A stretch of DNA of 64,000 nucleotides from Candidatus Marinacidobacterales bacterium. GTDB lineage: Bacteria > Acidobacteriota > Vicinamibacteria > Marinacidobacterales > SMYC01. The stretch is taken from positions 608,001 through 672,000 of the forward strand of contig CBDCYI010000005.1 of the NCBI GenBank assembly GCA_965224085.1, written 5' to 3'. Every line of letters starts with the position of its first letter. The stretch's first letter is position 1. Under the pieces are notes generated by a model. It was not told the DNA's origin. It searched no databases and was given only the letters and a program-made list of their open reading frames with translations. Below, piece after piece: positions 1 to 64,000 of the stretch. The position numbers and the translations under genes are program-made.

Positions 1-1911
1 GGCTACCTGCGAGCGGCCGGCGAAGTCAGTCGTCTCGCGGTCGGCGACGCCATGGCCTCGCCGAGAGAAACCACGTACAAAGTCACGCGGTGGGTCTCTC
101 AAACGGAGCAAGTCGAAGGCGCTCCCTACGGAACAAGAGGCGGCACTTCCGTGGTCCATAACTTCCCCGCCGATGGTGAGTACCGTTTTCGCGTCTCGTT
201 CCATCACGAAACGACGGGGGCGCTCCATGGGAGCGGCCGCGCTGCGCTGCATACGGTCGACGAGCTCGAGCAAATCGAAGTCTCCATCAACGGCGAGCGT
301 AAAGCGCTCCTCACCATCGATCGCTGGATGCACGCTTCCGATCCGGACGGCATGGACCTCCGCACGGAGCCAATCTTCGTCGAGTCCGGACCGCAGCGCG
401 TCTCCGCCGCGTTCATCAACAAGGTCGAAGGCCCTCTCCAGGATTTGATGTCCCCCCACGACTGGTCGGTCGCAAGCACGAGCATCGCGGACTCCTACGG
501 CTTCACGAGCGTGCCTCACTTGCGCGATCTCGCCATCACCGGCCCGTACAACCCGACCGGCGTCTCGGAGACGCCAAGTCGGCGAAAGATCTTCTCGTGC
601 CGTCCGGAATCACCGGACGACGCGTCCGCCTGCGCCGAAGCGATTGTGGCGCGGTTGAGCGCTCGCGCCTATCGAAGGCCTCTCTCCGATAGCGACCTCG
701 CAGCACTCATGAAGCTCTATGAAGTCGGTGCCGAAGACGGCGGCTTCGAGTACGGCGTCCGCACGGCGCTCGAAGGCATGCTCGCGAGCCCGCATTTCGT
801 CTTTCGCTTCGAGGAGCCGTCACAGGCGAGCCTATCCGGTGGCGCTTATCGCGTGGCTGATGTCGACCTAGGCTCGCGCTTGTCCTATTTTCTCTGGGGA
901 ACGCCCCCGGATGAAGAGCTCATGCGTGTCGCGCGTGACGGCCGCCTCTCCGAGACGAACGTCCTCGAGCAGCAAGCGATGAGAATGTTGGCCGACCCGC
1001 GCTCGGAAGCACTCGCTACCCGCTTCGCAGCTCAGTGGCTCCGCTTGTCGGATCTCGAGAAGATGCATCCGAACGTGCGAACCTATCCCGACTATCACGA
1101 CCAGCTCAAGCGGTCGATGTATCGCGAGACGGAGCTTTTCTTCGACAGCCTCGTGCGCGAGGACCGCAGCGTGCTCGAGCTTTTGAGCGCGGACTACACG
1201 TTCGTCGACGAGCGGCTCGCGAAGCACTACGGCATCGAGAACGTCCTGGGCGATGAGTTCCGTCGCGTCGTCTATCCGAACGAAGATCGCCACGGCATTT
1301 TGGGCCACGGCAGTGTACTGACGCTGACGTCGCACGCAAGCCGCACGTCTCCTGTTCTTCGCGGCAAGTGGATCATGGAGGTCCTACTCGGGTCGCCGCC
1401 GCCGCCGCCGCCGCCAAACATCCCAGAGCTCGAGGAGACGGGCGATGCCGAAGGGGGCCGCCTGCTTTCCGTGCGCGAGCAAATGGAAAAGCACCGGGCG
1501 CGCCCGGCATGCAATTCCTGTCACAGGATGATCGACCCGCCCGGTCTCGCGCTCGAGAATTTCGACGCGACGGGTGCGTGGAGAATCAAAGATCGCGGTG
1601 TACCCGTCGACGTCTCCGGTGAGCTCTACGACGGAACGCCGCTTGCGGGCCCGAAGGATTTGAGAGAGGCGCTTCTCGAGCGCCAGACGTCGTTCGTGCG
1701 CACGTTCACGGAAAACCTGATGGCCTATGCGTTGGGTCGGCGCGTCGAGTATTACGACATGCCCTCGATCCGCGTCATCGCGCGCGCGGCGAACGAGAAC
1801 GACCAGCGAATGTCTTCTTACATTTTGGGCGTGGTGACGAGTCCCGCGTTCCGTATGAAATCGATGTCCTTCGAAGCGGAGACGGAAGCTGCTGCCGAAG
1901 GATTGCATTGA
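1..1911 (+). CDS. DUF1592/DUF1588/DUF1585-type (PSD/PSCyt) heme c protein, 5' partial
   Basis: Frame open from base 1 (GYLRAAGEVSRLAVG). Motifs RLSYFLW, TSPVLRGKWIMEVLLGSPPPPPPP, CNSCH heme motif, ALENFDATGAWR, YALGR. Confidence 0.88.
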   Translation, partial: GYLRAAGEVSRLAVGDAMASPRETTYKVTRWVSQTEQVEGAPYGTRGGTSVVHNFPADGEYRFRVSFHHETTGALHGSGRAALHTVDELEQIEVSINGERKALLTIDRWMHASDPDGMDLRTEPIFVESGPQRVSAAFINKVEGPLQDLMSPHDWSVASTSIADSYGFTSVPHLRDLAITGPYNPTGVSETPSRRKIFSCRPESPDDASACAEAIVARLSARAYRRPLSDSDLAALMKLYEVGAEDGGFEYGVRTALEGMLASPHFVFRFEEPSQASLSGGAYRVADVDLGSRLSYFLWGTPPDEELMRVARDGRLSETNVLEQQAMRMLADPRSEALATRFAAQWLRLSDLEKMHPNVRTYPDYHDQLKRSMYRETELFFDSLVREDRSVLELLSADYTFVDERLAKHYGIENVLGDEFRRVVYPNEDRHGILGHGSVLTLTSHASRTSPVLRGKWIMEVLLGSPPPPPPPNIPELEETGDAEGGRLLSVREQMEKHRARPACNSCHRMIDPPGLALENFDATGAWRIKDRGVPVDVSGELYDGTPLAGPKDLREALLERQTSFVRTFTENLMAYALGRRVEYYDMPSIRVIARAANENDQRMSSYILGVVTSPAFRMKSMSFEAETEAAAEGLH

Positions 1912-1930
1912 GCACAAAAGGAGCAGAGAC

Positions 1931-3328
1931 ATGGGGATCCTTACCGGTAAGCACCTTCCTCGCAGAACCTTCCTCCGCGGCATAGGAGCCACCGTCGCAC
2001 TGCCGTTTCTCGAGGCGATGGTGCCCGCACGCAAAGCATTCGGTGCGACAACATTGACAGGGGCCGATCGCACGCGACTCGTCTGCATCGAGATGGTGCA
2101 CGGCGCCGCGGGCAGCACCAAATGGGGCTCGACACAGCACCTATGGTCCCCCGCCGCGGAAGGTCGCGATTTCGATCTCGGTCCGACGGCCCTGAGCTCG
2201 CTCGAGCCTTTCCAAAAGGACTTGACGATCGTAAGCGACACCGATCTGCGAAACGCGGAAGCGTTCATCCCCGAGGAGATCGGAGGCGACCACTTTCGCT
2301 CGAGCGCTGTCTTTCTCACCCAATCCCATCCCCGGCAGACCGAGAGCTCGGACGTCTTGTCGGGCACGTCCATGGACCAGCTCTACGCCCAGCGCTTCGG
2401 CCAGGATACGCCCATCCCGTCAATGCAGCTTTGCATCGAGAACGTGGACCAAGCCGGCGGATGCGCCTATGGCTACTCGTGCGTGTATACGGACACGATT
2501 AGCTGGAAGTCTCCAACGGAGCCGCTCCCGATGATCCGAGACCCCAGGCTCGCATTCGACATGGTCTTCGGCGCGGGAGGCACGGCGGAAGAGCGCGCCG
2601 CCCGACGACGCTCGAGCCAGAGCATTTTGGATTTCGTGACGGGAGAAGTCTCCGAGCTGAAGGGCACGCTCGACGCTCCCGACCGCCGTCGGGTGGATCG
2701 CTATCTCGAGAACATCCGCGAGATCGAGCGACGCATCCAGAAAGTCGTCGAGCGCAATATGAGCGGCGAGATACGCGAGCTACCGCAAGCGCCCACGGGC
2801 GTTCCCGACTCCTTCGACGAGCACGTGAAGCTCATGTTCGATCTCCAGGCGCTCGCTCTCCAAGCGGACATGACGCGCGTGTTCTCGTTCAAGATGGGCC
2901 GGGACGCCTCGAGTCGCGTCTACCCCGAGAGCGGCGTGGACAAGGGATTCCACCCCGCATCCCATCACGGCGACAAAGAGAACAACATCACGGATTTCTT
3001 CCGCATCAACCGCTACCACGTAGGCCTGCTCCCGTACTTTCTCGAGAAGCTCGCAAGCATTGAGGAAGCCGAAGCCGGGGAGACGATTTTAGACAAAACG
3101 ATGGTCCTCTACGGCTCGCCGATGGGCGACCCGAACGTGCACAATCACAAGCGCTGCCCTCTCTTCATCGTCGGCGGCGCGAACGGCAAGCTCGATGGCG
3201 GCCTGCACCTCCGCGCCGCGCCGGGAACCCCAATGGCGAACGTGATGCTGAGCCTCCTGCAAAAGCTCGGCTTCGAGGAGATGGAGAGCTTCGGAGACAG
3301 CACGGCTCCGTTCTCGCTCTCGGTCTAG
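1931..3328 (+). CDS. DUF1552 (HXXSHH) protein with Tat-like signal
   Basis: RBS AGGAG; N-terminal PRRTFLRG..LPFLEAM; HPASHH motif; usual partner of DUF1592 genes. Confidence 0.9.
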   Translation: MGILTGKHLPRRTFLRGIGATVALPFLEAMVPARKAFGATTLTGADRTRLVCIEMVHGAAGSTKWGSTQHLWSPAAEGRDFDLGPTALSSLEPFQKDLTIVSDTDLRNAEAFIPEEIGGDHFRSSAVFLTQSHPRQTESSDVLSGTSMDQLYAQRFGQDTPIPSMQLCIENVDQAGGCAYGYSCVYTDTISWKSPTEPLPMIRDPRLAFDMVFGAGGTAEERAARRRSSQSILDFVTGEVSELKGTLDAPDRRRVDRYLENIREIERRIQKVVERNMSGEIRELPQAPTGVPDSFDEHVKLMFDLQALALQADMTRVFSFKMGRDASSRVYPESGVDKGFHPASHHGDKENNITDFFRINRYHVGLLPYFLEKLASIEEAEAGETILDKTMVLYGSPMGDPNVHNHKRCPLFIVGGANGKLDGGLHLRAAPGTPMANVMLSLLQKLGFEEMESFGDSTAPFSLSV

Positions 3329-3340
3329 AGGAGAAGAGCG

Positions 3341-5122
3341 ATGCGCGTGTGGAAGGCTGGAATGCTTCTCGCAGCACTCTTCTGGGCGGCAACCGCCGCG
3401 ACGGTCGCGGCTCCCGAAGCCCCTATTACTACTGTCGCTTCTGTTGCTGACGCCGCGATGGGCGGCGATGTTGTCACGCTGCGCGCGCTTCTCGAGCAAG
3501 GCGCCGATGTAAACGCGCGGTTCGGCGACGGGATGACGGGCCTTCATTGGGCAGCTCGCAAGGGCAACGCGGCGATCGCGGAAGTTTTGATCGGTGCCGG
3601 CGCCGATCTCGAAGCGACGACGCGGATTGGAGCGCATACACCGCTCCACGTCGCGAGCGCCGCAGGCCGCGCTTCCATCGTGAAGGTGCTCCTTCTGGCT
3701 GGCGCCAACGCACACGCGAGAACGACAACGGGAGCGATACCGCTTCATTTCGCCGCCGCCTCCGGTAGTGCTCTGGCCGCGGCCGCTTTGGTCGAGCACG
3801 AAGCGGACGTGAACGCAGCCGAGCCTCAGTGGGGACAGACCGCGCTCATGTTTGCGGCCGCGGCGGGACGGACCGAGGTCGTCGAGGTCTTGCTCGAAGG
3901 CGAGGCGGACCCGTCGATCGCGGCCAAGGTTGTGGACGTCGTTGAGCGGAACGAGCACGACCGCTCCGAGCGCCGCGAGCGCATGAAGCACATCGCGGAG
4001 CTCCGGTGGGCAAAAACGAAGAACGCGCCGAATGACAGGAACGCGCCGCGCGAAGCGGAACCCGATCCCGAAGATCGAGACGAAGCGCTCCGGCGCGGTG
4101 GCGAGCCGGTGCCCCTCAACTACGCCGATCTTGTCGCGACCCATGGCGGCCTCACCCCTCTTCTTCTCGCCGCGCGCGAAGGTCATGTCGGCGCCACCCT
4201 CGCACTCATCAAGGGCACGGCAGACATCAATCAAGTGAGCGCCGCCGACAACACGAGCCCGATGCTCATCGCGATGCTCAACGGACATTTCGACCTCGCC
4301 ATGCAGCTTTTCGAGCTCGGCGCCGACCCGAGCGTCGCGAGCGACGCGGGAGCCACACCGCTCTACGCCGCGCTCAACATGCACTGGGCTCCGAAAGCGC
4401 GCCACCCACAGCCCGTGGCTTACATGCAGCAAAAGCTCACCTATCTCGAAGTGATGGAAACACTCCTGAAGGCAGGCGTCGACCCGAACGTCCGTCTGAA
4501 GAAGACGCTCTGGTATACGACCTATAACCGCGACCTGCTCGGCGTCAACCGGGCCGGGGCGACACCTTTCTGGCGCGCGGCGCACGCACTCGACATCGAC
4601 GCGATGCGCCTTTTGCTCGCCCATGGCGCGGACCCGAACATGCCGACGATCAAAATTCCCGAACGCAAGCGCCGAGACGGAAGCGGGTATGGGGTCGGAG
4701 GTGAGGACGATACAGACCACTCGGGCTTGCCGCTCGTTCCGTTGGGTGGTCCCGCGGTCTACCCGATCCACGCCGCTTCGGGCGTGGGCCACGGTCAAGG
4801 CTACGCCGGCAATTCGCATCGCCACGTGCCGGATGGATGGCTCCCCGCCGTGAAGTTTCTCGTCGAAGAGCTCGGAGCCGGCGTGCACGCGAGAGACTAC
4901 AAGGGCTACAACTCAGTACACCATGCAGCTGCACGTGGCGACAACGAGCTCATCCGCTACCTCGTCTCGAAAGGCGCGGATGTGACCTCCGTCAGCCGCA
5001 AAGGTCAGACGACGGCCGACATGGCGAATGGCCCCGTGCAGCGCGTCCAGCCTTATCCGGAGACGGTTGCGCTGCTCGTGAGCCTGGGCGCTACGAACAA
5101 CCATAACTGCGTCAGCTGCTGA
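3341..5122 (+). CDS. Exported ankyrin-repeat protein
   Basis: Signal peptide; many TPLH/TALM...GADVN repeats; ends NNHNCVSC. Confidence 0.9.
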   Translation: MRVWKAGMLLAALFWAATAATVAAPEAPITTVASVADAAMGGDVVTLRALLEQGADVNARFGDGMTGLHWAARKGNAAIAEVLIGAGADLEATTRIGAHTPLHVASAAGRASIVKVLLLAGANAHARTTTGAIPLHFAAASGSALAAAALVEHEADVNAAEPQWGQTALMFAAAAGRTEVVEVLLEGEADPSIAAKVVDVVERNEHDRSERRERMKHIAELRWAKTKNAPNDRNAPREAEPDPEDRDEALRRGGEPVPLNYADLVATHGGLTPLLLAAREGHVGATLALIKGTADINQVSAADNTSPMLIAMLNGHFDLAMQLFELGADPSVASDAGATPLYAALNMHWAPKARHPQPVAYMQQKLTYLEVMETLLKAGVDPNVRLKKTLWYTTYNRDLLGVNRAGATPFWRAAHALDIDAMRLLLAHGADPNMPTIKIPERKRRDGSGYGVGGEDDTDHSGLPLVPLGGPAVYPIHAASGVGHGQGYAGNSHRHVPDGWLPAVKFLVEELGAGVHARDYKGYNSVHHAAARGDNELIRYLVSKGADVTSVSRKGQTTADMANGPVQRVQPYPETVALLVSLGATNNHNCVSC

Positions 5123-5136
5123 GCATCACCCAAAGC

Positions 5137-5430
5137 TTGGTGCCCAGCCGCAATGCAGCGGGGTACGACCTGTCTCGCGACGATCCACAACGCCATCCCA
5201 AATGGACTCGCGTCCTCTACATCGTGGATCGCGACGGCAAGCTCGTCGAGAGCTGGGACCAGCGCAACGCGATGTTCGTCCGACCGCATCGGGTCAAGAT
5301 CAATCCCTACGGTCGTGAGCGCCACGTCTGGGTGGGCGATGACGGCGCGCACCACATCACGAAGTTCACGAGAGACGGAAAGAAAGTCGTCATGCAGCTC
5401 GGGAAGTTCAGGGAGCCCGGCAATAAGGAG
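5137..5430 (+). pseudogene. NHL-repeat / beta-propeller protein fragment
   Basis: IVDRDGKLVESW...RPHRVKINPY..RHVWVGDD.AHHITKFTRDGKKVVMQLG; no proper start, degenerates after about 5430. Confidence 0.55.
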
Positions 5431-5609
5431 ACGAAAACCTTAATCGCCCACCTGCTTTGGGGGCGAGATGTGGGAAAAGTTAAGAGGTGCGGACGGCGTG
5501 AGCGTTGTATACTCACCATCCTTCGGGCCTGCCCGCTACGTTCCGCCGGCCGCGCGGCGACGGGAAGTGGGCAACGATCGTTCGCAACCTGATTCACAAG
5601 GAGGAGTTG

Positions 5610-6045
5610 ATGTCCAAGCTCAAGCTCGAGCAAGCGAACCACCATCATCGAGAACGCCTTCGTGAAAGCCGCTGAGATGAAAATCAAGCCACTCGGTGTC
5701 GTCGTTCTCGACGACGGCGGCAATGTCGCCTCCGCTCAGCGGCAGGACGGCGCCAGCATGTTTCGCCTCGATGTCGCCCGCGGCAAGGCGTGGGCGTCGG
5801 TGGCAATGGGAGCCTCGAGCCGGGCACTCTTCACGCGTGCGAAGGACAACCCCAACTTCTTCGTCACCTTGGCGGCGACCGCAGACGGCAAGTTCCTGCC
5901 GCAGACAGGCGCCGTGCTGATCAAGAACGCGCAAGGAGAAATTCTCGGCGCTGCCGGCGGCAGCGGTGGCTCCGGAGAGGAGGACGAGGCGTGCTGCGCT
6001 TATGGCGTCGAGAAGACGGGGTTGAGCGCGGACGCCTCGCCATGA
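5610..6045 (+). CDS. GlcG/HbpS family heme-binding protein, one-base frameshift near 5640
   Basis: RBS GGAGGAG then ATG 5610 (MSKLKLEQAN), an extra base, then TIIENAF...VVVLDDGG...RQDGA...ARGKAW...GAAGGSGG..EEDEACC. Confidence 0.75.
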
Positions 6046-6114
6046 AGCGCAACGCTTCTTTGACGAAGCTCCCGTCTTTCCGAAACACTTGAATGCGATC
6101 GTTGGTGCGGTCGC

Positions 6115-6554
6115 AAACGTGTGAACTTCAGAATCTGCGCGTCCTTGGGGCCCCCTCCCGCGACCCACACGTTGTTCTCGTCGTCGACGTGGATGGCATG
6201 TTCGAGATCCGGCCATTCGTAACCCGAGCCTTGTCCACCCCAGGACGAGACGACCCTGCCTGCAGGATCGAATTCGAGCACGGGCGGAGCGGCATCCCAC
6301 ACGGAGCGTGTCTCGTTGGGTTGAAGCGTTCCGGGACGGTGGACGATCCAGACGTGGTCCTGGGAATCGACGGCCACGCCAACGACCGCCCCGACGAGCC
6401 AGCGCTCGGGAAGCGCCTGGGGCCACATGGATCCACCTGGAACACTGGTGCCTCTCGGCGAGGTTCGAGAGCGATTCCGTCGCGCACCGTCGTCCCGAGC
6501 GATCCGATTGCGGCCATGGCGGAAATGGCAATGATCGTTTGCGTGTAGCTCATG
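6115..6554 (-). pseudogene. NHL-repeat secreted protein, frameshifted and 3'-truncated
   Basis: Signal-like start, PVFQVDP / frameshift / WPQALPERWLVGAVVGVAVDSQDHVWIVHRP...PPVLEFDPAG...EHAIHVDDENNVWV...QILKFT, then lost. Confidence 0.65.
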
Positions 6555-6730
6555 AAGATCCTCCGGGCGTCGAGCTCCGAGCAACCAGCGGCCGGCGGCA
6601 CTGAGCCGCCGAAGAATAGCACGAGGTACGCGTTGCGGTCCGGTCAAATTGAGCGGGTGACTGACGGAAGGGGCCAATGAACAGCAAGTTGCTGATTGCC
6701 ACGGATCGCCCGAGATCCGGGCGAGGCGCC

Positions 6731-7828
6731 TCACGAGCGGTCCAGGGTCTCCCTTATTTTGCGTGCCAGAGAAGGCATCGAGAAGGGCTTTTTCAAGAAC
6801 ACGGAGCCATCCTCCACATGGCGGTCGTTGGCGTCATTCGAGTAAACCCGACATGTAGAGGACCATCATATTCGGTCGTCGCGATAGCGCCCGTTTAGCC
6901 AACTCGCGGCCGTTCATACCGGCATCACCATATCGGTTAACAGGAGGTCGATGGAGTTCTCCTGATCGTCGAGAACTCGAAGGGCTTCGAGTCCATCACG
7001 GGCCGTGAGCACGGTGTAGCCTTGGGTCTCGAGGAACTTGCGGATCAGACTTCGGATAGCGATTTCGTCTTCCACGACTAGGATGATCTCCGATCCGCCG
7101 ACGGGCGCGCCCTTCGACAATAGATCGGGAGCTTCGACGTCACCGGCTCTCGCGACGTGCGGCAAGTAGACTCGGAACGTCGTGCCCTGGCCCACCTCAC
7201 TTTCGACCCCGACATATCCACCGCTTTGCTTGACGATGCCGTAGACACTAGCGAGCCCCAACCCGGTTCCCTTGCCTTGCTCCTTCGATGTGAAGAAAGG
7301 CTCAAAGAGATGCGAAAGAGCCTCAGAAGCGATTCCGACGCCCGTGTCGCTTACTTCCAAGAGAACGTGATGCCCGGGTGTCGCGCCATCGTGCCGCGCG
7401 GCGAAAGCCTCGCTCAGCTCGACGTTCGAGGACTTGAAGACCAGCTTGCCGCCCTTCGGCATAGCATCGCGCGCATTGAGGGCCAGGTTGAGGATCACCT
7501 GCTCGATCTGGCCTCGATCGGCCTCAATGGGATCCAAGTCCGGTTCCAAAACCATCAGCACCTGGATATCTTCGCCGATAAGGCGGCGAAGCATTTTTTC
7601 CACGTCGGTGACGCTCGAGTTCAGGTTCAGAACCGTCGGCCGCCGCACCTGCCGGCGACTGAACGCGAGGAGCTGCTGTGTGAGGGACGACGCGCGCTCG
7701 GCCGCCCTTCGGATTTGCCGGATGTCGTCCCGTCGTCGATCGCCGGACGGGAGGTCGCGTGTCAGAAGCTCGCCATGGCCGAGGATGACCGTCAGTAGAT
7801 TATTGAAATCGTGGGCCACACCACCGAG
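6731..7828 (-). pseudogene. Hybrid sensor histidine kinase-receiver, 5'-truncated, frameshifts in receiver tail
   Basis: GGVAHDFNNLL H-box, NLALNARDAM, DTGVG, FEPFFT, GTGLGL, VVEDE, LLTDMVMP. Shifted tail MNGRELA...VLYMSG/...FLKKPFS..LARKIRETLDRS ends at 6731. Confidence 0.8.
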
Positions 7829-9081
7829 CGTCGAAACGAAACCTCGGTTCCGCGGACTTTTTTCTACTCTGGGCCGGGGTTGCCATCTCCCTCGCGGAGA
7901 TTTGGGCCGGGGGATTTCTCGCACCCATGGGGTTTTGGCGCGCGCTGTTGGCCATCTTGCTCGGGCACGCGATCGGCAACACCCTCATGGCGCTCGGCGG
8001 CGTTCCCGGCTCCGATCACGGCATCCCGTCCATGGTGTCCGTGCGCCCGTCCTTCGGTATCCGCGGCTCGAGCTTCGCCGCCATCCTCAACGTGATCCAG
8101 CTCGTCTGCTGGGCGTCCATCATGCTCATCATCGGCGGCCGCGCGGGGGCGGTGCTGGGCGGGCCCATCGGAGGCATCTGGGCGTCGCATCGGTTCTGGA
8201 TCGTCGTCATTGGCTCCGGCACGCTGGCCTGGGCGCTCTTCACGGGCCGCCGTGTCTGGAAGATCCTGCAGGCAGGTGCGGTCGTCGGTCTTCTCACCGT
8301 CATTACAATGTTGAGCTGGGAGACTTATGAATCTTTCTTGGCGTTCACGGCGAGCGCGACGGGGCAGACGGACGGCGGCGAGATGCCTTTCATGGTTGGC
8401 CTCGATCTCGTCATAGCCATGCCCATTTCATGGATGCCGCTCGTGGCAGACTACTCCCGCTTTTCCCGCAGGACGACATCTTCGTTTTGGACCACGTGGA
8501 TCGGCTATTTCCTCGTATCGTCGTGGATGTTCGTTCTCGGTCTGATGGCGACCCTCGTCACGGGCACGGCCGAGCCGCACATCCAAATGCTCGAGCTCAT
8601 GGGCGCGGCCGGGCTCGCCATCCCGGCCCTTCTCATGGTGGTCTTCTCGACTATAACTTCCGATTTTCCCGATCTTTATTCCGCCACGTGCTCGATGCTC
8701 AACGTCTCCGAGAAAATCAGCGCGCGGGGCTTCATGTGGGTAACGGGCATCGTCTCGATCCTCACAGCACTCGTCTTTCCGATGGACCGCTACGAGAGCT
8801 TCCTTTATCTCATCGGCGCGATGTTCACCCCGCTCTTCGGCATCGTCCTCACCGACTATTTCCTCATCAGGAAACGCCGGCTCGAAGTCGACGGGCTCTA
8901 CGACGACGCCGGTCCGTATCGCTACGCCTCGGGATTCAACCGCCTCGCGCTTCTCTGCTGGGCGGCCGGCTTCGCCACCTACAAGCTCATCGAAGTCTCC
9001 GGGCTCCCGTTGGGCGCAACACTCCCTTCCGTCCTCGTCTCAGGCCTGCTATATCTCGCATTCACTCCCCGGCAAGCGTGA
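7828..9081 (+). CDS. NCS1 nucleobase permease, CytX-like (hydroxymethylpyrimidine transporter); native start lost
   Basis: Frame upstream of ATG 7927 reads KRNLGSADFFLLWAGVAISLAEI with no start codon; RPSFGIRGS, AMPISWMPLVADYSRF, many TM helices. Confidence 0.8.
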   Translation, partial: ASKRNLGSADFFLLWAGVAISLAEIWAGGFLAPMGFWRALLAILLGHAIGNTLMALGGVPGSDHGIPSMVSVRPSFGIRGSSFAAILNVIQLVCWASIMLIIGGRAGAVLGGPIGGIWASHRFWIVVIGSGTLAWALFTGRRVWKILQAGAVVGLLTVITMLSWETYESFLAFTASATGQTDGGEMPFMVGLDLVIAMPISWMPLVADYSRFSRRTTSSFWTTWIGYFLVSSWMFVLGLMATLVTGTAEPHIQMLELMGAAGLAIPALLMVVFSTITSDFPDLYSATCSMLNVSEKISARGFMWVTGIVSILTALVFPMDRYESFLYLIGAMFTPLFGIVLTDYFLIRKRRLEVDGLYDDAGPYRYASGFNRLALLCWAAGFATYKLIEVSGLPLGATLPSVLVSGLLYLAFTPRQA

Positions 9082-9183
9082 GCCGCGGCTTTGGGTTATA
9101 ATCTTTACGATCAGTCTCTTCAACCAGGTCTGTGCTTCAACTCCTTGATAGCTTCCCATTCAGACACGACACCATCGAACTCC

Positions 9184-10593
9184 ATGACCACAACCGAAAT
9201 AGACACTAAAACTTTCCAAACGTTTGGCTTGGGCGAAGCCACGCTCCGCTCTCTCGAGGAGATGCGCTACGAGCTTCCCACGGACGTGCAACGGGAGGCG
9301 ATCCCCCTCGCCCTCTCAGGCAAGGACCTCGTCGTGCAATCCCGTACCGGCACGGGTAAGACCGCCGCCTTCGGCATCCCCATCGTCGAAAAAATCGAGG
9401 CGGAGGGAGCCTTTGTGCAAGCCATGGTATTGACGCCGACTCGCGAGCTCACGGCTCAAGTGTGTGAAGAGCTCGGCCGCATCGGCCACGATAAAGGCGT
9501 AAAGGTCGAAGCCATCTACGGTGGCGAGTCCATCGGAAAACAAATCGACGGTATCCGCGCCGGCGCTCAAGTCGTCGTCGGCACTCCCGGGCGCGTGCTC
9601 GACCTTTTGAGACGCGGCGAGCTGAAGCTCGGCGGCGCGCGCTTCCTCGTGCTCGACGAAGCCGACAAGATGCTGGACATGGGTTTCGCTCAGGAAATGA
9701 GCGACATCATGCACTTCGTCCCGAGCGAACGCCAGACCTGTCTGTTCTCCGCAACGGTCCCGCTCGGCATCCGAGGCCTCATCCACAACTATTTGAACGA
9801 GCCGAGCCGGGTCTCGCTCTCCGAAGACTTCGCCTATGTGAAGGAAGTTCGGCACACGTACATCATGGCGCCGGCGGCGCAAAAAGAAGATGTGCTCTAC
9901 AAAGTGATCGAGCACGATCAGCCGACCGCGTCCATGATCTTCTGCAATACGCGCAACGAAGTGCGCTCTGTCTCCACGTTTCTCGCTAGACAAGGGTTGC
10001 CCGTCGCTATGATCTCGAGCGATCTCACGCAGAAAAAACGCGAGCAGGTCATGTCCCGGTTCCGCGCGGGCACGATCCGTCATCTCGTCGCGACCGACGT
10101 CGCCGCCCGTGGGATCGACATCGACGAGCTCTCCCATGTCTTCATCTACTCGACTCCGGACTCACCCGAGGACTATATCCATCGCGCAGGCAGGACGGGC
10201 CGCAGCGGGCGCAGCGGCAATGTCGTATCGCTCGTCTCGGCGACCGATCTCGTCAGCTTCAACCGGCAGGCCAATCGCTACGAGCTCGAGCTCACCGAGC
10301 GCGAGGTGCCCACCGAGGAAGAAATAACGAAGCGGCGCACCGAACGCCTTCTCGGCCGCCTCGAAGAGGACGCGCTCAAGAGCACAGGCGAGCTGACGCC
10401 TCTCGTGAACGCGATTTGGGAGCATCCAAAAGGCAAGCTCATCGTCGCAGCTCTCGTGAAAAAGCGCCTCGACGAGACTTCGAAGGTCGAGTTGGAAGAA
10501 GACGATGAGAGCGACGCACCAAAACAGAGCGAGCGAAGCTCGAGGCAGCAGCGACGCCGCCGTCGTGGCCGCAGCCCGCGCAAAGGGAGCTGA
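9184..10593 (+). CDS. DEAD-box RNA helicase
   Basis: Q motif, SRTGTGKT, PTREL, TPGR, DEAD, SAT, ARGID, HRAGRTGR; basic C-tail. Confidence 0.95.
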   Translation: MTTTEIDTKTFQTFGLGEATLRSLEEMRYELPTDVQREAIPLALSGKDLVVQSRTGTGKTAAFGIPIVEKIEAEGAFVQAMVLTPTRELTAQVCEELGRIGHDKGVKVEAIYGGESIGKQIDGIRAGAQVVVGTPGRVLDLLRRGELKLGGARFLVLDEADKMLDMGFAQEMSDIMHFVPSERQTCLFSATVPLGIRGLIHNYLNEPSRVSLSEDFAYVKEVRHTYIMAPAAQKEDVLYKVIEHDQPTASMIFCNTRNEVRSVSTFLARQGLPVAMISSDLTQKKREQVMSRFRAGTIRHLVATDVAARGIDIDELSHVFIYSTPDSPEDYIHRAGRTGRSGRSGNVVSLVSATDLVSFNRQANRYELELTEREVPTEEEITKRRTERLLGRLEEDALKSTGELTPLVNAIWEHPKGKLIVAALVKKRLDETSKVELEEDDESDAPKQSERSSRQQRRRRRGRSPRKGS

Positions 10594-10599
10594 CCCGCT

Positions 10600-12177
10600 T
10601 CAGCTCACCTCATAGACGGTCTCGTTCTCCGTGCGATGAACGCGATTCAACCCTGAGAGCTCGTTAAGCAGCTTCTCCATCTCGGCGGCGCGACCGCGTA
10701 GATAAAGATCGCGATGGAGAATGACGTAGCGAAAACCGAGGCGCTCGAGTAGCACGATCGCCGCGTCGTCGGGCACGGGATTGCACGCTTCGAAAATCTC
10801 CGCATAGACAGGAGGTACGACCGTACCATAGCCATTGGCCAGTGGCTTGAAGTGTGTCGTGGACCAATAGAGATAGATCGCGTTATCCGCGTCACGCTTC
10901 GGCGGCGGAAGCGGAAGTTCGACCACAGGGACCGCGCCGGGTATATCCGAGAGCCATGCATAGACCGCTGGTATCGGGGGCGCTTGTGTGTAATGCGTCG
11001 GGCCAACGGACTCGACGAGCGGGAATAGAACGAGCGCAGCGCCGAGAGCGTGGCTCGGAAAACGCTTCAACACGAGGGCGGCGCCGTGAGCCGCGAGCAT
11101 CGCCATGGCGAAGAACACGTAGATCGCGAAGCGTGGGGGTACCCGGACCCCGTCCAATCCCGGGATGACGGCATGGAGGACACGATAGAGACCCCATGCC
11201 GGGCCGAGACTCGCCCAGGCGGCGACGATCGCGAGGATCAAGTAGAGGCCGCTCGCACGATTCAACCGAGCGATCGCGAGGAGCGCGAGTCCCACGGCGA
11301 GGATACCGGGAAAGAGGGTGCGCTCGCTACTAGGCGGCTTCAACCCTAGCGCTTGATGGAGATGGGAGCCCGAGCGCAGGTAATCGCCCGGACGCGCCGA
11401 GGCTCGTTGCAAGCGGCGTGTCGGCCGGGACAACCCAAAATCGTCGCCGAGCCGCATGAAAGGGAGCGCTAGCGGCAAGAACGCGAGCCCCGCCAGAACA
11501 AGTGCGACGCCGAGTCCGATAACGCGGCGGCGATCCGTAGTCATTCGCGTTCTAAAGAGCTCGAAAGGGATCGCCACGCCGAGCAGAATCCACGTAAAGA
11601 TGCCGTAATACGCGGACGACGCGCAGACGAACCACAGGAACACGGCGACGCCAACCGCGTAGCGGAGCTTCCCTTCTTCGAGATAACGCGTGAGACACAA
11701 AAAGAGAAGCGGGATAAAGCCCGCGTTTTGGAGCTGTATATGCGCAAGATGGTTGAGGCGATAGGCATCGAAGGCGAAGACGCTCCCGGCGACGGCCCCC
11801 GCGACGCGCGACCCCGTGAGATGCCATCCAAGCCGGTAGGCGCCATAGCCCGAAAGCGCAAACGCGAGGAGCGTCGCGAGGTTGAACGTCAGCAACGCGT
11901 CCCCGAAAAGCCACGTCACCGGCGCCATGAGGATCCCGAGACCGACCATCGGGTCGTTGAACGCAAGCGTCCCCGCCTCAGGGTAAAAGCGGTTCGAGTC
12001 GAACAGGTGCACGGGATCACGAGGAAGCTGATGCGCCACCCAAGACAAGGCCCAAGCATCGAGCAGCGGATCGTAGCGATCTTTCGTGGCTGTACGGATA
12101 TCGCGCACGAGCGGGTACGTAAAGACGGCAGCCCCTGCAAGAAAGAGGACGAATACGACCATCTCGCGCCATCGCAT
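10600..12177 (-). CDS. Polytopic membrane protein, GT-C-like glycosyltransferase
   Basis: DPLLDAW.LSW, NRFYPE.GTLAF.D, about 12 TM segments, RVPPRF, C-terminal NGYG / LGFRYVILH domain. Confidence 0.6.
   Translation of the reverse strand: MRWREMVVFVLFLAGAAVFTYPLVRDIRTATKDRYDPLLDAWALSWVAHQLPRDPVHLFDSNRFYPEAGTLAFNDPMVGLGILMAPVTWLFGDALLTFNLATLLAFALSGYGAYRLGWHLTGSRVAGAVAGSVFAFDAYRLNHLAHIQLQNAGFIPLLFLCLTRYLEEGKLRYAVGVAVFLWFVCASSAYYGIFTWILLGVAIPFELFRTRMTTDRRRVIGLGVALVLAGLAFLPLALPFMRLGDDFGLSRPTRRLQRASARPGDYLRSGSHLHQALGLKPPSSERTLFPGILAVGLALLAIARLNRASGLYLILAIVAAWASLGPAWGLYRVLHAVIPGLDGVRVPPRFAIYVFFAMAMLAAHGAALVLKRFPSHALGAALVLFPLVESVGPTHYTQAPPIPAVYAWLSDIPGAVPVVELPLPPPKRDADNAIYLYWSTTHFKPLANGYGTVVPPVYAEIFEACNPVPDDAAIVLLERLGFRYVILHRDLYLRGRAAEMEKLLNELSGLNRVHRTENETVYEVS
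11364..11455. repeat. About 90-bp direct repeat, copy 1 (inside membrane-protein CDS)
   Basis: taatcgcccggacgcgccgaggctcgttgcaagcggcgtgtcggccgggacaacccaaa matches 13920-13978 with 3 mismatches. Confidence 0.85.
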
Positions 12178-12227
12178 GAGCAGCGCGATTATATGCTGCT
12201 ATCGCCCCTCTGCCTTCCGCGATTAGA

Positions 12228-13922
12228 ATGACGAACGTGATCCGTCATTTCTTTGCCGTCTTGGCTCTGTCACTCGCTTGTTCCGGTTGCGCGAGTGATG
12301 AGCCATCGCCGCTCGTCGTGCTCATCGCCGTCGACGGCGCGACACCCGAGCTCATCAACGAGCTTCGGGCACGAGGCGAGCTTCCCAACATCGATCGGCT
12401 CATCCGCGAGGGAAGCTGGGGTCCCATGGAATCACTCGCCGCCAGGCGCCGACTTCGACCGAAGCCGCGCCGGGGCTATTGGTCACCGATCGTCTGGGCT
12501 TCGATGGCGACGGGAAAAATTCCCGACAAGCACGGCATCGTGGATTTTCTCCTGCCTCGGCCTGGAACTTCGTTCGTCTGGGCGGGGCAAAACGACGGAG
12601 CGCCTTTGGCCGAGATCCGGCTCCCCGAAATCTCCGGCGCGTCGCCCCACACGTTGAACGTGCGCCTTCGCAACTACGCGCCGAACGGGACCCAAAACGT
12701 CGAGCTTACGATGAACGGACAGACCCTCGGTAGCGTCGAGCTCACCAACAACTGGAAAGATGAAACGCTCGCGATCCCGCGTGACGCTTTGCGTCCCGCG
12801 GAGAATCGTCTCAGGCTCGCCTTCGAGCGCCAAAGTCGTCCGGCGGATCACGGACCGTCGAACGATCAGCGCTCGCTCGCGGGAGCCGTCGCGTCGCTGT
12901 CGATCCATAACGCCGGCGAGGTCGTCGTCACGTTCGACCCCGTTCACGGAAGGTTCGATCTCATCCGCGGCTTCCATCCACCCGAAGCCAAAGTCGTCGA
13001 GGCGCAGAGCACGCACCTGCGCGCGATGCCGGTCTGGAACCTTCTTGGCGATGCCGGACATCCAGTGGGAATCGTTGGCTACTGGACGACGTGGCCCGCT
13101 TACGCCGTCAACGGTTTTCTCGTGAGCTCGCATCTCGGCATACGCGGCGAACGGAAGAAGACGTCGACCGCACTCACGTGGCCGCCCGAGCTCGTCGACG
13201 AGATTGAGACGCTCGCTCCCGATGACGTGGCCATCGCGCGCATGACCGCCGAGCTCTTTCCCCAAACGTGCCAGCCCCTCTCGCCCAAGAAGCTCAGGAG
13301 CTTCGAGCGCATTCTATGGCAGGACGCGTTCTACCAGCGCATTGCGCGCAAGCTCCTCCCGACGATGGACCGCGGCTTTTTCACCGTTTACTTCGAGTCG
13401 ATCGATGCGAGCGCCCATCTCTTTCTTCCCTTCCGCCACGGGAAGGCCATCCCGCCAGGTTGTCCCGACACGGTGCGCGACGTCGTCGACAAGACCTATC
13501 TTCAAATCGATGGTTTTTTTGGCGAGCTCGTTGCGGTACTTCCCGACCGCGCCACCGTCATGCTCGTCTCCGATCACGGCAGCTCATCGGGCGGCGATCG
13601 CGGCTATCATGCGCCGTTCGGTGTGTTCGCCGCTCGCGGACCAGGCATCCGCGCCGGAGGCGAGGTGCGCGGCACGATGGTCCTCGACATTGCGCCCACG
13701 ATTCTCTACGCGCTCGGCGAAGGCGTGCCGCTCGACATGGACGGAAAAGTCGCGGTCTCGAGCTTCGAGGCCGGCTGGCTCGAAGCCCACCCCGTAGCCT
13801 ATCTGGAGACCGACACATCGATGACCCCCGAAGGCGCGACGGAGACGGAAATCTCAGAGGAAATGCTCGAGCGCCTTCGCTCATTGGGTTATGTAGATAG
13901 TCGGGAGGCTGAGCGCCGGTAA
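12228..13922 (+). CDS. Alkaline phosphatase / nucleotide pyrophosphatase superfamily protein with inserted beta domain
   Basis: Lipoprotein-like signal, LIAVDGA, SPIVWASMATG, ESIDASAH, VSDHG, H, DIAPTIL, ERLRSLGY. Confidence 0.85.
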   Translation: MTNVIRHFFAVLALSLACSGCASDEPSPLVVLIAVDGATPELINELRARGELPNIDRLIREGSWGPMESLAARRRLRPKPRRGYWSPIVWASMATGKIPDKHGIVDFLLPRPGTSFVWAGQNDGAPLAEIRLPEISGASPHTLNVRLRNYAPNGTQNVELTMNGQTLGSVELTNNWKDETLAIPRDALRPAENRLRLAFERQSRPADHGPSNDQRSLAGAVASLSIHNAGEVVVTFDPVHGRFDLIRGFHPPEAKVVEAQSTHLRAMPVWNLLGDAGHPVGIVGYWTTWPAYAVNGFLVSSHLGIRGERKKTSTALTWPPELVDEIETLAPDDVAIARMTAELFPQTCQPLSPKKLRSFERILWQDAFYQRIARKLLPTMDRGFFTVYFESIDASAHLFLPFRHGKAIPPGCPDTVRDVVDKTYLQIDGFFGELVAVLPDRATVMLVSDHGSSSGGDRGYHAPFGVFAARGPGIRAGGEVRGTMVLDIAPTILYALGEGVPLDMDGKVAVSSFEAGWLEAHPVAYLETDTSMTPEGATETEISEEMLERLRSLGYVDSREAERR

Positions 13923-13996
13923 TCGCCCGAACGGGCCGAGGCTCGTTGCAAGCGGTGTGTCGGCCGGGACAACCCAAACCCGGGACGCCGAGCCGC
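13903..13996. repeat. About 90-bp direct repeat, copy 2 (degenerate)
   Basis: Aligns with 11364-11455; overlaps the phosphatase stop and abuts the rhodanese fragment. Confidence 0.85.
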
Positions 13997-14335
13997 CGAC
14001 GCCTGTTACCTATGACTACCACGTCGTAAGCGATCGCGTCGCGACGTACCACGACATGCGGCGCGCCATCGGGGATCCGGAAAGCCTCATTCTGGACACG
14101 CGTAGCGATGGTGAGTGGTTCGGCACGGATCAACGAGCCGCGCGCAACGGCACGATTCCTTCTGCGGTCCACCTGGAGTGGGTCCATCTATTGAGCGACG
14201 ACGGACAGTTCAAAGCGAAGGACGAGCTCCAAGCGGTCTTTCGAAGCCGTGCGATCAATCGTGAGGATGAGATCCTCGCTCTTTGCAACACGGGCTATCG
14301 GTCGGCCCACGCCTACGTCGCCCTTCGGCTCCTAG

Positions 14336-16337
14336 CCCATGTTTCCCTTTTAGGTCTCTAAGTCATCATAAACAAAGGACTGAGATCCGCGGTTTGTCTC
14401 TACGCTGACAGCACCTCCTCGGAGAAGGCTGGCGGGTCGCGTTCAACGATTCCGAGTGCAGTCAGGATCGAGTTGGCGCGAGCGGTGCCGCGCGTGACGA
14501 CGCGCTTGGTCCGCCCAGAACCCAGCTGTAAGTCGACGAGCCGGACCGAGCGTAGCGCTTGTAGTGCCTCGGTTGCGGACAGGTCGAGTTCGGCGACCTT
14601 GAGCTTTTTCTCAAGAGCCCGATGCACAAGGAAGGCCAGCGTAGCTACGAAAAGATGTGCCTCCACACGCTCATCGGTCTGGTGGTAAACGGGACGCATC
14701 TCAATGACATCCTTAAGGCATGAGAAGGCTCGCTCGACCTCGTTTAGGTCCTTGTAAAGGCGCACGGCGTCGACCGGAGAGAGGTTTTGCTCCTCGGTTT
14801 GAATAACGTACTTACCCTCGTAGGCTTGCTCGCGCTTGAGGTTGACCGGGTGCTCGAAGAAGCGGAAGCGAGCGTTTTTGTACTCCCAGTCGTAGTAACG
14901 GTGACCGTGGTGGCGTGCCTGTATGCGCGCGGCGGCGGCACCGATTTTCTCGGGGGCTTTCAATCGTCCCTCGCGCACGCGGCGCTCAAGGGCCTCGAAT
15001 GCCGCACGGGCACGTCCCATGGCCCGCAGCCTCTGCCCGCGCTCGTAGGCGAGCCTTTCGTCGCTGTGAACGACGAAGATGCGCACGCCAGACTGCTCGG
15101 AGCGGACTTCTTGCACACGAGTCTTAGGTGGCTCGGCTTTTTCGCTCACCGTGATGCCACCAGGGCAGTCGATCCACTCTCCGCTGGCGCGCTCGATGTA
15201 ACGATAGACCTCCTCGCGCCGTCGTCTTTGCAGCCCGACGAGATAGCCCTGCTTGCGCGAGCGCACCACCGCCAGGCTGTCGCTCGTTACCATCCCTCGG
15301 TCGCCGACAAAAACCACGCGGTGCAAACCGAATCGTTCGTTGAGATCGTTGAGCACCTGCGGCACCGTTTTCGCGTCACGCCAGTTGCCGGCGAAAACAT
15401 GGTGGGCGATCGGCCAACCGTCCACCATCACCAGACCGACAAGCACTTGCCGGTTACGCGGTCTGCGGTCGCGACTGTAGCCGTGGGCGCCGAGCCCCGG
15501 AGGGCCTTGACCTTCGAAGTACGTCGACGTCAGGTCGTAAAACACCATGTCAACCTCAAGCGAAAACAGATCCCGCAAGCGCAAAAACAGCTCTTTCTCG
15601 ATCTGTTCTTTGCGGGCATGCAGCTGGTCGAGCGTTCGGTACCATTGCTTGAGTTGGCGAAACTCCACGCGAACCCGCGGGGAGCGACTCGCTCGCCGCT
15701 CCCCATCATCGCGCCACTGCGGCACCCACCGCCGCCCCTGCCGGTCGCAGACGAAGTCGGTCTCGAGCCAGCGCGCCAGACCGTGCTCGCTTGACGGAGC
15801 ACATAGCCGGTTGGCGACCAGCACCAAAGCTCGCTCGCTTAGCGCCACTCCGTCGCGCTTGCCGCGGCCTCCGAGCCGGTCGAGAATCTGCTCCAGTCCG
15901 AGCTCGCGCCACAGCGTCGCCGTCACCACCATCGGACCCCAATCCCACGCGTCTGCCCCCGCGATCTGCTCGGCTGCTCGCTCGGTGTCGGCCGGTTCAC
16001 CGGCCCCAAGCAACCGATTGAGGGAGTCGAGATTGGCAACTAGGAGATCCTTGCGCCCCAAGTTGCACACTACGCGTTGCTTCGGCTTGCCGTGCTCCCG
16101 ATACGACTCGACCAGGCGGACATACTCATGTTGAACCCCTTTGCCGCCTGCGGCCCGAACGATGCGGAAGAACATAACCTGTCCTCACGCATACTACATA
16201 TCATTGTCCACGATTACAACGTATTAATGGCGCTCAAAGCACAATATCTGTCTCTACGTTTTGGGCAAATTCAACCCCCGTTCCTTTGAATTCAGTCACT
16301 TACGAGCGTTAGGGTGCCCATAAAGGGTAAACATGGG
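14336..16337 (-). mobile_element. IS1634-family element, copy 1
   Basis: Terminal IRs CCCATGTTTCCCTTT / AAAGGGTAAACATGGG, flanked by CTAG on both sides; near-identical inverted copy at 48186-50187. Confidence 0.92.
14400..16175 (-). CDS. IS1634-family DDE transposase
   Basis: YVRLVESYR..GKPKQR, FYDLTSTYFEG, GYSRD.RP, VGDRGM, YK.L.EVERAF..LK...RPVYH. Confidence 0.92.
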   Translation of the reverse strand: MFFRIVRAAGGKGVQHEYVRLVESYREHGKPKQRVVCNLGRKDLLVANLDSLNRLLGAGEPADTERAAEQIAGADAWDWGPMVVTATLWRELGLEQILDRLGGRGKRDGVALSERALVLVANRLCAPSSEHGLARWLETDFVCDRQGRRWVPQWRDDGERRASRSPRVRVEFRQLKQWYRTLDQLHARKEQIEKELFLRLRDLFSLEVDMVFYDLTSTYFEGQGPPGLGAHGYSRDRRPRNRQVLVGLVMVDGWPIAHHVFAGNWRDAKTVPQVLNDLNERFGLHRVVFVGDRGMVTSDSLAVVRSRKQGYLVGLQRRRREEVYRYIERASGEWIDCPGGITVSEKAEPPKTRVQEVRSEQSGVRIFVVHSDERLAYERGQRLRAMGRARAAFEALERRVREGRLKAPEKIGAAAARIQARHHGHRYYDWEYKNARFRFFEHPVNLKREQAYEGKYVIQTEEQNLSPVDAVRLYKDLNEVERAFSCLKDVIEMRPVYHQTDERVEAHLFVATLAFLVHRALEKKLKVAELDLSATEALQALRSVRLVDLQLGSGRTKRVVTRGTARANSILTALGIVERDPPAFSEEVLSA

Positions 16338-16497
16338 CTAGAGTACCCACGTGTGCGCAACTATGTTGGCTCGTGGCAAGAATGGGGTAACCGAGACGGG
16401 CTGCCGGTCGTAACGCCCAAGGACGCGACGCGCGCGCCCAATCGTGCCCTCGACTAGCAAGTTGAAGTAGACTTGCCCGGCGTTGCCTGGAGGTTTT

Positions 16498-19400
16498 ATG
16501 CTCGCGAAAATCTTGCCCCTGTTTCTACTCGTCGCCGTCCCACTGGCGGCCCAAGACGTCTCTGAAGAGCTCTATCAAGATCTGAAATACCGCCACATCG
16601 GCCCCGTCGGCAACCGCGTCGCGGCCGTCGCGGGCGTGGCCGGCGATCCGCTCACCTACTATGCCGGCGCGGCTTCCGGCGGCATTTGGAAGTCCGAGGA
16701 CGGCGGCGAGTATTGGCGTCCGATCTTCGACGATCACCCCGAGCACGCTATCGGTGCGCTCGCCGTAGCGCCCTCCGATGCCCAGATCGTTTGGGCGGGG
16801 ACGGGTGAGCCGCACATCCGATCGAACGTTTCCATCGGAAGCGGTGTCTACAAATCCACCGATGGCGGCGAGACGTGGACGAAGATGGGGCTCGCTTGGC
16901 CGAGCCGCACGGCGCGTGTGCTCATCCACCCCAAGAATCCCGACATCGTCTATGTCGCCGCGCTCGGGCACAGCCACGGCCCTCAAGCAGAGCGGGGCAT
17001 CTTCCGCACGATGGACGGTGGTGAGACGTGGGAGCACGTGCTTTTCGTCGACGAGAACACCGGCGCGTCGAGCCTCGAGATGAGCCCGAACAACCCGCGT
17101 ATCCTCTTCGCAGGAATGTGGAACGTTCAAGTGCACACGTGGGGCCGCGAGAGTGGCGGTTCGGGAAGCGGCATCTACATGTCGCGCGACAGCGGCGACA
17201 CTTGGACCAAGCTCGAAGGCAACGGGCTCCCCGAGCTTCCTGTCGGCAAAGTCGACATTTGTTTGACACCCGCGGACTCGAATCGCATCTATGCGCTGAT
17301 CGAGACGGGCGACGGTGTCCCTTGGCACGGCGAGAAGACCGAGAGCGGCGAGTTATGGCGCTCGGATGACGGCGGCAAGAATTGGCGCTTGATGACGCAC
17401 GACCGCAACCTCGGCGGCCGCACGGGTTACTACAACAACTGCGTCGTCCTGCCGGACGACCCCGATGAAGTCTTGTTCTTGACGGCCGCCTTCGTGCGTT
17501 CGATTGACGGCGGACGTACAGGTATTCCCCTCCGTGGGCGCCAACGTCCAGGCGGCGACTACCATGACTTGTGGATCGATCCGACGGATGGTAACCGGAT
17601 GATTGTCGGAAACGATGGCGGCACGGCCGTCACGATGACCCGCGGCAAGAGCTGGCACCGGGTGCAGCTTCCTATTGCCCAGATGTACCACGTGACCGCG
17701 GACAACGCGATCCCCTACAACGTCATGGGCAATCGTCAAGACGGGCCGTCCACGCGCGGGCCGAGCCGGAGCCGTACCCGCGGCTTCGGTGGCGGCAGCA
17801 TCCCGCGCGGGATGTGGCATTCCGTCGGCGGCGGCGAGAGCGGCTTCGCCAGCCCGGATCCGACGGACCCGAACATCATCTGGTCGAGCGCTTCCGGCGC
17901 CGGGGCGCGCGGCGGCATCGTCGTCCGCTACAACGAGACGACGCGCCAGTTCCGTCAAGTCGAAGTGTGGCCGGAGAGCACAGGGGGCTGGCCCGCGGCG
18001 GAGCTCCGCTACCGCTTTCAGTGGACGTTTCCGCTCCTCATCTCACCGCACGACAACAACACCGTGTTCGTAACGAGCCAGAACGTGCATCGCACGACGA
18101 ATGGCGGCCAGAGCTGGGATGTCATCAGTCCCGACCTCACCACCGACGACAAGTCGAGGCAAGGCATTTCAGGTGGCCTCACACCGGACAATATCGGTGT
18201 CGAGTATTGCTGTGTCATCTACGCGTTCGACGAGTCTCCCGCGCAGGCAGGTGTGCTGTGGGCGGGCTCTAACGACGGCATGGTGCACGTCAGCCGTGAC
18301 GGCGGCACCAGTTGGGCCGACGTTACCGGCAATCTTCCCGACCTGCCGCCCGACGGCGTCGTCCGAGGCATCGACGCCTCGAAGTGGGACGCCGCGAAAG
18401 CCTACCTGGCGATCGAGCATCATCAGCAAGGCAACTTCGACCCGCATGTCTACAAGACCGACGACTATGGCGCGAGCTGGACGAAGATCGTCGACGGCAT
18501 CACGGATAGCCCACTCAGCTACGCGCGCGCGGTCATCGAGGATCCGGTCCGGCCCGGCCTTCTCTATCTCGGCACCGAGAACGCCGTCTACGTGTCGTTC
18601 AACGACGGCGAGCTCTGGAAGCCGCTCCAGAACAACTTGCCGGCCTCGCCAAACTACGGCCTCGTCGTTCAAGAACACTTCAACGATCTCGTCGTGGGCA
18701 CTTACGGACGCGGTTTTTGGATTCTGGATGACGTCAGCCCGCTTCAGCAGCTGACGGACGAAGTCGCCTCTTCCGAAGCGCACTTGTTCGAACCGAAACC
18801 GGCCTACCGTTTTCGCCCGATCACGTCGCCGATGTCGATGCCGAACGATCCGTCGGTCGGCGAAAATCCGCCAGAAGGCGCGAGCATCAACTATTGGTTA
18901 TCGGGCGAGGCGGAGGAAGGTGTATGCCTCGAGATCCAAAGCGCCGCCGGGGACACGCTACGGACTCTGAGCGGAACGAACCATCCCGGCATCAACCGCG
19001 TGTGGTGGGATTTCCGCGGCGAGCCGTCGACCGAAATCAAGCTTCGGACGGCGCCCCAATATGCGGATTGGGTCGAGCTCAATCAGGATCGTTGGCGTCC
19101 GGCTTTCGTCGGCCGCATCTCGGTCGTCGAGCCGCCGGGCACGTACACGGTGGTCTTGAAGGTCGGCGAGCACGCGATGCGCCAAACGCTCGAAGTCCTC
19201 AAAGATCCGAGTTCCGAAGGCTCCGAGGCGGACATCCGTGTGCAGACCGAGATGGTGCGCACGCTGAGAGACGAATTGAATGCCGTGGCGGAATCGATTA
19301 ACAAGATCGAGTGGATCCGCCGGCAGCTCGAAGACCTGCAGGCCGTCGCGGAAGATCTCGGCAACAACGCGGCCGCGATCGTGTCGAGCGCCCAAGAGCT

Positions 19401-19698
19401 CGACGGGACGTTCGTAGCCCTCGAAGAGAAGATCGTGCAGCTCAAGATCACCGGGACCGGCCAAGACCGCGTGCGCTGGCCGATGCGCGTCGCGGGACGG
19501 GTCGCCTATCTCGCGAGCGCCGTGGCGGTCGCGGACTTTCCCCCCACGGATCAACACCGCGAGGTGCATCAAGTCCTGAGCGGCCGCTACGCGGAGTACC
19601 AAATCGAGCTGGATCGATTGCTCAACAATGAGCTTCCTGCGTTCAATCGAACGCTGGAAGAAAACGGTCTCCCCCGCGTGGTCACGGGGGGCGAGTGA
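16498..19698 (+). CDS. Secreted VPS10/BNR-repeat (sortilin-like) glycosyl hydrolase
   Basis: RBS GGAGG, signal peptide, RHIGP.GNRV, many S/T-x-D-G-G-x-T/S-W Asp boxes, GTYGRGFWILDD, helical C-terminus. Confidence 0.88.
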   Translation: MLAKILPLFLLVAVPLAAQDVSEELYQDLKYRHIGPVGNRVAAVAGVAGDPLTYYAGAASGGIWKSEDGGEYWRPIFDDHPEHAIGALAVAPSDAQIVWAGTGEPHIRSNVSIGSGVYKSTDGGETWTKMGLAWPSRTARVLIHPKNPDIVYVAALGHSHGPQAERGIFRTMDGGETWEHVLFVDENTGASSLEMSPNNPRILFAGMWNVQVHTWGRESGGSGSGIYMSRDSGDTWTKLEGNGLPELPVGKVDICLTPADSNRIYALIETGDGVPWHGEKTESGELWRSDDGGKNWRLMTHDRNLGGRTGYYNNCVVLPDDPDEVLFLTAAFVRSIDGGRTGIPLRGRQRPGGDYHDLWIDPTDGNRMIVGNDGGTAVTMTRGKSWHRVQLPIAQMYHVTADNAIPYNVMGNRQDGPSTRGPSRSRTRGFGGGSIPRGMWHSVGGGESGFASPDPTDPNIIWSSASGAGARGGIVVRYNETTRQFRQVEVWPESTGGWPAAELRYRFQWTFPLLISPHDNNTVFVTSQNVHRTTNGGQSWDVISPDLTTDDKSRQGISGGLTPDNIGVEYCCVIYAFDESPAQAGVLWAGSNDGMVHVSRDGGTSWADVTGNLPDLPPDGVVRGIDASKWDAAKAYLAIEHHQQGNFDPHVYKTDDYGASWTKIVDGITDSPLSYARAVIEDPVRPGLLYLGTENAVYVSFNDGELWKPLQNNLPASPNYGLVVQEHFNDLVVGTYGRGFWILDDVSPLQQLTDEVASSEAHLFEPKPAYRFRPITSPMSMPNDPSVGENPPEGASINYWLSGEAEEGVCLEIQSAAGDTLRTLSGTNHPGINRVWWDFRGEPSTEIKLRTAPQYADWVELNQDRWRPAFVGRISVVEPPGTYTVVLKVGEHAMRQTLEVLKDPSSEGSEADIRVQTEMVRTLRDELNAVAESINKIEWIRRQLEDLQAVAEDLGNNAAAIVSSAQELDGTFVALEEKIVQLKITGTGQDRVRWPMRVAGRVAYLASAVAVADFPPTDQHREVHQVLSGRYAEYQIELDRLLNNELPAFNRTLEENGLPRVVTGGE

Positions 19699-19823
19699 GC
19701 TACGAGCTCGTGCCACGAGCGCCGGGCGTCGCGGATTATCGGCGCGTTCGCCTCGCCGCAGGGCTTCAAGACAGAGGCATCGACGCGGCGGAGCTGGGGC
19801 TCAGCAACATATCTGGACTCCTC

Positions 19824-20109
19824 AATCAACACCTTTCTCAAAAAAGTCTTCCTCAGAGCTGCTCGTCCAAATCGGTGACGAGTGGGTCAGACTGCAAACA
19901 TATCTACGGCCTCAGTGAGGAGCGTCTTGGGTGCTCCGGGCCATGACGGAAAATCCGCGCGCGAGGAGCCAATCACTTTGAGCGACCTCTGAGGGCCAGT
20001 GTTGCTATCGGCTTGACCCCGCGCCGGTCCGACCGGTACGCCATCAGTTGGATGGGTATCGTCGCAGCCTCTGTTGGAAGGGAAGAAGGAAAACACGAAA
20101 GTGGAGCCT
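19824..20109 (-). ncRNA. Predicted bridge/seek RNA of the IS1111-type element (ends approximate)
   Basis: Non-coding region 3' of the recombinase contains AGCAACACT, AAGTG, UCCGUCA and AGAUAUG, matching target and donor halves in the expected order. Confidence 0.75.
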
Positions 20110-21144
20110 CTATGCGGCCGCGGGCACCGACTGGAATTCACTCTCGCGGGTGGAGACGGCCCAGACTATCCGGGCGAGTTTGTTGGCGACAGCAATCGCG
20201 GCTTTGTTGTGTCCCCGCGAGCGGTGGACCTTCCGCGCCCAGGCGCGGAGCTTGTCGGGCGGGCTCTTGCTGACGTTGGCCGCTCGGAGCACGGCGCGTC
20301 CGCCCTGCGTGAGGAGCGTACGGAGGTAGGAGTCGCCACGCTTGGTGATGCGCCCGAGGCGGCGAATGTCACCACTGGAGTTCTCTTTGGGAACGAGGCC
20401 GAGGTAACTCGAGAAGCGGCGTCCCGATGGGAAGCGGCGCAGATCCCCAACGAAGCCGACGATGGCGGTCGCGGTCAGAAGTCCGATGCCGGGAATGGTG
20501 AGAAGTCGTTGCACCTCAGGAAGCTGCTTGGCGAGCGCCTTGAGCTCGTGCTCGATGCCAGCGCACTTGTCCTTGAGCTCTCGAATCTCGGAGCACGCAT
20601 CACGCAGGTGCGGACGGAGCACGTCGGGCAAATCAGAATCAGCGTCTTCGACGAGCTCGGAGATGGCGGGCACGACGAAGTGAGCGCCCTTGGGGATGAA
20701 GAGTCCGAGCTCGCGCAGGATCCCGCGTACGGCATTGATGCGTGCGGTCCGTGTGGAGAGCCATCCTGAGCGTAGGCGATGGAGCGCGGCGAGGGTGTGC
20801 TGGCGCACGGACTTGATGGGCACCGAAAGAATCTCCTCGTTCCGGTAAGCCTCGAGCAAAGCTTTGGTGTCCGCGCGGTCGTTCTTGCTCCCGCGTCGAT
20901 ACGGCCTTACGAGGTGAGGTGGGAGCAGGACGACGTCGTGTCCCAACCGTTGCAACGTCCTTGCTCAGAAGTGAGCCGAGCCGCAGGCTTCAAGAAGCAC
21001 GGTGGCAGCGCTCTGTTTTGCAAAAAACGACACCAACTTGGGTCGACTCACACGGAGTTGCTTGGACACCTTCCCCGCTTCGCGCGAGATGGCAATCTCG
21101 AAGACGTTCTTTGCAAGATCCACAGCGATCGTCGTATCTTTCAT
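20110..21144 (-). pseudogene. IS110 DEDD recombinase with premature TGA (20965-20967)
   Basis: RBS GGAGGAG; IAVDLAKNVF, LEACGSAHF*AR, KNDRAD, IPGIG, SYLGLVP.E.SSG, GRITKRGD, AIAVANK; 345 codons if read through. Confidence 0.9.
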
Positions 21145-21531
21145 TCGGACTCCTCCTTTTTCGATGCGTTCTTTCGACTGACTTTGGCACATCGATGCCG
21201 TCTATGTCAGCGGAGGAGTCCATCCCATCACTTGATACGGCGTCTCCATCCTCGACGACGGCGAGGTCGTCGGGATGGGGCGCGTCATTAGTAAACGGGG
21301 AGACGGCGGCTGTTTTTTCCAAGTCGTCGACATCGCCGTGGTGCCGGAACATCAAGGCCGAGGCTTGGGTACGCGGATCATGAAAGCACTCGTCCACCGT
21401 CTGCAGCACCACGCACCACCGTCCGCTTATGTCAGCTTGATCGCCGATGGCAACGCCCATCGCTTGTACAGCAAGTTTGGATTCGCGGCGACGGCGCCTG
21501 AGTCGATCGGCATGTATCTCAAAATTTGACG

Positions 21532-22197
21532 ATGGCGAACGACGCGGCCCAAGAGCAATGGTCGTCTCAGCGCGCCTTTCTACTTGCAGCCGTGGGAAGC
21601 GCTGTCGGTCTCGGAAACATTTGGCGCTTTCCGTACATCACCGGCATCAACGGTGGGGGCGCTTTCGTGCTCGTCTACTGCGCCTGCATCGCGTTGATTG
21701 GCGTCCCCCTTTTGATGGCGGAGATGGCCATCGGTCGCCGCGGCGGCCGAAGCCCCGTCGGCACGATGCGGAGCCTCTCGAAGGAGCACGGCGGCAGCCG
21801 ATTTTGGGAAGGCGTCGGCTGGCAAGCCGTGCTCGCGCCGACCGTCGGGCTCATGTACTACGCCGTTGTCGCCGGGTAGACGATGGACTACGCGTTGTCG
21901 GCCTTGAGCGGCGCGTTCGGAGGCATCACGGATGCGGACGGGGCCGGCGCATTGTTCGGAGCCCTGACCAACAACATCCCACGGATGATGCTGGGGCACG
22001 CGATTTTCATGGGTGTGACGATCGTGATCGTCGCCGCCGGCATCCAGAAAGGCCTCGAGCGCGCCGTGAAGTTTCTCATGCCGTCGCTCGCCGTGCTCGT
22101 CCTCGTCGCCTACACGGCGCTGACGGCCGACTTCATTGGCGCTTTGGCCTTTCTTTTCAAGCCCGACTTCTACAAGCTAACGCCCGCAGTAACATAG
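21532..22197 (+). pseudogene. Sodium:neurotransmitter symporter (NSS/SNF) family, nonsense TAG at 21877 and 3'-truncated
   Basis: GSAVGLGNIWRFPY, NGGGAF, YYAVVAG*TMDY, GIQKGLER, FLFKPDF. Confidence 0.88.
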
Positions 22198-22487
22198 GCA
22201 TCAGCTTCAGCTTTCGTGACGGAATTCCTGGCAGTGTCAGGCTGGGCGGCCTGCCGAATACTAGCGCCATGAACAGTACTACCGACGATTTTACCCTTTT
22301 CTTTAGCGGCTTAGACCAGACTGCGTTTAACATGACGTACACCGTCGCGACTGAGGTTGGTTTCGTGAACCACGAAACCCTGGCTGGAAGCTTCACTTTT
22401 TCCGAATTACCCGAACCCTCGACCCTCTTTCTCCTCGGCACCGGGGTTGTCGGGCTCGCGGGCTACGCGCGGAACAGAAAGCGCTAG
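22190..22487 (+). pseudogene. PEP-CTERM protein C-terminal fragment
   Basis: ...FTFSELPEPSTLFLLGTGVVGLAGYARNRKR*: PEP motif, TM helix, basic tail; no signal peptide or start. Confidence 0.75.
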
Positions 22488-23007
22488 CGTCATCAGCGCG
22501 ACCAGGCTTGCAAGCGTTATGGCGGGCGCTCTCGCGCCCTGCCCTCGGCTTTCACGTTCATCGCGGTCGGCGCGGGAGACGTCTCGCCCCGTTGGGCGGT
22601 CGGTCTCGCGGCACGGCGCCAATTACCAGATGGTGCTTGAATGAGAGAATGTCCAACCGGTTAGACATTTCGGCTGACTTGCGCGCGCTAGAAACATAGG
22701 GTCGTCCCCGGTGAGGCTTCCACTTATTCATCCGGCGCGTCCCTATTGATCTTTCTCGCACGCGGGAGTCAGTATCCCATCATGATCTGGTTGCTTCTTC
22801 GGTCACTCATCTCGGCGTTCAAGGCGCGTCGCTCCCTGGCATTTGAGAATCTCGCTCTGCGCCAACAGCTTGCCGTCGTCCAGCGCTCACTGAAACGGCC
22901 TCGGCTCTCGAATCTCGACCGCGGCTTCTGGGTGCTCTTGCACCGAGGACGTGAGAAAAAATTAATACTTGACTAGTGTTATCGCTATGCTTTAGCGTAA
23001 GCCCATC

Positions 23008-23199
23008 ATGGGATACGTGACGAAGCTGCAGGTGATAAAGCGAGCCAACGATACGCGTCAGTTCTATGTGATTTGCCCGTCGCCTTTGGCGCAGGCGCTG
23101 GAGATGGAGCCTGGCGAGGAGCTTGAGTGGGTCGTCGAGGATCGGAACACACTGATAGTTCGTCGGACGCCGCGGGTGAAGCGTGGTAAACGTGGGTAA
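23008..23199 (+). CDS. AbrB/MazE/SpoVT-like small DNA-binding protein
   Basis: TKLQVI...QFYVICPSPLAQALEMEPGEELEWVVEDRNTLIVRR fits the swapped-hairpin pattern; overlaps the transposase start. Confidence 0.65.
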   Translation: MGYVTKLQVIKRANDTRQFYVICPSPLAQALEMEPGEELEWVVEDRNTLIVRRTPRVKRGKRG

Positions 23200-24751
23200 G
23201 AAGCAAGCATCGCTACCTGGTATGCCGAGTCCGCGAAAACGTGGCGATGACGGTGATGAAGGAGCGCGCGCGACACAAGCTCGGTTGAAGGTTGTGGATC
23301 GGGCGCAGCTGCTGTTGCGGACGGTGGACGTTGAGCAGTTGATTCCAGAGGATCACGCAGCGCGAGCGATCTGGGAGTTCGTGGGTCGGCTGGACCTCAG
23401 CGGGTATACGGAGCAGGTCCACTCGGTCGAGGGTGGTGCAGGGCGGCCTGCATTCGATCCGCATCTACTGGTGAGCCTTTGGGTCTACAGCTACAGTCAG
23501 TCGGTGAGTTCGGCGCGCGCGATTGAGCGGCTGTGCGAGCATCACCCGGCGTATCAATGGCTGACGGGAATGCAGAGCATCAGTGCCCATACGCTATCGG
23601 ACTTTCGGGTGACCCATGCCGAGGCGCTGCACGAATTGTTTGTACAAACGTTGGGTCTTTTGAGTGCGGACGGATTGATCACGCTCGAGCGAGTCATGCT
23701 GGATGGGACGCGGATTCGGGCGAACGCATCGGGGAATAGTTTCCGCACGAAGGGTCGAGTCGAGGAATATCTGGAGCATGCACGTAAGGCAGTCGAGGCT
23801 CTTGAAAAGCAGACGGAGGAAGATTCAACGCGCCAGGGACAAGCTGCACATCAACGCGCCGCGCGAGAGAGAAAGGAGCATCTGGAATCAGCGTTGAAGG
23901 AATACGACAAGCTGAAAGCGGCGAAAAGCCGGGTCGACCGCGCAAGCACGACCGATCCGGACGCGCGTGTGATGAAGCAAGCCGAGGGCGGCTCGGCCCC
24001 TAGCTACAACGTGCAGGTCTCAACGGATGCCGCGCATGGCTTGATTGTCGACATCGAAGCCACGCAGGCGGGCAGCGATTATCGGCAGCTGACACCAGCG
24101 ATAGAGCGGATTGAACAGAGCATGCAGCGTGCACCCGAGCAGATGGTCGTGGATGGGGGCTACATCAGTAACAACAACATTACGGAGATGACGAAGCGTG
24201 ACATCGAGCTTATCGGCCCCCAATCCGACAACAAGGCAGCAGTGCTCAATCGGGGTAAGTCGTATAAGCACCACGGAGTGAGTGAGGAATACGAGGCGTC
24301 GAAGTTTGTCTTCGATAAGGGGACGAACACGTATGTGTGCCCGCAGGGCAAGCACCTACGCTACGACGCTAAGCTCGAAAGCCATAGCTCGATGCGCTAT
24401 CGATACAAGGTGTCGAAGCAAGACTGTCAGAGCTGTCCGGCCAAAGATCAATGTTGTCCTCGTACGCGGCACGGCCGCTCGATCGAGCGGAGTGAACCTT
24501 TGCCCGACATCGTCGAGTTCCGATGCAAGATGCAGACCGACGAGGCCAAGGAAATCTACAAGACACGCTCGCAGGTGGCCGAGTTTCCGAACCTCTGGAT
24601 CAAAACCAAGTTCGGCCTGCGGCAGTTTAGCGTGCGCGGAATCACCAAAGTGCGCACCGAATCTCTGTGGACCGCCCTCACTTACAATATCCAGCAATGG
24701 AATCGCCTCAGATGGAGGCCGAAGTTCATATCGAAACTCGCACCGGCATAA
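23183..24751 (+). CDS. IS1182-family transposase
   Basis: GRPAFDP.LLVSLWVYSY....SARAIERLC, LDGTRIRANAS, STTDPDARVM, SYNVQ, VDGGY, YVCPQGK, CQSCP.K..C, Y..R...AE. Confidence 0.9.
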   Translation: MVNVGKKQASLPGMPSPRKRGDDGDEGARATQARLKVVDRAQLLLRTVDVEQLIPEDHAARAIWEFVGRLDLSGYTEQVHSVEGGAGRPAFDPHLLVSLWVYSYSQSVSSARAIERLCEHHPAYQWLTGMQSISAHTLSDFRVTHAEALHELFVQTLGLLSADGLITLERVMLDGTRIRANASGNSFRTKGRVEEYLEHARKAVEALEKQTEEDSTRQGQAAHQRAARERKEHLESALKEYDKLKAAKSRVDRASTTDPDARVMKQAEGGSAPSYNVQVSTDAAHGLIVDIEATQAGSDYRQLTPAIERIEQSMQRAPEQMVVDGGYISNNNITEMTKRDIELIGPQSDNKAAVLNRGKSYKHHGVSEEYEASKFVFDKGTNTYVCPQGKHLRYDAKLESHSSMRYRYKVSKQDCQSCPAKDQCCPRTRHGRSIERSEPLPDIVEFRCKMQTDEAKEIYKTRSQVAEFPNLWIKTKFGLRQFSVRGITKVRTESLWTALTYNIQQWNRLRWRPKFISKLAPA

Positions 24752-26362
24752 GCGCCAACTGATCGGCGATTGACCACCCAGCCGGACGTTTCACTGCACA
24801 CCATCGAAACTCAAGGCCACCGACCAATCCGCCTTTGCGCGATCATCATCGAGTCCTGGACGTCGCCCTCAGCACAAAATCTGGATTCTTTCTCACGTCC
24901 AGAGTCTGGACTGACTGGGACAGCGTCCTCGTCATCGTGAAGCCCGAAACCGTTGTCCGGTGGCACCGCGCCGGGTTCAGACGCTATTGGACTTGGGAGA
25001 GTCGGAAACGTCGGCCCGGTCGACCAGGCGTCTCTCTGGATGTACGCGAGCTGATCCGGGATATGTGTCGAGCTAACGTCACCTGGGGAGCACCTCGCGT
25101 ACACGGCGAACTCATGAAGCTTGGCATATCCATTTCGCAGGCCGCCGTATCGAAGTACACGGTTCGGCATCGAATACCACCGTCGCAGACCTGGAGGAGC
25201 TTTCTCGACAATCACGTTAAAGATCTGGTCTCCGTCGACAGACTTCTTCACTTTGCCGACAGCAACATTCCGGGTTTTGTTCGTCTTCATCGTGCTTCGT
25301 CACGATCGTCGTCGAATCGTACACTTCAACGTCACAGACCATCCTTCTGCAGAGTGGACCGCGCAGCAGATCGTGAACGCCTTTCCGTGGGATACGGCTC
25401 CGCGTTACATGCTGCGAGACCGAGATGGAGTCTATGGTCCGTACTTCAGCCGGCGCGTCGATGGCCTCGGCGTCGACGAGGTTCGGACGGCGCCGCGCTC
25501 GCCATGGCAAAATCCGTACGTCGAACGGGTGATCGGCAGCATTCCGCCGCGAGTGTCTCGACCATGTGATCGTCCGCGACGAGCGTCGCGTGAGGCGCAT
25601 CCTGCGAGGGTACGTCGACTACTATCATTCGTGCCGGACTCACTTATCGCTGGGGAAGGACGCGCCTGAACCTCGTCCTGTCCAAGCACCGTCGACGGGC
25701 AAAGTGAGCGCCGTTCCGAAGTAGGCGGACTCCATCATTACTACAGGCGCCTCGCAGCCTGAGCTTCCTGGACTTCACGCGATGCCGGCGGTGTCCGCGG
25801 GATGGGCCCGATTCTTGTGATCACCACGACGTTGACCATAGTCTTCGACTCCCGTGAAATCGCAGTTCCGATGGTCGTGTGGCCGGCGTCAACCACTATT
25901 CCCGTCCTGGATCGGGTTTATGGAAGCGGCACGCAAGCGTTTCGTGCCTGGGAGATTTGGGGCAGGTCCCCCCACTGCGCTGCCCTCGATTCCCCACGAC
26001 GCAGCTCACAGATTGTATGATGGCCCACCCGTACAATCGAAAACAGTGAGGATGACGAAAGATCGACACGAAAAAGGGAATCGCTGGGAACAGATAAATT
26101 TGGAGAGCGGAAGCAAGATTGGGATTTGCACCCAACGTGCTCGCATAAGTCACGGGTCAACAAACCCGAGTGATTGCATCGAGCCCCTGAAGCGGCGCCG
26201 GCGGGATTTTACAGCTCGTACGAAGCGTGTTACTTTTGGAGTCGCTTAGAAGGAGCCGCTTCCGGCGCGTTTTTGGGCGGGGTTTCCATTATGCTCGATC
26301 GATAAGCACCAAGCGGGTGACGAGCTTGCTCCAAAGCCGCTTATCGACACGGAAAGGGGGCG

Positions 26363-28825
26363 ATGATGAGACCATCCTGGTCTTCGACGCACAAGCGCGA
26401 GCGCGCCGGTAGCTCGCGCCGACGTGCCTTGCGCCTCGTTTTGGGCGCTTCGCTCCTTTTCCTCTTTGGCTGGGAGCTCGTATCCACACTGAGACCCGCC
26501 GTCCAAGCCCAGGGACGTGCGCGCGGGCGGAAGCTGCGCGTGAAGGATCGCTCGCTGGCAGGCCGACTCCTTAGCCTCGGGGGCCGCCGGGGCCGACTAC
26601 GGCGGCTATCTTCTTTACGACGTGCCGGACAGCGCCGCCCAAGAGCTAGCCGGCCATCCTTCGGTCGAGGCCGTGGACGAGTACCGCTTCGTGTTGCTGA
26701 ACAGCGGTCCCATCGATACCGAAACGAGCGCCGCCGCCGGCCCGCGACGTGCGGCTCCGGAGAACTTCGATGGCAAGCGCTTGCAGATCGTTCAGTTCGT
26801 GGGCCCGTCGCGGCCGGAGTGGATCACCGCTCTCAGCGATACCGGCGCTGATCTCGTCACCTACCTTCCCCATAACGCCTATCTCGTTTACGCCGACGCT
26901 GCCAGCTTGGGTGCACTCACCGAGCTCGAAAGCTCGGATCGCATCCTCCAATGGCAGGCGCCCTATCAGACGGAGCACAAGGTTCATCCGGGCGCTTTCC
27001 GGGCGGCGCAACTCCGCGCTCTCCGTCGCCAAAGGCTCCGGCGATCCGCTGCCGCGCGGGATGAGGACCTCTATGCCGTCCAGCTCGTCGACGACCCGGC
27101 CGCCAACGCCGTTACTATCGGAATGGTCGGTGCCATTTCTAGCGGCGCGCTACGTAGTCAGTTCCGGGTGCGGGACTACCTCAATCTGATCGTCCCGCTC
27201 GAGCCTTCTGACTTGGACGCCGTCGCGGCGCGGCCAGATGTCGTCTCGATCCATCCGTTCGCCGTTCCGGAAAAATCCGGTGAGCGACAAGGCCAGATCA
27301 TGGCTTCCGACCTCACGGGAACGACGCCGGGTATCTAGACTTCCTGGCCGCGAGCGGCTTCACCCAGCAGCAGTTTACGGCATCGGGCTTTGCGGTCGAC
27401 ATTTCCGACAGCGGCATCGACAACGCGACAACGTCACCCAACCACCCCGGCCTCTATATCGGCGGCAATACTTCCGCCCCGAGTCGCGTGCTCTATAACC
27501 GCCTTGAGGGCTCGCCCATCTTCGGTAATACCCTGGAAGGGTGCGACGGGCACGGAAACATCAACGCTCATATCCTAGCCGGCTACAATGACGGGTTCGG
27601 CTTCCCTTTCGCCGACGCCGACGGCTTTCGCTTCGGCCTCGGAGTCGCTCCGTTCGTCAAAGTCGGATCCTCGGTGATCTTCGCGCCGGACTACACCTTC
27701 CCGGATTTCCCCGACCTGCAGTCGAGAGCTTACGCCGACGGCGCCCGTATCAGCAGCAACAGTTGGGGCGGTCTCGTCTACGGGGCCTACGACGTCACCG
27801 CGCAAACCTTCGATGCGCTCGTCCGCGACGCGCAGCCAGCCGGAGCGGCAGTGGCTTCAACTGGAAACCAGGAGATGGTGATAATCGTTGCCGCCGGCAA
27901 CGAAGGCTTCCAGGGCCTCCGCTCTCCGGCAACGGCGAAGAACGTGATTACCGTCGGTGCGAGCGAGAACATCCATTACTTGGGTGACGCGGATGGCTGC
28001 GGCCTCGATGACAGCTTCGCCGACAATGCGGACGACATGGCAGACTTTTTGAGCCGCGGCCCCACAGAGGACGGGCGGATCAAGCCGGACCTGGTCGCTC
28101 CGGGGACGCACGTGAGCGGAGGTGTCTACCAAGCCACCACCCCCGGTGCGACCGGACAGGCGAATGCTTGCTTCGACGGCTCGGGCAATTGCGGGCTCGC
28201 CACCGGCTTCTTCTTCCCCGCCGGTCAGCAGTTCTATGCGACCTCATCGGGCACCAGTCAGCCCGGCCATGACCAAGGGCTTTTTTGATGAGCTCGGCCC
28301 GCTACCTGACGGGTGCGGGGGCGAACGATACACTTTGGTCCAACAGCCAAGGTATGGGTGCGGTGAACCTCGGCGCGGGCCTTCGACACACCGCCCCGGC
28401 TCTTGTACGACCAGCGCCCAGAAGAGATGTTCACCGCCAGCGGCCAGAACTTCACGGTAACCGGCACGATCGCGGAGCCAAGCCGTCCGTTCCGAGTCAC
28501 GCTGGCCTGGACCGACGCACCCGGGTCAACCACCGGTCCGGCCTTCAACAACGACCTGGATCTCACGGTCACGGTGGGCGGCCAGATGTACAAGGGGAAC
28601 GTCTTCTCGGGTGCTTTGTCGACCACGGGTGGCGCCGCGGATATGCGGAACAACGTGGAAGAGCGTCCATCTCCCCGCTGGCACGATCGGGGATTTCACC
28701 GTCTCGGTCAGCGCCTCCAACATCAACTCGGACGGCGTTCCCAATATTGGCGGCAACCTGGATCAGGATTTCGCCCTCGTCGTCGAAAACGGTGACGAAA
28801 TCCCGCGGCCCGCGATCGTCGCTGC
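26363..28825 (+). pseudogene. S8 subtilisin-like serine peptidase, multiply frameshifted, internally deleted, truncated
   Basis: Prodomain IVQFVGP/YLPHNAY; DISDSGID, DGHG.INA, SSNSWG, AAGNEG, AKNVITVGASE, SRGPTEDGRIKPDLVAPG, SGTS; C-terminal VTLAWTDAPG/NDLDL. Confidence 0.85.
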
Positions 28826-28971
28826 AAGGCATGCGCGTCGAGAAGGTCGATGTGGATGTCGAGGAGGTCGCCGCTTGGTGCACGGCCGCTGGCCGGCCCT
28901 TCGACTCCAAGGCCCGTGCCGAATATGCGAGCGAGACGCTCCGGAAAAGGGATTTGCCAGGCGCCTCCTAA
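28826..28971 (+). pseudogene. C-terminal fragment of a small hypothetical protein
   Basis: GMRVEKVDVDVEEVAAWCTAAGRPFDSKARAEYA reads as protein-like and is unrelated to the S8 gene it is joined to. Confidence 0.4.
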
Positions 28972-29055
28972 GAAACTACAACCTGCGATTCAGGCCTTTC
29001 ATTCCATCGATACCGCGATGGAACTCGACGTCAGGGTTTTCCACGAGGACGACGG

Positions 29056-30303
29056 CTAACGCACCCCCTCGAGTAGCTCGGCAGCGTTGTTGTGGATCTC
29101 GACGTGATCCCCTCGGCGCCGCAACAATACGAGGTTGGCGTCCCTCGGGACCGCCTGCGAGACCGTGCGGTTATGCGCCGTGCAGATGAACTGCGTTTTC
29201 GGAAAGACCTCCGTGAGAACTTTCATCAAGTTGCGTTGCCACCTCTGATGCAGATGAAGATCGATCTCGTCGACGCAAACCACGGCGGGTGCGGCGAGGG
29301 GATCGGCGCTGCGCGGGTTCAACACATATAGTCGGCGGGCGAAGTCCACGATCCAGGCAATCAGCGTGCGATAGCCCATGCTGAGGTCTCCCAAGCAGAC
29401 CCAGCCGTAATGCGTCTCGAACTCCACTCGTCCTTGGTTCGAAGCGATGCGGATATCGTTCACGTCGAGCAAGACCGCATTGAGCAGATCGCGCACCTTC
29501 TTGGCGGCGCGAGCTTCGCGAAGCTGACGGCGCGCCGGCCCGAGATGACTCATCTGCACGAACCACTCTTCGGCGTTCAGAAGCTCGGCGTCATCCACGA
29601 AGAGGCTTTCATCGGCAGACGATTCGAGGGGCTTGCGCCCCGAGTCGGCGGCCTGTCCGTGCCGGCGAGACGCGCCATAGCCGAAATAGATCAGCGTGCC
29701 GTCTCGGTTGAAGTCCCAGCGCGGCGGCGGGCTCTGGCGCCGGCGCGCGGGGCTGTATCGCACCGAGAACTCCGCGACCTCCCGAGGCCTCAGCAGGACA
29801 TTTGAGCGCACGAGGGCAGGCTTCGTCGGTTTGCGTTGAGGCCACCAGTTATAGCGAATGAACGAGGGGACTTCCTTGTGATCCTGCAGCGTCGAGGCGA
29901 TGCCGCAGACCGCTTGCAAGAGCGTCGTCTTGCCAGCGCCATTGTCGCCGAAGATGACCGTCCAGCCATAGGGCTTTCCTCGCTCGTCGGAGAGCTGCAG
30001 GGTCTGAGCCGGGCCGAAGCAGCGTACGTTCTCCACGTCGACGGACAATAAATAGAGCGGTTTGCCCAACGACTTTGCGGTCTTCTTGCTTTTCTTACGT
30101 CGCGCGGGCTTTTTCTTGCGCGCGACGGCCTTGCTTTTTCTGACTTTCTTGGCCGGTCGAACCCGCGCACTCGGCTTCTTCTTCACGACTTTCTTGCGTT
30201 TCGCCGGCGCTTTCTTCTTCGTGGCTTTGCGTTTGGCAGAAGCGGATTTTTTCTTCGACAGAGACTTCCGCCCACGGGTAGACCCGACTTTTCTTGCTGG
30301 CAT
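29056..30303 (-). CDS. ABC-type (AAA_21 / PtuA-like) ATPase with Lys/Arg-rich N-terminal tail
   Basis: VENVRCF, Walker A GDNGAGKT, YGASR, signature LSMGY, Walker B VCVDEIDLHLH, QFICTAH; first ~80 aa mostly K/R/A/S. Confidence 0.85.
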   Translation of the reverse strand: MPARKVGSTRGRKSLSKKKSASAKRKATKKKAPAKRKKVVKKKPSARVRPAKKVRKSKAVARKKKPARRKKSKKTAKSLGKPLYLLSVDVENVRCFGPAQTLQLSDERGKPYGWTVIFGDNGAGKTTLLQAVCGIASTLQDHKEVPSFIRYNWWPQRKPTKPALVRSNVLLRPREVAEFSVRYSPARRRQSPPPRWDFNRDGTLIYFGYGASRRHGQAADSGRKPLESSADESLFVDDAELLNAEEWFVQMSHLGPARRQLREARAAKKVRDLLNAVLLDVNDIRIASNQGRVEFETHYGWVCLGDLSMGYRTLIAWIVDFARRLYVLNPRSADPLAAPAVVCVDEIDLHLHQRWQRNLMKVLTEVFPKTQFICTAHNRTVSQAVPRDANLVLLRRRGDHVEIHNNAAELLEGVR

Positions 30304-30593
30304 GGCATTTTGTACCACGGAAGCTCCTCGCCGTCTAATACTTGTTGGAATTCTTGTGCATCACGCAACGGCTGTTCGAATTTCAGCTAGGTCAACAACA
30401 TCGTGTGCTACGGAGTCCATCGCACTTCCTCTTGAACAACCGTCGAGCTCGAGGAGCTAGCCTCCTTTGCCCGTGAACCTCGAACGCGTGTCCCAAGCCG
30501 ACCGGGAAGCTGCCCTCATGGCGGAAGCACCGTGCGGGTTGCCATGAGCTGCAAAGTCATCATAATGGCCGCTCATGCGAGGGAGGTTGGCTC

Positions 30594-30827
30594 GTGGACG
30601 TCAAAGTCTACGCGCCTTTGCACCACGGCGACGGACGCGCCGACTGGACGTTCGCAACGGAGCTCATTTTCAAGAACGACACAGAGTTCATGAAGCCGTC
30701 ACCCGCGCCGGAGATCGCCGCGCGCCTGTTCTCGGACATGGAGACGTTCCACGCCGAGGAACGACACCGCTTCGAGATCCTCGACGCCCACTGGGACGTG
30801 CCGCTCATCGAAGTGCCGATGGAGTGA
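30594..30827 (+). CDS. Small acidic hypothetical protein
   Basis: GGAGG 7 nt before GTG; strong GC3 codon bias; possible TTGCCA-16-CATAAT promoter at 30539-30566. Confidence 0.55.
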   Translation: MDVKVYAPLHHGDGRADWTFATELIFKNDTEFMKPSPAPEIAARLFSDMETFHAEERHRFEILDAHWDVPLIEVPME

Positions 30828-30879
30828 GTCACGAGGATCGAGCTCTAAGCTGGACACCGGCCGGGCGCCGCACTCTACC

Positions 30880-31608
30880 GCAGTTCAGTCGAGCCGTCTT
30901 GGTCTCTTTCAACGGAAACGACTTTCGAGATACCTACCTCGGCGCCGGAAAGGACCATATCATCCATGGCACTGCCGTCCTGGACGACCATGTCCTGGAA
31001 AAGAAAGTGCCCGCGCTCTTTCTTCGAAAAGACCGCACGACATCACAGCCGAGCTTCGAAATCTCGGCCCTCCGCAGAACCCTCCGGGGCTTCGCCCTTT
31101 TCCGTCTGCTCGCGCCGTTTCTCGAGATGGAGCACCTCGCCATCGATTTCCGGGTGAACCAACGCTTCATTGCCTACTCGTTCTGGTCGCAAGTCCCGTA
31201 CCCCCTATCGCCGTCGAGACCAAGGACGTCTCTCTCGACACGCTGGAACGGATGGCGAGGATCCTCGATTACAAAGGAGTAGGGCTCGCCCTGGTGGCAC
31301 TGCCCACGCGGGAGCAAGTTTACAGCGGTGAGCCCTATGGTCCAGGTTTCGACATCGACTTTCCACAGGCTTATCTCCAGCTCTTTGCGCGCGAGCAGGG
31401 CATCCCCTACCTGGATTTGCTCCCCATCTTTCGGGAGCACGTCTCCCGCACCAACGAGAACCTCTACGTCAGAGGAGATACGCACCTCAACAATGGAGGG
31501 CATGCCCTTGCCGGTTGGCATATCTCAGAGTGGTTCCGGTGCTGCGTCAAGAACCAACCCATCGGCAAAACTTGGATAGAACTTCAGCGGGAGATGCCCC
31601 AGCGCTAG
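30880..31608 (+). pseudogene. SGNH / AlgJ-AlgX-like acetyltransferase fragment
   Basis: FNGNDFRD block, frameshift near 31250, LPTREQV, IPYLDLLP.F, LYVRGDTHLNNGGH; N-terminus missing. Confidence 0.65.
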
Positions 31609-31756
31609 TCCCCTGGAACCAGAAAGAGCAGCGAGGTGACGACCACGACCGTGACACCCCCGGTTCAGCGAGGATCTTGAGGTCGGTCCGGCACGCCAAG
31701 TAGACGTGAATGCCCGCATGGTCAGCGGCGGCGTCTGATAGGAAGCCGCCTTCGAT

Positions 31757-33458
31757 TCACTCCAGCCTGGCGGGAGTGTACTCGAAAATACGCACCCAGC
31801 GGCGAAGACGGAACCGCTGTTCAAAGAGGGGGCTCTTCTCGAAAAACGTAAAGTCCAAGATGGGGCCTTTCTCGTCACGGGCGGGCTGGTCGAGCCTTCC
31901 CCAAGCCACATGGGTGAGGTTCCACGTGGCCGCCGCCGAGGCTATCGCTTCGGCATCTCTCGAGAAGGCGAATGCGCGCTGGGATTTCTCTCGCGTGACG
32001 AGACTCAACGGCTCCCCGCCGGCGAGGAGCACGCGCCGTCCGGCAATCGCCGGAATCCAGGGGGCGTAGCTCGCGCCCGCCACGAAGACGGCGTCGGGCT
32101 CGGTCTTCTCACGGATCGCGTCCGACATAGATAGAAGGTTCCCCGAGAGCGGCGCGACGCTTGCCACGTAAGTCGGATCCATGCGAACGGGCATCCACCA
32201 GTAGGGAAAACACCAGGGGAGGGAAAGAAGAAAGAAGGCCGATAGCCCGACCCGCGCCGCGGAGTGCCGGCGCAAGCTCCGAGGTACGAAGCCCCACTCT
32301 TCTGGAAGCTCCGGATAAAGCGAGCCCGCGTGCGCCAGCCCTCGATAGAGTCCATAGGCCGCCGTCACCGAGAGTAGCATACGCACCGACGCGCTGAGCG
32401 TGCGGAGACCTAGCGTTTGCGCCATGGCGGGAGAACAAGACGCGAGCGTCCATAGAGCGAGGACGACGAGAGTACACGTTCCGAGAAGAGTTTCTCGAGG
32501 CCGGCCGGAGCGCAACAAAAGCCCGACGCCGATGACGGCAAGCAGAAAAACGAGCCCTAGATCCACGGTGACCGATAAGATGCGGCTGACCGCGTCGTAC
32601 CAGCTTCCAAAAGTTACGGGCAAATCGATCCGGGGAGGCGCAGCGCGAAAAGGAAAGAAAAGGACAAGACCCGAGGCCAGTACGAGAACCTGGCGCCATC
32701 CTTTCGCCTATCAGCCAGGGCAAAGCACCGGCCGCGAGAAGCAGAGCGAGACGAGGATCCATCCATCCCACGAAAGCAAAGGAGACAACGGCCGCGATCG
32801 ACGCGGCAAGAGAGTTGTCGGCAAGCCATCGCAAAAACAGGCAGAGGGCGGCCAGAGCGATACCCAGTTGAGGCGTGCTCCAGAAGGACTCCGACCAGAA
32901 TGTCGACTCCGGTTCGTGGAAGCTCAGACGATGCGAGCTCAGAAACAGGACGAAAAAAGTGGCGAGGCCCGGCAGCGTGCCTCGTTGTAGCTGCTCGCGC
33001 TCGCCGAGAACGTCCGAGAAGAAGGCGACGGCGCACCCGAGACAAAGCAGAGAGAGCCAAGGCACGAAACGGTACAGCCTCCACAAACGCTCTCCATCGA
33101 ATCCAGACATGGCAGCCAGAATCAATCCCCACAACGGCTGGGGATTCGCCTCTCCCACCACACGCCCGTCGCCGGTGACACCACGCGTCGCCGTGACCAT
33201 GACGTGACCCAGGTCTTCGAGACCGCGTCCTTCTTCGATGACACCGTATGGCCGTCCGAGCGGCCGTTCAAAGCCCACGAAGGCGACGGACGCCAGGACG
33301 AGCGTACCCGGCAGAATCCAGGCCGGGCGCGGCCAACGGAAGGACCCCGCGGCAAAGACGATGAGCAGGAGGAAGAAGAGATACTTGAAGTAGACGAAGT
33401 AAGTACCGAGAGACGTCGATGGACCTCCCGGCCACAACTCGATGATCTCACCCAGCAC
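31757..33458 (-). pseudogene. Polytopic membrane protein (GT-C-like), frameshifted near 32630
   Basis: Two overlapping hydrophobic ORFs; PLGRPYG motif and C-terminal IREKTEPDAVFVA...GRRVL; paralogue at 58591-60007. Confidence 0.6.
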
Positions 33459-33698
33459 AGCTCAAGTAGATATCACATCAACCGCCACGTCCCGTGCTAT
33501 TTTCCGCTTACCGCGCAGAGAAGGAAAATCTGTGTTGGTGGTGAGAGCTCGGCTGAGGCAGTACACCCTCGAGCTTTTGGTGGCATCGAGCTCCGCAAGC
33601 AGGTGCGGGCGATGAAACACCCGCGCCAGTGATGAGTAACACGTTCACTGCATCAAGCCGGCCCGAGCCGGGGAGATTGTCTCGCACTTTGCCGTGGT

Positions 33699-34688
33699 TC
33701 ACTGTCGCGATGTCGTCCGCCGGCCGTCAGAAATATTGTTGCCAACGGAGCCGCGACTTTCGTACACCTCGTCGACGATGTACATAGGCCTCTGCTTTAT
33801 CTCGTTGAAAATTCGTCCTATGTACTCTCCCATGATCCCCAAGCAGATTAGTTGCACCCCTCCTAGAAACAGCACTCCCACCATGATGGTGGCCCAGCCT
33901 TGAACGGTATACCCCAAGATCTTTTGGACAAAAACACTGATTGCATAGAGGAAAGCTAGCAGGGACGCGAAGTATCCCAGCCACGTCGCGAACTGTAGCG
34001 GTATCGTAGAAAACGAAGTCACACCATCCATGGCGAAATTGATCATCTTCTGATATGGGTATTTCGTCTCCCCCGCGTAACGCTTATCCCGCGAATATCG
34101 AACACCAATTTGTTGGAAGCCGACCCAGCTAACCAGACCTCTCACGAACCGGCCCCGTTCCTTCATGTGATTCAGCTGCCGCACAACACGTTTGCTCATC
34201 AACCTGAAATCGCCAGCATCCAACGGGATATCGATCTGAGCTAGAGGTTTGAGGGCACGATAGAAAAGGTTGGCCGTCACAAGTTTCAACCAACCCTCTC
34301 CTTGCCTCTTTTCACGAACACCGTAGACCACATCATAGCCGCTTCTCCATTTTTCGACGAATGTCCTGATAACCTCGGGAGGGTCCTGAAGGTCCGCGTC
34401 GATCACAACGACCGCGTCACCTCGCGCTTCGTCGATCCCGGCAGTGATGGCTATCTGATGTCCAAAGTTTCTGGAGAGCTTAATGATCCGGACGCGTGAA
34501 TCCGAATCCGTGATCGCCTTCAATTGTTGACACGAGTCGTCGCTACTCCCATCGTCTACGCAAATCACTTCGTACGACATAGATTCCAGCGAATCGACGA
34601 CCTTTTTCAATCGCTCGAAGAAGGCGGGAAGCACTTCCGCTTCGTTGAATACTGGCACGACAACGGATAACAACTGATTCTCGGACAT
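33699..34688 (-). CDS. GT2 polyprenol-phosphate glycosyltransferase (GtrB/YkoT-like)
   Basis: SVVVPVFNE, VDDGSSD, SRNFGHQ.A, DADLQDPPE, GDFRLM, two C-terminal TM helices, GEYIGRIF.E.K.RP.Y. Confidence 0.92.
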   Translation of the reverse strand: MSENQLLSVVVPVFNEAEVLPAFFERLKKVVDSLESMSYEVICVDDGSSDDSCQQLKAITDSDSRVRIIKLSRNFGHQIAITAGIDEARGDAVVVIDADLQDPPEVIRTFVEKWRSGYDVVYGVREKRQGEGWLKLVTANLFYRALKPLAQIDIPLDAGDFRLMSKRVVRQLNHMKERGRFVRGLVSWVGFQQIGVRYSRDKRYAGETKYPYQKMINFAMDGVTSFSTIPLQFATWLGYFASLLAFLYAISVFVQKILGYTVQGWATIMVGVLFLGGVQLICLGIMGEYIGRIFNEIKQRPMYIVDEVYESRGSVGNNISDGRRTTSRQ

Positions 34689-34719
34689 GGCTATCACCCC
34701 GCGCTGAGCCAAACAGGAG

Positions 34720-34947
34720 CTACGACTCCGGGCTCAGCGTCAATGAGCGGACCGCAGTGACCAGAAGGCGTGGCGGGACGGAGAAGGCGGCGTCGCTCCA
34801 ACCCGACACGAGCTCGCACCCGCCCACGTCGGTTCCGTTGTCGGCCAGATCCATCGCGGCCGGTCGGTTCTCGAGCTCGGACCGAGCGTGGAAAAGCGCC
34901 TTCGAGTCGTCCGGTCGCACCACCGGAACGCGTAGGGCTGGGTTCAT
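34720..34947 (-). pseudogene. Remnant C-terminal domain paralogous to the end of the 46366 gene
   Basis: FHARSELENRP..MDLADNGT.VG..ELVSGW...FSVP...AVRSLTLSPES* versus FHARLELEDRP..MELAVNGT.VG..ELLSGW...AVQSLTLIPES*. Confidence 0.7.
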
Positions 34948-34949
34948 CG

Positions 34950-37082
34950 CTAATCTTGCCGCTCCATCTTTAGATATTCCACAGCCATGACGGTATTCCT
35001 GCCTTGGTGCTGTGGATCGTCTTGCCACGGTACCCTGGAATACGTGAAAAGAAAACTGTTCACCCCGGATCTCAATGAGCGAGCGGGAACCCGGAAGTGG
35101 TAATCCCTGAAACCTTCGGCTAGGCGCGCTCTGCCGACCGGCGTCCCATTCACGCTGAGCTCGAACGTCACCGGCCTCGTGAACCACTCCAGTCTGGTGC
35201 GGACGATGGCGCGAAATTCCCCGGGCACGCGGATTGGCACTCGCAACCAGGACCGCCGACCGCGAGAGCGGCGAAAGCTCATTCCTCCTTCGGATTCCGG
35301 CTGAGACCACCCGGGCCCCACCAGATCGCTCCCTGGTGCTCTGCCCAAGTCGAGCCTTCCGAAAAGAGACGACGAACTGTCGTCGAGCCAGATATCCTTC
35401 CGCCGCCAGATGACATCGTGGTCGAAGGGCTCGTAGTTTTTCTCGACGAACTCGGCGACGTCCGAAGAGAACAGCCTCAAGTTTCGATCCAGGAAAACGA
35501 GTTTGGGCGTAGCTCTTCCCGATCTCAGATCGGCGAGAAGCCCGACCCGCTGTTGTCGGGTAACCACGGGGAACTCCTCCTGCAGAAGCCAGTAAAAATG
35601 GGCGTGGGGACGAAACACGCCCCACCCGGTGAAACCATCCATGACCGGATCGGTTGGTTTGGTGTTCTCCATGACAAAAGCGATCTGCTGGAGCGTCTCC
35701 TTGTATTTCGTGTTGAGGGGACTCAACGCTCTGAACATTCGATTCAACGGACCGACACTCAAAGCGGCCAGGCAAATCACGAGTACCCAGTCACGCTTTC
35801 GCGCCAGGAAGAAAGGAAGGCTGGCCACCACTGCGCTCACCCAAAGCCAGATATAGGAGGGCTCGATGAGGACGGGCGGTCCTACCCACCGTATCAAGAG
35901 CCATAGGCCAGCACCGGTCGAAAACGTCAGTGTTATTCCGAGCCGCGCCCAACCATGCCCCCGCTCCCCTCGTCCGAGAGCAGCCACGAAGAATTCCACA
36001 AGTTGGACGAGAGAGGTTGCGGCGAACAATGCGAGCAGGGGTAGGAACATCACGTAATATTGATGGTAGGGAAGTGGCGTCAAGAACAGTCCCACGAACA
36101 GGGACATCGCGGACAAAACCAGGACATAGTCCGCCCGTCGCAAGTTCACACTCCCGAACATCTCAAAGAAGCCTCGCGCGAACCCGATCAGTCCCAGGAC
36201 GACGATGAAGGGGCTCTCTCGCAGGAGGAATTTGAGCAGAGGCAGTGGTGACATGTCAGTCGTCGCGCCATAGGTCAGGTTCAGCAACAGATTGAACCAG
36301 ATGAACTCCCGTAAGGCACCACGAGAAGCGAAGTAGCCCATCGTCAGGGCGAGGGGCACGGCAAAACCTATCGATTGCCAGATGACATCTCTCAGCCTGT
36401 GTCCGAAATTTCTCTGTCCGCGGGGATCACAAACGTACCAGAGCATTGCCAATGCAAAGCCTGGCCCCATCAGCAATATCTTCGGATGGAACATGAGTGC
36501 CGCGCCAAGGAACGCTCCGGACAATGCAAACCGACTGCGTACACCAAGCCCGGATCCCTCGGAGCGAATCGCGCCGATAACAGTAATCAGGCATGCCAAG
36601 AAAAAGGGTAGTGCGGGAACGTCCGGCCGGATTTCGATGGTCTTGTCCAGGAATACCGTCGTAAGGCTGAGAAAAACCGTTCCCACCCAAGCGACCGGAG
36701 CATTTCTCCAGAGTATTCCGAGACGAAAGGTCAATACGAGGCTTATGCCCGCCGCAAGCCACATCAAGTACCTGGCGCCAAAGAAAAAGGAGAAGGCGTC
36801 CGAGATGTTGGTCTCGACGCTGAAGAAGGAGAAAAGAGGTGCGACGAGGAAATAAAACCATGGGGTATGGTTTTCGAAGAAGTCCCGGTATATCAACATG
36901 CCCTTTGACACAGACCAGGCGCAGTGCAAGTGCGACAGCTCGTCGGGATCGATTGGGGAGACGCGCAAGAGCGGCAGGCGCAGGCCGAAGAGAAATAATG
37001 TCATGGCGAGCGCCACGATCAACAACGGCAAGCCTGTTTCGACGCCAATCGAGTCCGCGAATCTCGGGAATCGCCTTTTCAT
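34950..37082 (-). CDS. ArnT/PMT-like GT-C glycosyltransferase with C-terminal beta domain (start uncertain)
   Basis: IDPDELSH, YRDFFENHTP, EIRPD, PYHQYY, about 13 TM segments, soluble C-terminal domain. Confidence 0.8.
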   Translation of the reverse strand: MKRRFPRFADSIGVETGLPLLIVALAMTLFLFGLRLPLLRVSPIDPDELSHLHCAWSVSKGMLIYRDFFENHTPWFYFLVAPLFSFFSVETNISDAFSFFFGARYLMWLAAGISLVLTFRLGILWRNAPVAWVGTVFLSLTTVFLDKTIEIRPDVPALPFFLACLITVIGAIRSEGSGLGVRSRFALSGAFLGAALMFHPKILLMGPGFALAMLWYVCDPRGQRNFGHRLRDVIWQSIGFAVPLALTMGYFASRGALREFIWFNLLLNLTYGATTDMSPLPLLKFLLRESPFIVVLGLIGFARGFFEMFGSVNLRRADYVLVLSAMSLFVGLFLTPLPYHQYYVMFLPLLALFAATSLVQLVEFFVAALGRGERGHGWARLGITLTFSTGAGLWLLIRWVGPPVLIEPSYIWLWVSAVVASLPFFLARKRDWVLVICLAALSVGPLNRMFRALSPLNTKYKETLQQIAFVMENTKPTDPVMDGFTGWGVFRPHAHFYWLLQEEFPVVTRQQRVGLLADLRSGRATPKLVFLDRNLRLFSSDVAEFVEKNYEPFDHDVIWRRKDIWLDDSSSSLFGRLDLGRAPGSDLVGPGWSQPESEGGMSFRRSRGRRSWLRVPIRVPGEFRAIVRTRLEWFTRPVTFELSVNGTPVGRARLAEGFRDYHFRVPARSLRSGVNSFLFTYSRVPWQDDPQHQGRNTVMAVEYLKMERQD

Positions 37083-37116
37083 GCTCTCAAGGACTGCTCC
37101 AGGTGCCAGGAGGGAT

Positions 37117-39906
37117 CTACCATGCGGGCGATACATGAAAGGCTTCGAAATTTACGACTAGGGAATAGATTGTTGCGCCGTTCCATATCAGGATGCCTGA
37201 AAACAAGATGCCGACGAGGCCGAGTCGACCCTTTCCCATCGTCGCCCACTGGACCGGGGCGAGATGCAAAGGAAGCATGAGAGGCATCAGGTGCTTGGTC
37301 ATTCTCCAGTCCACCATACTGAAGACGACGGCAGTCAGCGCCGACCATGCCAGCCAAAGGCCGAGCGATGACCGGGTCGTCTGTCGTTTGAGATCATCGC
37401 GAGTGCCCAGCATCAGAGCCAGAGCTCCCAAGGGCAGCAAAGCATACCCGGTGTGCCGCCAAAATTCGATCCATAGTTGTAGCGGGTTGGGGTACCCTTG
37501 GTATCCGAGAGGATTATGATGCGTGAGCCGGTCGGCCAGGTGGGTTCGCACGTGATCCACCCAGAACCCTTCGAAGTCTACGGCCAGGCCATACGCCCAG
37601 AACGCTGCGGAGCCAAAGGCGAAACCGAGGATCACCGGATGCAGTGGAATCCTCAAAAGATTCCTCCCGTTCCAGGGCTTCGGCATCCCCCAGAGCTCGA
37701 GCCATAGCTTGAGAAAGATGATGGAGATCGGTAGCAGGACCAATTTGTGATTGGCCAAGGCGGCCAAGAACGCCGTCAGGAAGCAAGTCGCGAACGAATA
37801 CGCATCGCGGCGGCTTGACCATCTCTCTATGGCCAACAAGATCAACAGCAGACAGAAGTTCGAGACCGCGAAGTATCCCCCGTAGCTCGACCGAACGAAG
37901 ACCTCGGGGCTCGTTGCGTAGGAAAGGCCGACAAGGATGGCAAACCATACCGGCGCGATCCTATGAACCCAAACCCCGAGGAGCGCCACCGTAAGTGCGG
38001 CCATGAAGACGTTTGGTGATCGCGTAGTGAGTCTGTGCGGACTGCTAGCGTAGTGCCCATAAATCATTCTCTGTTCGAGAGCTTCGACCGAGATGCGGCG
38101 GCTTCCGTTCTCGAACGGTGGGTCGACGACGTAGTTTGGACCCTCCACCCTGAGGATTCGGCGCTCGCTCGTTCTAGTAGGGTGGGTAAAGGGCTCACCC
38201 CTCGATGCCGCCAATGCCCGCTGCGAGGCGTCGTCGTAGTAGGCCAAGTGGTCGATCTGATTGAAGTAAAGGAATGTTCCGGCCACGTAATAGTGCAGTA
38301 GGAAGGGGTGGGCAAAGTAGTAGAACGTTCCGCGATCCGTCAGCAAGAGCGGTTCCAACCGCGTTAGCAGGCCGTAGCCCGTCCCCTGGACCTCCAGATC
38401 GTGATCCGATTGCGGAGGCACGACTCGGCTGGCGCCGAAGAAGTAGAGGAGGTAGGCGATCAGGAACAAAGTACCGCCAACCGTCCACCTACGCATGTCG
38501 AACGAGAGGGCCCAAGTGGTCGGTCTACCCGAATGCACGCACACGAAGAGGCCGATGTTGGTCACGATCCAAGTTGCATTCCAGGCTCTATCGCTGCTCA
38601 GCGGCCAGCCGGCGAGGTGGAAGAGGGTCACAACAGCGACGAAGATACCGAACGACAAGGCCACGGCCCACGCTAGCCCTAGTCCGGGTTTCCTGCGTCC
38701 GAAGATGGCGCCAGCGAAAGGTATGCCGGGGACGAGGAACAAGACGCCGTTGATCGCGAAGGAGCGCAGGAGTGGAAGCTCGACGAGCGCCCATTCTGGA
38801 TGGAACAGCACGAACGGCAGGTTGAGCATTGCCGCCGACAGAAAGGCCGCGGCGAACACCGAGATCCCGTTGCTTGTAGATTCATCGTCGGGGTATTTTT
38901 CCCAAAGCTTTGGCGAAGTCGGCGGCTGCTCTCTTGGCCCGTCGGGCGCGTGGCGGCGGCGGACAACCCAATATCCACGGGCCCTCGCGCCTACCAGAAC
39001 GAAGAGGGAGATCGTGCAGAGCCACGAGGCAATTCCCAAAAAGATGCGAAAAGCGCTGGTCGAGATTTTTGAGCGCCGGGCGTCGGCTGACAGAAGGCCG
39101 ACCTCATGACTGACGTAGTGATCGAGGGGGAGGAACTCCAAGAAACCGGGTCGATCCCACGCCACCGCCAGCGCGGCTGGTCCGGCTTCTTGCTCGTAGT
39201 AAAGCCTGAAGCGGTGGATTCCGGCCTCCAGAAAGACTTCGGCAGCCGCTGAGCCCGCCTCGTTCAGAACCCTCGCGCTGCCGATTCGGAGCGAACAACG
39301 GTCATTGCATTCGGTAGTGAAACGATGGGTCCCGGATTCCGGCACGATCAGGTAGCCAGAGAATTCCACTCCGACCATTCTTCTTCGTCCGGCGATCCGA
39401 TTTAACTGCTTGCGACTCTCGATTTGCATGGAATCGATCGAACCCGTCCGCTCTTGTGCGGATCCGGTTCGCGGGAGGTGGTAGACGGACACCGCCTTCG
39501 GGGGAGCTTCGCCCCCGTTTTTTTCGAGCCAAATGGACAGGGACCAGGCAAGCACGGTGAGAGCCAAGGTGACACCCAACAGCCGATTCGGGCGTAGCCG
39601 CAAAACAGAAGGGGGGTTGAGAAACAAGGCTATGGCACAGGGAAAAAGTAACCACCACAGGCTGATCTCGGGAACGAGCGCGCCGACTTGGATCTCTTGG
39701 CGGCCCAGAGCTCGAAGACCGGCTACCATCGTGACAAAGCAGAACAACAGAAAACTTGGAAAGATCCCTCCGATCCCCAGTAGCAGGTTCCTGCGCTCCA
39801 TTGGGTGATGTCTTGAGATTCCGTCGAAGAAGAATGGTGTATGGTTCCCCCGACTCAAAATCGTTCCGAAAAGGTCGGAAAAAGAGAACCTTACATCATG
39901 AGGCAA
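37117..39906 (-). CDS. Membrane protein with PA14 domain and GT-C-like region
   Basis: FSGYLIVPESGTHRF...ND...L.IG...LEAGIHRFRLYYEQ..G PA14 pattern followed by many TM helices. Confidence 0.7.
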   Translation of the reverse strand: MPHDVRFSFSDLFGTILSRGNHTPFFFDGISRHHPMERRNLLLGIGGIFPSFLLFCFVTMVAGLRALGRQEIQVGALVPEISLWWLLFPCAIALFLNPPSVLRLRPNRLLGVTLALTVLAWSLSIWLEKNGGEAPPKAVSVYHLPRTGSAQERTGSIDSMQIESRKQLNRIAGRRRMVGVEFSGYLIVPESGTHRFTTECNDRCSLRIGSARVLNEAGSAAAEVFLEAGIHRFRLYYEQEAGPAALAVAWDRPGFLEFLPLDHYVSHEVGLLSADARRSKISTSAFRIFLGIASWLCTISLFVLVGARARGYWVVRRRHAPDGPREQPPTSPKLWEKYPDDESTSNGISVFAAAFLSAAMLNLPFVLFHPEWALVELPLLRSFAINGVLFLVPGIPFAGAIFGRRKPGLGLAWAVALSFGIFVAVVTLFHLAGWPLSSDRAWNATWIVTNIGLFVCVHSGRPTTWALSFDMRRWTVGGTLFLIAYLLYFFGASRVVPPQSDHDLEVQGTGYGLLTRLEPLLLTDRGTFYYFAHPFLLHYYVAGTFLYFNQIDHLAYYDDASQRALAASRGEPFTHPTRTSERRILRVEGPNYVVDPPFENGSRRISVEALEQRMIYGHYASSPHRLTTRSPNVFMAALTVALLGVWVHRIAPVWFAILVGLSYATSPEVFVRSSYGGYFAVSNFCLLLILLAIERWSSRRDAYSFATCFLTAFLAALANHKLVLLPISIIFLKLWLELWGMPKPWNGRNLLRIPLHPVILGFAFGSAAFWAYGLAVDFEGFWVDHVRTHLADRLTHHNPLGYQGYPNPLQLWIEFWRHTGYALLPLGALALMLGTRDDLKRQTTRSSLGLWLAWSALTAVVFSMVDWRMTKHLMPLMLPLHLAPVQWATMGKGRLGLVGILFSGILIWNGATIYSLVVNFEAFHVSPAW

Positions 39907-40065
39907 GGTACTACCGAGTCAGCGATTACTCAAGCGGCCGTCTTGCGACGCTCTGAGCTCGGCCGCCCAGCGTGTCGACCGCTTCTACACCGCGGAGAGC
40001 ATCGTGACGCGCATCCCTGTTGGAGTACGCGGCGTTTGGCCCACAGCCTGTGTGAGTGAGAGGCG

Positions 40066-41916
40066 ATGAAAGTAAACAAAAAACGGTTGATGACACTTAG
40101 CTTCTTGCAAATTGCGATTTATTTTCTCCTGATCGAATCCATTTCTGTTCTTCGTTCTACATCTTTTGACTCTGTCGTCATCGACATTTCAGGCGATCTC
40201 TTTTCGAGAACTCTGAACATCCTGGCATTGATAATCGGCATTCCTATCATTTATTTTACGCCTGGCTTTCTCTGGATTACCAAGAAGAAGGACTGCACTC
40301 TGTGGGAGCTGACAATAAAATCTGCGCTTCTCTCCGTCGTTTTTTATACCGTAGCTTTCTCCATCCCGAAGCTCGTCTTTGCAATTGAGTTGTCCAGAAG
40401 TTGGATGCTATTGACGTGCTCGGGTATCACTGTAAGCTGGGCCATCCTGGACAAAAGACAATTCGAGATAAGTTTTTCAAGAGAAGAGATCCGCTCTGCA
40501 TTGATTGGGGGTCTCACGATCATCTTCTTGATTGTCATCTTCCACGGAAAGATCTTCCTCGAAAATTTTACCGGCGACGGGACGGAGGCCTTCGAATTTT
40601 CGCGAAGTCTCAAGACAAAAATACTTCCATACTGGGACCTCGAGAATGGCAGGTGGGGATTTTATCCCCGCTTCATGTTCTTTGCGTACCCTAACATCTT
40701 GTCTATTTTGCATCTCGGTGAAACAGAGGCATCGGTACGCTTGCCATTTTTCATATTTTTGTTTTGCATCCACCTTCTGATGGCAGCTCTCATACAACAC
40801 GAATCTGGTCGCTCAAAGGCCAGTGCCTCGGACAGCCTATTCGTCAGCGGGGCCATCCTGCTTTTTGCGATATTCAACATTTTCTATTCAACGTGGCACC
40901 CGTACTTTGCCGACATTGCAGAGCCAACCCATGTGGACACCATGGTCGTGTTGTACTTTCTGGCCGCTATTCTTTTCTTGTTGAACGAGCAACAAGAATG
41001 GTTGTTGCTTTGTTGTCTTTTTACTTGTCTATCGGTAGCCAATGGTGTCGCCGTGACTTTTTTATTGTTTTCGACGTTCTTCTTGCTGGGGAGAAACAGG
41101 AAACGAATCTTCTATTTCGGATTGAGCTTCACGGTGGTTTATCTCGCCTATCTGGGATTCGTAGCGATTTACGACGCATTGCATCCCTTGGGGTTCCAGC
41201 GGTGGTCGCTTCAAGGAATGCGGGAATATTTCTCGTGGGATGATTTACTTAGTCCGAACAGATATTTTCTTCATCTCAAGTATCTCTTGTTGATGACTGG
41301 CGTGATTCCGGTCTTCTTCTTTCCCTTCATGAGAAAGAGCGATGATCTCGCCATCAAGGTCTATCTTATTTCCGCCTTATATACTTCGGGGATATTCTTG
41401 TTCGATCGCTACAATCCTCATTATTTTACTAGCGTGGCACTGTTGTTTTTCATTCCCTTTTTGAGAACGGTCAATGGGATGGAGAGAAAGAACGCGCAGT
41501 ATGCAAAATTAAGCTACGCCGTCGTGGTCGGCATAATCCTATTGTCGATTTTTCCTTTTCGTTACACTTTGAACCAGACGGCACGCTATTTGGGAAGCCA
41601 AACCTGCATCGAAGCAACCGACTATCAGGCTCAGGTCGGATTGGCCGAAGTTGTCCATCGTGTGTTCCCATTCAGGAGATATGGGGTAGGGCACCACACG
41701 CTGGTTTACTATGCCGCAAACGGGCAGTGTCCGGGGGACGAGCACAACTACATCTTCACGACAAGAGACCCCTCGGAGGCATTCATCTCAATCGACGACA
41801 TTGATGTATTGATGCGGAAAGGGGTGCAAAAGCCAGACCCTCCTCGTAAGAAATATGAAGGCAATTACAGGTACTTACTAAGAGAGATATACCGCAGAAA
41901 TCGAAGAGATGACTAG
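40066..41916 (+). CDS. Polytopic membrane protein (GT-C-like), visibly lower GC
   Basis: 616-aa Phe/Leu-rich ORF; acidic first loop (GDGTEAFE); ASVRLP; AT-richer codons than neighbours. Confidence 0.6.
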   Translation: MKVNKKRLMTLSFLQIAIYFLLIESISVLRSTSFDSVVIDISGDLFSRTLNILALIIGIPIIYFTPGFLWITKKKDCTLWELTIKSALLSVVFYTVAFSIPKLVFAIELSRSWMLLTCSGITVSWAILDKRQFEISFSREEIRSALIGGLTIIFLIVIFHGKIFLENFTGDGTEAFEFSRSLKTKILPYWDLENGRWGFYPRFMFFAYPNILSILHLGETEASVRLPFFIFLFCIHLLMAALIQHESGRSKASASDSLFVSGAILLFAIFNIFYSTWHPYFADIAEPTHVDTMVVLYFLAAILFLLNEQQEWLLLCCLFTCLSVANGVAVTFLLFSTFFLLGRNRKRIFYFGLSFTVVYLAYLGFVAIYDALHPLGFQRWSLQGMREYFSWDDLLSPNRYFLHLKYLLLMTGVIPVFFFPFMRKSDDLAIKVYLISALYTSGIFLFDRYNPHYFTSVALLFFIPFLRTVNGMERKNAQYAKLSYAVVVGIILLSIFPFRYTLNQTARYLGSQTCIEATDYQAQVGLAEVVHRVFPFRRYGVGHHTLVYYAANGQCPGDEHNYIFTTRDPSEAFISIDDIDVLMRKGVQKPDPPRKKYEGNYRYLLREIYRRNRRDD

Positions 41917-43239
41917 ATGTCACCGACGAACTTTACTCGTGGTAAACTTTCTCGCGAAGTTTTTCTTACCATGAATCAACCAAGCCAGAGAAGGTGTGGG
42001 ATTCTCGGAACGCTGCTGGCCGTTGTAAGCTCGTACTGCCAATCGCCCAGCCCGAGCTCAGAGCCTAGGCCGACGCCTGCGCCCGAGTTTCTTGTCGAGA
42101 CCGTCCTCGAGGATCTTACCCATCCCGTGAGTCTGAACTTCGCTCCCGACGGGCGTCTCTTGATTCTCGAGCGCGGCCAAAGCGTGGATGGGATGGAAAT
42201 TCCGGCCAAATTGAAAATTTTCAACTCGGCGAACGGGAAGATAGTCGAAGTTTCTGGCGCGCCGGAGGCTTTCCCTCAATTTGATGACGAAAGCATCAAC
42301 CTGGGCGGCGCCGTCGGAATGGAGCTCGATCCCGACTTCGCCCAAAACCACCGCCTCTATATCTGCTACCACAGGCGAGTTGCGCCTAAAGTGTTCGAGA
42401 ACCGCTTGTCCGCCTTTACTTTGGAACCGGGCGGGCTCACGCAGGAACGTGTCATCGTCGATCACGTCCCGGGCGACCCCGCACACAACGGCTGCCGTGT
42501 GGTCGTCGGGCCCGATGACAAACTCTACTACTCGACCGGTGAGGCTGCCTTGAGTAGCAACGCACTCGACCTGAGCTCGCTAGCCGGAAAAATCTTGCGG
42601 GTCAATCGAGACGGGTCGGTGCCTGAGGATAACCCTTATCCCGATTCTCTGGTGTGGAGCTCCGGCCATCGAAACCCGCAGGGTCTGGGATTCCATCCGG
42701 ATACTGGAGACTTGTGGTCGACGGAACACGGTGCTCTCACCAACGACGAGCTGAACCTGATCGAAAAGGGGATGCACTACGGGTGGCCAGCTTGTCGCGG
42801 CGAAGCGAAGCTGGGCGAGCGGTTCTGGGTTCGTCGACCCGACGGGCGAGTGAGGCGAGTGAGGTGCCGCCTAAAGCCAGCTCTTCGCGACAACTATCGA
42901 CCAGCGGTCAAGGCCTACAAGCCCAAGGAGACGCTCGCCATCTCCGACCTGACCTTTTACCGCGGTGACGCTTTTCCGCAATGGAACGGCAACCTCTTCT
43001 TCGTTACGTTGAAAACGGGCCAGCTCGTCCGCGTGGCGCTCGACGGACATTCGGTGAAGCAAGAGCAGAGGCTCATCACCGGTGAAGGGGAGGCCTTCTA
43101 TGGCCGCCTTCGAGACGTAACCGTCGGGCCCGATGGATTCATCTACGTCGTGAGCAATGCCGACGCGTGGAGGAGGGGTCACCAGACCGGCCTTCTCCTC
43201 CGTGTTCGCCCACCCAAGAGCATCGATGCGGGAACCTGA
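41917..43239 (+). CDS. PQQ-dependent sugar dehydrogenase (GSDH / YliI-like)
   Basis: L.HP.SL.FAPDGRLLILER, HNGCRV..GPD.KLY, GKILR, P.DNP, GHRNPQG, EHG, DELN, GRLRDV. Confidence 0.9.
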   Translation: MSPTNFTRGKLSREVFLTMNQPSQRRCGILGTLLAVVSSYCQSPSPSSEPRPTPAPEFLVETVLEDLTHPVSLNFAPDGRLLILERGQSVDGMEIPAKLKIFNSANGKIVEVSGAPEAFPQFDDESINLGGAVGMELDPDFAQNHRLYICYHRRVAPKVFENRLSAFTLEPGGLTQERVIVDHVPGDPAHNGCRVVVGPDDKLYYSTGEAALSSNALDLSSLAGKILRVNRDGSVPEDNPYPDSLVWSSGHRNPQGLGFHPDTGDLWSTEHGALTNDELNLIEKGMHYGWPACRGEAKLGERFWVRRPDGRVRRVRCRLKPALRDNYRPAVKAYKPKETLAISDLTFYRGDAFPQWNGNLFFVTLKTGQLVRVALDGHSVKQEQRLITGEGEAFYGRLRDVTVGPDGFIYVVSNADAWRRGHQTGLLLRVRPPKSIDAGT

Positions 43240-43409
43240 CTCTTGCGGCGGACAGGAGGCTCGCAGGCGGGCCGCTCCGCTCGCGAAGCCGCCAAACCAA
43301 ACCGGCCGGGTCAAGAGAACTCGAGCAGCGTAACTGGTCATTACAAGTAGAGCCTGAGCTCGTGGCGGCCGTCGACAAGCCACGCTTCGAACGCGTGGCG
43401 CCCTAGAAT

Positions 43410-45266
43410 ATGCGAAACGTTGCGCAGTGGATCGCGCTCCCGGTCGTCGCTTTCGTCGCCACGGCCGCGCTCTACCGGAGCGCGTCCGAGATCGTCGTCG
43501 ATTTCGAGCGCGGCTATGAGGACGCGTTCGTCGAGAATTTCCATCCCCGCGAGCGCGCGGACGATTTCTATTTCCGGTGGACCCAAACCGTCTCGAGCCT
43601 CGTCTTCAGGCATCTGCCTGCGAGCGGTGATATCGGTGTCGAGGCGACGCTCGCCGCAGCGCGCCCTCGAGAAGGAACGCACCCGCTCATTCGCTTCACC
43701 GTCAACGGCGTGACCGTCCACCAGTCGGAAAGCCGCGCCGGAAAACACGACTATCGCTTCGATTTCCCCGCTCCCGGCACCTCGGTAACGATCGGGATCG
43801 AATCCGACACCTTTAGCGCCGCGGACGGTCGAGCGCTCGGTGTTCAAGCTCGGCAGGTGAAGCTCACGCGTCCAGACGGCGGCTCTTGGCCGTTGCCTGC
43901 GCTCTTGATGGCACTCGCCTGCGCGCTGCTGTTCGGCGCCGCCAGGCTTGCCGGCGCGCCGATCGCGGGCGCCGTCGGCTTTTCCGGAACGTTCACCGCA
44001 GGCTTCCTGTTTCTGCTCATGCAGCAGGGCCTGCGCTTTTCGAGCTATCCAAGCGAGTTGGTGCTTCTCGCGGCTTTTGCTCTCGTCATCACGGCCGCAT
44101 TGCGGCTCGCCTTCGATCGCAGCGACTGGCTTCACGTTTCGGAAAGGCCCCTCGTCACGCTCGTCATCGTCGGGAGCTTTCTGCTCAAGATCGGGACGCT
44201 CACCTACCCGCTGATGCTCAGCTCTGACGCGCTCTTCCATGCGAATCGCCTCAGCGAGCTTCTGGCCGGCAACTGGTATCTCACATCCGTCACGCAGCAC
44301 GCCCCTCCGTTTCACATTCCATATCCCTTCGCGCTCTTTGCGATCTCGGCACCGCTCGCTTCGATGGGGCTCGATCGGGTGCTCTCGCTAGAGCTTGTTG
44401 CCGGCCTCACGGACGTCGCTGCTGGACTCGCCATCATCTTCTTGGCGCATCGCTTCCTCAACGACGTCCGCGCCGGCATTCTCGGCGCCGTCTTGTATCA
44501 GCTCGTGCCTCTGAACGGCCTCGCGTTCTCCGCCGGCAACTTGTCGAATCTGTTCGCCGCCGGTACCACGACCATCGCGTTCGCGCTTTTCGCCGCCGTC
44601 ATGTCGCGCCCTCGCACCGCCACATCCGTCGGTTTGTTGCTTCTCGTGAGCCTATCGCTCACGGCACATTTCGGGATGTTCATCGAAGGCATGGTGCTCT
44701 GGCCGGCGTTCCTCTTGCTCGTCGGCTTGGCCGTACCGCCGCGTCCGGGCGCCCTCAGCCGGAGACCGGTCGTCTTGGCGACGACGGCGGCGCTCGTTCT
44801 CGTCCTTTTGTACTACGCAGGCTACTGGAACCTCTTCATCGGACAGTGGGAGCGCGCCCTGGAGCGCGACTACGCTTCGGGCGCCGCCGCCGTGTCTGGA
44901 CCCCTCGAGAAGCTACGCTTCAATCTCAGCAATCTTTTCGAGCAGCTCGGTCCGGTATTCGGGGCACTCGCGCTGCTCGGAAGCGTCGGTGTTGTGAGCG
45001 CGTTCTCGCGCACGCCGTTTCACGCCGGCGCGGCGGCTTGGCTCGTGACAACGTTCCTATTCTTCTTCGTCGATTTGCTCTCGGCGCTCGAAGTCCGCTA
45101 CGCGCTTCAAGTGCTCTCGCTCCTCGCGCTTCTGGCCGGGGTCTATCTCTCTTCGGCGTGGGAGCGCGGCGGGGTCGGGCGGCTCGCTGCTTGGGCGGCG
45201 ACCGCCTACCTCGCACTCGCGGGGCTCTGGAACCTCTATGAATGCCTCTTGTTTCGCTACCATTGA
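43410..45266 (+). CDS. Membrane protein: N-terminal beta domain plus GT-C-like TM region
   Basis: FHPRE...FRWT...VNG...DGRALGV domain; SDALFH, PYP, many TM helices. Confidence 0.65.
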   Translation: MRNVAQWIALPVVAFVATAALYRSASEIVVDFERGYEDAFVENFHPRERADDFYFRWTQTVSSLVFRHLPASGDIGVEATLAAARPREGTHPLIRFTVNGVTVHQSESRAGKHDYRFDFPAPGTSVTIGIESDTFSAADGRALGVQARQVKLTRPDGGSWPLPALLMALACALLFGAARLAGAPIAGAVGFSGTFTAGFLFLLMQQGLRFSSYPSELVLLAAFALVITAALRLAFDRSDWLHVSERPLVTLVIVGSFLLKIGTLTYPLMLSSDALFHANRLSELLAGNWYLTSVTQHAPPFHIPYPFALFAISAPLASMGLDRVLSLELVAGLTDVAAGLAIIFLAHRFLNDVRAGILGAVLYQLVPLNGLAFSAGNLSNLFAAGTTTIAFALFAAVMSRPRTATSVGLLLLVSLSLTAHFGMFIEGMVLWPAFLLLVGLAVPPRPGALSRRPVVLATTAALVLVLLYYAGYWNLFIGQWERALERDYASGAAAVSGPLEKLRFNLSNLFEQLGPVFGALALLGSVGVVSAFSRTPFHAGAAAWLVTTFLFFFVDLLSALEVRYALQVLSLLALLAGVYLSSAWERGGVGRLAAWAATAYLALAGLWNLYECLLFRYH

Positions 45267-45352
45267 TTCGGTGGAGATCTGGAACTGTGTAGAAGCGAAC
45301 CCGACAAAGAAGAATCGCAACAACCCCGCTCCTGAGTTAAAGTCGCCATCAC

Positions 45353-46171
45353 ATGCGATTTCCTCGTTTTCCCGTGTTCTTCGCGCTCGTTCTCTCCGGC
45401 CCGCTGTACTTGTTGGCCTATCAAGCGAACCCGTCGCGACATTTCGGCATTGGTTATTGGGACAGCTTTTTTCTAGCCGATGAAGAGAGTTTCTATCCGC
45501 CGCTCCGGACGAGCGGGCCGTTCCGCCATCCCGATCAATCCGTCGAGATCAGAGAGTTCGTCGGTCGGCTCACGCGAAGAGACGCGGGCTTCCGAATCCC
45601 GTATCACGCACTCAGAACCCCACTTCGTCTGTCGATGCGGTGCCATCGGTTCGGGCTTTCGGGCAGCGTTGCGCTCACGGTCAACGGAGAACGCATCGAT
45701 GAGTTCGTCTTCACCGAACGCTCCTATCCTTGGGGCGGCATCCGGGCGATCGTACCTCAAAGCGTCGCCGAAAAAGGTCCGCTGAGAATCGACCTTTCGA
45801 CGAAAGGCGGGACGCCGCCACCCGCTCACCTGCCACCGGATCTTGGTCTCGGAGTGGACTGGCTCGAGGTCGAGCCGATGTCCGAGGGCGTCTTGTTGCT
45901 TCCCACGGGGGCCGAGTGGATGCGACTGTTCCTCTTCCTTTTGCTCGCCTTCGTGTTTCTGCGCTTCCTCGGAACGAAACCGGCTGCGGCTGCGGCGGTG
46001 ATGTTCGTGCTCGTCGCGGCGGTCGCCGCGGCAGTAGCGATTTATCCAGTCATCACGTCGAGAATGCTTGCCTCCGCGTGGTTCGGCTTTCTCGGGCTGA
46101 TGCTTCTGATTGGGCTAGCCGAGCTTTCCGACCGGCGCTCCCCCGTCGCGGAGGTCGCTCGGGGTCGTTGA
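45353..46171 (+). CDS. Membrane-anchored hypothetical protein with beta domain
   Basis: TM, FYPP...LTVNGERI...W...VP...LGLGVDWLEV, then 3 TM segments. Confidence 0.6.
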   Translation: MRFPRFPVFFALVLSGPLYLLAYQANPSRHFGIGYWDSFFLADEESFYPPLRTSGPFRHPDQSVEIREFVGRLTRRDAGFRIPYHALRTPLRLSMRCHRFGLSGSVALTVNGERIDEFVFTERSYPWGGIRAIVPQSVAEKGPLRIDLSTKGGTPPPAHLPPDLGLGVDWLEVEPMSEGVLLLPTGAEWMRLFLFLLLAFVFLRFLGTKPAAAAAVMFVLVAAVAAAVAIYPVITSRMLASAWFGFLGLMLLIGLAELSDRRSPVAEVARGR

Positions 46172-46365
46172 GAGGCGTGGCCCTTGAATCGGCTTCAGGA
46201 AAGAGCTAGCGCGGGGAGTGTCACAGAGGTCGTGCCCACCGACCCACTCACAGCGGCGTCGCAGCTCGCACCTCGCTTGGAGCGGGAGACGCAAGTGTTC
46301 AAAGCCGATGCTCGAAAGCTGGAGAGATTGAAGCCACGCGTCGAGCCCACGGCGCCGAAGAAGGG

Positions 46366-47821
46366 TTATGACTCCGGGATCAGGGTCAGTGACTGCACGG
46401 CAACGACCGTGTTCCGCCCGCGGCGCTCGGGATCGATCTGGTACGGGGTCTTGGAATAGGTCAGAACGAACGCGTTGAACCCCACCCTCAGAAGGCTTCG
46501 CGGGACGGAGAACGCGTAATCACGCCAGCCCGACAGGAGCTCTTGCGCACCCACGGCGGTTCCGTTGACGGCCAGCTCCATCACCACCGGTCGGTCCTCG
46601 AGCTCGAGCCTGGCGTGGAAGACCGCATTCATGTCGTCCACCTGCATCACCGGAACCGCCAGATGGGAGCGTTTGCCACGTGAGCGTCGAAAAGCCATGG
46701 CACCCTCTTGCTCGGCGTCGTGCCAACCCGCCTCGACCAGGACATAGGGAGAGGAAGTCGACGTTTTCGCGATGAAGGGAGCAGTTAGAAGTCGGGGCGT
46801 TTTCTCCTCCCAACTCGAAGGCAGGACTCGTGCGCGAATCGGATCGTGTCCCACCGGCAGATAGTGCGTCTCGATGAACGCCCTCAGCTCCAGCGGAACC
46901 GCCTGGAGATGTCGATCATAGAGGACGAGCTTGGGCGAGATCGTGCCGTTCTGCAGCCCGGTTGCGAGTCGCTCCCAATCCCCTTCCTCGAGCATGGGAC
47001 GGATCTCGTTATGAAGAAAGAAATAGAAGAACGCATGACGGCGAAACACCCCCAAGCCACTGAACCCATCCAGGATCGTCTCGTCGGGGCTCACGTTTTG
47101 GATAACCCAGGCGATATTCTGAAGGGTCGTCCAATTCCTCCGCTCCCAAAACACCAGCGATTGGAAGAAAGGATAGACGGAGATAGCTAAGAGTATCGCG
47201 GCCATGGTCCCCGGCCGTGACCGCCTGGCCTCGAGGACGGGTCCGTTCACTGTCGAAGCACGCCGCCGAGTGGCTCGCTGAACGACGTCGTCGAGCGCTC
47301 CCCCGGCAAAAACGGCGATGAGGGGCAGGAACGTGAGAGCGTACTGCCGGTGCGGAACCGGAATGATGAAAGCTCCCACGACGAGAGACAGGGCGGTTAG
47401 GACCGGAAAGCTATCACCGCGAAACCGAGCCGAGGGTCGACTCATGGCCATCGTTGCCTTCAGCAACCCAACGGCGCCCAACACGAATACGAACGGATTC
47501 TGGAGAAGGAGCTCCTGGAACAGAGGCCAAGCGTCGAGTCTCGTTTTCCACCCGAGGTTCATGAGGGAAGTTGAGCTCGATGAATGGCGCCAGGGCTCCA
47601 CTGTATGTGAAGAAGCCGAGAGTGACGAGAATCGGAAGAGCGAAGCCAAGAGCTAGCCACGCCGCGCCTCGCGAACGCTGCCCGCGCTGGCCGGCCTCTC
47701 GCCCATCGTACAGATAGAGAGCGAGAGCGGCCGCGAAGCCAGGGATGGCGAAAAGCACCTTCTGCGTGAACATCACGGCGCTCCCGAGGAGGACTCCGCT
47801 CAGAAGGAAAGGCCAATGCCC
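46366..47821 (-). pseudogene. ArnT-like GT-C paralogue of 34950 gene, 5' removed at IS5 end, frameshifted
   Basis: LSGVLLGSAVMFTQK...IELN / shift / PVPHRQY, DGFSGLGVFRRHAFFY, FRRSRGKRS, GRNTVVAV shared with the 34950 gene. Confidence 0.8.
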
Positions 47822-48185
47822 TGCCTTGGTGCACAACTCGCGATCTCGGTCCACAATTGTCCTGTACTCGCGGATACGAGGTTCCCCATGAGCATTTTCA
47901 AACGCACTCAGCGGAAGTATGTGAAGAAGGCCTATCGCGTGAGGAATTGGCGTGAATATGAGGCGGGTCTACGCAACCGCGGGAGCCTGACCGTCTGGAT
48001 CTCGCTCACCGCCGGCAAGCTTGTGAACTGGGACGCGCCCCGGCCAAGGAGGAGGAAACCGGGCCGTCAACGCAAGTACTCGAACCACGCCATCGAGACG
48101 GCTGTCACCCTGGGCATGGTGTTTCATCTGTCGTCTAGGCAGAGCGAGGGATTGCTGCGATCGTTGTTCGCTCTGATGAAGCTAG

Positions 48186-50187
48186 CCCATGTTTACCCTT
48201 TATGGGCACCCTAACGCTCGTAAGTGACTGAATTCAAAGGAACGGGGGTTGAATTTGCCCAAAACGTAGAGACAGATATTGTGCTTTGAGCGCCATTAAT
48301 ACGTTGTAATCGTGGACAATGATATGTAGTATGCGTGAGGACAGGTTATGTTCTTCCGCATCGTTCGGGCCGCAGGCGGCAAAGGGGTTCAACATGAGTA
48401 TGTCCGCCTGGTCGAGTCGTATCGGGAGCACGGCAAGCCGAAGCAACGCGTAGTGTGCAACTTGGGGCGCAAGGATCTCCTAGTTGCCAATCTCGACTCC
48501 CTCAATCGGTTGCTTGGGGCCGGTGAACCGGCCGACACCGAGCGAGCAGCCGAGCAGATCGCGGGGGCAGACGCGTGGGATTGGGGTCCGATGGTGGTGA
48601 CGGCGACGCTGTGGCGCGAGCTCGGACTGGAGCAGATTCTCGACCGGCTCGGAGGCCGCGGCAAGCGCGACGGAGTGGCGCTAAGCGAGCGAGCTTTGGT
48701 GCTGGTCGCCAACCGGCTATGTGCTCCGTCAAGCGAGCACGGTCTGGCGCGCTGGCTCGAGACCGACTTCGTCTGCGACCGGCAGGGGCGGCGGTGGGTG
48801 CCGCAGTGGCGCGATGATGGGGAGCGGCGAGCGAGTCGCTCCCCGCGGGTTCGCGTGGAGTTTTGCCAACTCAAGCAATGGTACCGAACGCTCGACCAGC
48901 TGCATGCCCGCAAAGAACAGATCGAGAAAGAGCTGTTTTTGCGCTTGCGGGATCTGTTTTCGCTTGAGGTTGACATGGTGTTTTACGACCTGACGTCGAC
49001 GTACTTCGAAGGTCAAGGCCCTCCGGGGCTCGGCGCCCACGGCTACAGTCGCGACCGCAGACCGCGTAACCGGCAAGTGCTTGTCGGTCTGGTGATGGTG
49101 GACGGTTGGCCGATCGCCCACCATGTTTTCGCCGGCAACTGGCGTGACGCGAAAACGGTGCCGCAGGTGCTCAACGATCTCAACGAACGATTCGGTTTGC
49201 ACCGCGTGGTTTTTGTCGGCGACCGAGGGATGGTAACGAGCGACAGCCTGGCGGTGGTGCGCTCGCGCAAGCAGGGCTATCTCGTCGGGCTGCAAAGACG
49301 ACGGCGCGAGGAGGTCTATCGTTACATCGAGCGCGCCAGCGGAGAGTGGATCGACTGCCCTGGTGGCATCACGGTGAGCGAAAAAGCCGAGCCACCTAAG
49401 ACTCGTGTGCAAGAAGTCCGCTCCGAGCAGTCTGGCGTGCGCATCTTCGTCGTTCACAGCGACGAAAGGCTCGCCTACGAGCGCGGGCAGAGGCTGCGGG
49501 CCATGGGACGTGCCCGTGCGGCATTCGAGGCCCTCGAGCGCCGCGTGCGCGAGGGACGATTGAAAGCCCCCGAGAAAATCGGTGCCGCCGCCGCGCGCAT
49601 ACAGGCACGCCACCACGGTCACCGTTACTACGACTGGGAGTACAAAAACGCTCGCTTCCGCTTCTTCGAGCACCCGGACAACCTCAAGCGCGAGCAAGCC
49701 TACGAGGGTAAGTACGTTATTCAAACCGAGGAGCAAAACCTCTCTCCGGTCGACGCCGTGCGCCTTTACAAGGACCTAAACGAGGTCGAGCGAGCCTTCT
49801 CATGCCTTAAGGATGTCATTGAGATGCATCCCGTTTACCACCAGACCGATGAGCGTGTGGAGGCACATCTTTTCGTAGCTACGCTGGCCTTCCTTGTGCA
49901 TCGGGCTCTTGAGAAAAAGCTCAAGGTCGCCGAACTCGACCTGTCCGCAACCGAGGCACTACAAGCGCTACGCTCGGTCCGGCTCGTCGACTTACAGCTG
50001 GGTTCTGGGCGGACCAAGCGCGTCGTCACGCGCGGCACCGCTCGCGCCAACTCGATCCTGACTGCACTCGGAATCGTTGAACGCGACCCGCCAGCCTTCT
50101 CCGAGGAGGTGCTGTCAGCGTAGAGACAAACCGCGGATCTCAGTCCTTTGTTTATGATGACTTAGAGACCTAAAAGGGAAACATGGG
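48186..50187 (+). mobile_element. IS1634-family element, copy 2
   Basis: Same IRs as copy 1, opposite orientation; flanks CTAG / CTCG. Confidence 0.92.
48348..50123 (+). CDS. IS1634-family DDE transposase
   Basis: 591 aa; differs from copy 1 at three residues in the ORF track (EFRQ/EFCQ, HPVN/HPDN, MRPV/MHPV). Confidence 0.92.
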   Translation: MFFRIVRAAGGKGVQHEYVRLVESYREHGKPKQRVVCNLGRKDLLVANLDSLNRLLGAGEPADTERAAEQIAGADAWDWGPMVVTATLWRELGLEQILDRLGGRGKRDGVALSERALVLVANRLCAPSSEHGLARWLETDFVCDRQGRRWVPQWRDDGERRASRSPRVRVEFCQLKQWYRTLDQLHARKEQIEKELFLRLRDLFSLEVDMVFYDLTSTYFEGQGPPGLGAHGYSRDRRPRNRQVLVGLVMVDGWPIAHHVFAGNWRDAKTVPQVLNDLNERFGLHRVVFVGDRGMVTSDSLAVVRSRKQGYLVGLQRRRREEVYRYIERASGEWIDCPGGITVSEKAEPPKTRVQEVRSEQSGVRIFVVHSDERLAYERGQRLRAMGRARAAFEALERRVREGRLKAPEKIGAAAARIQARHHGHRYYDWEYKNARFRFFEHPDNLKREQAYEGKYVIQTEEQNLSPVDAVRLYKDLNEVERAFSCLKDVIEMHPVYHQTDERVEAHLFVATLAFLVHRALEKKLKVAELDLSATEALQALRSVRLVDLQLGSGRTKRVVTRGTARANSILTALGIVERDPPAFSEEVLSA

Positions 50188-50914
50188 CTCGACAATGATG
50201 TGCCCGATCACACCACGATCTCGAGGCGCAAGGCGAAGCTGGGTAAGGTCCCCTTCTACCAAGACAAGCAGAAGACGCCGTTGCACATCTTGATCGACAG
50301 CAGCGGTCTCGCTGTCCACGCCGGCCAGCTGCGCAGAGCACCAAATAGCAGGGACTATCGCAAGCTCCATCTGTGTGTCGACGAGCAGACGGGCGAAGTC
50401 GTCGCCGGCGAGCTGACGAGCAAAAGAGCCCGCGATTCATCGCGGGTTGCATCGCTTGTCGGACAGAGCGACAGTCCCATCTCATCGGCCAGAGCTGACA
50501 CCGCATACGACGCCAGCGGCGTCTATGAGGCAATCGAGAATCACAGCGCTCATCGCTCGCCGAGGGTGCTGATACCGCCGCGCAAGGGCGCCCAGCTCGC
50601 ATCGGGGCCGGCGAGCAGCCGACAGCGCAATCGCAACATTGCAGCACAAGCTCGGCTCGGCAAACGAAAGTGGCACACAGAATCGGGCTACAGCAAACGG
50701 AGCAAAGTCGAGACAACGTTCCATCGCTACAAGGCTATCGTGGGCTCAGCGATGCGAGCGAGAGGGTTGGCGGCACAGAGAGTCGAGGCAAGGATCGGGT
50801 GCAAGATTCTCAACACCATGACGGCGCTCGGGATGCCTGATAGCGAGATGATCGGATGATGGGAGTCGGGGCCAAGCGAGCTCTCGGCCTCTATCGGAGT
50901 TGTGCACCAAGGCA

Positions 50915-51612
50915 ACGGGGTGGCGGTTTTCGTGAGCGGCCGCGTGCCGGCCTATCCGTTGCTGGCGGATACGTCGCTGTATACGCCGGGCGGCAACATT
51001 CTTGACGTGGTCCTGGGAGGGACGATACCGAATCAGTCTCCGGTGGCCGAGCACGGGGGTCCCTACAGCGTGGAGGTGAACTCGTCTCTGACGTTCGATG
51101 GCAGCGCCTCTCACGATCCGGACGGCCTGGTGACGAGCTATGCCTGGGATTTTGGAGACGGAGGCTCGGGCACGGGGGTAAGCCCGAGCCATACCTATAC
51201 GTCCACAGGGAACTACACGGTAACGCTGACGGTGCAAGACCAGGATGGCGCGACGGGCAACGCGACGACGGACGTGACGGTGACGGCACCGCTGCCTAGC
51301 ACGAACGTGGTCTGGACGAACCTGGTTCGAGCCTCGGCAAGCGGCAACGACTTGACGAAGACGGGGACGAGCTTCACCTACGACGCGGGCGCCTCCTCGA
51401 CGAAGTCTCTCCCTTCGGGCAACGGTTACGTGGAGTTCACGATGCCGGATACGACGGCCTATAGGCTGATTGGTCTGAGCAATGGCGATACGAACCAGAG
51501 TCTGGCGGACGTGGACTTCGGAATCTTCACGCGGGCAAACGGCACCTTCTCGGTCATGGAGAACGGAGCGGTCCTCAACACCCAGAGCTACGCTGGGGGG
51601 GATCGCTTTCGG
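50915..51612 (+). pseudogene. PKD-domain surface protein fragment
   Basis: PVAEHGGPY...FDGSASHDPDG....YAWDFGDG...PSHTY...G.YTVTLTV; starts at the IS5 end, frame degenerates near 51612. Confidence 0.8.
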
Positions 51613-51725
51613 AGATGCATGAGAGCGAATCAGTCGATGTCGACGGTCCCGACGATCTGGCGCTCGCAGAGTTTTGGCTGCGCTACAGAGCCACGAAAGA
51701 CGAGGAGGACGCTCGTCGCGCGAAA
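51613..51725 (+). pseudogene. Possible cytidylyltransferase (NeuA-like) C-terminal remnant
   Basis: MHESESVDVDGPDDLALAEFWL resembles the S-x-D-x-D-xxx-D-xxx-AE motif; sits at the head of a glycan operon. Confidence 0.35.
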
Positions 51726-51742
51726 GGTAGTGGTGACGCCCC

Positions 51743-52684
51743 TTGAGCTCGTCGGCACCAAAGCAGGCAGCGTCCTCGTCCGGTTCAGGTCAGGTCGCGC
51801 CGTCGCCGCTCCAACCGGCGCGGGCTCCGCGGATCCCATTTGCCGAAAACGTCTATGGCAAGGTCAAGCGAGTGCGAGTCTTCTGGAGCTGGATCGAGCG
51901 ATTTCGAGCGGCGCGAGGAGGCGGCCGTCTCGAAATCCTCGACTTCGGCTGTGGGACGGGAGTCGATCTAACGTCGCCCATCGCTCACGCCGGCGATGAG
52001 ATCCTCGGCGTTGATATTCATGTGCCCTCGATCGAGCGGGCGCGTAAGATGCACCCTCTTTCCAATCTGAGGTTCAGCCACGAGTCTGCGGCCGAGCTCG
52101 AGGAGCGAGGCGCGCGCTTCGATGTCATCATGTGCTCCGAGGTGCTCGAACATACTTTCCAGCCTGCGCAGCTCCTGCAGCAGTTCCATGGCCTGCTTCG
52201 TGGCGAGGGGCTGCTTATCGTCTCCGTGCCCAACGGCTGGGGAGCCTTCGAAAACCTGCAGCGCATGGACAAGCTTCTGCATCGGTTGGGGATCGGGTAT
52301 ATCATCGACTATGGAGGATGGCTCGTGCGAGCCTCTTATTCCGTGGAGAGAAGCAGGACGTTACCCGCGAGACCGGGCGCCCGCGTGGTCGAAAACGAGG
52401 CAGCCGGATATTTGAACTTCGACTCGAAGCACGTTCAGTTCTTCAGGCTCCAGCGTCTCGAAGGGCTCTTTCGCGAGGCGGGGTTCGCGATCGAGGATCG
52501 CCGCGGGCGCATTCTGCTGTGCGGGCCCTACGCGGACTTCTGGGCGCGCGTTTTGGCTTCCGCCCGCGTCTTGTTCCGTCTCAACAACTGGCTCGCCGAT
52601 TGGCTTCCCTTTGGCTGGGCTGCGGACTGGATGTTTGCGCTGCGACGGGTACCGAAAGACAGGCATGGAGCCGCGTCCCGATAA
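51743..52684 (+). CDS. Class I SAM-dependent methyltransferase
   Basis: ILDFGCGTG, GVDI, FDVIMCSEVLEH, LIVSVPN. Confidence 0.88.
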   Translation: MSSSAPKQAASSSGSGQVAPSPLQPARAPRIPFAENVYGKVKRVRVFWSWIERFRAARGGGRLEILDFGCGTGVDLTSPIAHAGDEILGVDIHVPSIERARKMHPLSNLRFSHESAAELEERGARFDVIMCSEVLEHTFQPAQLLQQFHGLLRGEGLLIVSVPNGWGAFENLQRMDKLLHRLGIGYIIDYGGWLVRASYSVERSRTLPARPGARVVENEAAGYLNFDSKHVQFFRLQRLEGLFREAGFAIEDRRGRILLCGPYADFWARVLASARVLFRLNNWLADWLPFGWAADWMFALRRVPKDRHGAASR

Positions 52685-54017
52685 CCTTCCCCGCGTGCTC
52701 ATCGTGAGCTCGAGCGTTTTCAATCCCTACTCTGGGGGCGGCATCACGCTGACCAATCTCTTCAGCGGCTGGCCGAGGGATAAGCTCGCCACCGCTCATG
52801 CCGATAGCTTCGAGCCAGACGAGACGATATGCCGCAACTTCTATCACCTTTCGGCCGACGAGATAGGTTGGGTCTGGCCTCTGAGCCTGCTGGCAGGTCA
52901 CACTCGGAAGGCGGCGCCGCCTGGAGGCGAGGTTTCGGGCGGTGCGCCGGAGCCGCGCCTCAGCAGAAGATCGGTCGTCCAGTCGTCGGCAGGGAAGACC
53001 GTGAGACGCGTTCTGGGCGCTCTGGTATGCGATGAGGGGCTTCAGGACCGTGTGCGGATTTCCAGCGGGCTCGTGTCGTGGGTCGAAGATTTTCGCCCGC
53101 AGCTCATCTATACATTGCTGGGCTCGTTGGGCTTCATCCGGCTGGTACGACAACTCTCAACCTCTTCCGGTGCCGGAGTCGTCGTCCATATGATGGACGA
53201 TTGGCCGACCACCCGATACAAGACCGGCATGCTCGGCGCTTTCTTCCACCGCCGAGCCGAACGGGAGCTTCGCGCGATGCTGGCGGCGGCCTCCGTACGG
53301 CTCGCCATCTCCCAGTCCATGTGCGAAGCCTACGGGCGGCGATACGGCTTACGCTTCCTGCCCTTCCATAATGCTCTCGACCTGGACGATTGGACGTCCC
53401 AAGCGCGTGGGAGCTGGGAGAAGAGTGCCACCTTTCGGATGCTCTACTCGGGCTCCATCGAGTCCTACGCCCAGCTGGAAAGTCTGGCCGATGTCGCACG
53501 CGTTACCGGCCAGCTGCATCGCCGCGGCGAACCGGTGGAGCTTACGATCCGAGCCCCGGCACATTGCCTGCAGATCCATCGCGCCCGATTCGACCTGTCT
53601 CCGGCGGTTCAACTAAAGCCCGCTCCCGAGCCCGACGAGATAGCTCGCGTGCTGGCCGGGGCCGATTTGCTCGTGCTGCCCGTCAACTTCGACCGCCGTT
53701 CTTTCAACTACATTCGCTACTCCTTTCCTACCAAGCTTCCCGCCTATCTTGCCTCCGGAACCCCAGTGCTCGCCTATGGACCGCGCGGCGTAACGCAGAT
53801 TCACTTGGCTGAGGAACAGGGCTGGGGACGCGTGGTTTCTCGTCGCGACGATACCGAGCTCGCGGCTGCGATTCGTGGGCTCATGTCCAACCAGACGGAG
53901 CGAGAAGCCTTTGGTCGACGCGGGCTCGAGATCGCCAGCTCGCTCCATACCGCGGCCAGGGTGCGACCGGCGTTTCAAGATGTGTTGGCACGGGCGGCCG
54001 AGCCCCGAGCGTCATAG
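52665..54017 (+). CDS. GT4 glycosyltransferase
   Basis: GGGITL.NLF, HMMDDW, ISQSM, YSGS, ADLLVLP, SFPTKLPAYLASGTPVL. Confidence 0.85.
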   Translation: MEPRPDNLPRVLIVSSSVFNPYSGGGITLTNLFSGWPRDKLATAHADSFEPDETICRNFYHLSADEIGWVWPLSLLAGHTRKAAPPGGEVSGGAPEPRLSRRSVVQSSAGKTVRRVLGALVCDEGLQDRVRISSGLVSWVEDFRPQLIYTLLGSLGFIRLVRQLSTSSGAGVVVHMMDDWPTTRYKTGMLGAFFHRRAERELRAMLAAASVRLAISQSMCEAYGRRYGLRFLPFHNALDLDDWTSQARGSWEKSATFRMLYSGSIESYAQLESLADVARVTGQLHRRGEPVELTIRAPAHCLQIHRARFDLSPAVQLKPAPEPDEIARVLAGADLLVLPVNFDRRSFNYIRYSFPTKLPAYLASGTPVLAYGPRGVTQIHLAEEQGWGRVVSRRDDTELAAAIRGLMSNQTEREAFGRRGLEIASSLHTAARVRPAFQDVLARAAEPRAS

Positions 54018-54022
54018 CCCCT

Positions 54023-54736
54023 ATGAAGCCGAGCTCGAAAACCTACTTCGACTCGATCGCGCGGGGCTTCGCGCGACAGTACGAGACCGGCGACCCCATC
54101 TTTCGCGAGCGTTACGAAGTATGGACGGCGACGATCGATCGCTACCTGGAACGTCTCGAGGGTGGGCTTCTATGTCTGGACCTCGGCTGCGGCCCCGGCC
54201 TGTTCAGCCTTCACGTGGCTCGACGGGGGTATCGAACGCTCGGCATTGATCAGTCCGAGGTGATGGTGACATTGGCCCGCGCGAACGCACAGGAGGCGGG
54301 ACTCGAAGGCTCCCTGGAGTTCCGTATCGGCGAGCTGCCCGTCTCGACGGCGCGGGACGAATCGCTACAGAATCGCGCCGGATTGCTGTTGTGCTCGAGC
54401 GTGCTGGAATATATCGAGGACCCGGACGCGTTCGCGCGCTCCTTTCGTGAGCTTCTGGCTCCGCAAGGGGTCGCCCTGGTATCCGTTCCCAACCGGGAGG
54501 CTCGCTACCGCAGGTACGAGCGGCTGAGGAGCCGACTTCGCGCGAAGCGTCAGTCTTGTTTGAGATGGCATCGACACCTGTTCGGGCTCACAGAGGCGCG
54601 AGCGATGCTCGAGCGTAATGGACTCCGGTTGCTCGAGCATCGCTATCTTGGACCGCCTCCGCTCGCTCTGGTCTTTGGACGACAGCCTGGGCCGAGCGTC
54701 TCGACCATGATCCTATTGATAGCCGAGCTGGCTTGA
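54023..54736 (+). CDS. Class I SAM-dependent methyltransferase
   Basis: LDLGCGPG, GIDQS..M, CSSVLEY, LVSVPN. Confidence 0.88.
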   Translation: MKPSSKTYFDSIARGFARQYETGDPIFRERYEVWTATIDRYLERLEGGLLCLDLGCGPGLFSLHVARRGYRTLGIDQSEVMVTLARANAQEAGLEGSLEFRIGELPVSTARDESLQNRAGLLLCSSVLEYIEDPDAFARSFRELLAPQGVALVSVPNREARYRRYERLRSRLRAKRQSCLRWHRHLFGLTEARAMLERNGLRLLEHRYLGPPPLALVFGRQPGPSVSTMILLIAELA

Positions 54737-54942
54737 TTGATTTACGTCCTCAGACGATGAGCTTCGGAAAGGTTAGGCCGCCGCGGGCGCCAAGTAGCCT
54801 TGAGCGCGCACAACTCAGCGAGGATCCGGCACGCCTTCCAGCAGTCCTCGCCGAGGCGGCCGAGTCGAGCCGAACTTCAGTACAATGCCCCTAATGCTTT
54901 CGAATCCATCGCGACACGGGTAAAGGAGTTAACGGCCCGCGC

Positions 54943-57051
54943 GTGCGCATTTCGGAATTTCTGAGACGCGGCTCGGCATACATCCGCCGAGTTTCACCCC
55001 GCGAAGCCCCATCGGGGATACGTCACCATCTTTCCAGGGCGGTACGCCTGGCCCGAAGCCGCCGGGACTTCCGACGCGGAACCGCTTCCGTGACGGAAAC
55101 GGAACTGGCCGGCGCGCTACTTCCTTACACGGTTACAGATGTGGCGAAGAGCCTTGGGCGACGAGCGCCGGGAGTCGCCGCCCTGGACGCCGACGCTCGC
55201 CGTCAGTTTTTCAAGGAAGTCGCGAAGCGCTACCCATCGATTACAAGGCGCATCATCTCCCAGGCCAACGATGCCTGCGCGCACCGCTTCGACGTGTTGG
55301 GTTCAGGTCCTGTGGAACTCGGTGAAAACATCGACTGGTCTTGCGACTTCAAGACGGGATTTCGATGGCCCCAGGGGTTCTACTCAGACCTGGTCCCGGT
55401 TGACTTATCGAATCAAGCCGACGTGAAGGTGCCCTGGGAGCTGAGCCGCTGCCACCACTTCGTCACTTTAGGACAAGCCTATTGGCTCACTGGTGAAGGC
55501 CACTACGCTCGAGAGTTCAGAAACCAGCTCCGCTCCTGGATCGATACGAACCCTGTCATGGGCTCGATCAACTGGGTTAATGCCATGGAGCCGGCGATCC
55601 GGATCGTCAACTGGCTCTGGGCTTGCGCGCTCTTCCGGGACGCTCAAGAGTTTACGGAGTCGGACCGCAAGCGTCTGCTGGCGAGCGCTCTCGAACATTG
55701 TCGGTTCATCGTCGATAATCTGGAGTTGCTTCCCGGAAACCCGCCCGGAAACCATTACATCTGCAATCTAGTGGGGCTCCTTTACCTGGGGATTTTGCTT
55801 CCGGAGTTTCAAGAGGCGGGTCGGTGGCTCGACGTGGGTTTATCCGGCCTTCTTGGCGAGCTGGATAAACAGGTGCACCCGGATGGTGTGGATTACGAGT
55901 CGTCTACCGGCTACCACCGCTTGGTCACGGAGCTATTCGCTTCGGCCTTCCTACTCTGCCGCCAAAACGGCGTTACCGTGCCAAAGTCGGCATGGGAGCG
56001 GCTGGAGAAGATGGTCGAGTTCACCTTGTGGTACACACGGCCCGATGGACATTCTCCCCTACTCGGCGATGCCGATGATGGGCGCCTCCACAAATTGACG
56101 CCGGCCGAGCCCGACGACCATCGCCACCTGCTTGGAATGGGCGGCCCCCTATTCGAGCGACCGGACTTTTCCGCAGCTGCCGGAGAGACATCACACGAAG
56201 CAGCCTGGTGGTTTGGTGTCGACGGCGCGAACGCCTTTGCACCCTCGGCAACTGCGGCGAGCACCTCTGAGCTCGAATCGCGAGCTTTCCCTGACGGAGG
56301 CTTCTATGTAATGCGCAAAGACGACCGGTACTTGATCGCAGACTGTGGGCACCCTCTCGAGCACAGCGGGCACGCCCATAACGATACGTTGAGCTTCGAG
56401 CTCGCGGCCTTGGGGCGCTCGTGGATCGTGGACAGCGGAACCTATGTCTATACCGCCTCGCGTGAGTGGAGGAACCGATTCCGCTCGGCGCAAGCCCACA
56501 ACACCGTGATCATCGATGGCCTCGAGCTCAACACCATCGTACCAGACGAACTCTTCGACTTGGCGCGCGAGGCGCTCCCCATCGTACACCAGTGGGAGTC
56601 TACTAAAGCTTACGATCTCCTCGACGCGCAGCACAGCGGGTACGAGCGAATCGCCACGGGAATCGTCCACAGGCGACGCATCTACTTCGACAAGCACGAT
56701 GGATACTGGAGGCTCGAGGACTCCGTGACAGGCGGAGGTATCCACCGCATAAACGCCTTTTTGCACTTTGCGGCTGGGCTGCGCCTGGAGCATCAGACGC
56801 CCTCCTCTCACATCGTGGTCGGAGAGGGGCCGGCGGGGCTGGTGGTGGCCCTGGAGTCGACCAGCCCCACTTGCAAGCTGTCACTGCGGGAAGATTGGAT
56901 TTCGACGGAATACGGCCGGAAGTCTCCGGGTTATGTTTTGGAGCTCGAGATGAACGAGCACCTGCCGGTTAAGTGGAGCTGGCTGCTTCTACCCGTGGTC
57001 GACCGGAGCGTCATAAAGCTTCCCAATCGGCGATCGCTTCCCGCGTCATGA
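54943..57051 (+). CDS. Heparinase II/III family protein
   Basis: IDW..DFK.G..W, DVKVPWELSR, NW...ME.AIR, NH, DG.DYE.STGYH, GDAD, GHAHND.LSF, DSGTYVY, RNRFRS..AHNT. Confidence 0.92.
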   Translation: MRISEFLRRGSAYIRRVSPREAPSGIRHHLSRAVRLARSRRDFRRGTASVTETELAGALLPYTVTDVAKSLGRRAPGVAALDADARRQFFKEVAKRYPSITRRIISQANDACAHRFDVLGSGPVELGENIDWSCDFKTGFRWPQGFYSDLVPVDLSNQADVKVPWELSRCHHFVTLGQAYWLTGEGHYAREFRNQLRSWIDTNPVMGSINWVNAMEPAIRIVNWLWACALFRDAQEFTESDRKRLLASALEHCRFIVDNLELLPGNPPGNHYICNLVGLLYLGILLPEFQEAGRWLDVGLSGLLGELDKQVHPDGVDYESSTGYHRLVTELFASAFLLCRQNGVTVPKSAWERLEKMVEFTLWYTRPDGHSPLLGDADDGRLHKLTPAEPDDHRHLLGMGGPLFERPDFSAAAGETSHEAAWWFGVDGANAFAPSATAASTSELESRAFPDGGFYVMRKDDRYLIADCGHPLEHSGHAHNDTLSFELAALGRSWIVDSGTYVYTASREWRNRFRSAQAHNTVIIDGLELNTIVPDELFDLAREALPIVHQWESTKAYDLLDAQHSGYERIATGIVHRRRIYFDKHDGYWRLEDSVTGGGIHRINAFLHFAAGLRLEHQTPSSHIVVGEGPAGLVVALESTSPTCKLSLREDWISTEYGRKSPGYVLELEMNEHLPVKWSWLLLPVVDRSVIKLPNRRSLPAS

Positions 57052-58403
57052 TGGAAGGAAAGCAGCGACGCCGGTTTGTCTATCTGGTCTCGGGTGGACT
57101 TGCCTCAACCGTTATTGACTCCCAGGTGATCACGGTCTTGCAGCGCATGGCTGAGCGTGGGATCGTCTTCGACCTGTTTATTTACCAGGTCAGACCGCAC
57201 GAGGGCGAACGAGCTGCCGCGTCGAGACGTCTGGCGGAGGTGCGGCGTCTGCTTCCCGGAAAGGTCCGTTTGTGGACGTGGCCCAATGTGCAGTTCCTAG
57301 TGAGGCGAACCATTGACGTCACCGAGTCGACCGAGAAGCCCGCCCAGCCTCGTGCAACCGGGTCGCTGGAGCGCATCCTCGGCGCCGTTCGTATAGAAGC
57401 GCTCAAGTGGAGAGGGCTCGTGATGCAGGCTGTGATTGTTGCCTGTGTAGCCCGGTCCATCTGGCGCCGTGAAGTCATCGTTCTTCACGCCCGCGGTGGG
57501 ACTTTCGACGTCGCCATGGGGTTGAAGCGCTGGTACTCTGGTTTTCGCGTCCTCGCGGACTTCAGGGGAGACGCCCCCGCCGAATACCTCTACAACGCTG
57601 CTAGGCACGGGCTCTCGCTGGACGATGCTAAGGTGCGACGTGAGCACACGCTGCTGCGAGAGCTGGACGGAAGGGTCCTGGTGGGCGCGGACGGTGTTCA
57701 CTGTGTCTCCCAGGCGCTCAAGAGCCACTTGGAGGGCGAGCACCAGGTAAGACGGGCGAGAATTCGCGTGGTGCCGGGTTTGGCGGACGAGGGAAAGTTC
57801 TATTTCGATGAGGAAGCACGCAAGCGAGTGAGGCAAGACCTTGGTCTGGAAGGCAAGAGTGTGTTCATTTACGCGGGCTCGATGTTGGCCTGGCAAGCAC
57901 CGCACGCGCTTCTGCGAGTGTGGAAGCACCTGAGCGGTCGACTCGCATCCGTTCAGCTCGTCCTTCTGACCCCCGAAGAAGATCGGGCAAGGATCCTGGC
58001 TCGGAGAGCGGGGCTCAGCGAAGGGCGGGGGTTGATCATCTGCTCGGCACACCACGATGACGTTCGAGGGTACCTCTCCGCGGCAGATGTGGGCTTGCTT
58101 CTTCGCGAAAGCCACCCGCTCAACCATGTAGCATCACCTACGAAGTTTGCGGAATACCTCTTGTGCGGACTGGCTGTTTTGATCAGTCGCGGCATCGGGG
58201 ATAGCGCTGAAATTGTTACGGGAGATGGCCTCGGCGTGATACTGGACAGTGACACGAACCTAGCCGAGGTGGAACGGAAGGCGGTGACCGCTATCCAGAT
58301 AGCTGATGACGGACGGCGCAAGGAACGAGCTCGTCGGGCGGCAGAGAAGCTCGGATTGCACACGCGTTTCGACTCCTGGGTTGCGCTGTACAAGCAACTG
58401 TGA
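57048..58403 (+). CDS. GT4 glycosyltransferase
   Basis: SQV, DFRG..AE, YAGS...WQ, ADVGLLLRE...N.VASPTKFAEYL.CGL. Confidence 0.85.
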   Translation: MMEGKQRRRFVYLVSGGLASTVIDSQVITVLQRMAERGIVFDLFIYQVRPHEGERAAASRRLAEVRRLLPGKVRLWTWPNVQFLVRRTIDVTESTEKPAQPRATGSLERILGAVRIEALKWRGLVMQAVIVACVARSIWRREVIVLHARGGTFDVAMGLKRWYSGFRVLADFRGDAPAEYLYNAARHGLSLDDAKVRREHTLLRELDGRVLVGADGVHCVSQALKSHLEGEHQVRRARIRVVPGLADEGKFYFDEEARKRVRQDLGLEGKSVFIYAGSMLAWQAPHALLRVWKHLSGRLASVQLVLLTPEEDRARILARRAGLSEGRGLIICSAHHDDVRGYLSAADVGLLLRESHPLNHVASPTKFAEYLLCGLAVLISRGIGDSAEIVTGDGLGVILDSDTNLAEVERKAVTAIQIADDGRRKERARRAAEKLGLHTRFDSWVALYKQL

Positions 58404-58590
58404 GCGCTTGAATCGGAAGTCCTAAACGCGGTGGCGCTCGACTGCGCGAAAACGCCCTGGTCGCAAATAGATGACTTTCCGGGAGACCTATCCAGCCTGT
58501 CCGAGCGGTCCGCGTTTGGTGTCGGGGCGGCGATGTTCTCCTTGACGCCGCGTCAGGCTCTTTGCAAAATATGTGCGGAGTGCATGAGTC

Positions 58591-60007
58591 ATGATCCTCT
58601 TTTCAGGCGACTTCTTCAACGCTGCCGCTGCTGAGCCGCTAGTACGCTTCGGAGTGGCGACGGGAGTCCTCCTCTGGGGTCTACTGAGCCTTCGCGGAGG
58701 TAGGCCGGTCGCGGTCGTGCTTTTCGGGGCACTGCTTACCGGGCTTGTATACGGATACTGGATGATGGCGCTCCCTCGTCCCTACGGGATGCTCACCGAT
58801 CCTCATATCACCGAGCGCATGGCCACTGCCTCGGCCATCGCCTCCACCGGAGATCCCACTCAAACGAGCCACTCCAAAGATCCGAATCCACACCCTCTTC
58901 GGGACTGGGTGCTGGCGGTGCTCAACCCGGAACCGCGAACTTTAATGGCCGTTTTCCGTCTCGGGCCCGTCCTCCTCGCGCCTCTGCTCGCGCTGGTCCT
59001 TTAATGGATCCATCCCGCGAGGTCACACGCCTTGGTCACGTCGGTCAGCATTCTCCTCTTTTGGTCCGCTGGCTCTCAAATGCTTCCCGAGGAAGCCCTT
59101 CTCCCTCCCATTCTATTTTGGGGGGATCCCTGGGGCGGTCTGGGCTTGTGCGTGATGGTGGTAGGAGCGATGGCCCTGGATCATCGGTCGTGGTGGGTGC
59201 GAGTCCCCGTCGCGATTCTTTGTCTGCTCCTCGCTTGCTTTCTTGATTCTAATCTCAGTGTGGTTCTCTTCGCTTTTTGTTTTGGCGCGTTGTTGCTACA
59301 GGCTGTACCCCAGACTCGCGCAGATCGTTGGCCCGCTTTGGCACTCTCCCTGACCGCCATGGTCGTCCTGGTCGCGAAAGCGATGTTCTCGTCTCCGCCG
59401 GAGCTCTCCATCGAGAGAGCCGTTCTTGCGGACCTCTGGACCTGGGCCACGCTGGGGCAGCCTATTTGGGTGGCCCTCGCGATTCTTGCAGTGAAACGAA
59501 GACCCCTCTCCGAGCTGAGACCGGGCCATCGAATGTTAGCCGGCAGCGTCGCGCTCCTGCTGGCCCACGAGCTCGGTCTCTTTCCCATACCGCTCGGGTC
59601 AGTCTTGGCCACGTACCGCCTCGGCCTGATCTACACCGCCGCCCCCATGGTCTTTGAGTTCACCGCGGCCTTGGGTCGCCGATTGTTCTCGAATGTCCCT
59701 CCTGAGCGAAGCTTCATCCGCAGCCAAGCTGTGATTCTCGTTGTCGCCGGGGTCCTTTCGCCACTAATACGCCTTCAGCCCGTTCTTGATGGATGAAGAT
59801 TATCGATTGGGCTGTCAGCCGATGTCCTTGAGCCAAGTCGGCGCGGCTCAGAGGGTCCACGAAAATACGCCTCCCGATGCGGTTCTTGTGGCGGACACGG
59901 ACCTTGCTCCGATTCTTAGCTATCGTTGGGGACGTCGGCTGCTCCGCACCAACAGGCTCCCGGAAAGGCCAGATGACCTTCCGCATTTGGTGACGAAGAG
60001 CCCTTAA
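58591..60007 (+). pseudogene. Polytopic membrane protein, broken into three ORFs; paralogue of 31757-33458
   Basis: LPRPYG motif; TAA at 59002 and frameshifts; C-terminal VHENTPPDAVLVA...GRRLL; truncated. Confidence 0.6.
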
Positions 60008-60040
60008 GTCAATCCGTAATCCTCCAGGGGCCATCCGCTT

Positions 60041-60451
60041 CTAGGTTTTGAAACGCTCACAGGCTTCCAGAAGCTCCGTCCAGGTGCGGGTGGCGTTTTC
60101 TAAAGAGTATTCGTACGATCGTTCCTTTCGAATCTGCAGGGCGTTCAACGACAGCCGGCGACGGAGCTCCGGGTCGGTGAGTAGGCGTTTGATGCTTCGC
60201 GCAAATCCATCGATGTCCCCCACCGGTACCAGCAAAGCATTGTGCTCATGTTTCGCCACCATCTTGATGTCTCCATCGTCGGGTACGATGCACGGCAAGC
60301 CGCAACTCATGGCTTCGATCATGGCCATGGGAAGCCCTTCCGCTTCGGAAGTCATGATAAAGACCTTGGCCTGCGGAAAGAAGGGATAGACGTCCTCGTG
60401 CTCTCCGAGAAAGTCGATGCTGCGCTCGATGCCAAGCTCTTGCCAATGCAT
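60041..60451 (-). pseudogene. GT4 glycosyltransferase C-terminal fragment
   Basis: FLG...DV, SEAEGLPMAMIEAMSCGLP, NALLVP.GD; N-terminal domain absent. Confidence 0.8.
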
Positions 60452-60494
60452 TCGGGAAACTTCGTGTTTTCCAAAACCACCCGGAGGTCACTCT

Positions 60495-61139
60495 ATGAGT
60501 AACGAAAGCCCATCAAAGCCCACGAAGAAATGGGGCAACCGTCCGCCACTCCACAAGCGTCAATACATCGTCAACAAGCCCTTGCAATACCGGTTTATAG
60601 GCTTGTTGTTCACGATCTGGGGCGCCAATTCGCTGTTCTTCTCCATCGTGCTCTACCTTCTATTCGAAAGCCACATAGACCGGTTCTATGACCTCGTGCC
60701 CAAAGAAGGGATCTACCCGCTACTCACGATCCCCGCAATGCTCGCGTCTGCAGTGGCTTTCGTCTCGGTGTTCGGGGTCGTCGTGATCGGGATCATGGCG
60801 GTATTTATCAGCAATCAGATTGCCGGTCCTCTCCACCGGACGAAGCTCAGCTTGAATCGCATCATCGCGGGCGATTGGGCTTTCAACCTAAAATTCCGGG
60901 ATACGGATTTTCTCAACGATCTACCCCCTGTTTTTAATGCGATGCTGGACCACCTCCGGCAACGTTCGGCCTCCGAAATCGAGGACTTGAAGGCCATCGA
61001 AAGCGCCTCTTCGGATGACGAAGTGGTAGCCCTGGCGCGGAGAATGAGAGAGAGCAAAGAAACGCTTATCGGGATCGGCGCCGAGGGCCGTGTGAGCGAA
61101 GAGAAACATCAGGAGGTCGTTTCCGCCGCGGTTCATTGA
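60495..61139 (+). CDS. Two-TM membrane protein with HAMP-like domain
   Basis: RBS GGAGG; KRQYIVNKPLQ, two TM helices, SNQIAGPL.R...L..I..GD, R..D.L..L...FN.M. Confidence 0.7.
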   Translation: MSNESPSKPTKKWGNRPPLHKRQYIVNKPLQYRFIGLLFTIWGANSLFFSIVLYLLFESHIDRFYDLVPKEGIYPLLTIPAMLASAVAFVSVFGVVVIGIMAVFISNQIAGPLHRTKLSLNRIIAGDWAFNLKFRDTDFLNDLPPVFNAMLDHLRQRSASEIEDLKAIESASSDDEVVALARRMRESKETLIGIGAEGRVSEEKHQEVVSAAVH

Positions 61140-61180
61140 AAAGTCGACGACGCGCTGGGACCGGAAGGGTATTTTGTCGT

Positions 61181-62596
61181 ATGATTGGGGCTTCCAAAAA
61201 CTCGAAGGCGACCAGTGCCTCTGACGGGCCCATGACCAAACGCAAAGACGCCGCTCTCTTCGACGAAAATGCCACCCATGGTGAGCTTCTCGGCGTCGAC
61301 CCGAGTCAGGTTCGAAGGAAAATTCGACGCAAGGCGGACACGGCCGATCGCGGCAGCCTTTTGACATCGACAGACTTGTTCGGCGACATCATCGACGACT
61401 TCAGCTCGGTGGAATCGGAGCCCGTCTCCGGGGACGCGCCCGTTCAAACCCCTTCCGAGCGGAAAGAGCGGGCGGAGGACAAGAAGGAGCTCGGCGCGAT
61501 GGAAGCGGCCGCAGAATTGCTCGGCGCCGATACCGATCCTTATCAAGGGTCGCCGCCCGCGAGGGAGGACCAATATTCGCTCCTCGACGCCGCCTACTCC
61601 ACGCTGCTCAAAGACGAGAAGCTGCAGAAAAATGTCGAGCGGCTCGACAAGTTCGCCGACGACGATTCGCAGCGCGATGAAAGCTCCGACTACGGTGAAT
61701 ATGTTCTGCTCGACCGTGTCGCCACGGGCGGGATGGCGGAGGTTTTCCGGGCCAAGCGAAAGGGCGTCGAGGGATTCGAGAAGATCGTCGCTGTCAAACG
61801 TATCCTCCCGCATATGTCAAACAATCCGGATTTCGTCGAGATGTTCATCGCCGAAGCGAAGATAGTCGCTTCGCTCACCCATCCGAACATCGCGCAGATT
61901 TTCTATCTGGGAAAGATCGCCGCTAGCTACTACATCGCGATGGAGTTCGTGGAAGGCAGGGACCTCCGGACGATTCTGAGTCGCGCCGGCGATCGCGACA
62001 CGCACCTCGGTGTCGATCTCGCAGCTACCATTGCGCCCAAAGTCTGCGCGGCGCTCGAATATGCCCATCGCCACAAAGACGAACAGGGAAAAGAGCTCCG
62101 AATCGTCCATCGTGACGTGAGCCCTCAGAATATCCTCGTTTCGAACGAGGGGGAAGTGAAGCTTGTCGATTTCGGAATCGCGCGGGCCGCCACTAAGGCC
62201 TCGCACACGGATAGCGGCTCGCTCCGCGGGAAGCTTCTCTACATGTCTCCGGAGCAGGCGTGGGGCAAGACACTGGATCGTCGCTCCGATATTTTTTCGC
62301 TCGGGTCGGTGCTCTACGAAGCACTCACGGGACACCCGCTCTTCAGCGGCAACTCGGAGATGAGCGTTATCGAGAGAGTTCGAGATGCGCAGTTCCTTTC
62401 GCCGTCCTCGTTGAACCCGGCCGTTCCCATTGAAATCGAAGCTATCGTGACGCGAGCGTTGCAGAAGAATCCCGACCAGCGTTATCAGGACGCTGCGGAA
62501 ATGCTTCTGGATTTGGACACGTACTTGAGGTATCGGCCCGCCGTGGGCTCGAGCGAGCTGGCTCGGTTCATCGGCGGACTCTTCGAAGAGAAATGA
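61181..62596 (+). CDS. Hanks-type Ser/Thr protein kinase (start uncertain)
   Basis: GGMAEV, VAVK, E, HPNI, HRDVSPQN, DFG, YMSPEQ, SDIFSLG; acidic N-terminal region. Confidence 0.92.
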   Translation: MIGASKNSKATSASDGPMTKRKDAALFDENATHGELLGVDPSQVRRKIRRKADTADRGSLLTSTDLFGDIIDDFSSVESEPVSGDAPVQTPSERKERAEDKKELGAMEAAAELLGADTDPYQGSPPAREDQYSLLDAAYSTLLKDEKLQKNVERLDKFADDDSQRDESSDYGEYVLLDRVATGGMAEVFRAKRKGVEGFEKIVAVKRILPHMSNNPDFVEMFIAEAKIVASLTHPNIAQIFYLGKIAASYYIAMEFVEGRDLRTILSRAGDRDTHLGVDLAATIAPKVCAALEYAHRHKDEQGKELRIVHRDVSPQNILVSNEGEVKLVDFGIARAATKASHTDSGSLRGKLLYMSPEQAWGKTLDRRSDIFSLGSVLYEALTGHPLFSGNSEMSVIERVRDAQFLSPSSLNPAVPIEIEAIVTRALQKNPDQRYQDAAEMLLDLDTYLRYRPAVGSSELARFIGGLFEEK

Positions 62597-62672
62597 GACT
62601 TGTGCGAGGGCGAGTGGTTCATTCGAAACCGTCCTAGGGAGTCATACGTTGTCTAGTGGAACCAATCAAGAC

Positions 62673-62903
62673 ATGGCGCCTCTGACCCAAGAGGAGGCTG
62701 CAATCTTCGAAAGGCGCCTTCTAATGGCGCGGAGTCAGCTCGACGAGATCGAAGCTCAAATCGAGCGCGAGCTTGCCGACGTGCGGGAGCGCATCAGCGC
62801 GCTGCAGGAAAAACGAGCCGCCTCACTAAAGGTATACGACGCTGCGTGCACGATGCTCGGCATCGAGAACGAGCACGAAACCGAGCCTGCAGTCGCTAGT
62901 TGA
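62673..62903 (+). CDS. Small coiled-coil hypothetical protein
   Basis: Heptad-rich LDEIEAQIERELADVRERISALQE; GC3 bias. Confidence 0.6.
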   Translation: MAPLTQEEAAIFERRLLMARSQLDEIEAQIERELADVRERISALQEKRAASLKVYDAACTMLGIENEHETEPAVAS

Positions 62904-62981
62904 ACCCGCCTACCCGCCTACGCCCTTCGGGCTACGGCGAGGCGAGGCGCCCGCCTCGACGAAGCGTTGGCGAAGTCGGGC
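62904..62981. repeat. REP-like palindromic intergenic element
   Basis: Hairpins CCGCCTACGCCCTTCGGGCTACGGCG and CCCGCCTCGACGAAGCGTTGGCGAAGTCGGG. Confidence 0.55.
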
Positions 62982-62991
62982 AGTCGGGTCC

Positions 62992-63021
62992 TTGACCCCC
63001 CTTAGATGCGGTTGCTAGGAT
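62992..63021 (+). promoter_or_regulatory. Putative sigma70 promoter of accD
   Basis: TTGACC-18 nt-TAGGAT with a TGn extension, 14 nt before the ATG. Confidence 0.45.
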
Positions 63022-63035
63022 CCTGGGCTAACGTT

Positions 63036-63947
63036 ATGAGTTGGTTCAAGAAGGAAAAGGCTCCGCTGGCACCGATCCAGCAAAGCCGGATGCCGGAGGG
63101 GCTCTGGACCAAGTGCCGCGAATGTTCGGAAATCCTCTACACGAAGGAGATCGTTCGAAATCTGAGTGTCTGCCCCAAGTGCAACTACCACATAGGCCTC
63201 AGCTCGGTGGAGCGCGCGAAATCGATTCTTGATGACGAGAGATTCGAAGAGATAGAGACCGGTCTCCTTTCGAACGACCCGCTCTCCTTCTACGACACCA
63301 AGAATTACGGCGACCGGCTCAGCCGCAGCAAGAAATCGACTGGCCTTGATGATGCCGTTCTCATCGCTCGCGGGTGCATCGACGAAGTCCCCGTTGTGCT
63401 CGCGGCCATGGAATATGGTTTCATCGGTGGAAGCATGGGCGTTGTTGTCGGCGAAAAGATCACGAGAGCCATCGAGCACGCTCTCGAAGAGCGCGCGCCG
63501 CTCATCATCGTGTCACGGTCCGGAGGAGCGCGCATGCAAGAAGGGGCTATCTCCCTCATGCAGATGGCCAAGATCAGCGCGGCGCTCGCGCGTCTCGACG
63601 ACGCGAAGGTCCCCTACATCTCCATCCTCACCGATCCCACCACCGGAGGCGTGACGGCGAGCTTCGCGATGCTCGGAGATCTCAACATTGCCGAACCCAA
63701 GGCTTTGATCGGATTTGCCGGCCCACGCGTGATCGAGCAAACCATCCGCCAGGCTCTGCCTCCGGGTTTTCAGCGCTCCGAATATCTACTCGAGCACGGT
63801 ATGCTCGACATGATCGTCGAGCGCAAGGACATGCGGGGAACGCTCGGAAGAATGCTGCGCTTCTTCACACACTCGGCGAAGCCTGCCACTGGTAGCGGCT
63901 CGGCCGCCGAGACGTCGAGGGTCCGCAAGGAAGAGTCCGTTTCTTGA
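63036..63947 (+). CDS. accD: Acetyl-CoA carboxylase carboxyltransferase beta subunit
   Basis: PEGLWTKC..C...VCPKC zinc finger, GGSMG.VVGEKI, SGGARMQEG, DPTTGGVTASFA, GFAGPRVIEQT. Confidence 0.97.
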   Translation: MSWFKKEKAPLAPIQQSRMPEGLWTKCRECSEILYTKEIVRNLSVCPKCNYHIGLSSVERAKSILDDERFEEIETGLLSNDPLSFYDTKNYGDRLSRSKKSTGLDDAVLIARGCIDEVPVVLAAMEYGFIGGSMGVVVGEKITRAIEHALEERAPLIIVSRSGGARMQEGAISLMQMAKISAALARLDDAKVPYISILTDPTTGGVTASFAMLGDLNIAEPKALIGFAGPRVIEQTIRQALPPGFQRSEYLLEHGMLDMIVERKDMRGTLGRMLRFFTHSAKPATGSGSAAETSRVRKEESVS

Positions 63948-64000
63948 CGCGAACCTACGACGAGGCTGTCGCCTACCTGAGCAGCCGCGAGAAATTCGGC
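63944..64000 (+). CDS. folC: Folylpolyglutamate synthase, 5' end only
   Basis: TTG overlaps the accD stop; TYDEAVAYLSSREKFG; common accD-folC synteny; only 19 codons visible. Confidence 0.65.
   Translation, partial: MTRTYDEAVAYLSSREKFG

Follow-up and report, generated by a model that had tools for sequence, protein, structure and literature searches.

The insertion sequence and its recombinase

The window, that is, the whole stretch of 64,000 nucleotides that was analysed, contains an insertion sequence that interrupts a small acetyltransferase gene and carries a recombinase gene on its minus strand. The parts of this locus are as follows.

19810..21230 (-), whole insertion sequence, 1421 bp with one CA/TG dinucleotide counted; the second CA is 19808-19809
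19695..19809 (+), 5' part of the small, GNAT-like acetyltransferase gene interrupted by the window copy
21231-21529 (+), 3' part of the acetyltransferase gene, on the far side of the insertion
20110..21141 (-), recombinase gene, ATG 21141-21139, stop TAG 20112-20110, 343 codons
21223-21230 (-), 5' extension ATGGGA (6 nt) plus TG, outward of the 5' repeat
21213..21222 (-), 5' subterminal inverted repeat TGGACTCCTC (recombinase strand), read from the sequence
19814..19823 (-), 3' subterminal inverted repeat GAGGAGTCCA (recombinase strand), read from the sequence
19813-19810 (-), 3' extension GATA (4 nt), after the 3' repeat

The recombinase gene has a Shine-Dalgarno sequence (GGAGGAG) upstream of its ATG, and its product combines an N-terminal DEDD RuvC-like domain (PF01548, DEDD_Tnp_IS110, 41.9 bits against a cut-off of 29) with a C-terminal Transposase_20 domain (PF02371, 90.5 bits, cut-off 21.3). 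With the intact copy P0002 as query, the NCBIfam model NF033542, 'IS110 family RNA-guided transposase', is matched at 301 bits (cut-off 140). The C-terminal domain can be aligned with the IS621 and ISCro4 chains, where GLVPKENSSG lies opposite their GLTPRRYESG; we take the serine of this SG to be the catalytic serine in IS621. A conserved G--P----SG motif with a serine has been described for the C-terminal domain of the IS110 family, and both the length of 343 aa and the GL-P----SG motif agree with the description of IS1111 elements in the same source (PMC11187229). The length of 343 aa also falls within the 330-350 aa of the IS1111 group, and the closest named relative is the ISPa25 transposase (47% identity, 98% coverage).

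The recombinase frame of the window copy is broken by an in-frame TGA at 20967-20965, which had been noted in an earlier, sequence-only reading of this DNA and is real; the other copies have TGG (Trp) here. The proposal that the recombinase could be revived by repairing this one codon is moot, because eight other copies in the same genome naturally have TGG and an open frame of 343 codons. The use of TGA as a sense codon was also considered, since the recombinase gene and the restored acetyltransferase gene each contain an in-frame TGA and the two lie in a span of 1.5 kb. Recoding was rejected because the recombinase TGA is confined to the window copy and because a large upstream ORF ends at a TGA that overlaps the GTG start of the next gene. 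The ends and the RNA gene of the window copy are the same as in intact copies, so it could still be mobilised in trans despite its nonsense codon.

Copies and insertion sites

The window element is one of seven full-length copies in the genome, which are 98-100% identical, and more than 20 fragments are also present. Identical terminus bases are found in all seven full-length copies and in four extra right ends. The host is a sponge-associated acidobacterium, and its sister genomes hold dozens of copies. In the window the two junctions read ...AGCAACA/TATCTGG at 19809/19810 and ...CCCATCA/CTTGA at 21230/21231, from which the empty site is reconstructed as AGCAA-CA-CTTG and the circle junction predicted as ...TCCCAT-CA-TATCT, both as the sequence-only reading had them. 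A search of the assembly for the circle junction or a head-to-tail dimer, with up to two mismatches allowed, gave no matches.

The subterminal repeats TGGACTCCTC and GAGGAGTCCA are 10 bp long and lie 8 and 6 nt from the ends, TG included. In most relatives TGGACTCC, the equivalent of the 5' repeat, is found in the same place; GGAGTCCA, the counterpart of the 3' repeat, is seen in relatives downstream of the RNA. Elements of the IS1111 group are described as having inverted repeats of 7-17 bp that are set in from the ends by short extensions (PMC11208160), and the window element has this arrangement. It also has the uneven non-coding DNA of that group, with 300 nt 3' of the recombinase stop versus 89 nt 5' of the ATG.

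Most left flanks of the copies finish with ..AGCAACA or differ from it by one base, and the right flanks start with CTTGA in 7 of 11 cases, CTCG in 3 and CTTTC in 1. The resulting target consensus is AGCAACA/CTTGA or, in a longer form, ..AGCAACA/CTTGATGGCGGAAGCACC. The 25-mer of this flank sequence occurs 46 times in the genome with up to five mismatches, and it forms 23-25-nt inverted repeats on either side of an ORF of 368 aa with a match to PF03400 (IS1 transposase) at 35.7 bits (cut-off 24.1). In this genome the window element's family prefers to insert into terminal inverted repeats, those of an IS1-family element and of its small derivatives. Specificity is loose, because 6 of 11 right ends fall outside the IS1-type repeat; the window copy itself occupies a secondary site within the acetyltransferase gene.

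A conserved RNA downstream of the gene

Between the recombinase stop and the 3' repeat, the following features can be distinguished.

19890..20046 (-), conserved core of the bridge/seek RNA (covariance model R1), beginning with the 5' strand of H0 and ending with the conserved UUUGCAGUC that follows guide 4
20038..20046 (-), 5' strand of helix H0, UGAUGGCGU, whose pairing partners are guide 3 and GCG at 19958-19956
19999..20006 (-), guide 1, AGCAACAC, 5' side of the target loop, complementary to target top strand G-TG-TTGCT
19983..19998 (-), P3 hairpin (UGGCC CUCAGA GGUCG) capping the target loop; helix 6, with 4 of 5 pairs changed on both sides
19974..19982 (-), guide 2, CUCAAAGUG, 3' side of the target loop, same sense as left flank plus TG (..TCAAG-TG)
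19944..19951 (-), guide 3 candidate, UUCCGUCA, complementary to the 5' tip TG-ATGGGA
19907..19943 (-), P5 (UGGCC / GGCCG) enclosing the P6 hairpin (GGAGC ... GCUCC), the stem between guides 3 and 4
19899..19905 (-), guide 4, AGAUAUG, same sense as the element 3' tip A-GATA-TG (7 of 7)

A covariance model, R1, built from 12 relatives, gave 94 matches when 100 loci were searched. Every match is on the recombinase strand, and with one exception they lie directly 3' of the gene. Compensatory changes are seen in 29 of 43 scaffold pairs, with none of 500 shuffles reaching any of five measures, and 90.4% of scaffold cells are paired, compared with no more than 47.4% after sliding of the partners; the alignment, A3, was aligned to the covariance model and is biased toward that model's structure. 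In the P5/P6 region, helix 7 is 99.5% paired and helix 8 has compensatory changes in all five pairs.

Folding of the single sequence is less informative, as the region is no stabler than its shuffles (z = -0.94). Guides 1 and 2 are mostly unpaired in this fold (mean P(unpaired) 0.71 and 0.74) and face each other across one internal loop, while guide 3 is half paired (0.33-0.39). A stem, P4, closing a donor loop as in IS621 was tried and rejected as unsupported, its own duplex energy (-5.67) being close to that of permuted partners (-5.60; 311/1000).

An RNA-library contig of 161 nt spans 19892-20052; it comes from a metatranscriptome library, and such libraries can contain DNA and their contigs show no RNA ends, so that it gives a weak hint of expression only, and the parts of the element without contigs are uninformative either way. 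A scan of 19700-21350 revealed no sigma-70-like promoter or terminator on the RNA strand, the sole terminator-like site being on the plus strand inside the gene. When positions 19000-22000 were compared with Rfam, the matches with E up to 10 were four chance-level ones to unrelated families, with no bridge RNA or seekRNA among them.

Guides for the target

Four minus-strand motifs had been proposed as guides, and all are present on the recombinase strand within 300 nt after the stop codon: AGCAACACU (20006-19998), AAGUG (19978-19974), UCCGUCA (19950-19944) and AGAUAUG (19905-19899). When the non-coding region was shuffled 3000 times with its dinucleotides preserved, at least 9 nt matched the target on either strand in 40 shuffles, at least 7 nt matched the donor in 816, and both occurred together in 14. 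The 9-mer is therefore unusual in a single copy, unlike the 7-mer or the 5-mer taken by itself, so the weight of the guide case lies in the comparison with relatives.

Guide 1 spans the right flank, TG and one further base, and pairs at 8 of 8 positions with the uninterrupted target. In relatives it covaries with the right flank (own mean 6.39/8 versus 4.67 permuted; 0/2000), as illustrated by AACACTTC with GAAGTGTT, AACCATCG with CGATGGTT, CACCTTCC with GGAAGGTG and AGCAGGGT with ACCCTGCT. Guide 2 matches over 5 contiguous nt, or over 8 nt with one bulged A, and covaries with the left flank (3.90/7 versus 2.96 permuted; 0/2000). Across 49 non-identical loci each of the four guides fits its own DNA better than in 2000 permutations, although these tests ignore relatedness, and kin that share guide and flank inflate the guide-DNA covariation. 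The covariation proposed as a check is in this way found for guides 1 and 2 with the flanks and for guide 4 with the 3' tip. The window element thus shows what is expected of a bridge RNA or seekRNA on the target side, two guides that lie in one loop, fit both target strands and change with the target.

Could the matches in the window copy be chance, and its 3' region an untranslated region or a decayed remnant? The frequency of the donor 7-mer among shuffles, the uninformative 5-mer, the fold z-score and the lack of an Rfam family would all suit such a view. It is contradicted by the 94 R1 matches beside homologous genes, the compensatory pairs and the guide-flank covariation; in addition, the 3' region of the window copy is identical to that of the intact copy L002. 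We consider chance or decay to be extremely improbable here.

Guides for the element ends and helix H0

On the donor side guide 4 is the clearer of the two candidates. It tracks five 3'-tip variants in relatives (GATA, TATA, TACA, TACC and GACA) and fits its own tip at 6.41/7 versus 5.57 permuted (0/2000). Guide 3 is the weak point, being constrained mainly by helix H0 even though it is complementary to the element 5' end (6 of 8 Watson-Crick pairs; 8 of 8 with two wobble pairs, G-T and U-G). Its six 3', core-proximal bases form H0, and the letters UGAUGG (20046-20041) in the 5' strand of this helix are those of the element's own 5' tip, TGATGG. H0 covaries (0/1000 permutations; 4 of 6 pairs compensatory), and among 48 informative cases in relatives, the core-proximal hexamer of guide 3 goes with H0 in 35 and with the DNA in 10. 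Covariation of the two distal bases with the DNA is not significant (299/5000). Two loci, L098 and L106, have a guide 3 that follows the DNA against H0, both reading GGATGA like their own ends. Four readable guides had been claimed; guides 1, 2 and 4 are supported by covariation with flank or tip DNA, and guide 3, with its 6/8 match and its dependence on H0, stays a candidate. A helix like H0 may already appear in the supplementary figures of PMC11187229 or PMC11208160.

The behaviour of guide 3 can also be taken to mean that the RNA selects the target only and that the recombinase recognises the ends through the subterminal repeats. Guides 3 and 4 would then be scaffold, guide 3 as one strand of H0 and guide 4 as a conserved sequence whose likeness to the 3' tip does no guiding. 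Such a division of labour fits the covariation of H0 and the preference of the guide 3 hexamer for it, the lack of a supported closing stem for a donor loop, and the subterminal repeats, which show no variation across the clade. It also fits the account of Siddiquee et al., in which ISEc11 moves with seekRNAs of 82-96 nt bearing only two target matches and differing end recognition between families is suggested (PMC11187229). However, guide 4 tracks even rare tips (TACCCG at 3 loci, GACATG at 1, TACACG at 3), L098 and L106 agree with their own ends against H0, and donor-complementary bases, often in a multi-loop, are described for IS1111 bridge RNAs by Durrant et al. (PMC11208160). Scaffold-only guides 3 and 4 are, in our judgement, unlikely.

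The dinucleotide at the crossover is a related matter. A CA core had been proposed, and in the window element the dinucleotide (TG on the recombinase strand) is indeed common to both junctions and the target. A shared two-base core does not follow from this for the clade, because across relatives the left junction is constantly TG (46 of 55 relatives, plus 3 that are mis-registered), guides 2 and 4 read CG (50/55 and 53/55) and the right junction varies (CG in 27/55). A constant left-end TG together with guides 2 and 4 that read the target dinucleotide (CG; TG in the window lineage) could point to a crossover in which no core is shared and to a donor module that differs from the free internal loop of IS621. 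One could also propose that the RNA of this clade carries a copy of the element's 5' tip, paired with guide 3 in a helix that covaries independently of the DNA, as a decoy or gate for guide 3, or that both H0 strands invade the element end, but we regard these readings together as doubtful. If the decoy reading were true, H0 would keep the right-end guide out of reach until displaced by the recombinase or the donor DNA; in the alternative, the two strands of H0 would invade the two strands of the element end.

Proposed mechanism

We prefer, with high confidence, the reading of the window element as an IS1111-type insertion sequence of the IS110 family with a downstream guide RNA, as had been proposed and as the protein, the repeats and the R1 matches bear out. 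The element encodes a 343-residue DEDD/serine recombinase and, on the same strand downstream, a structured RNA of roughly 160 nt that is very probably of the bridge RNA or seekRNA kind. In one internal loop of this RNA, guide 1 would pair with the right half of the target top strand and guide 2 with the left half of the bottom strand. In a second module, flanking P5, guide 4 would read the 3' tip, and guide 3 is the candidate for the 5' tip. Recombinase and RNA, as a complex, would join the circularised element and the target, with strand exchange at or beside TG (CA on the plus strand). RNA-protein binding, the circular intermediate and the chemistry of strand exchange are modelled here on IS621, ISEc11 and ISKpn4.

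Relation to known systems

The window element is one member of a kind already described, guide-RNA elements of the IS110/IS1111 type having been published since 2024. The suggestion of a new RNA-programmable recombinase has to be given up, because NF033542 and ISPa25 already represent the clade, the latter in both protein and RNA. NCBI models already name such a recombinase as RNA-guided, which makes this an ordinary finding for the field. The novel points are modest: the target has shifted to IS1-family inverted repeats, compared with attC-like sites in most relatives. What the locus does offer is a well-populated natural family in sponge Acidobacteriota, with clean junctions and directly readable guide-target pairs, and about 90 aligned RNAs that give a covariation-backed structure for a 3'-encoded RNA. 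In that structure the presumed right-end guide is taken up by a long-range helix, which bears on how IS1111-type elements recognise their own ends.

ISPa25, ISKpn4 and ISPst6 are IS1111-family elements that insert in integron attC sites; a seekRNA was co-purified for ISKpn4 and ISPst6 and predicted for ISPa25 (Siddiquee et al. 2024, PMC11187229). Beyond its similar recombinase, ISPa25 has the R1 scaffold 3' of the gene (96 bits), and the guides in its 3' region read GCATTGTT and CTTGAACG. Table 1 of a review (PMC13604230) lists the first as the target of ISPst6 and the second as that of ISKpn4. All three share with the window element the order of the two target matches and the kind of subterminal repeats, but they use attC and have a proteobacterium as host, whereas the window lineage, with guides AGCAACAC and CUCAAAGUG, uses an IS1-family inverted repeat in its acidobacterial host. 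Among the relatives, 42 of 70 distinct right flanks bear GTTRRRY, the attC motif, against a background of 1.1%. Guides 2 and 4 of the window element read TG, unlike the CG of most relatives. IS4321, by its description, is an IS1111-type element that likewise makes another mobile element its landing site, inserting in one orientation into the terminal inverted repeat; that host element belongs to a different family, and the target sequence is unrelated.

In IS621 and ISCro4, as in the window element, a DEDD and serine recombinase is found with one RNA that carries guides for both target strands and for the element ends, guide 3 of the window RNA being a candidate (Durrant et al. 2024, PMC11208160; PMC13626964). 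Their C-terminal domain aligns with that of the window recombinase, SG serine included, and identity is detectable in this domain only (E about 1e-7). A cryo-EM paper (PMC11208158) accompanies the 2024 study. The IS621 and ISCro4 RNA lies 5' of the gene, whereas that of the window element lies 3', with the order of top- and bottom-strand guides reversed. The donor-side bases of the window RNA also lie outside a simple internal loop, one segment being held in the long-range helix that closes a multi-branch junction. The guide order agrees with that described for IS1111 seekRNAs, in which the segment complementary to the top strand is 5' of that for the bottom strand (Siddiquee et al., PMC11187229).

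Natural redirection of an IS1111 element has been described for ISEc11 and ISXne4, which have one scaffold with different guides and targets (PMC11187229). The window element and its close relative L022 resemble this pair in having a common scaffold with different guides and targets, and at 94% protein identity they are closer than ISEc11 and ISXne4 (72%; PMC11187229). Of the 8 positions of guide 1, 4 differ between them, as do 5 of the 9 in guide 2. The change extends beyond the guides, since 24 of 132 positions elsewhere in the RNA are different as well.

The element and its copies

The insertion sequence is a member of a known and already annotated kind rather than a new system. Its two main features are:
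19810-21230, gene on the minus strand: insertion element, 1421 bp
21141 (ATG) to 20110 (TAG), minus strand: recombinase gene, 343 codons, with one in-frame TGA at 20967-20965

The gene product matches the Pfam families DEDD_Tnp_IS110 and Transposase_20, and its C-terminal domain can be aligned to those of the solved IS621 and ISCro4 recombinases, with GLVPKENSSG placed over their GLTPRRYESG. On the NCBIfam model NF033542, "IS110 family RNA-guided transposase", the score is 301 bits (cut-off 140) for P0002, an intact copy in this genome, so the "new RNA-programmable recombinase" of the sequence-only reading belongs to an annotated kind; what that reading observed is confirmed, and its main interpretation, an IS1111-type element with a guide RNA, is right. 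IS1111-type and IS110-type elements are told apart, in passages of Siddiquee et al. (PMC11187229) and Durrant et al. (PMC11208160), by subterminal repeats and a long 3' non-coding region. Here, 10-bp subterminal inverted repeats (TGGACTCCTC / GAGGAGTCCA, plus short extensions) are found at the element ends, and non-coding DNA amounts to 300 nt 3' of the gene vs 89 nt 5' of it.

The window corresponds to G000:C5:608001-672000 of the source assembly (6.87 Mb, 12 contigs), in which the element is present as seven full-length copies (98-100% identical) and over 20 fragments; the terminal bases are identical in all copies. Eight other copies carry TGG in place of TGA and have an open frame. Repair of the TGA had been proposed as a way to revive the recombinase, a step made needless by this natural intact sequence. 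The ends and RNA region of the window copy are like those of intact copies, and compared with six other full-length copies it has only two unique positions, 20965 and 21019. Both changes are C to T on the plus strand, i.e., G to A on the coding strand, and one creates the stop codon.

Structure of the guide RNA

Recombinase homologues were collected as 60 loci from reference genomes and 80 loci from metagenomes, kept of 588 relatives found. Judged by record titles, the nearest come from "Candidatus Marinacidobacterales" assemblies (94-99% identity) and others, at 45-63% identity, from Acidobacteriota, Gemmatimonadales, Gaiellaceae and Acidimicrobiia assemblies. A covariance model built from 12 well-aligned 3' regions and a hand-written structure was run on 100 loci and gave 94 matches; every match is on the recombinase strand, and only one does not lie directly 3' of the gene. 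In the model-matched alignment, which is itself fitted to the model, 90.4% of cells pair vs at most 47.4% with partners slid, 29 of 43 pairs change on both sides, and none of 500 shuffles reached any of five structure measures. A 12-sequence MAFFT alignment that was not fitted to the model holds 12 compensatory pairs vs 5.7 ± 1.4 in shuffles.

Read from 5' to 3', the structure begins with the long-range helix H0 and a small hairpin; stems P1 and P2 follow, then an internal loop that hairpin P3 caps, and finally stems P5 and P6. The guides are placed on it as follows:
20006-19999: guide 1, AGCAACAC, one side of the internal loop
19982-19974: guide 2, CUCAAAGUG, other side of the same loop
19951-19944: guide 3, UUCCGUCA, 5' of P5
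19905-19899: guide 4, AGAUAUG, 3' of P5, unpaired

The single-sequence fold, not significant alone, concurs for guides 1 and 2 (probability unpaired 0.71 and 0.74). The expectation that guides would fall in internal loops holds for guides 1 and 2, but in the free RNA guide 3 is part of a paired stem.

Match of the guides to flanking and terminal DNA

Guide stretches were read from the model alignment for every match, element ends were located through the subterminal repeats, and 49 non-identical loci with both ends were compared with 2000 permutations.

Mean guide-DNA match in 49 loci
Guide 1 vs right flank: own 6.39 of 8; permuted 4.67
Guide 2 vs left flank: own 3.90 of 7; permuted 2.96
Guide 4 vs 3' tip: own 6.41 of 7; permuted 5.57
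Guide 3 vs 5' tip: own 4.71 of 6; permuted 4.36

All four guides fit their own DNA better than in any permutation, although guide and flank are shared by descent, which overstates independence; the predicted covariation of guides with the DNA of homologues is borne out to that extent. Clear individual pairings include AACACTTC with GAAGTGTT, AACCATCG with CGATGGTT, CACCTTCC with GGAAGGTG and AGCAGGGT with ACCCTGCT, and guide 4 tracks the 3' tips GATA, TATA, TACA, TACC and GACA. Misses also occur: guide 1 matches at only 4 of 8 positions in 6 of the 49 loci. The top-strand complement comes first in the guide order, as stated for IS1111 seekRNAs in a passage of PMC11187229.

A conserved helix covers guide 3

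In H0, the 5' segment UGAUGGCGU (20046-20038) is paired with GCG and with guide 3 over the six bases nearest its 3' end. The helix covaries, UGAUGG/CCAUCA being replaced by UCAUGG/CCAUGA, CCAUGG/CCAUGG, UUAUGG/CCAUAA or AGAUGG/CCAUCU, and its mean duplex energy is -6.73 kcal/mol for own pairs vs -4.79 when permuted (0/1000). The letters of the 5' segment are those of the element's own 5' tip. Where segment and DNA differ (48 position-cases, 41 distinct triples), guide 3 can pair with the RNA segment in 35 cases, with the DNA in 10 cases and with neither of the two in the other 3; covariation with DNA of its two bases beyond the helix was not significant (299/5000). The claim that guide 3 reads the element end is thus upheld in its complementarity, 6/8, or 8/8 with G-T and U-G pairs, but the stretch follows H0 more than the DNA. 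It is best called a candidate guide, with a putative role in reading the element end. H0 creates an arrangement of the kind that Durrant et al. (PMC11208160) remark on for many IS1111 orthologues: there the bases that bind the donor are in a multi-loop and not in a simple internal loop. What remains of interest is that this helix, backed by covariation, lies over the presumed right-end guide, together with the crossover geometry.

Landing sites

The empty target AGCAA-CA-CTTG proposed earlier agrees with the flanks of other copies. On the plus orientation, most left flanks have ..AGCAACA, or the same with one base changed, as their last bases; of 11 right ends, 7 start with CTTGA, 3 with CTCG and 1 with CTTTC, and 5 continue as CT(T/C)GAT(G/A)GCGGAAGCACC. 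At up to 5 mismatches the genome contains this longer consensus 46 times, 6 of them as right flanks of copies; the consensus makes 23-25-nt inverted repeats. One pair encloses a unit of 1.2 kb, whose 368-aa ORF reaches 35.7 bits on PF03400 (IS1 transposase; cut-off 24.1) and 84.5 bits on the NCBIfam IS1 model, under its cut-off of 100; a second pair encloses a unit of about 280 bp. Because the consensus forms inverted repeats around an IS1-matching unit, the element is seen to insert mainly into terminal repeats, those of an IS1-family element and of its miniature derivatives. The IS1-family element itself (G000:C4:505269-506475, L169) has inverted repeats of 23-25 nt starting GGTGCTTCCGC. About 40 other places belong to this element or to miniature derivatives such as the roughly 280-bp unit in L170, and these are concentrated in a handful of regions on contigs C4, C5 and C9. 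Two exact 12-mer sites are empty in the genome.

The window copy occupies a secondary site within a small acetyltransferase gene, whose halves lie at 19695-19809 and 21231-21529. When rejoined they keep an in-frame TGA at 21233-21235 (..S N T * Y G V S..), inside the target's CTTGA. Since relatives carry Trp (G009) or Leu (G011) there, the TGG to TGA change either improved the site as a target or came after insertion. The acetyltransferase GTG start is overlapped by the terminal TGA of a 1071-aa ORF (16483-19698) with many D-G-G-x-(T/S)-W-like repeats, possibly a sortilin/BNR-like repeat protein.

Read on the plus strand, the guide 1 DNA (19998-20006) is a 10/11 copy of the target in inverse orientation (AG-TG-TTGCT-A). 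Element copies could in principle insert into one another's RNA gene; no fragment boundary was found exactly at 19998-20006.

The core dinucleotide and a change of target

TG, or CA on the plus strand, is found here at both junctions; IS1-type repeats without an insertion have it too, and guides 2 and 4 carry it at their ends, as the suggested CA core would have it. Among 55 non-identical relatives, 50 have CG at the end of guide 2 and 53 have it within guide 4; the left junction is TG in 46 (plus 3 misread by the fixed register) and the right junction is CG in 27, with seven other dinucleotides in the remainder; a strict two-base shared core is therefore not established. The simplest reading would make TG part of the element's 5' end and the next dinucleotide part of the target, in agreement with the insertion point AA*CG listed for ISKpn4 and ISPst6 in Table 1 of a review (PMC13604230). 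Only in the window's lineage, within this set, are both guides TG, in step with the new target; in the sister element L024, guide 2 alone is changed.

The relatives have 70 distinct right flanks, and 42 of these contain GTTRRRY, the attC core-site motif, within 22 nt (background 1.1%). The window's lineage has left this type of target for the IS1-type inverted repeat, a choice that resembles the one reported for IS4321/IS5075. The closest named element in the plasmid collection, ISPa25 (47.2% identical, with 98% of the protein aligned), is matched by the RNA model in its 3' region (96 bits, E 9e-26), and its guides read GCATTGTT and CTTGAACG, the published targets of ISPst6 and ISKpn4, respectively. 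Closer by, L022 has a protein 94% identical and is inserted in a different sequence; it differs at 4/8 positions of guide 1 and 5/9 of guide 2, and its scaffold differs too, at 24/132 positions. The sister genome in which L022 is found also has many L024-type copies.

Expression and partial copies

Runs labelled sponge metagenome contain the element stretch, and parts of it are present in three runs on record as RNA and in one guessed to be RNA. One 161-nt metatranscriptome contig spans 19892-20052, in nearly exact agreement with the conserved RNA core; as such contigs come without ends or strand, and libraries may hold DNA, this is a weak hint of RNA expression. A promoter scan around the element returned no promoter-like site.

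Partial 3'-end pieces of the element are stacked at G000:C9:514575-517317, C4:1232216-1232926 and C5:1163413-1163743. Each starts at the 3' terminus (positions 1-29, 1-46/52, 1-180, 1-239, 1-565, 1-793) and abuts another piece or a full copy, most joints having CA at their end; compared with guide 1, the joints gave no match. Solo pieces (1-212, 1-347) include a large part or the whole of the RNA region. Stacked and solo pieces resemble the separate RNA-module circles reported for ISPpu9 (PMC12288879). Among relatives, paired RNA-model matches about 1-2 kb apart within one locus (L051:1028-1228 and 3066-3266; L144:1092-1285 and 2103-2318) represent either two elements in tandem or one full element with a solo RNA module next to it.
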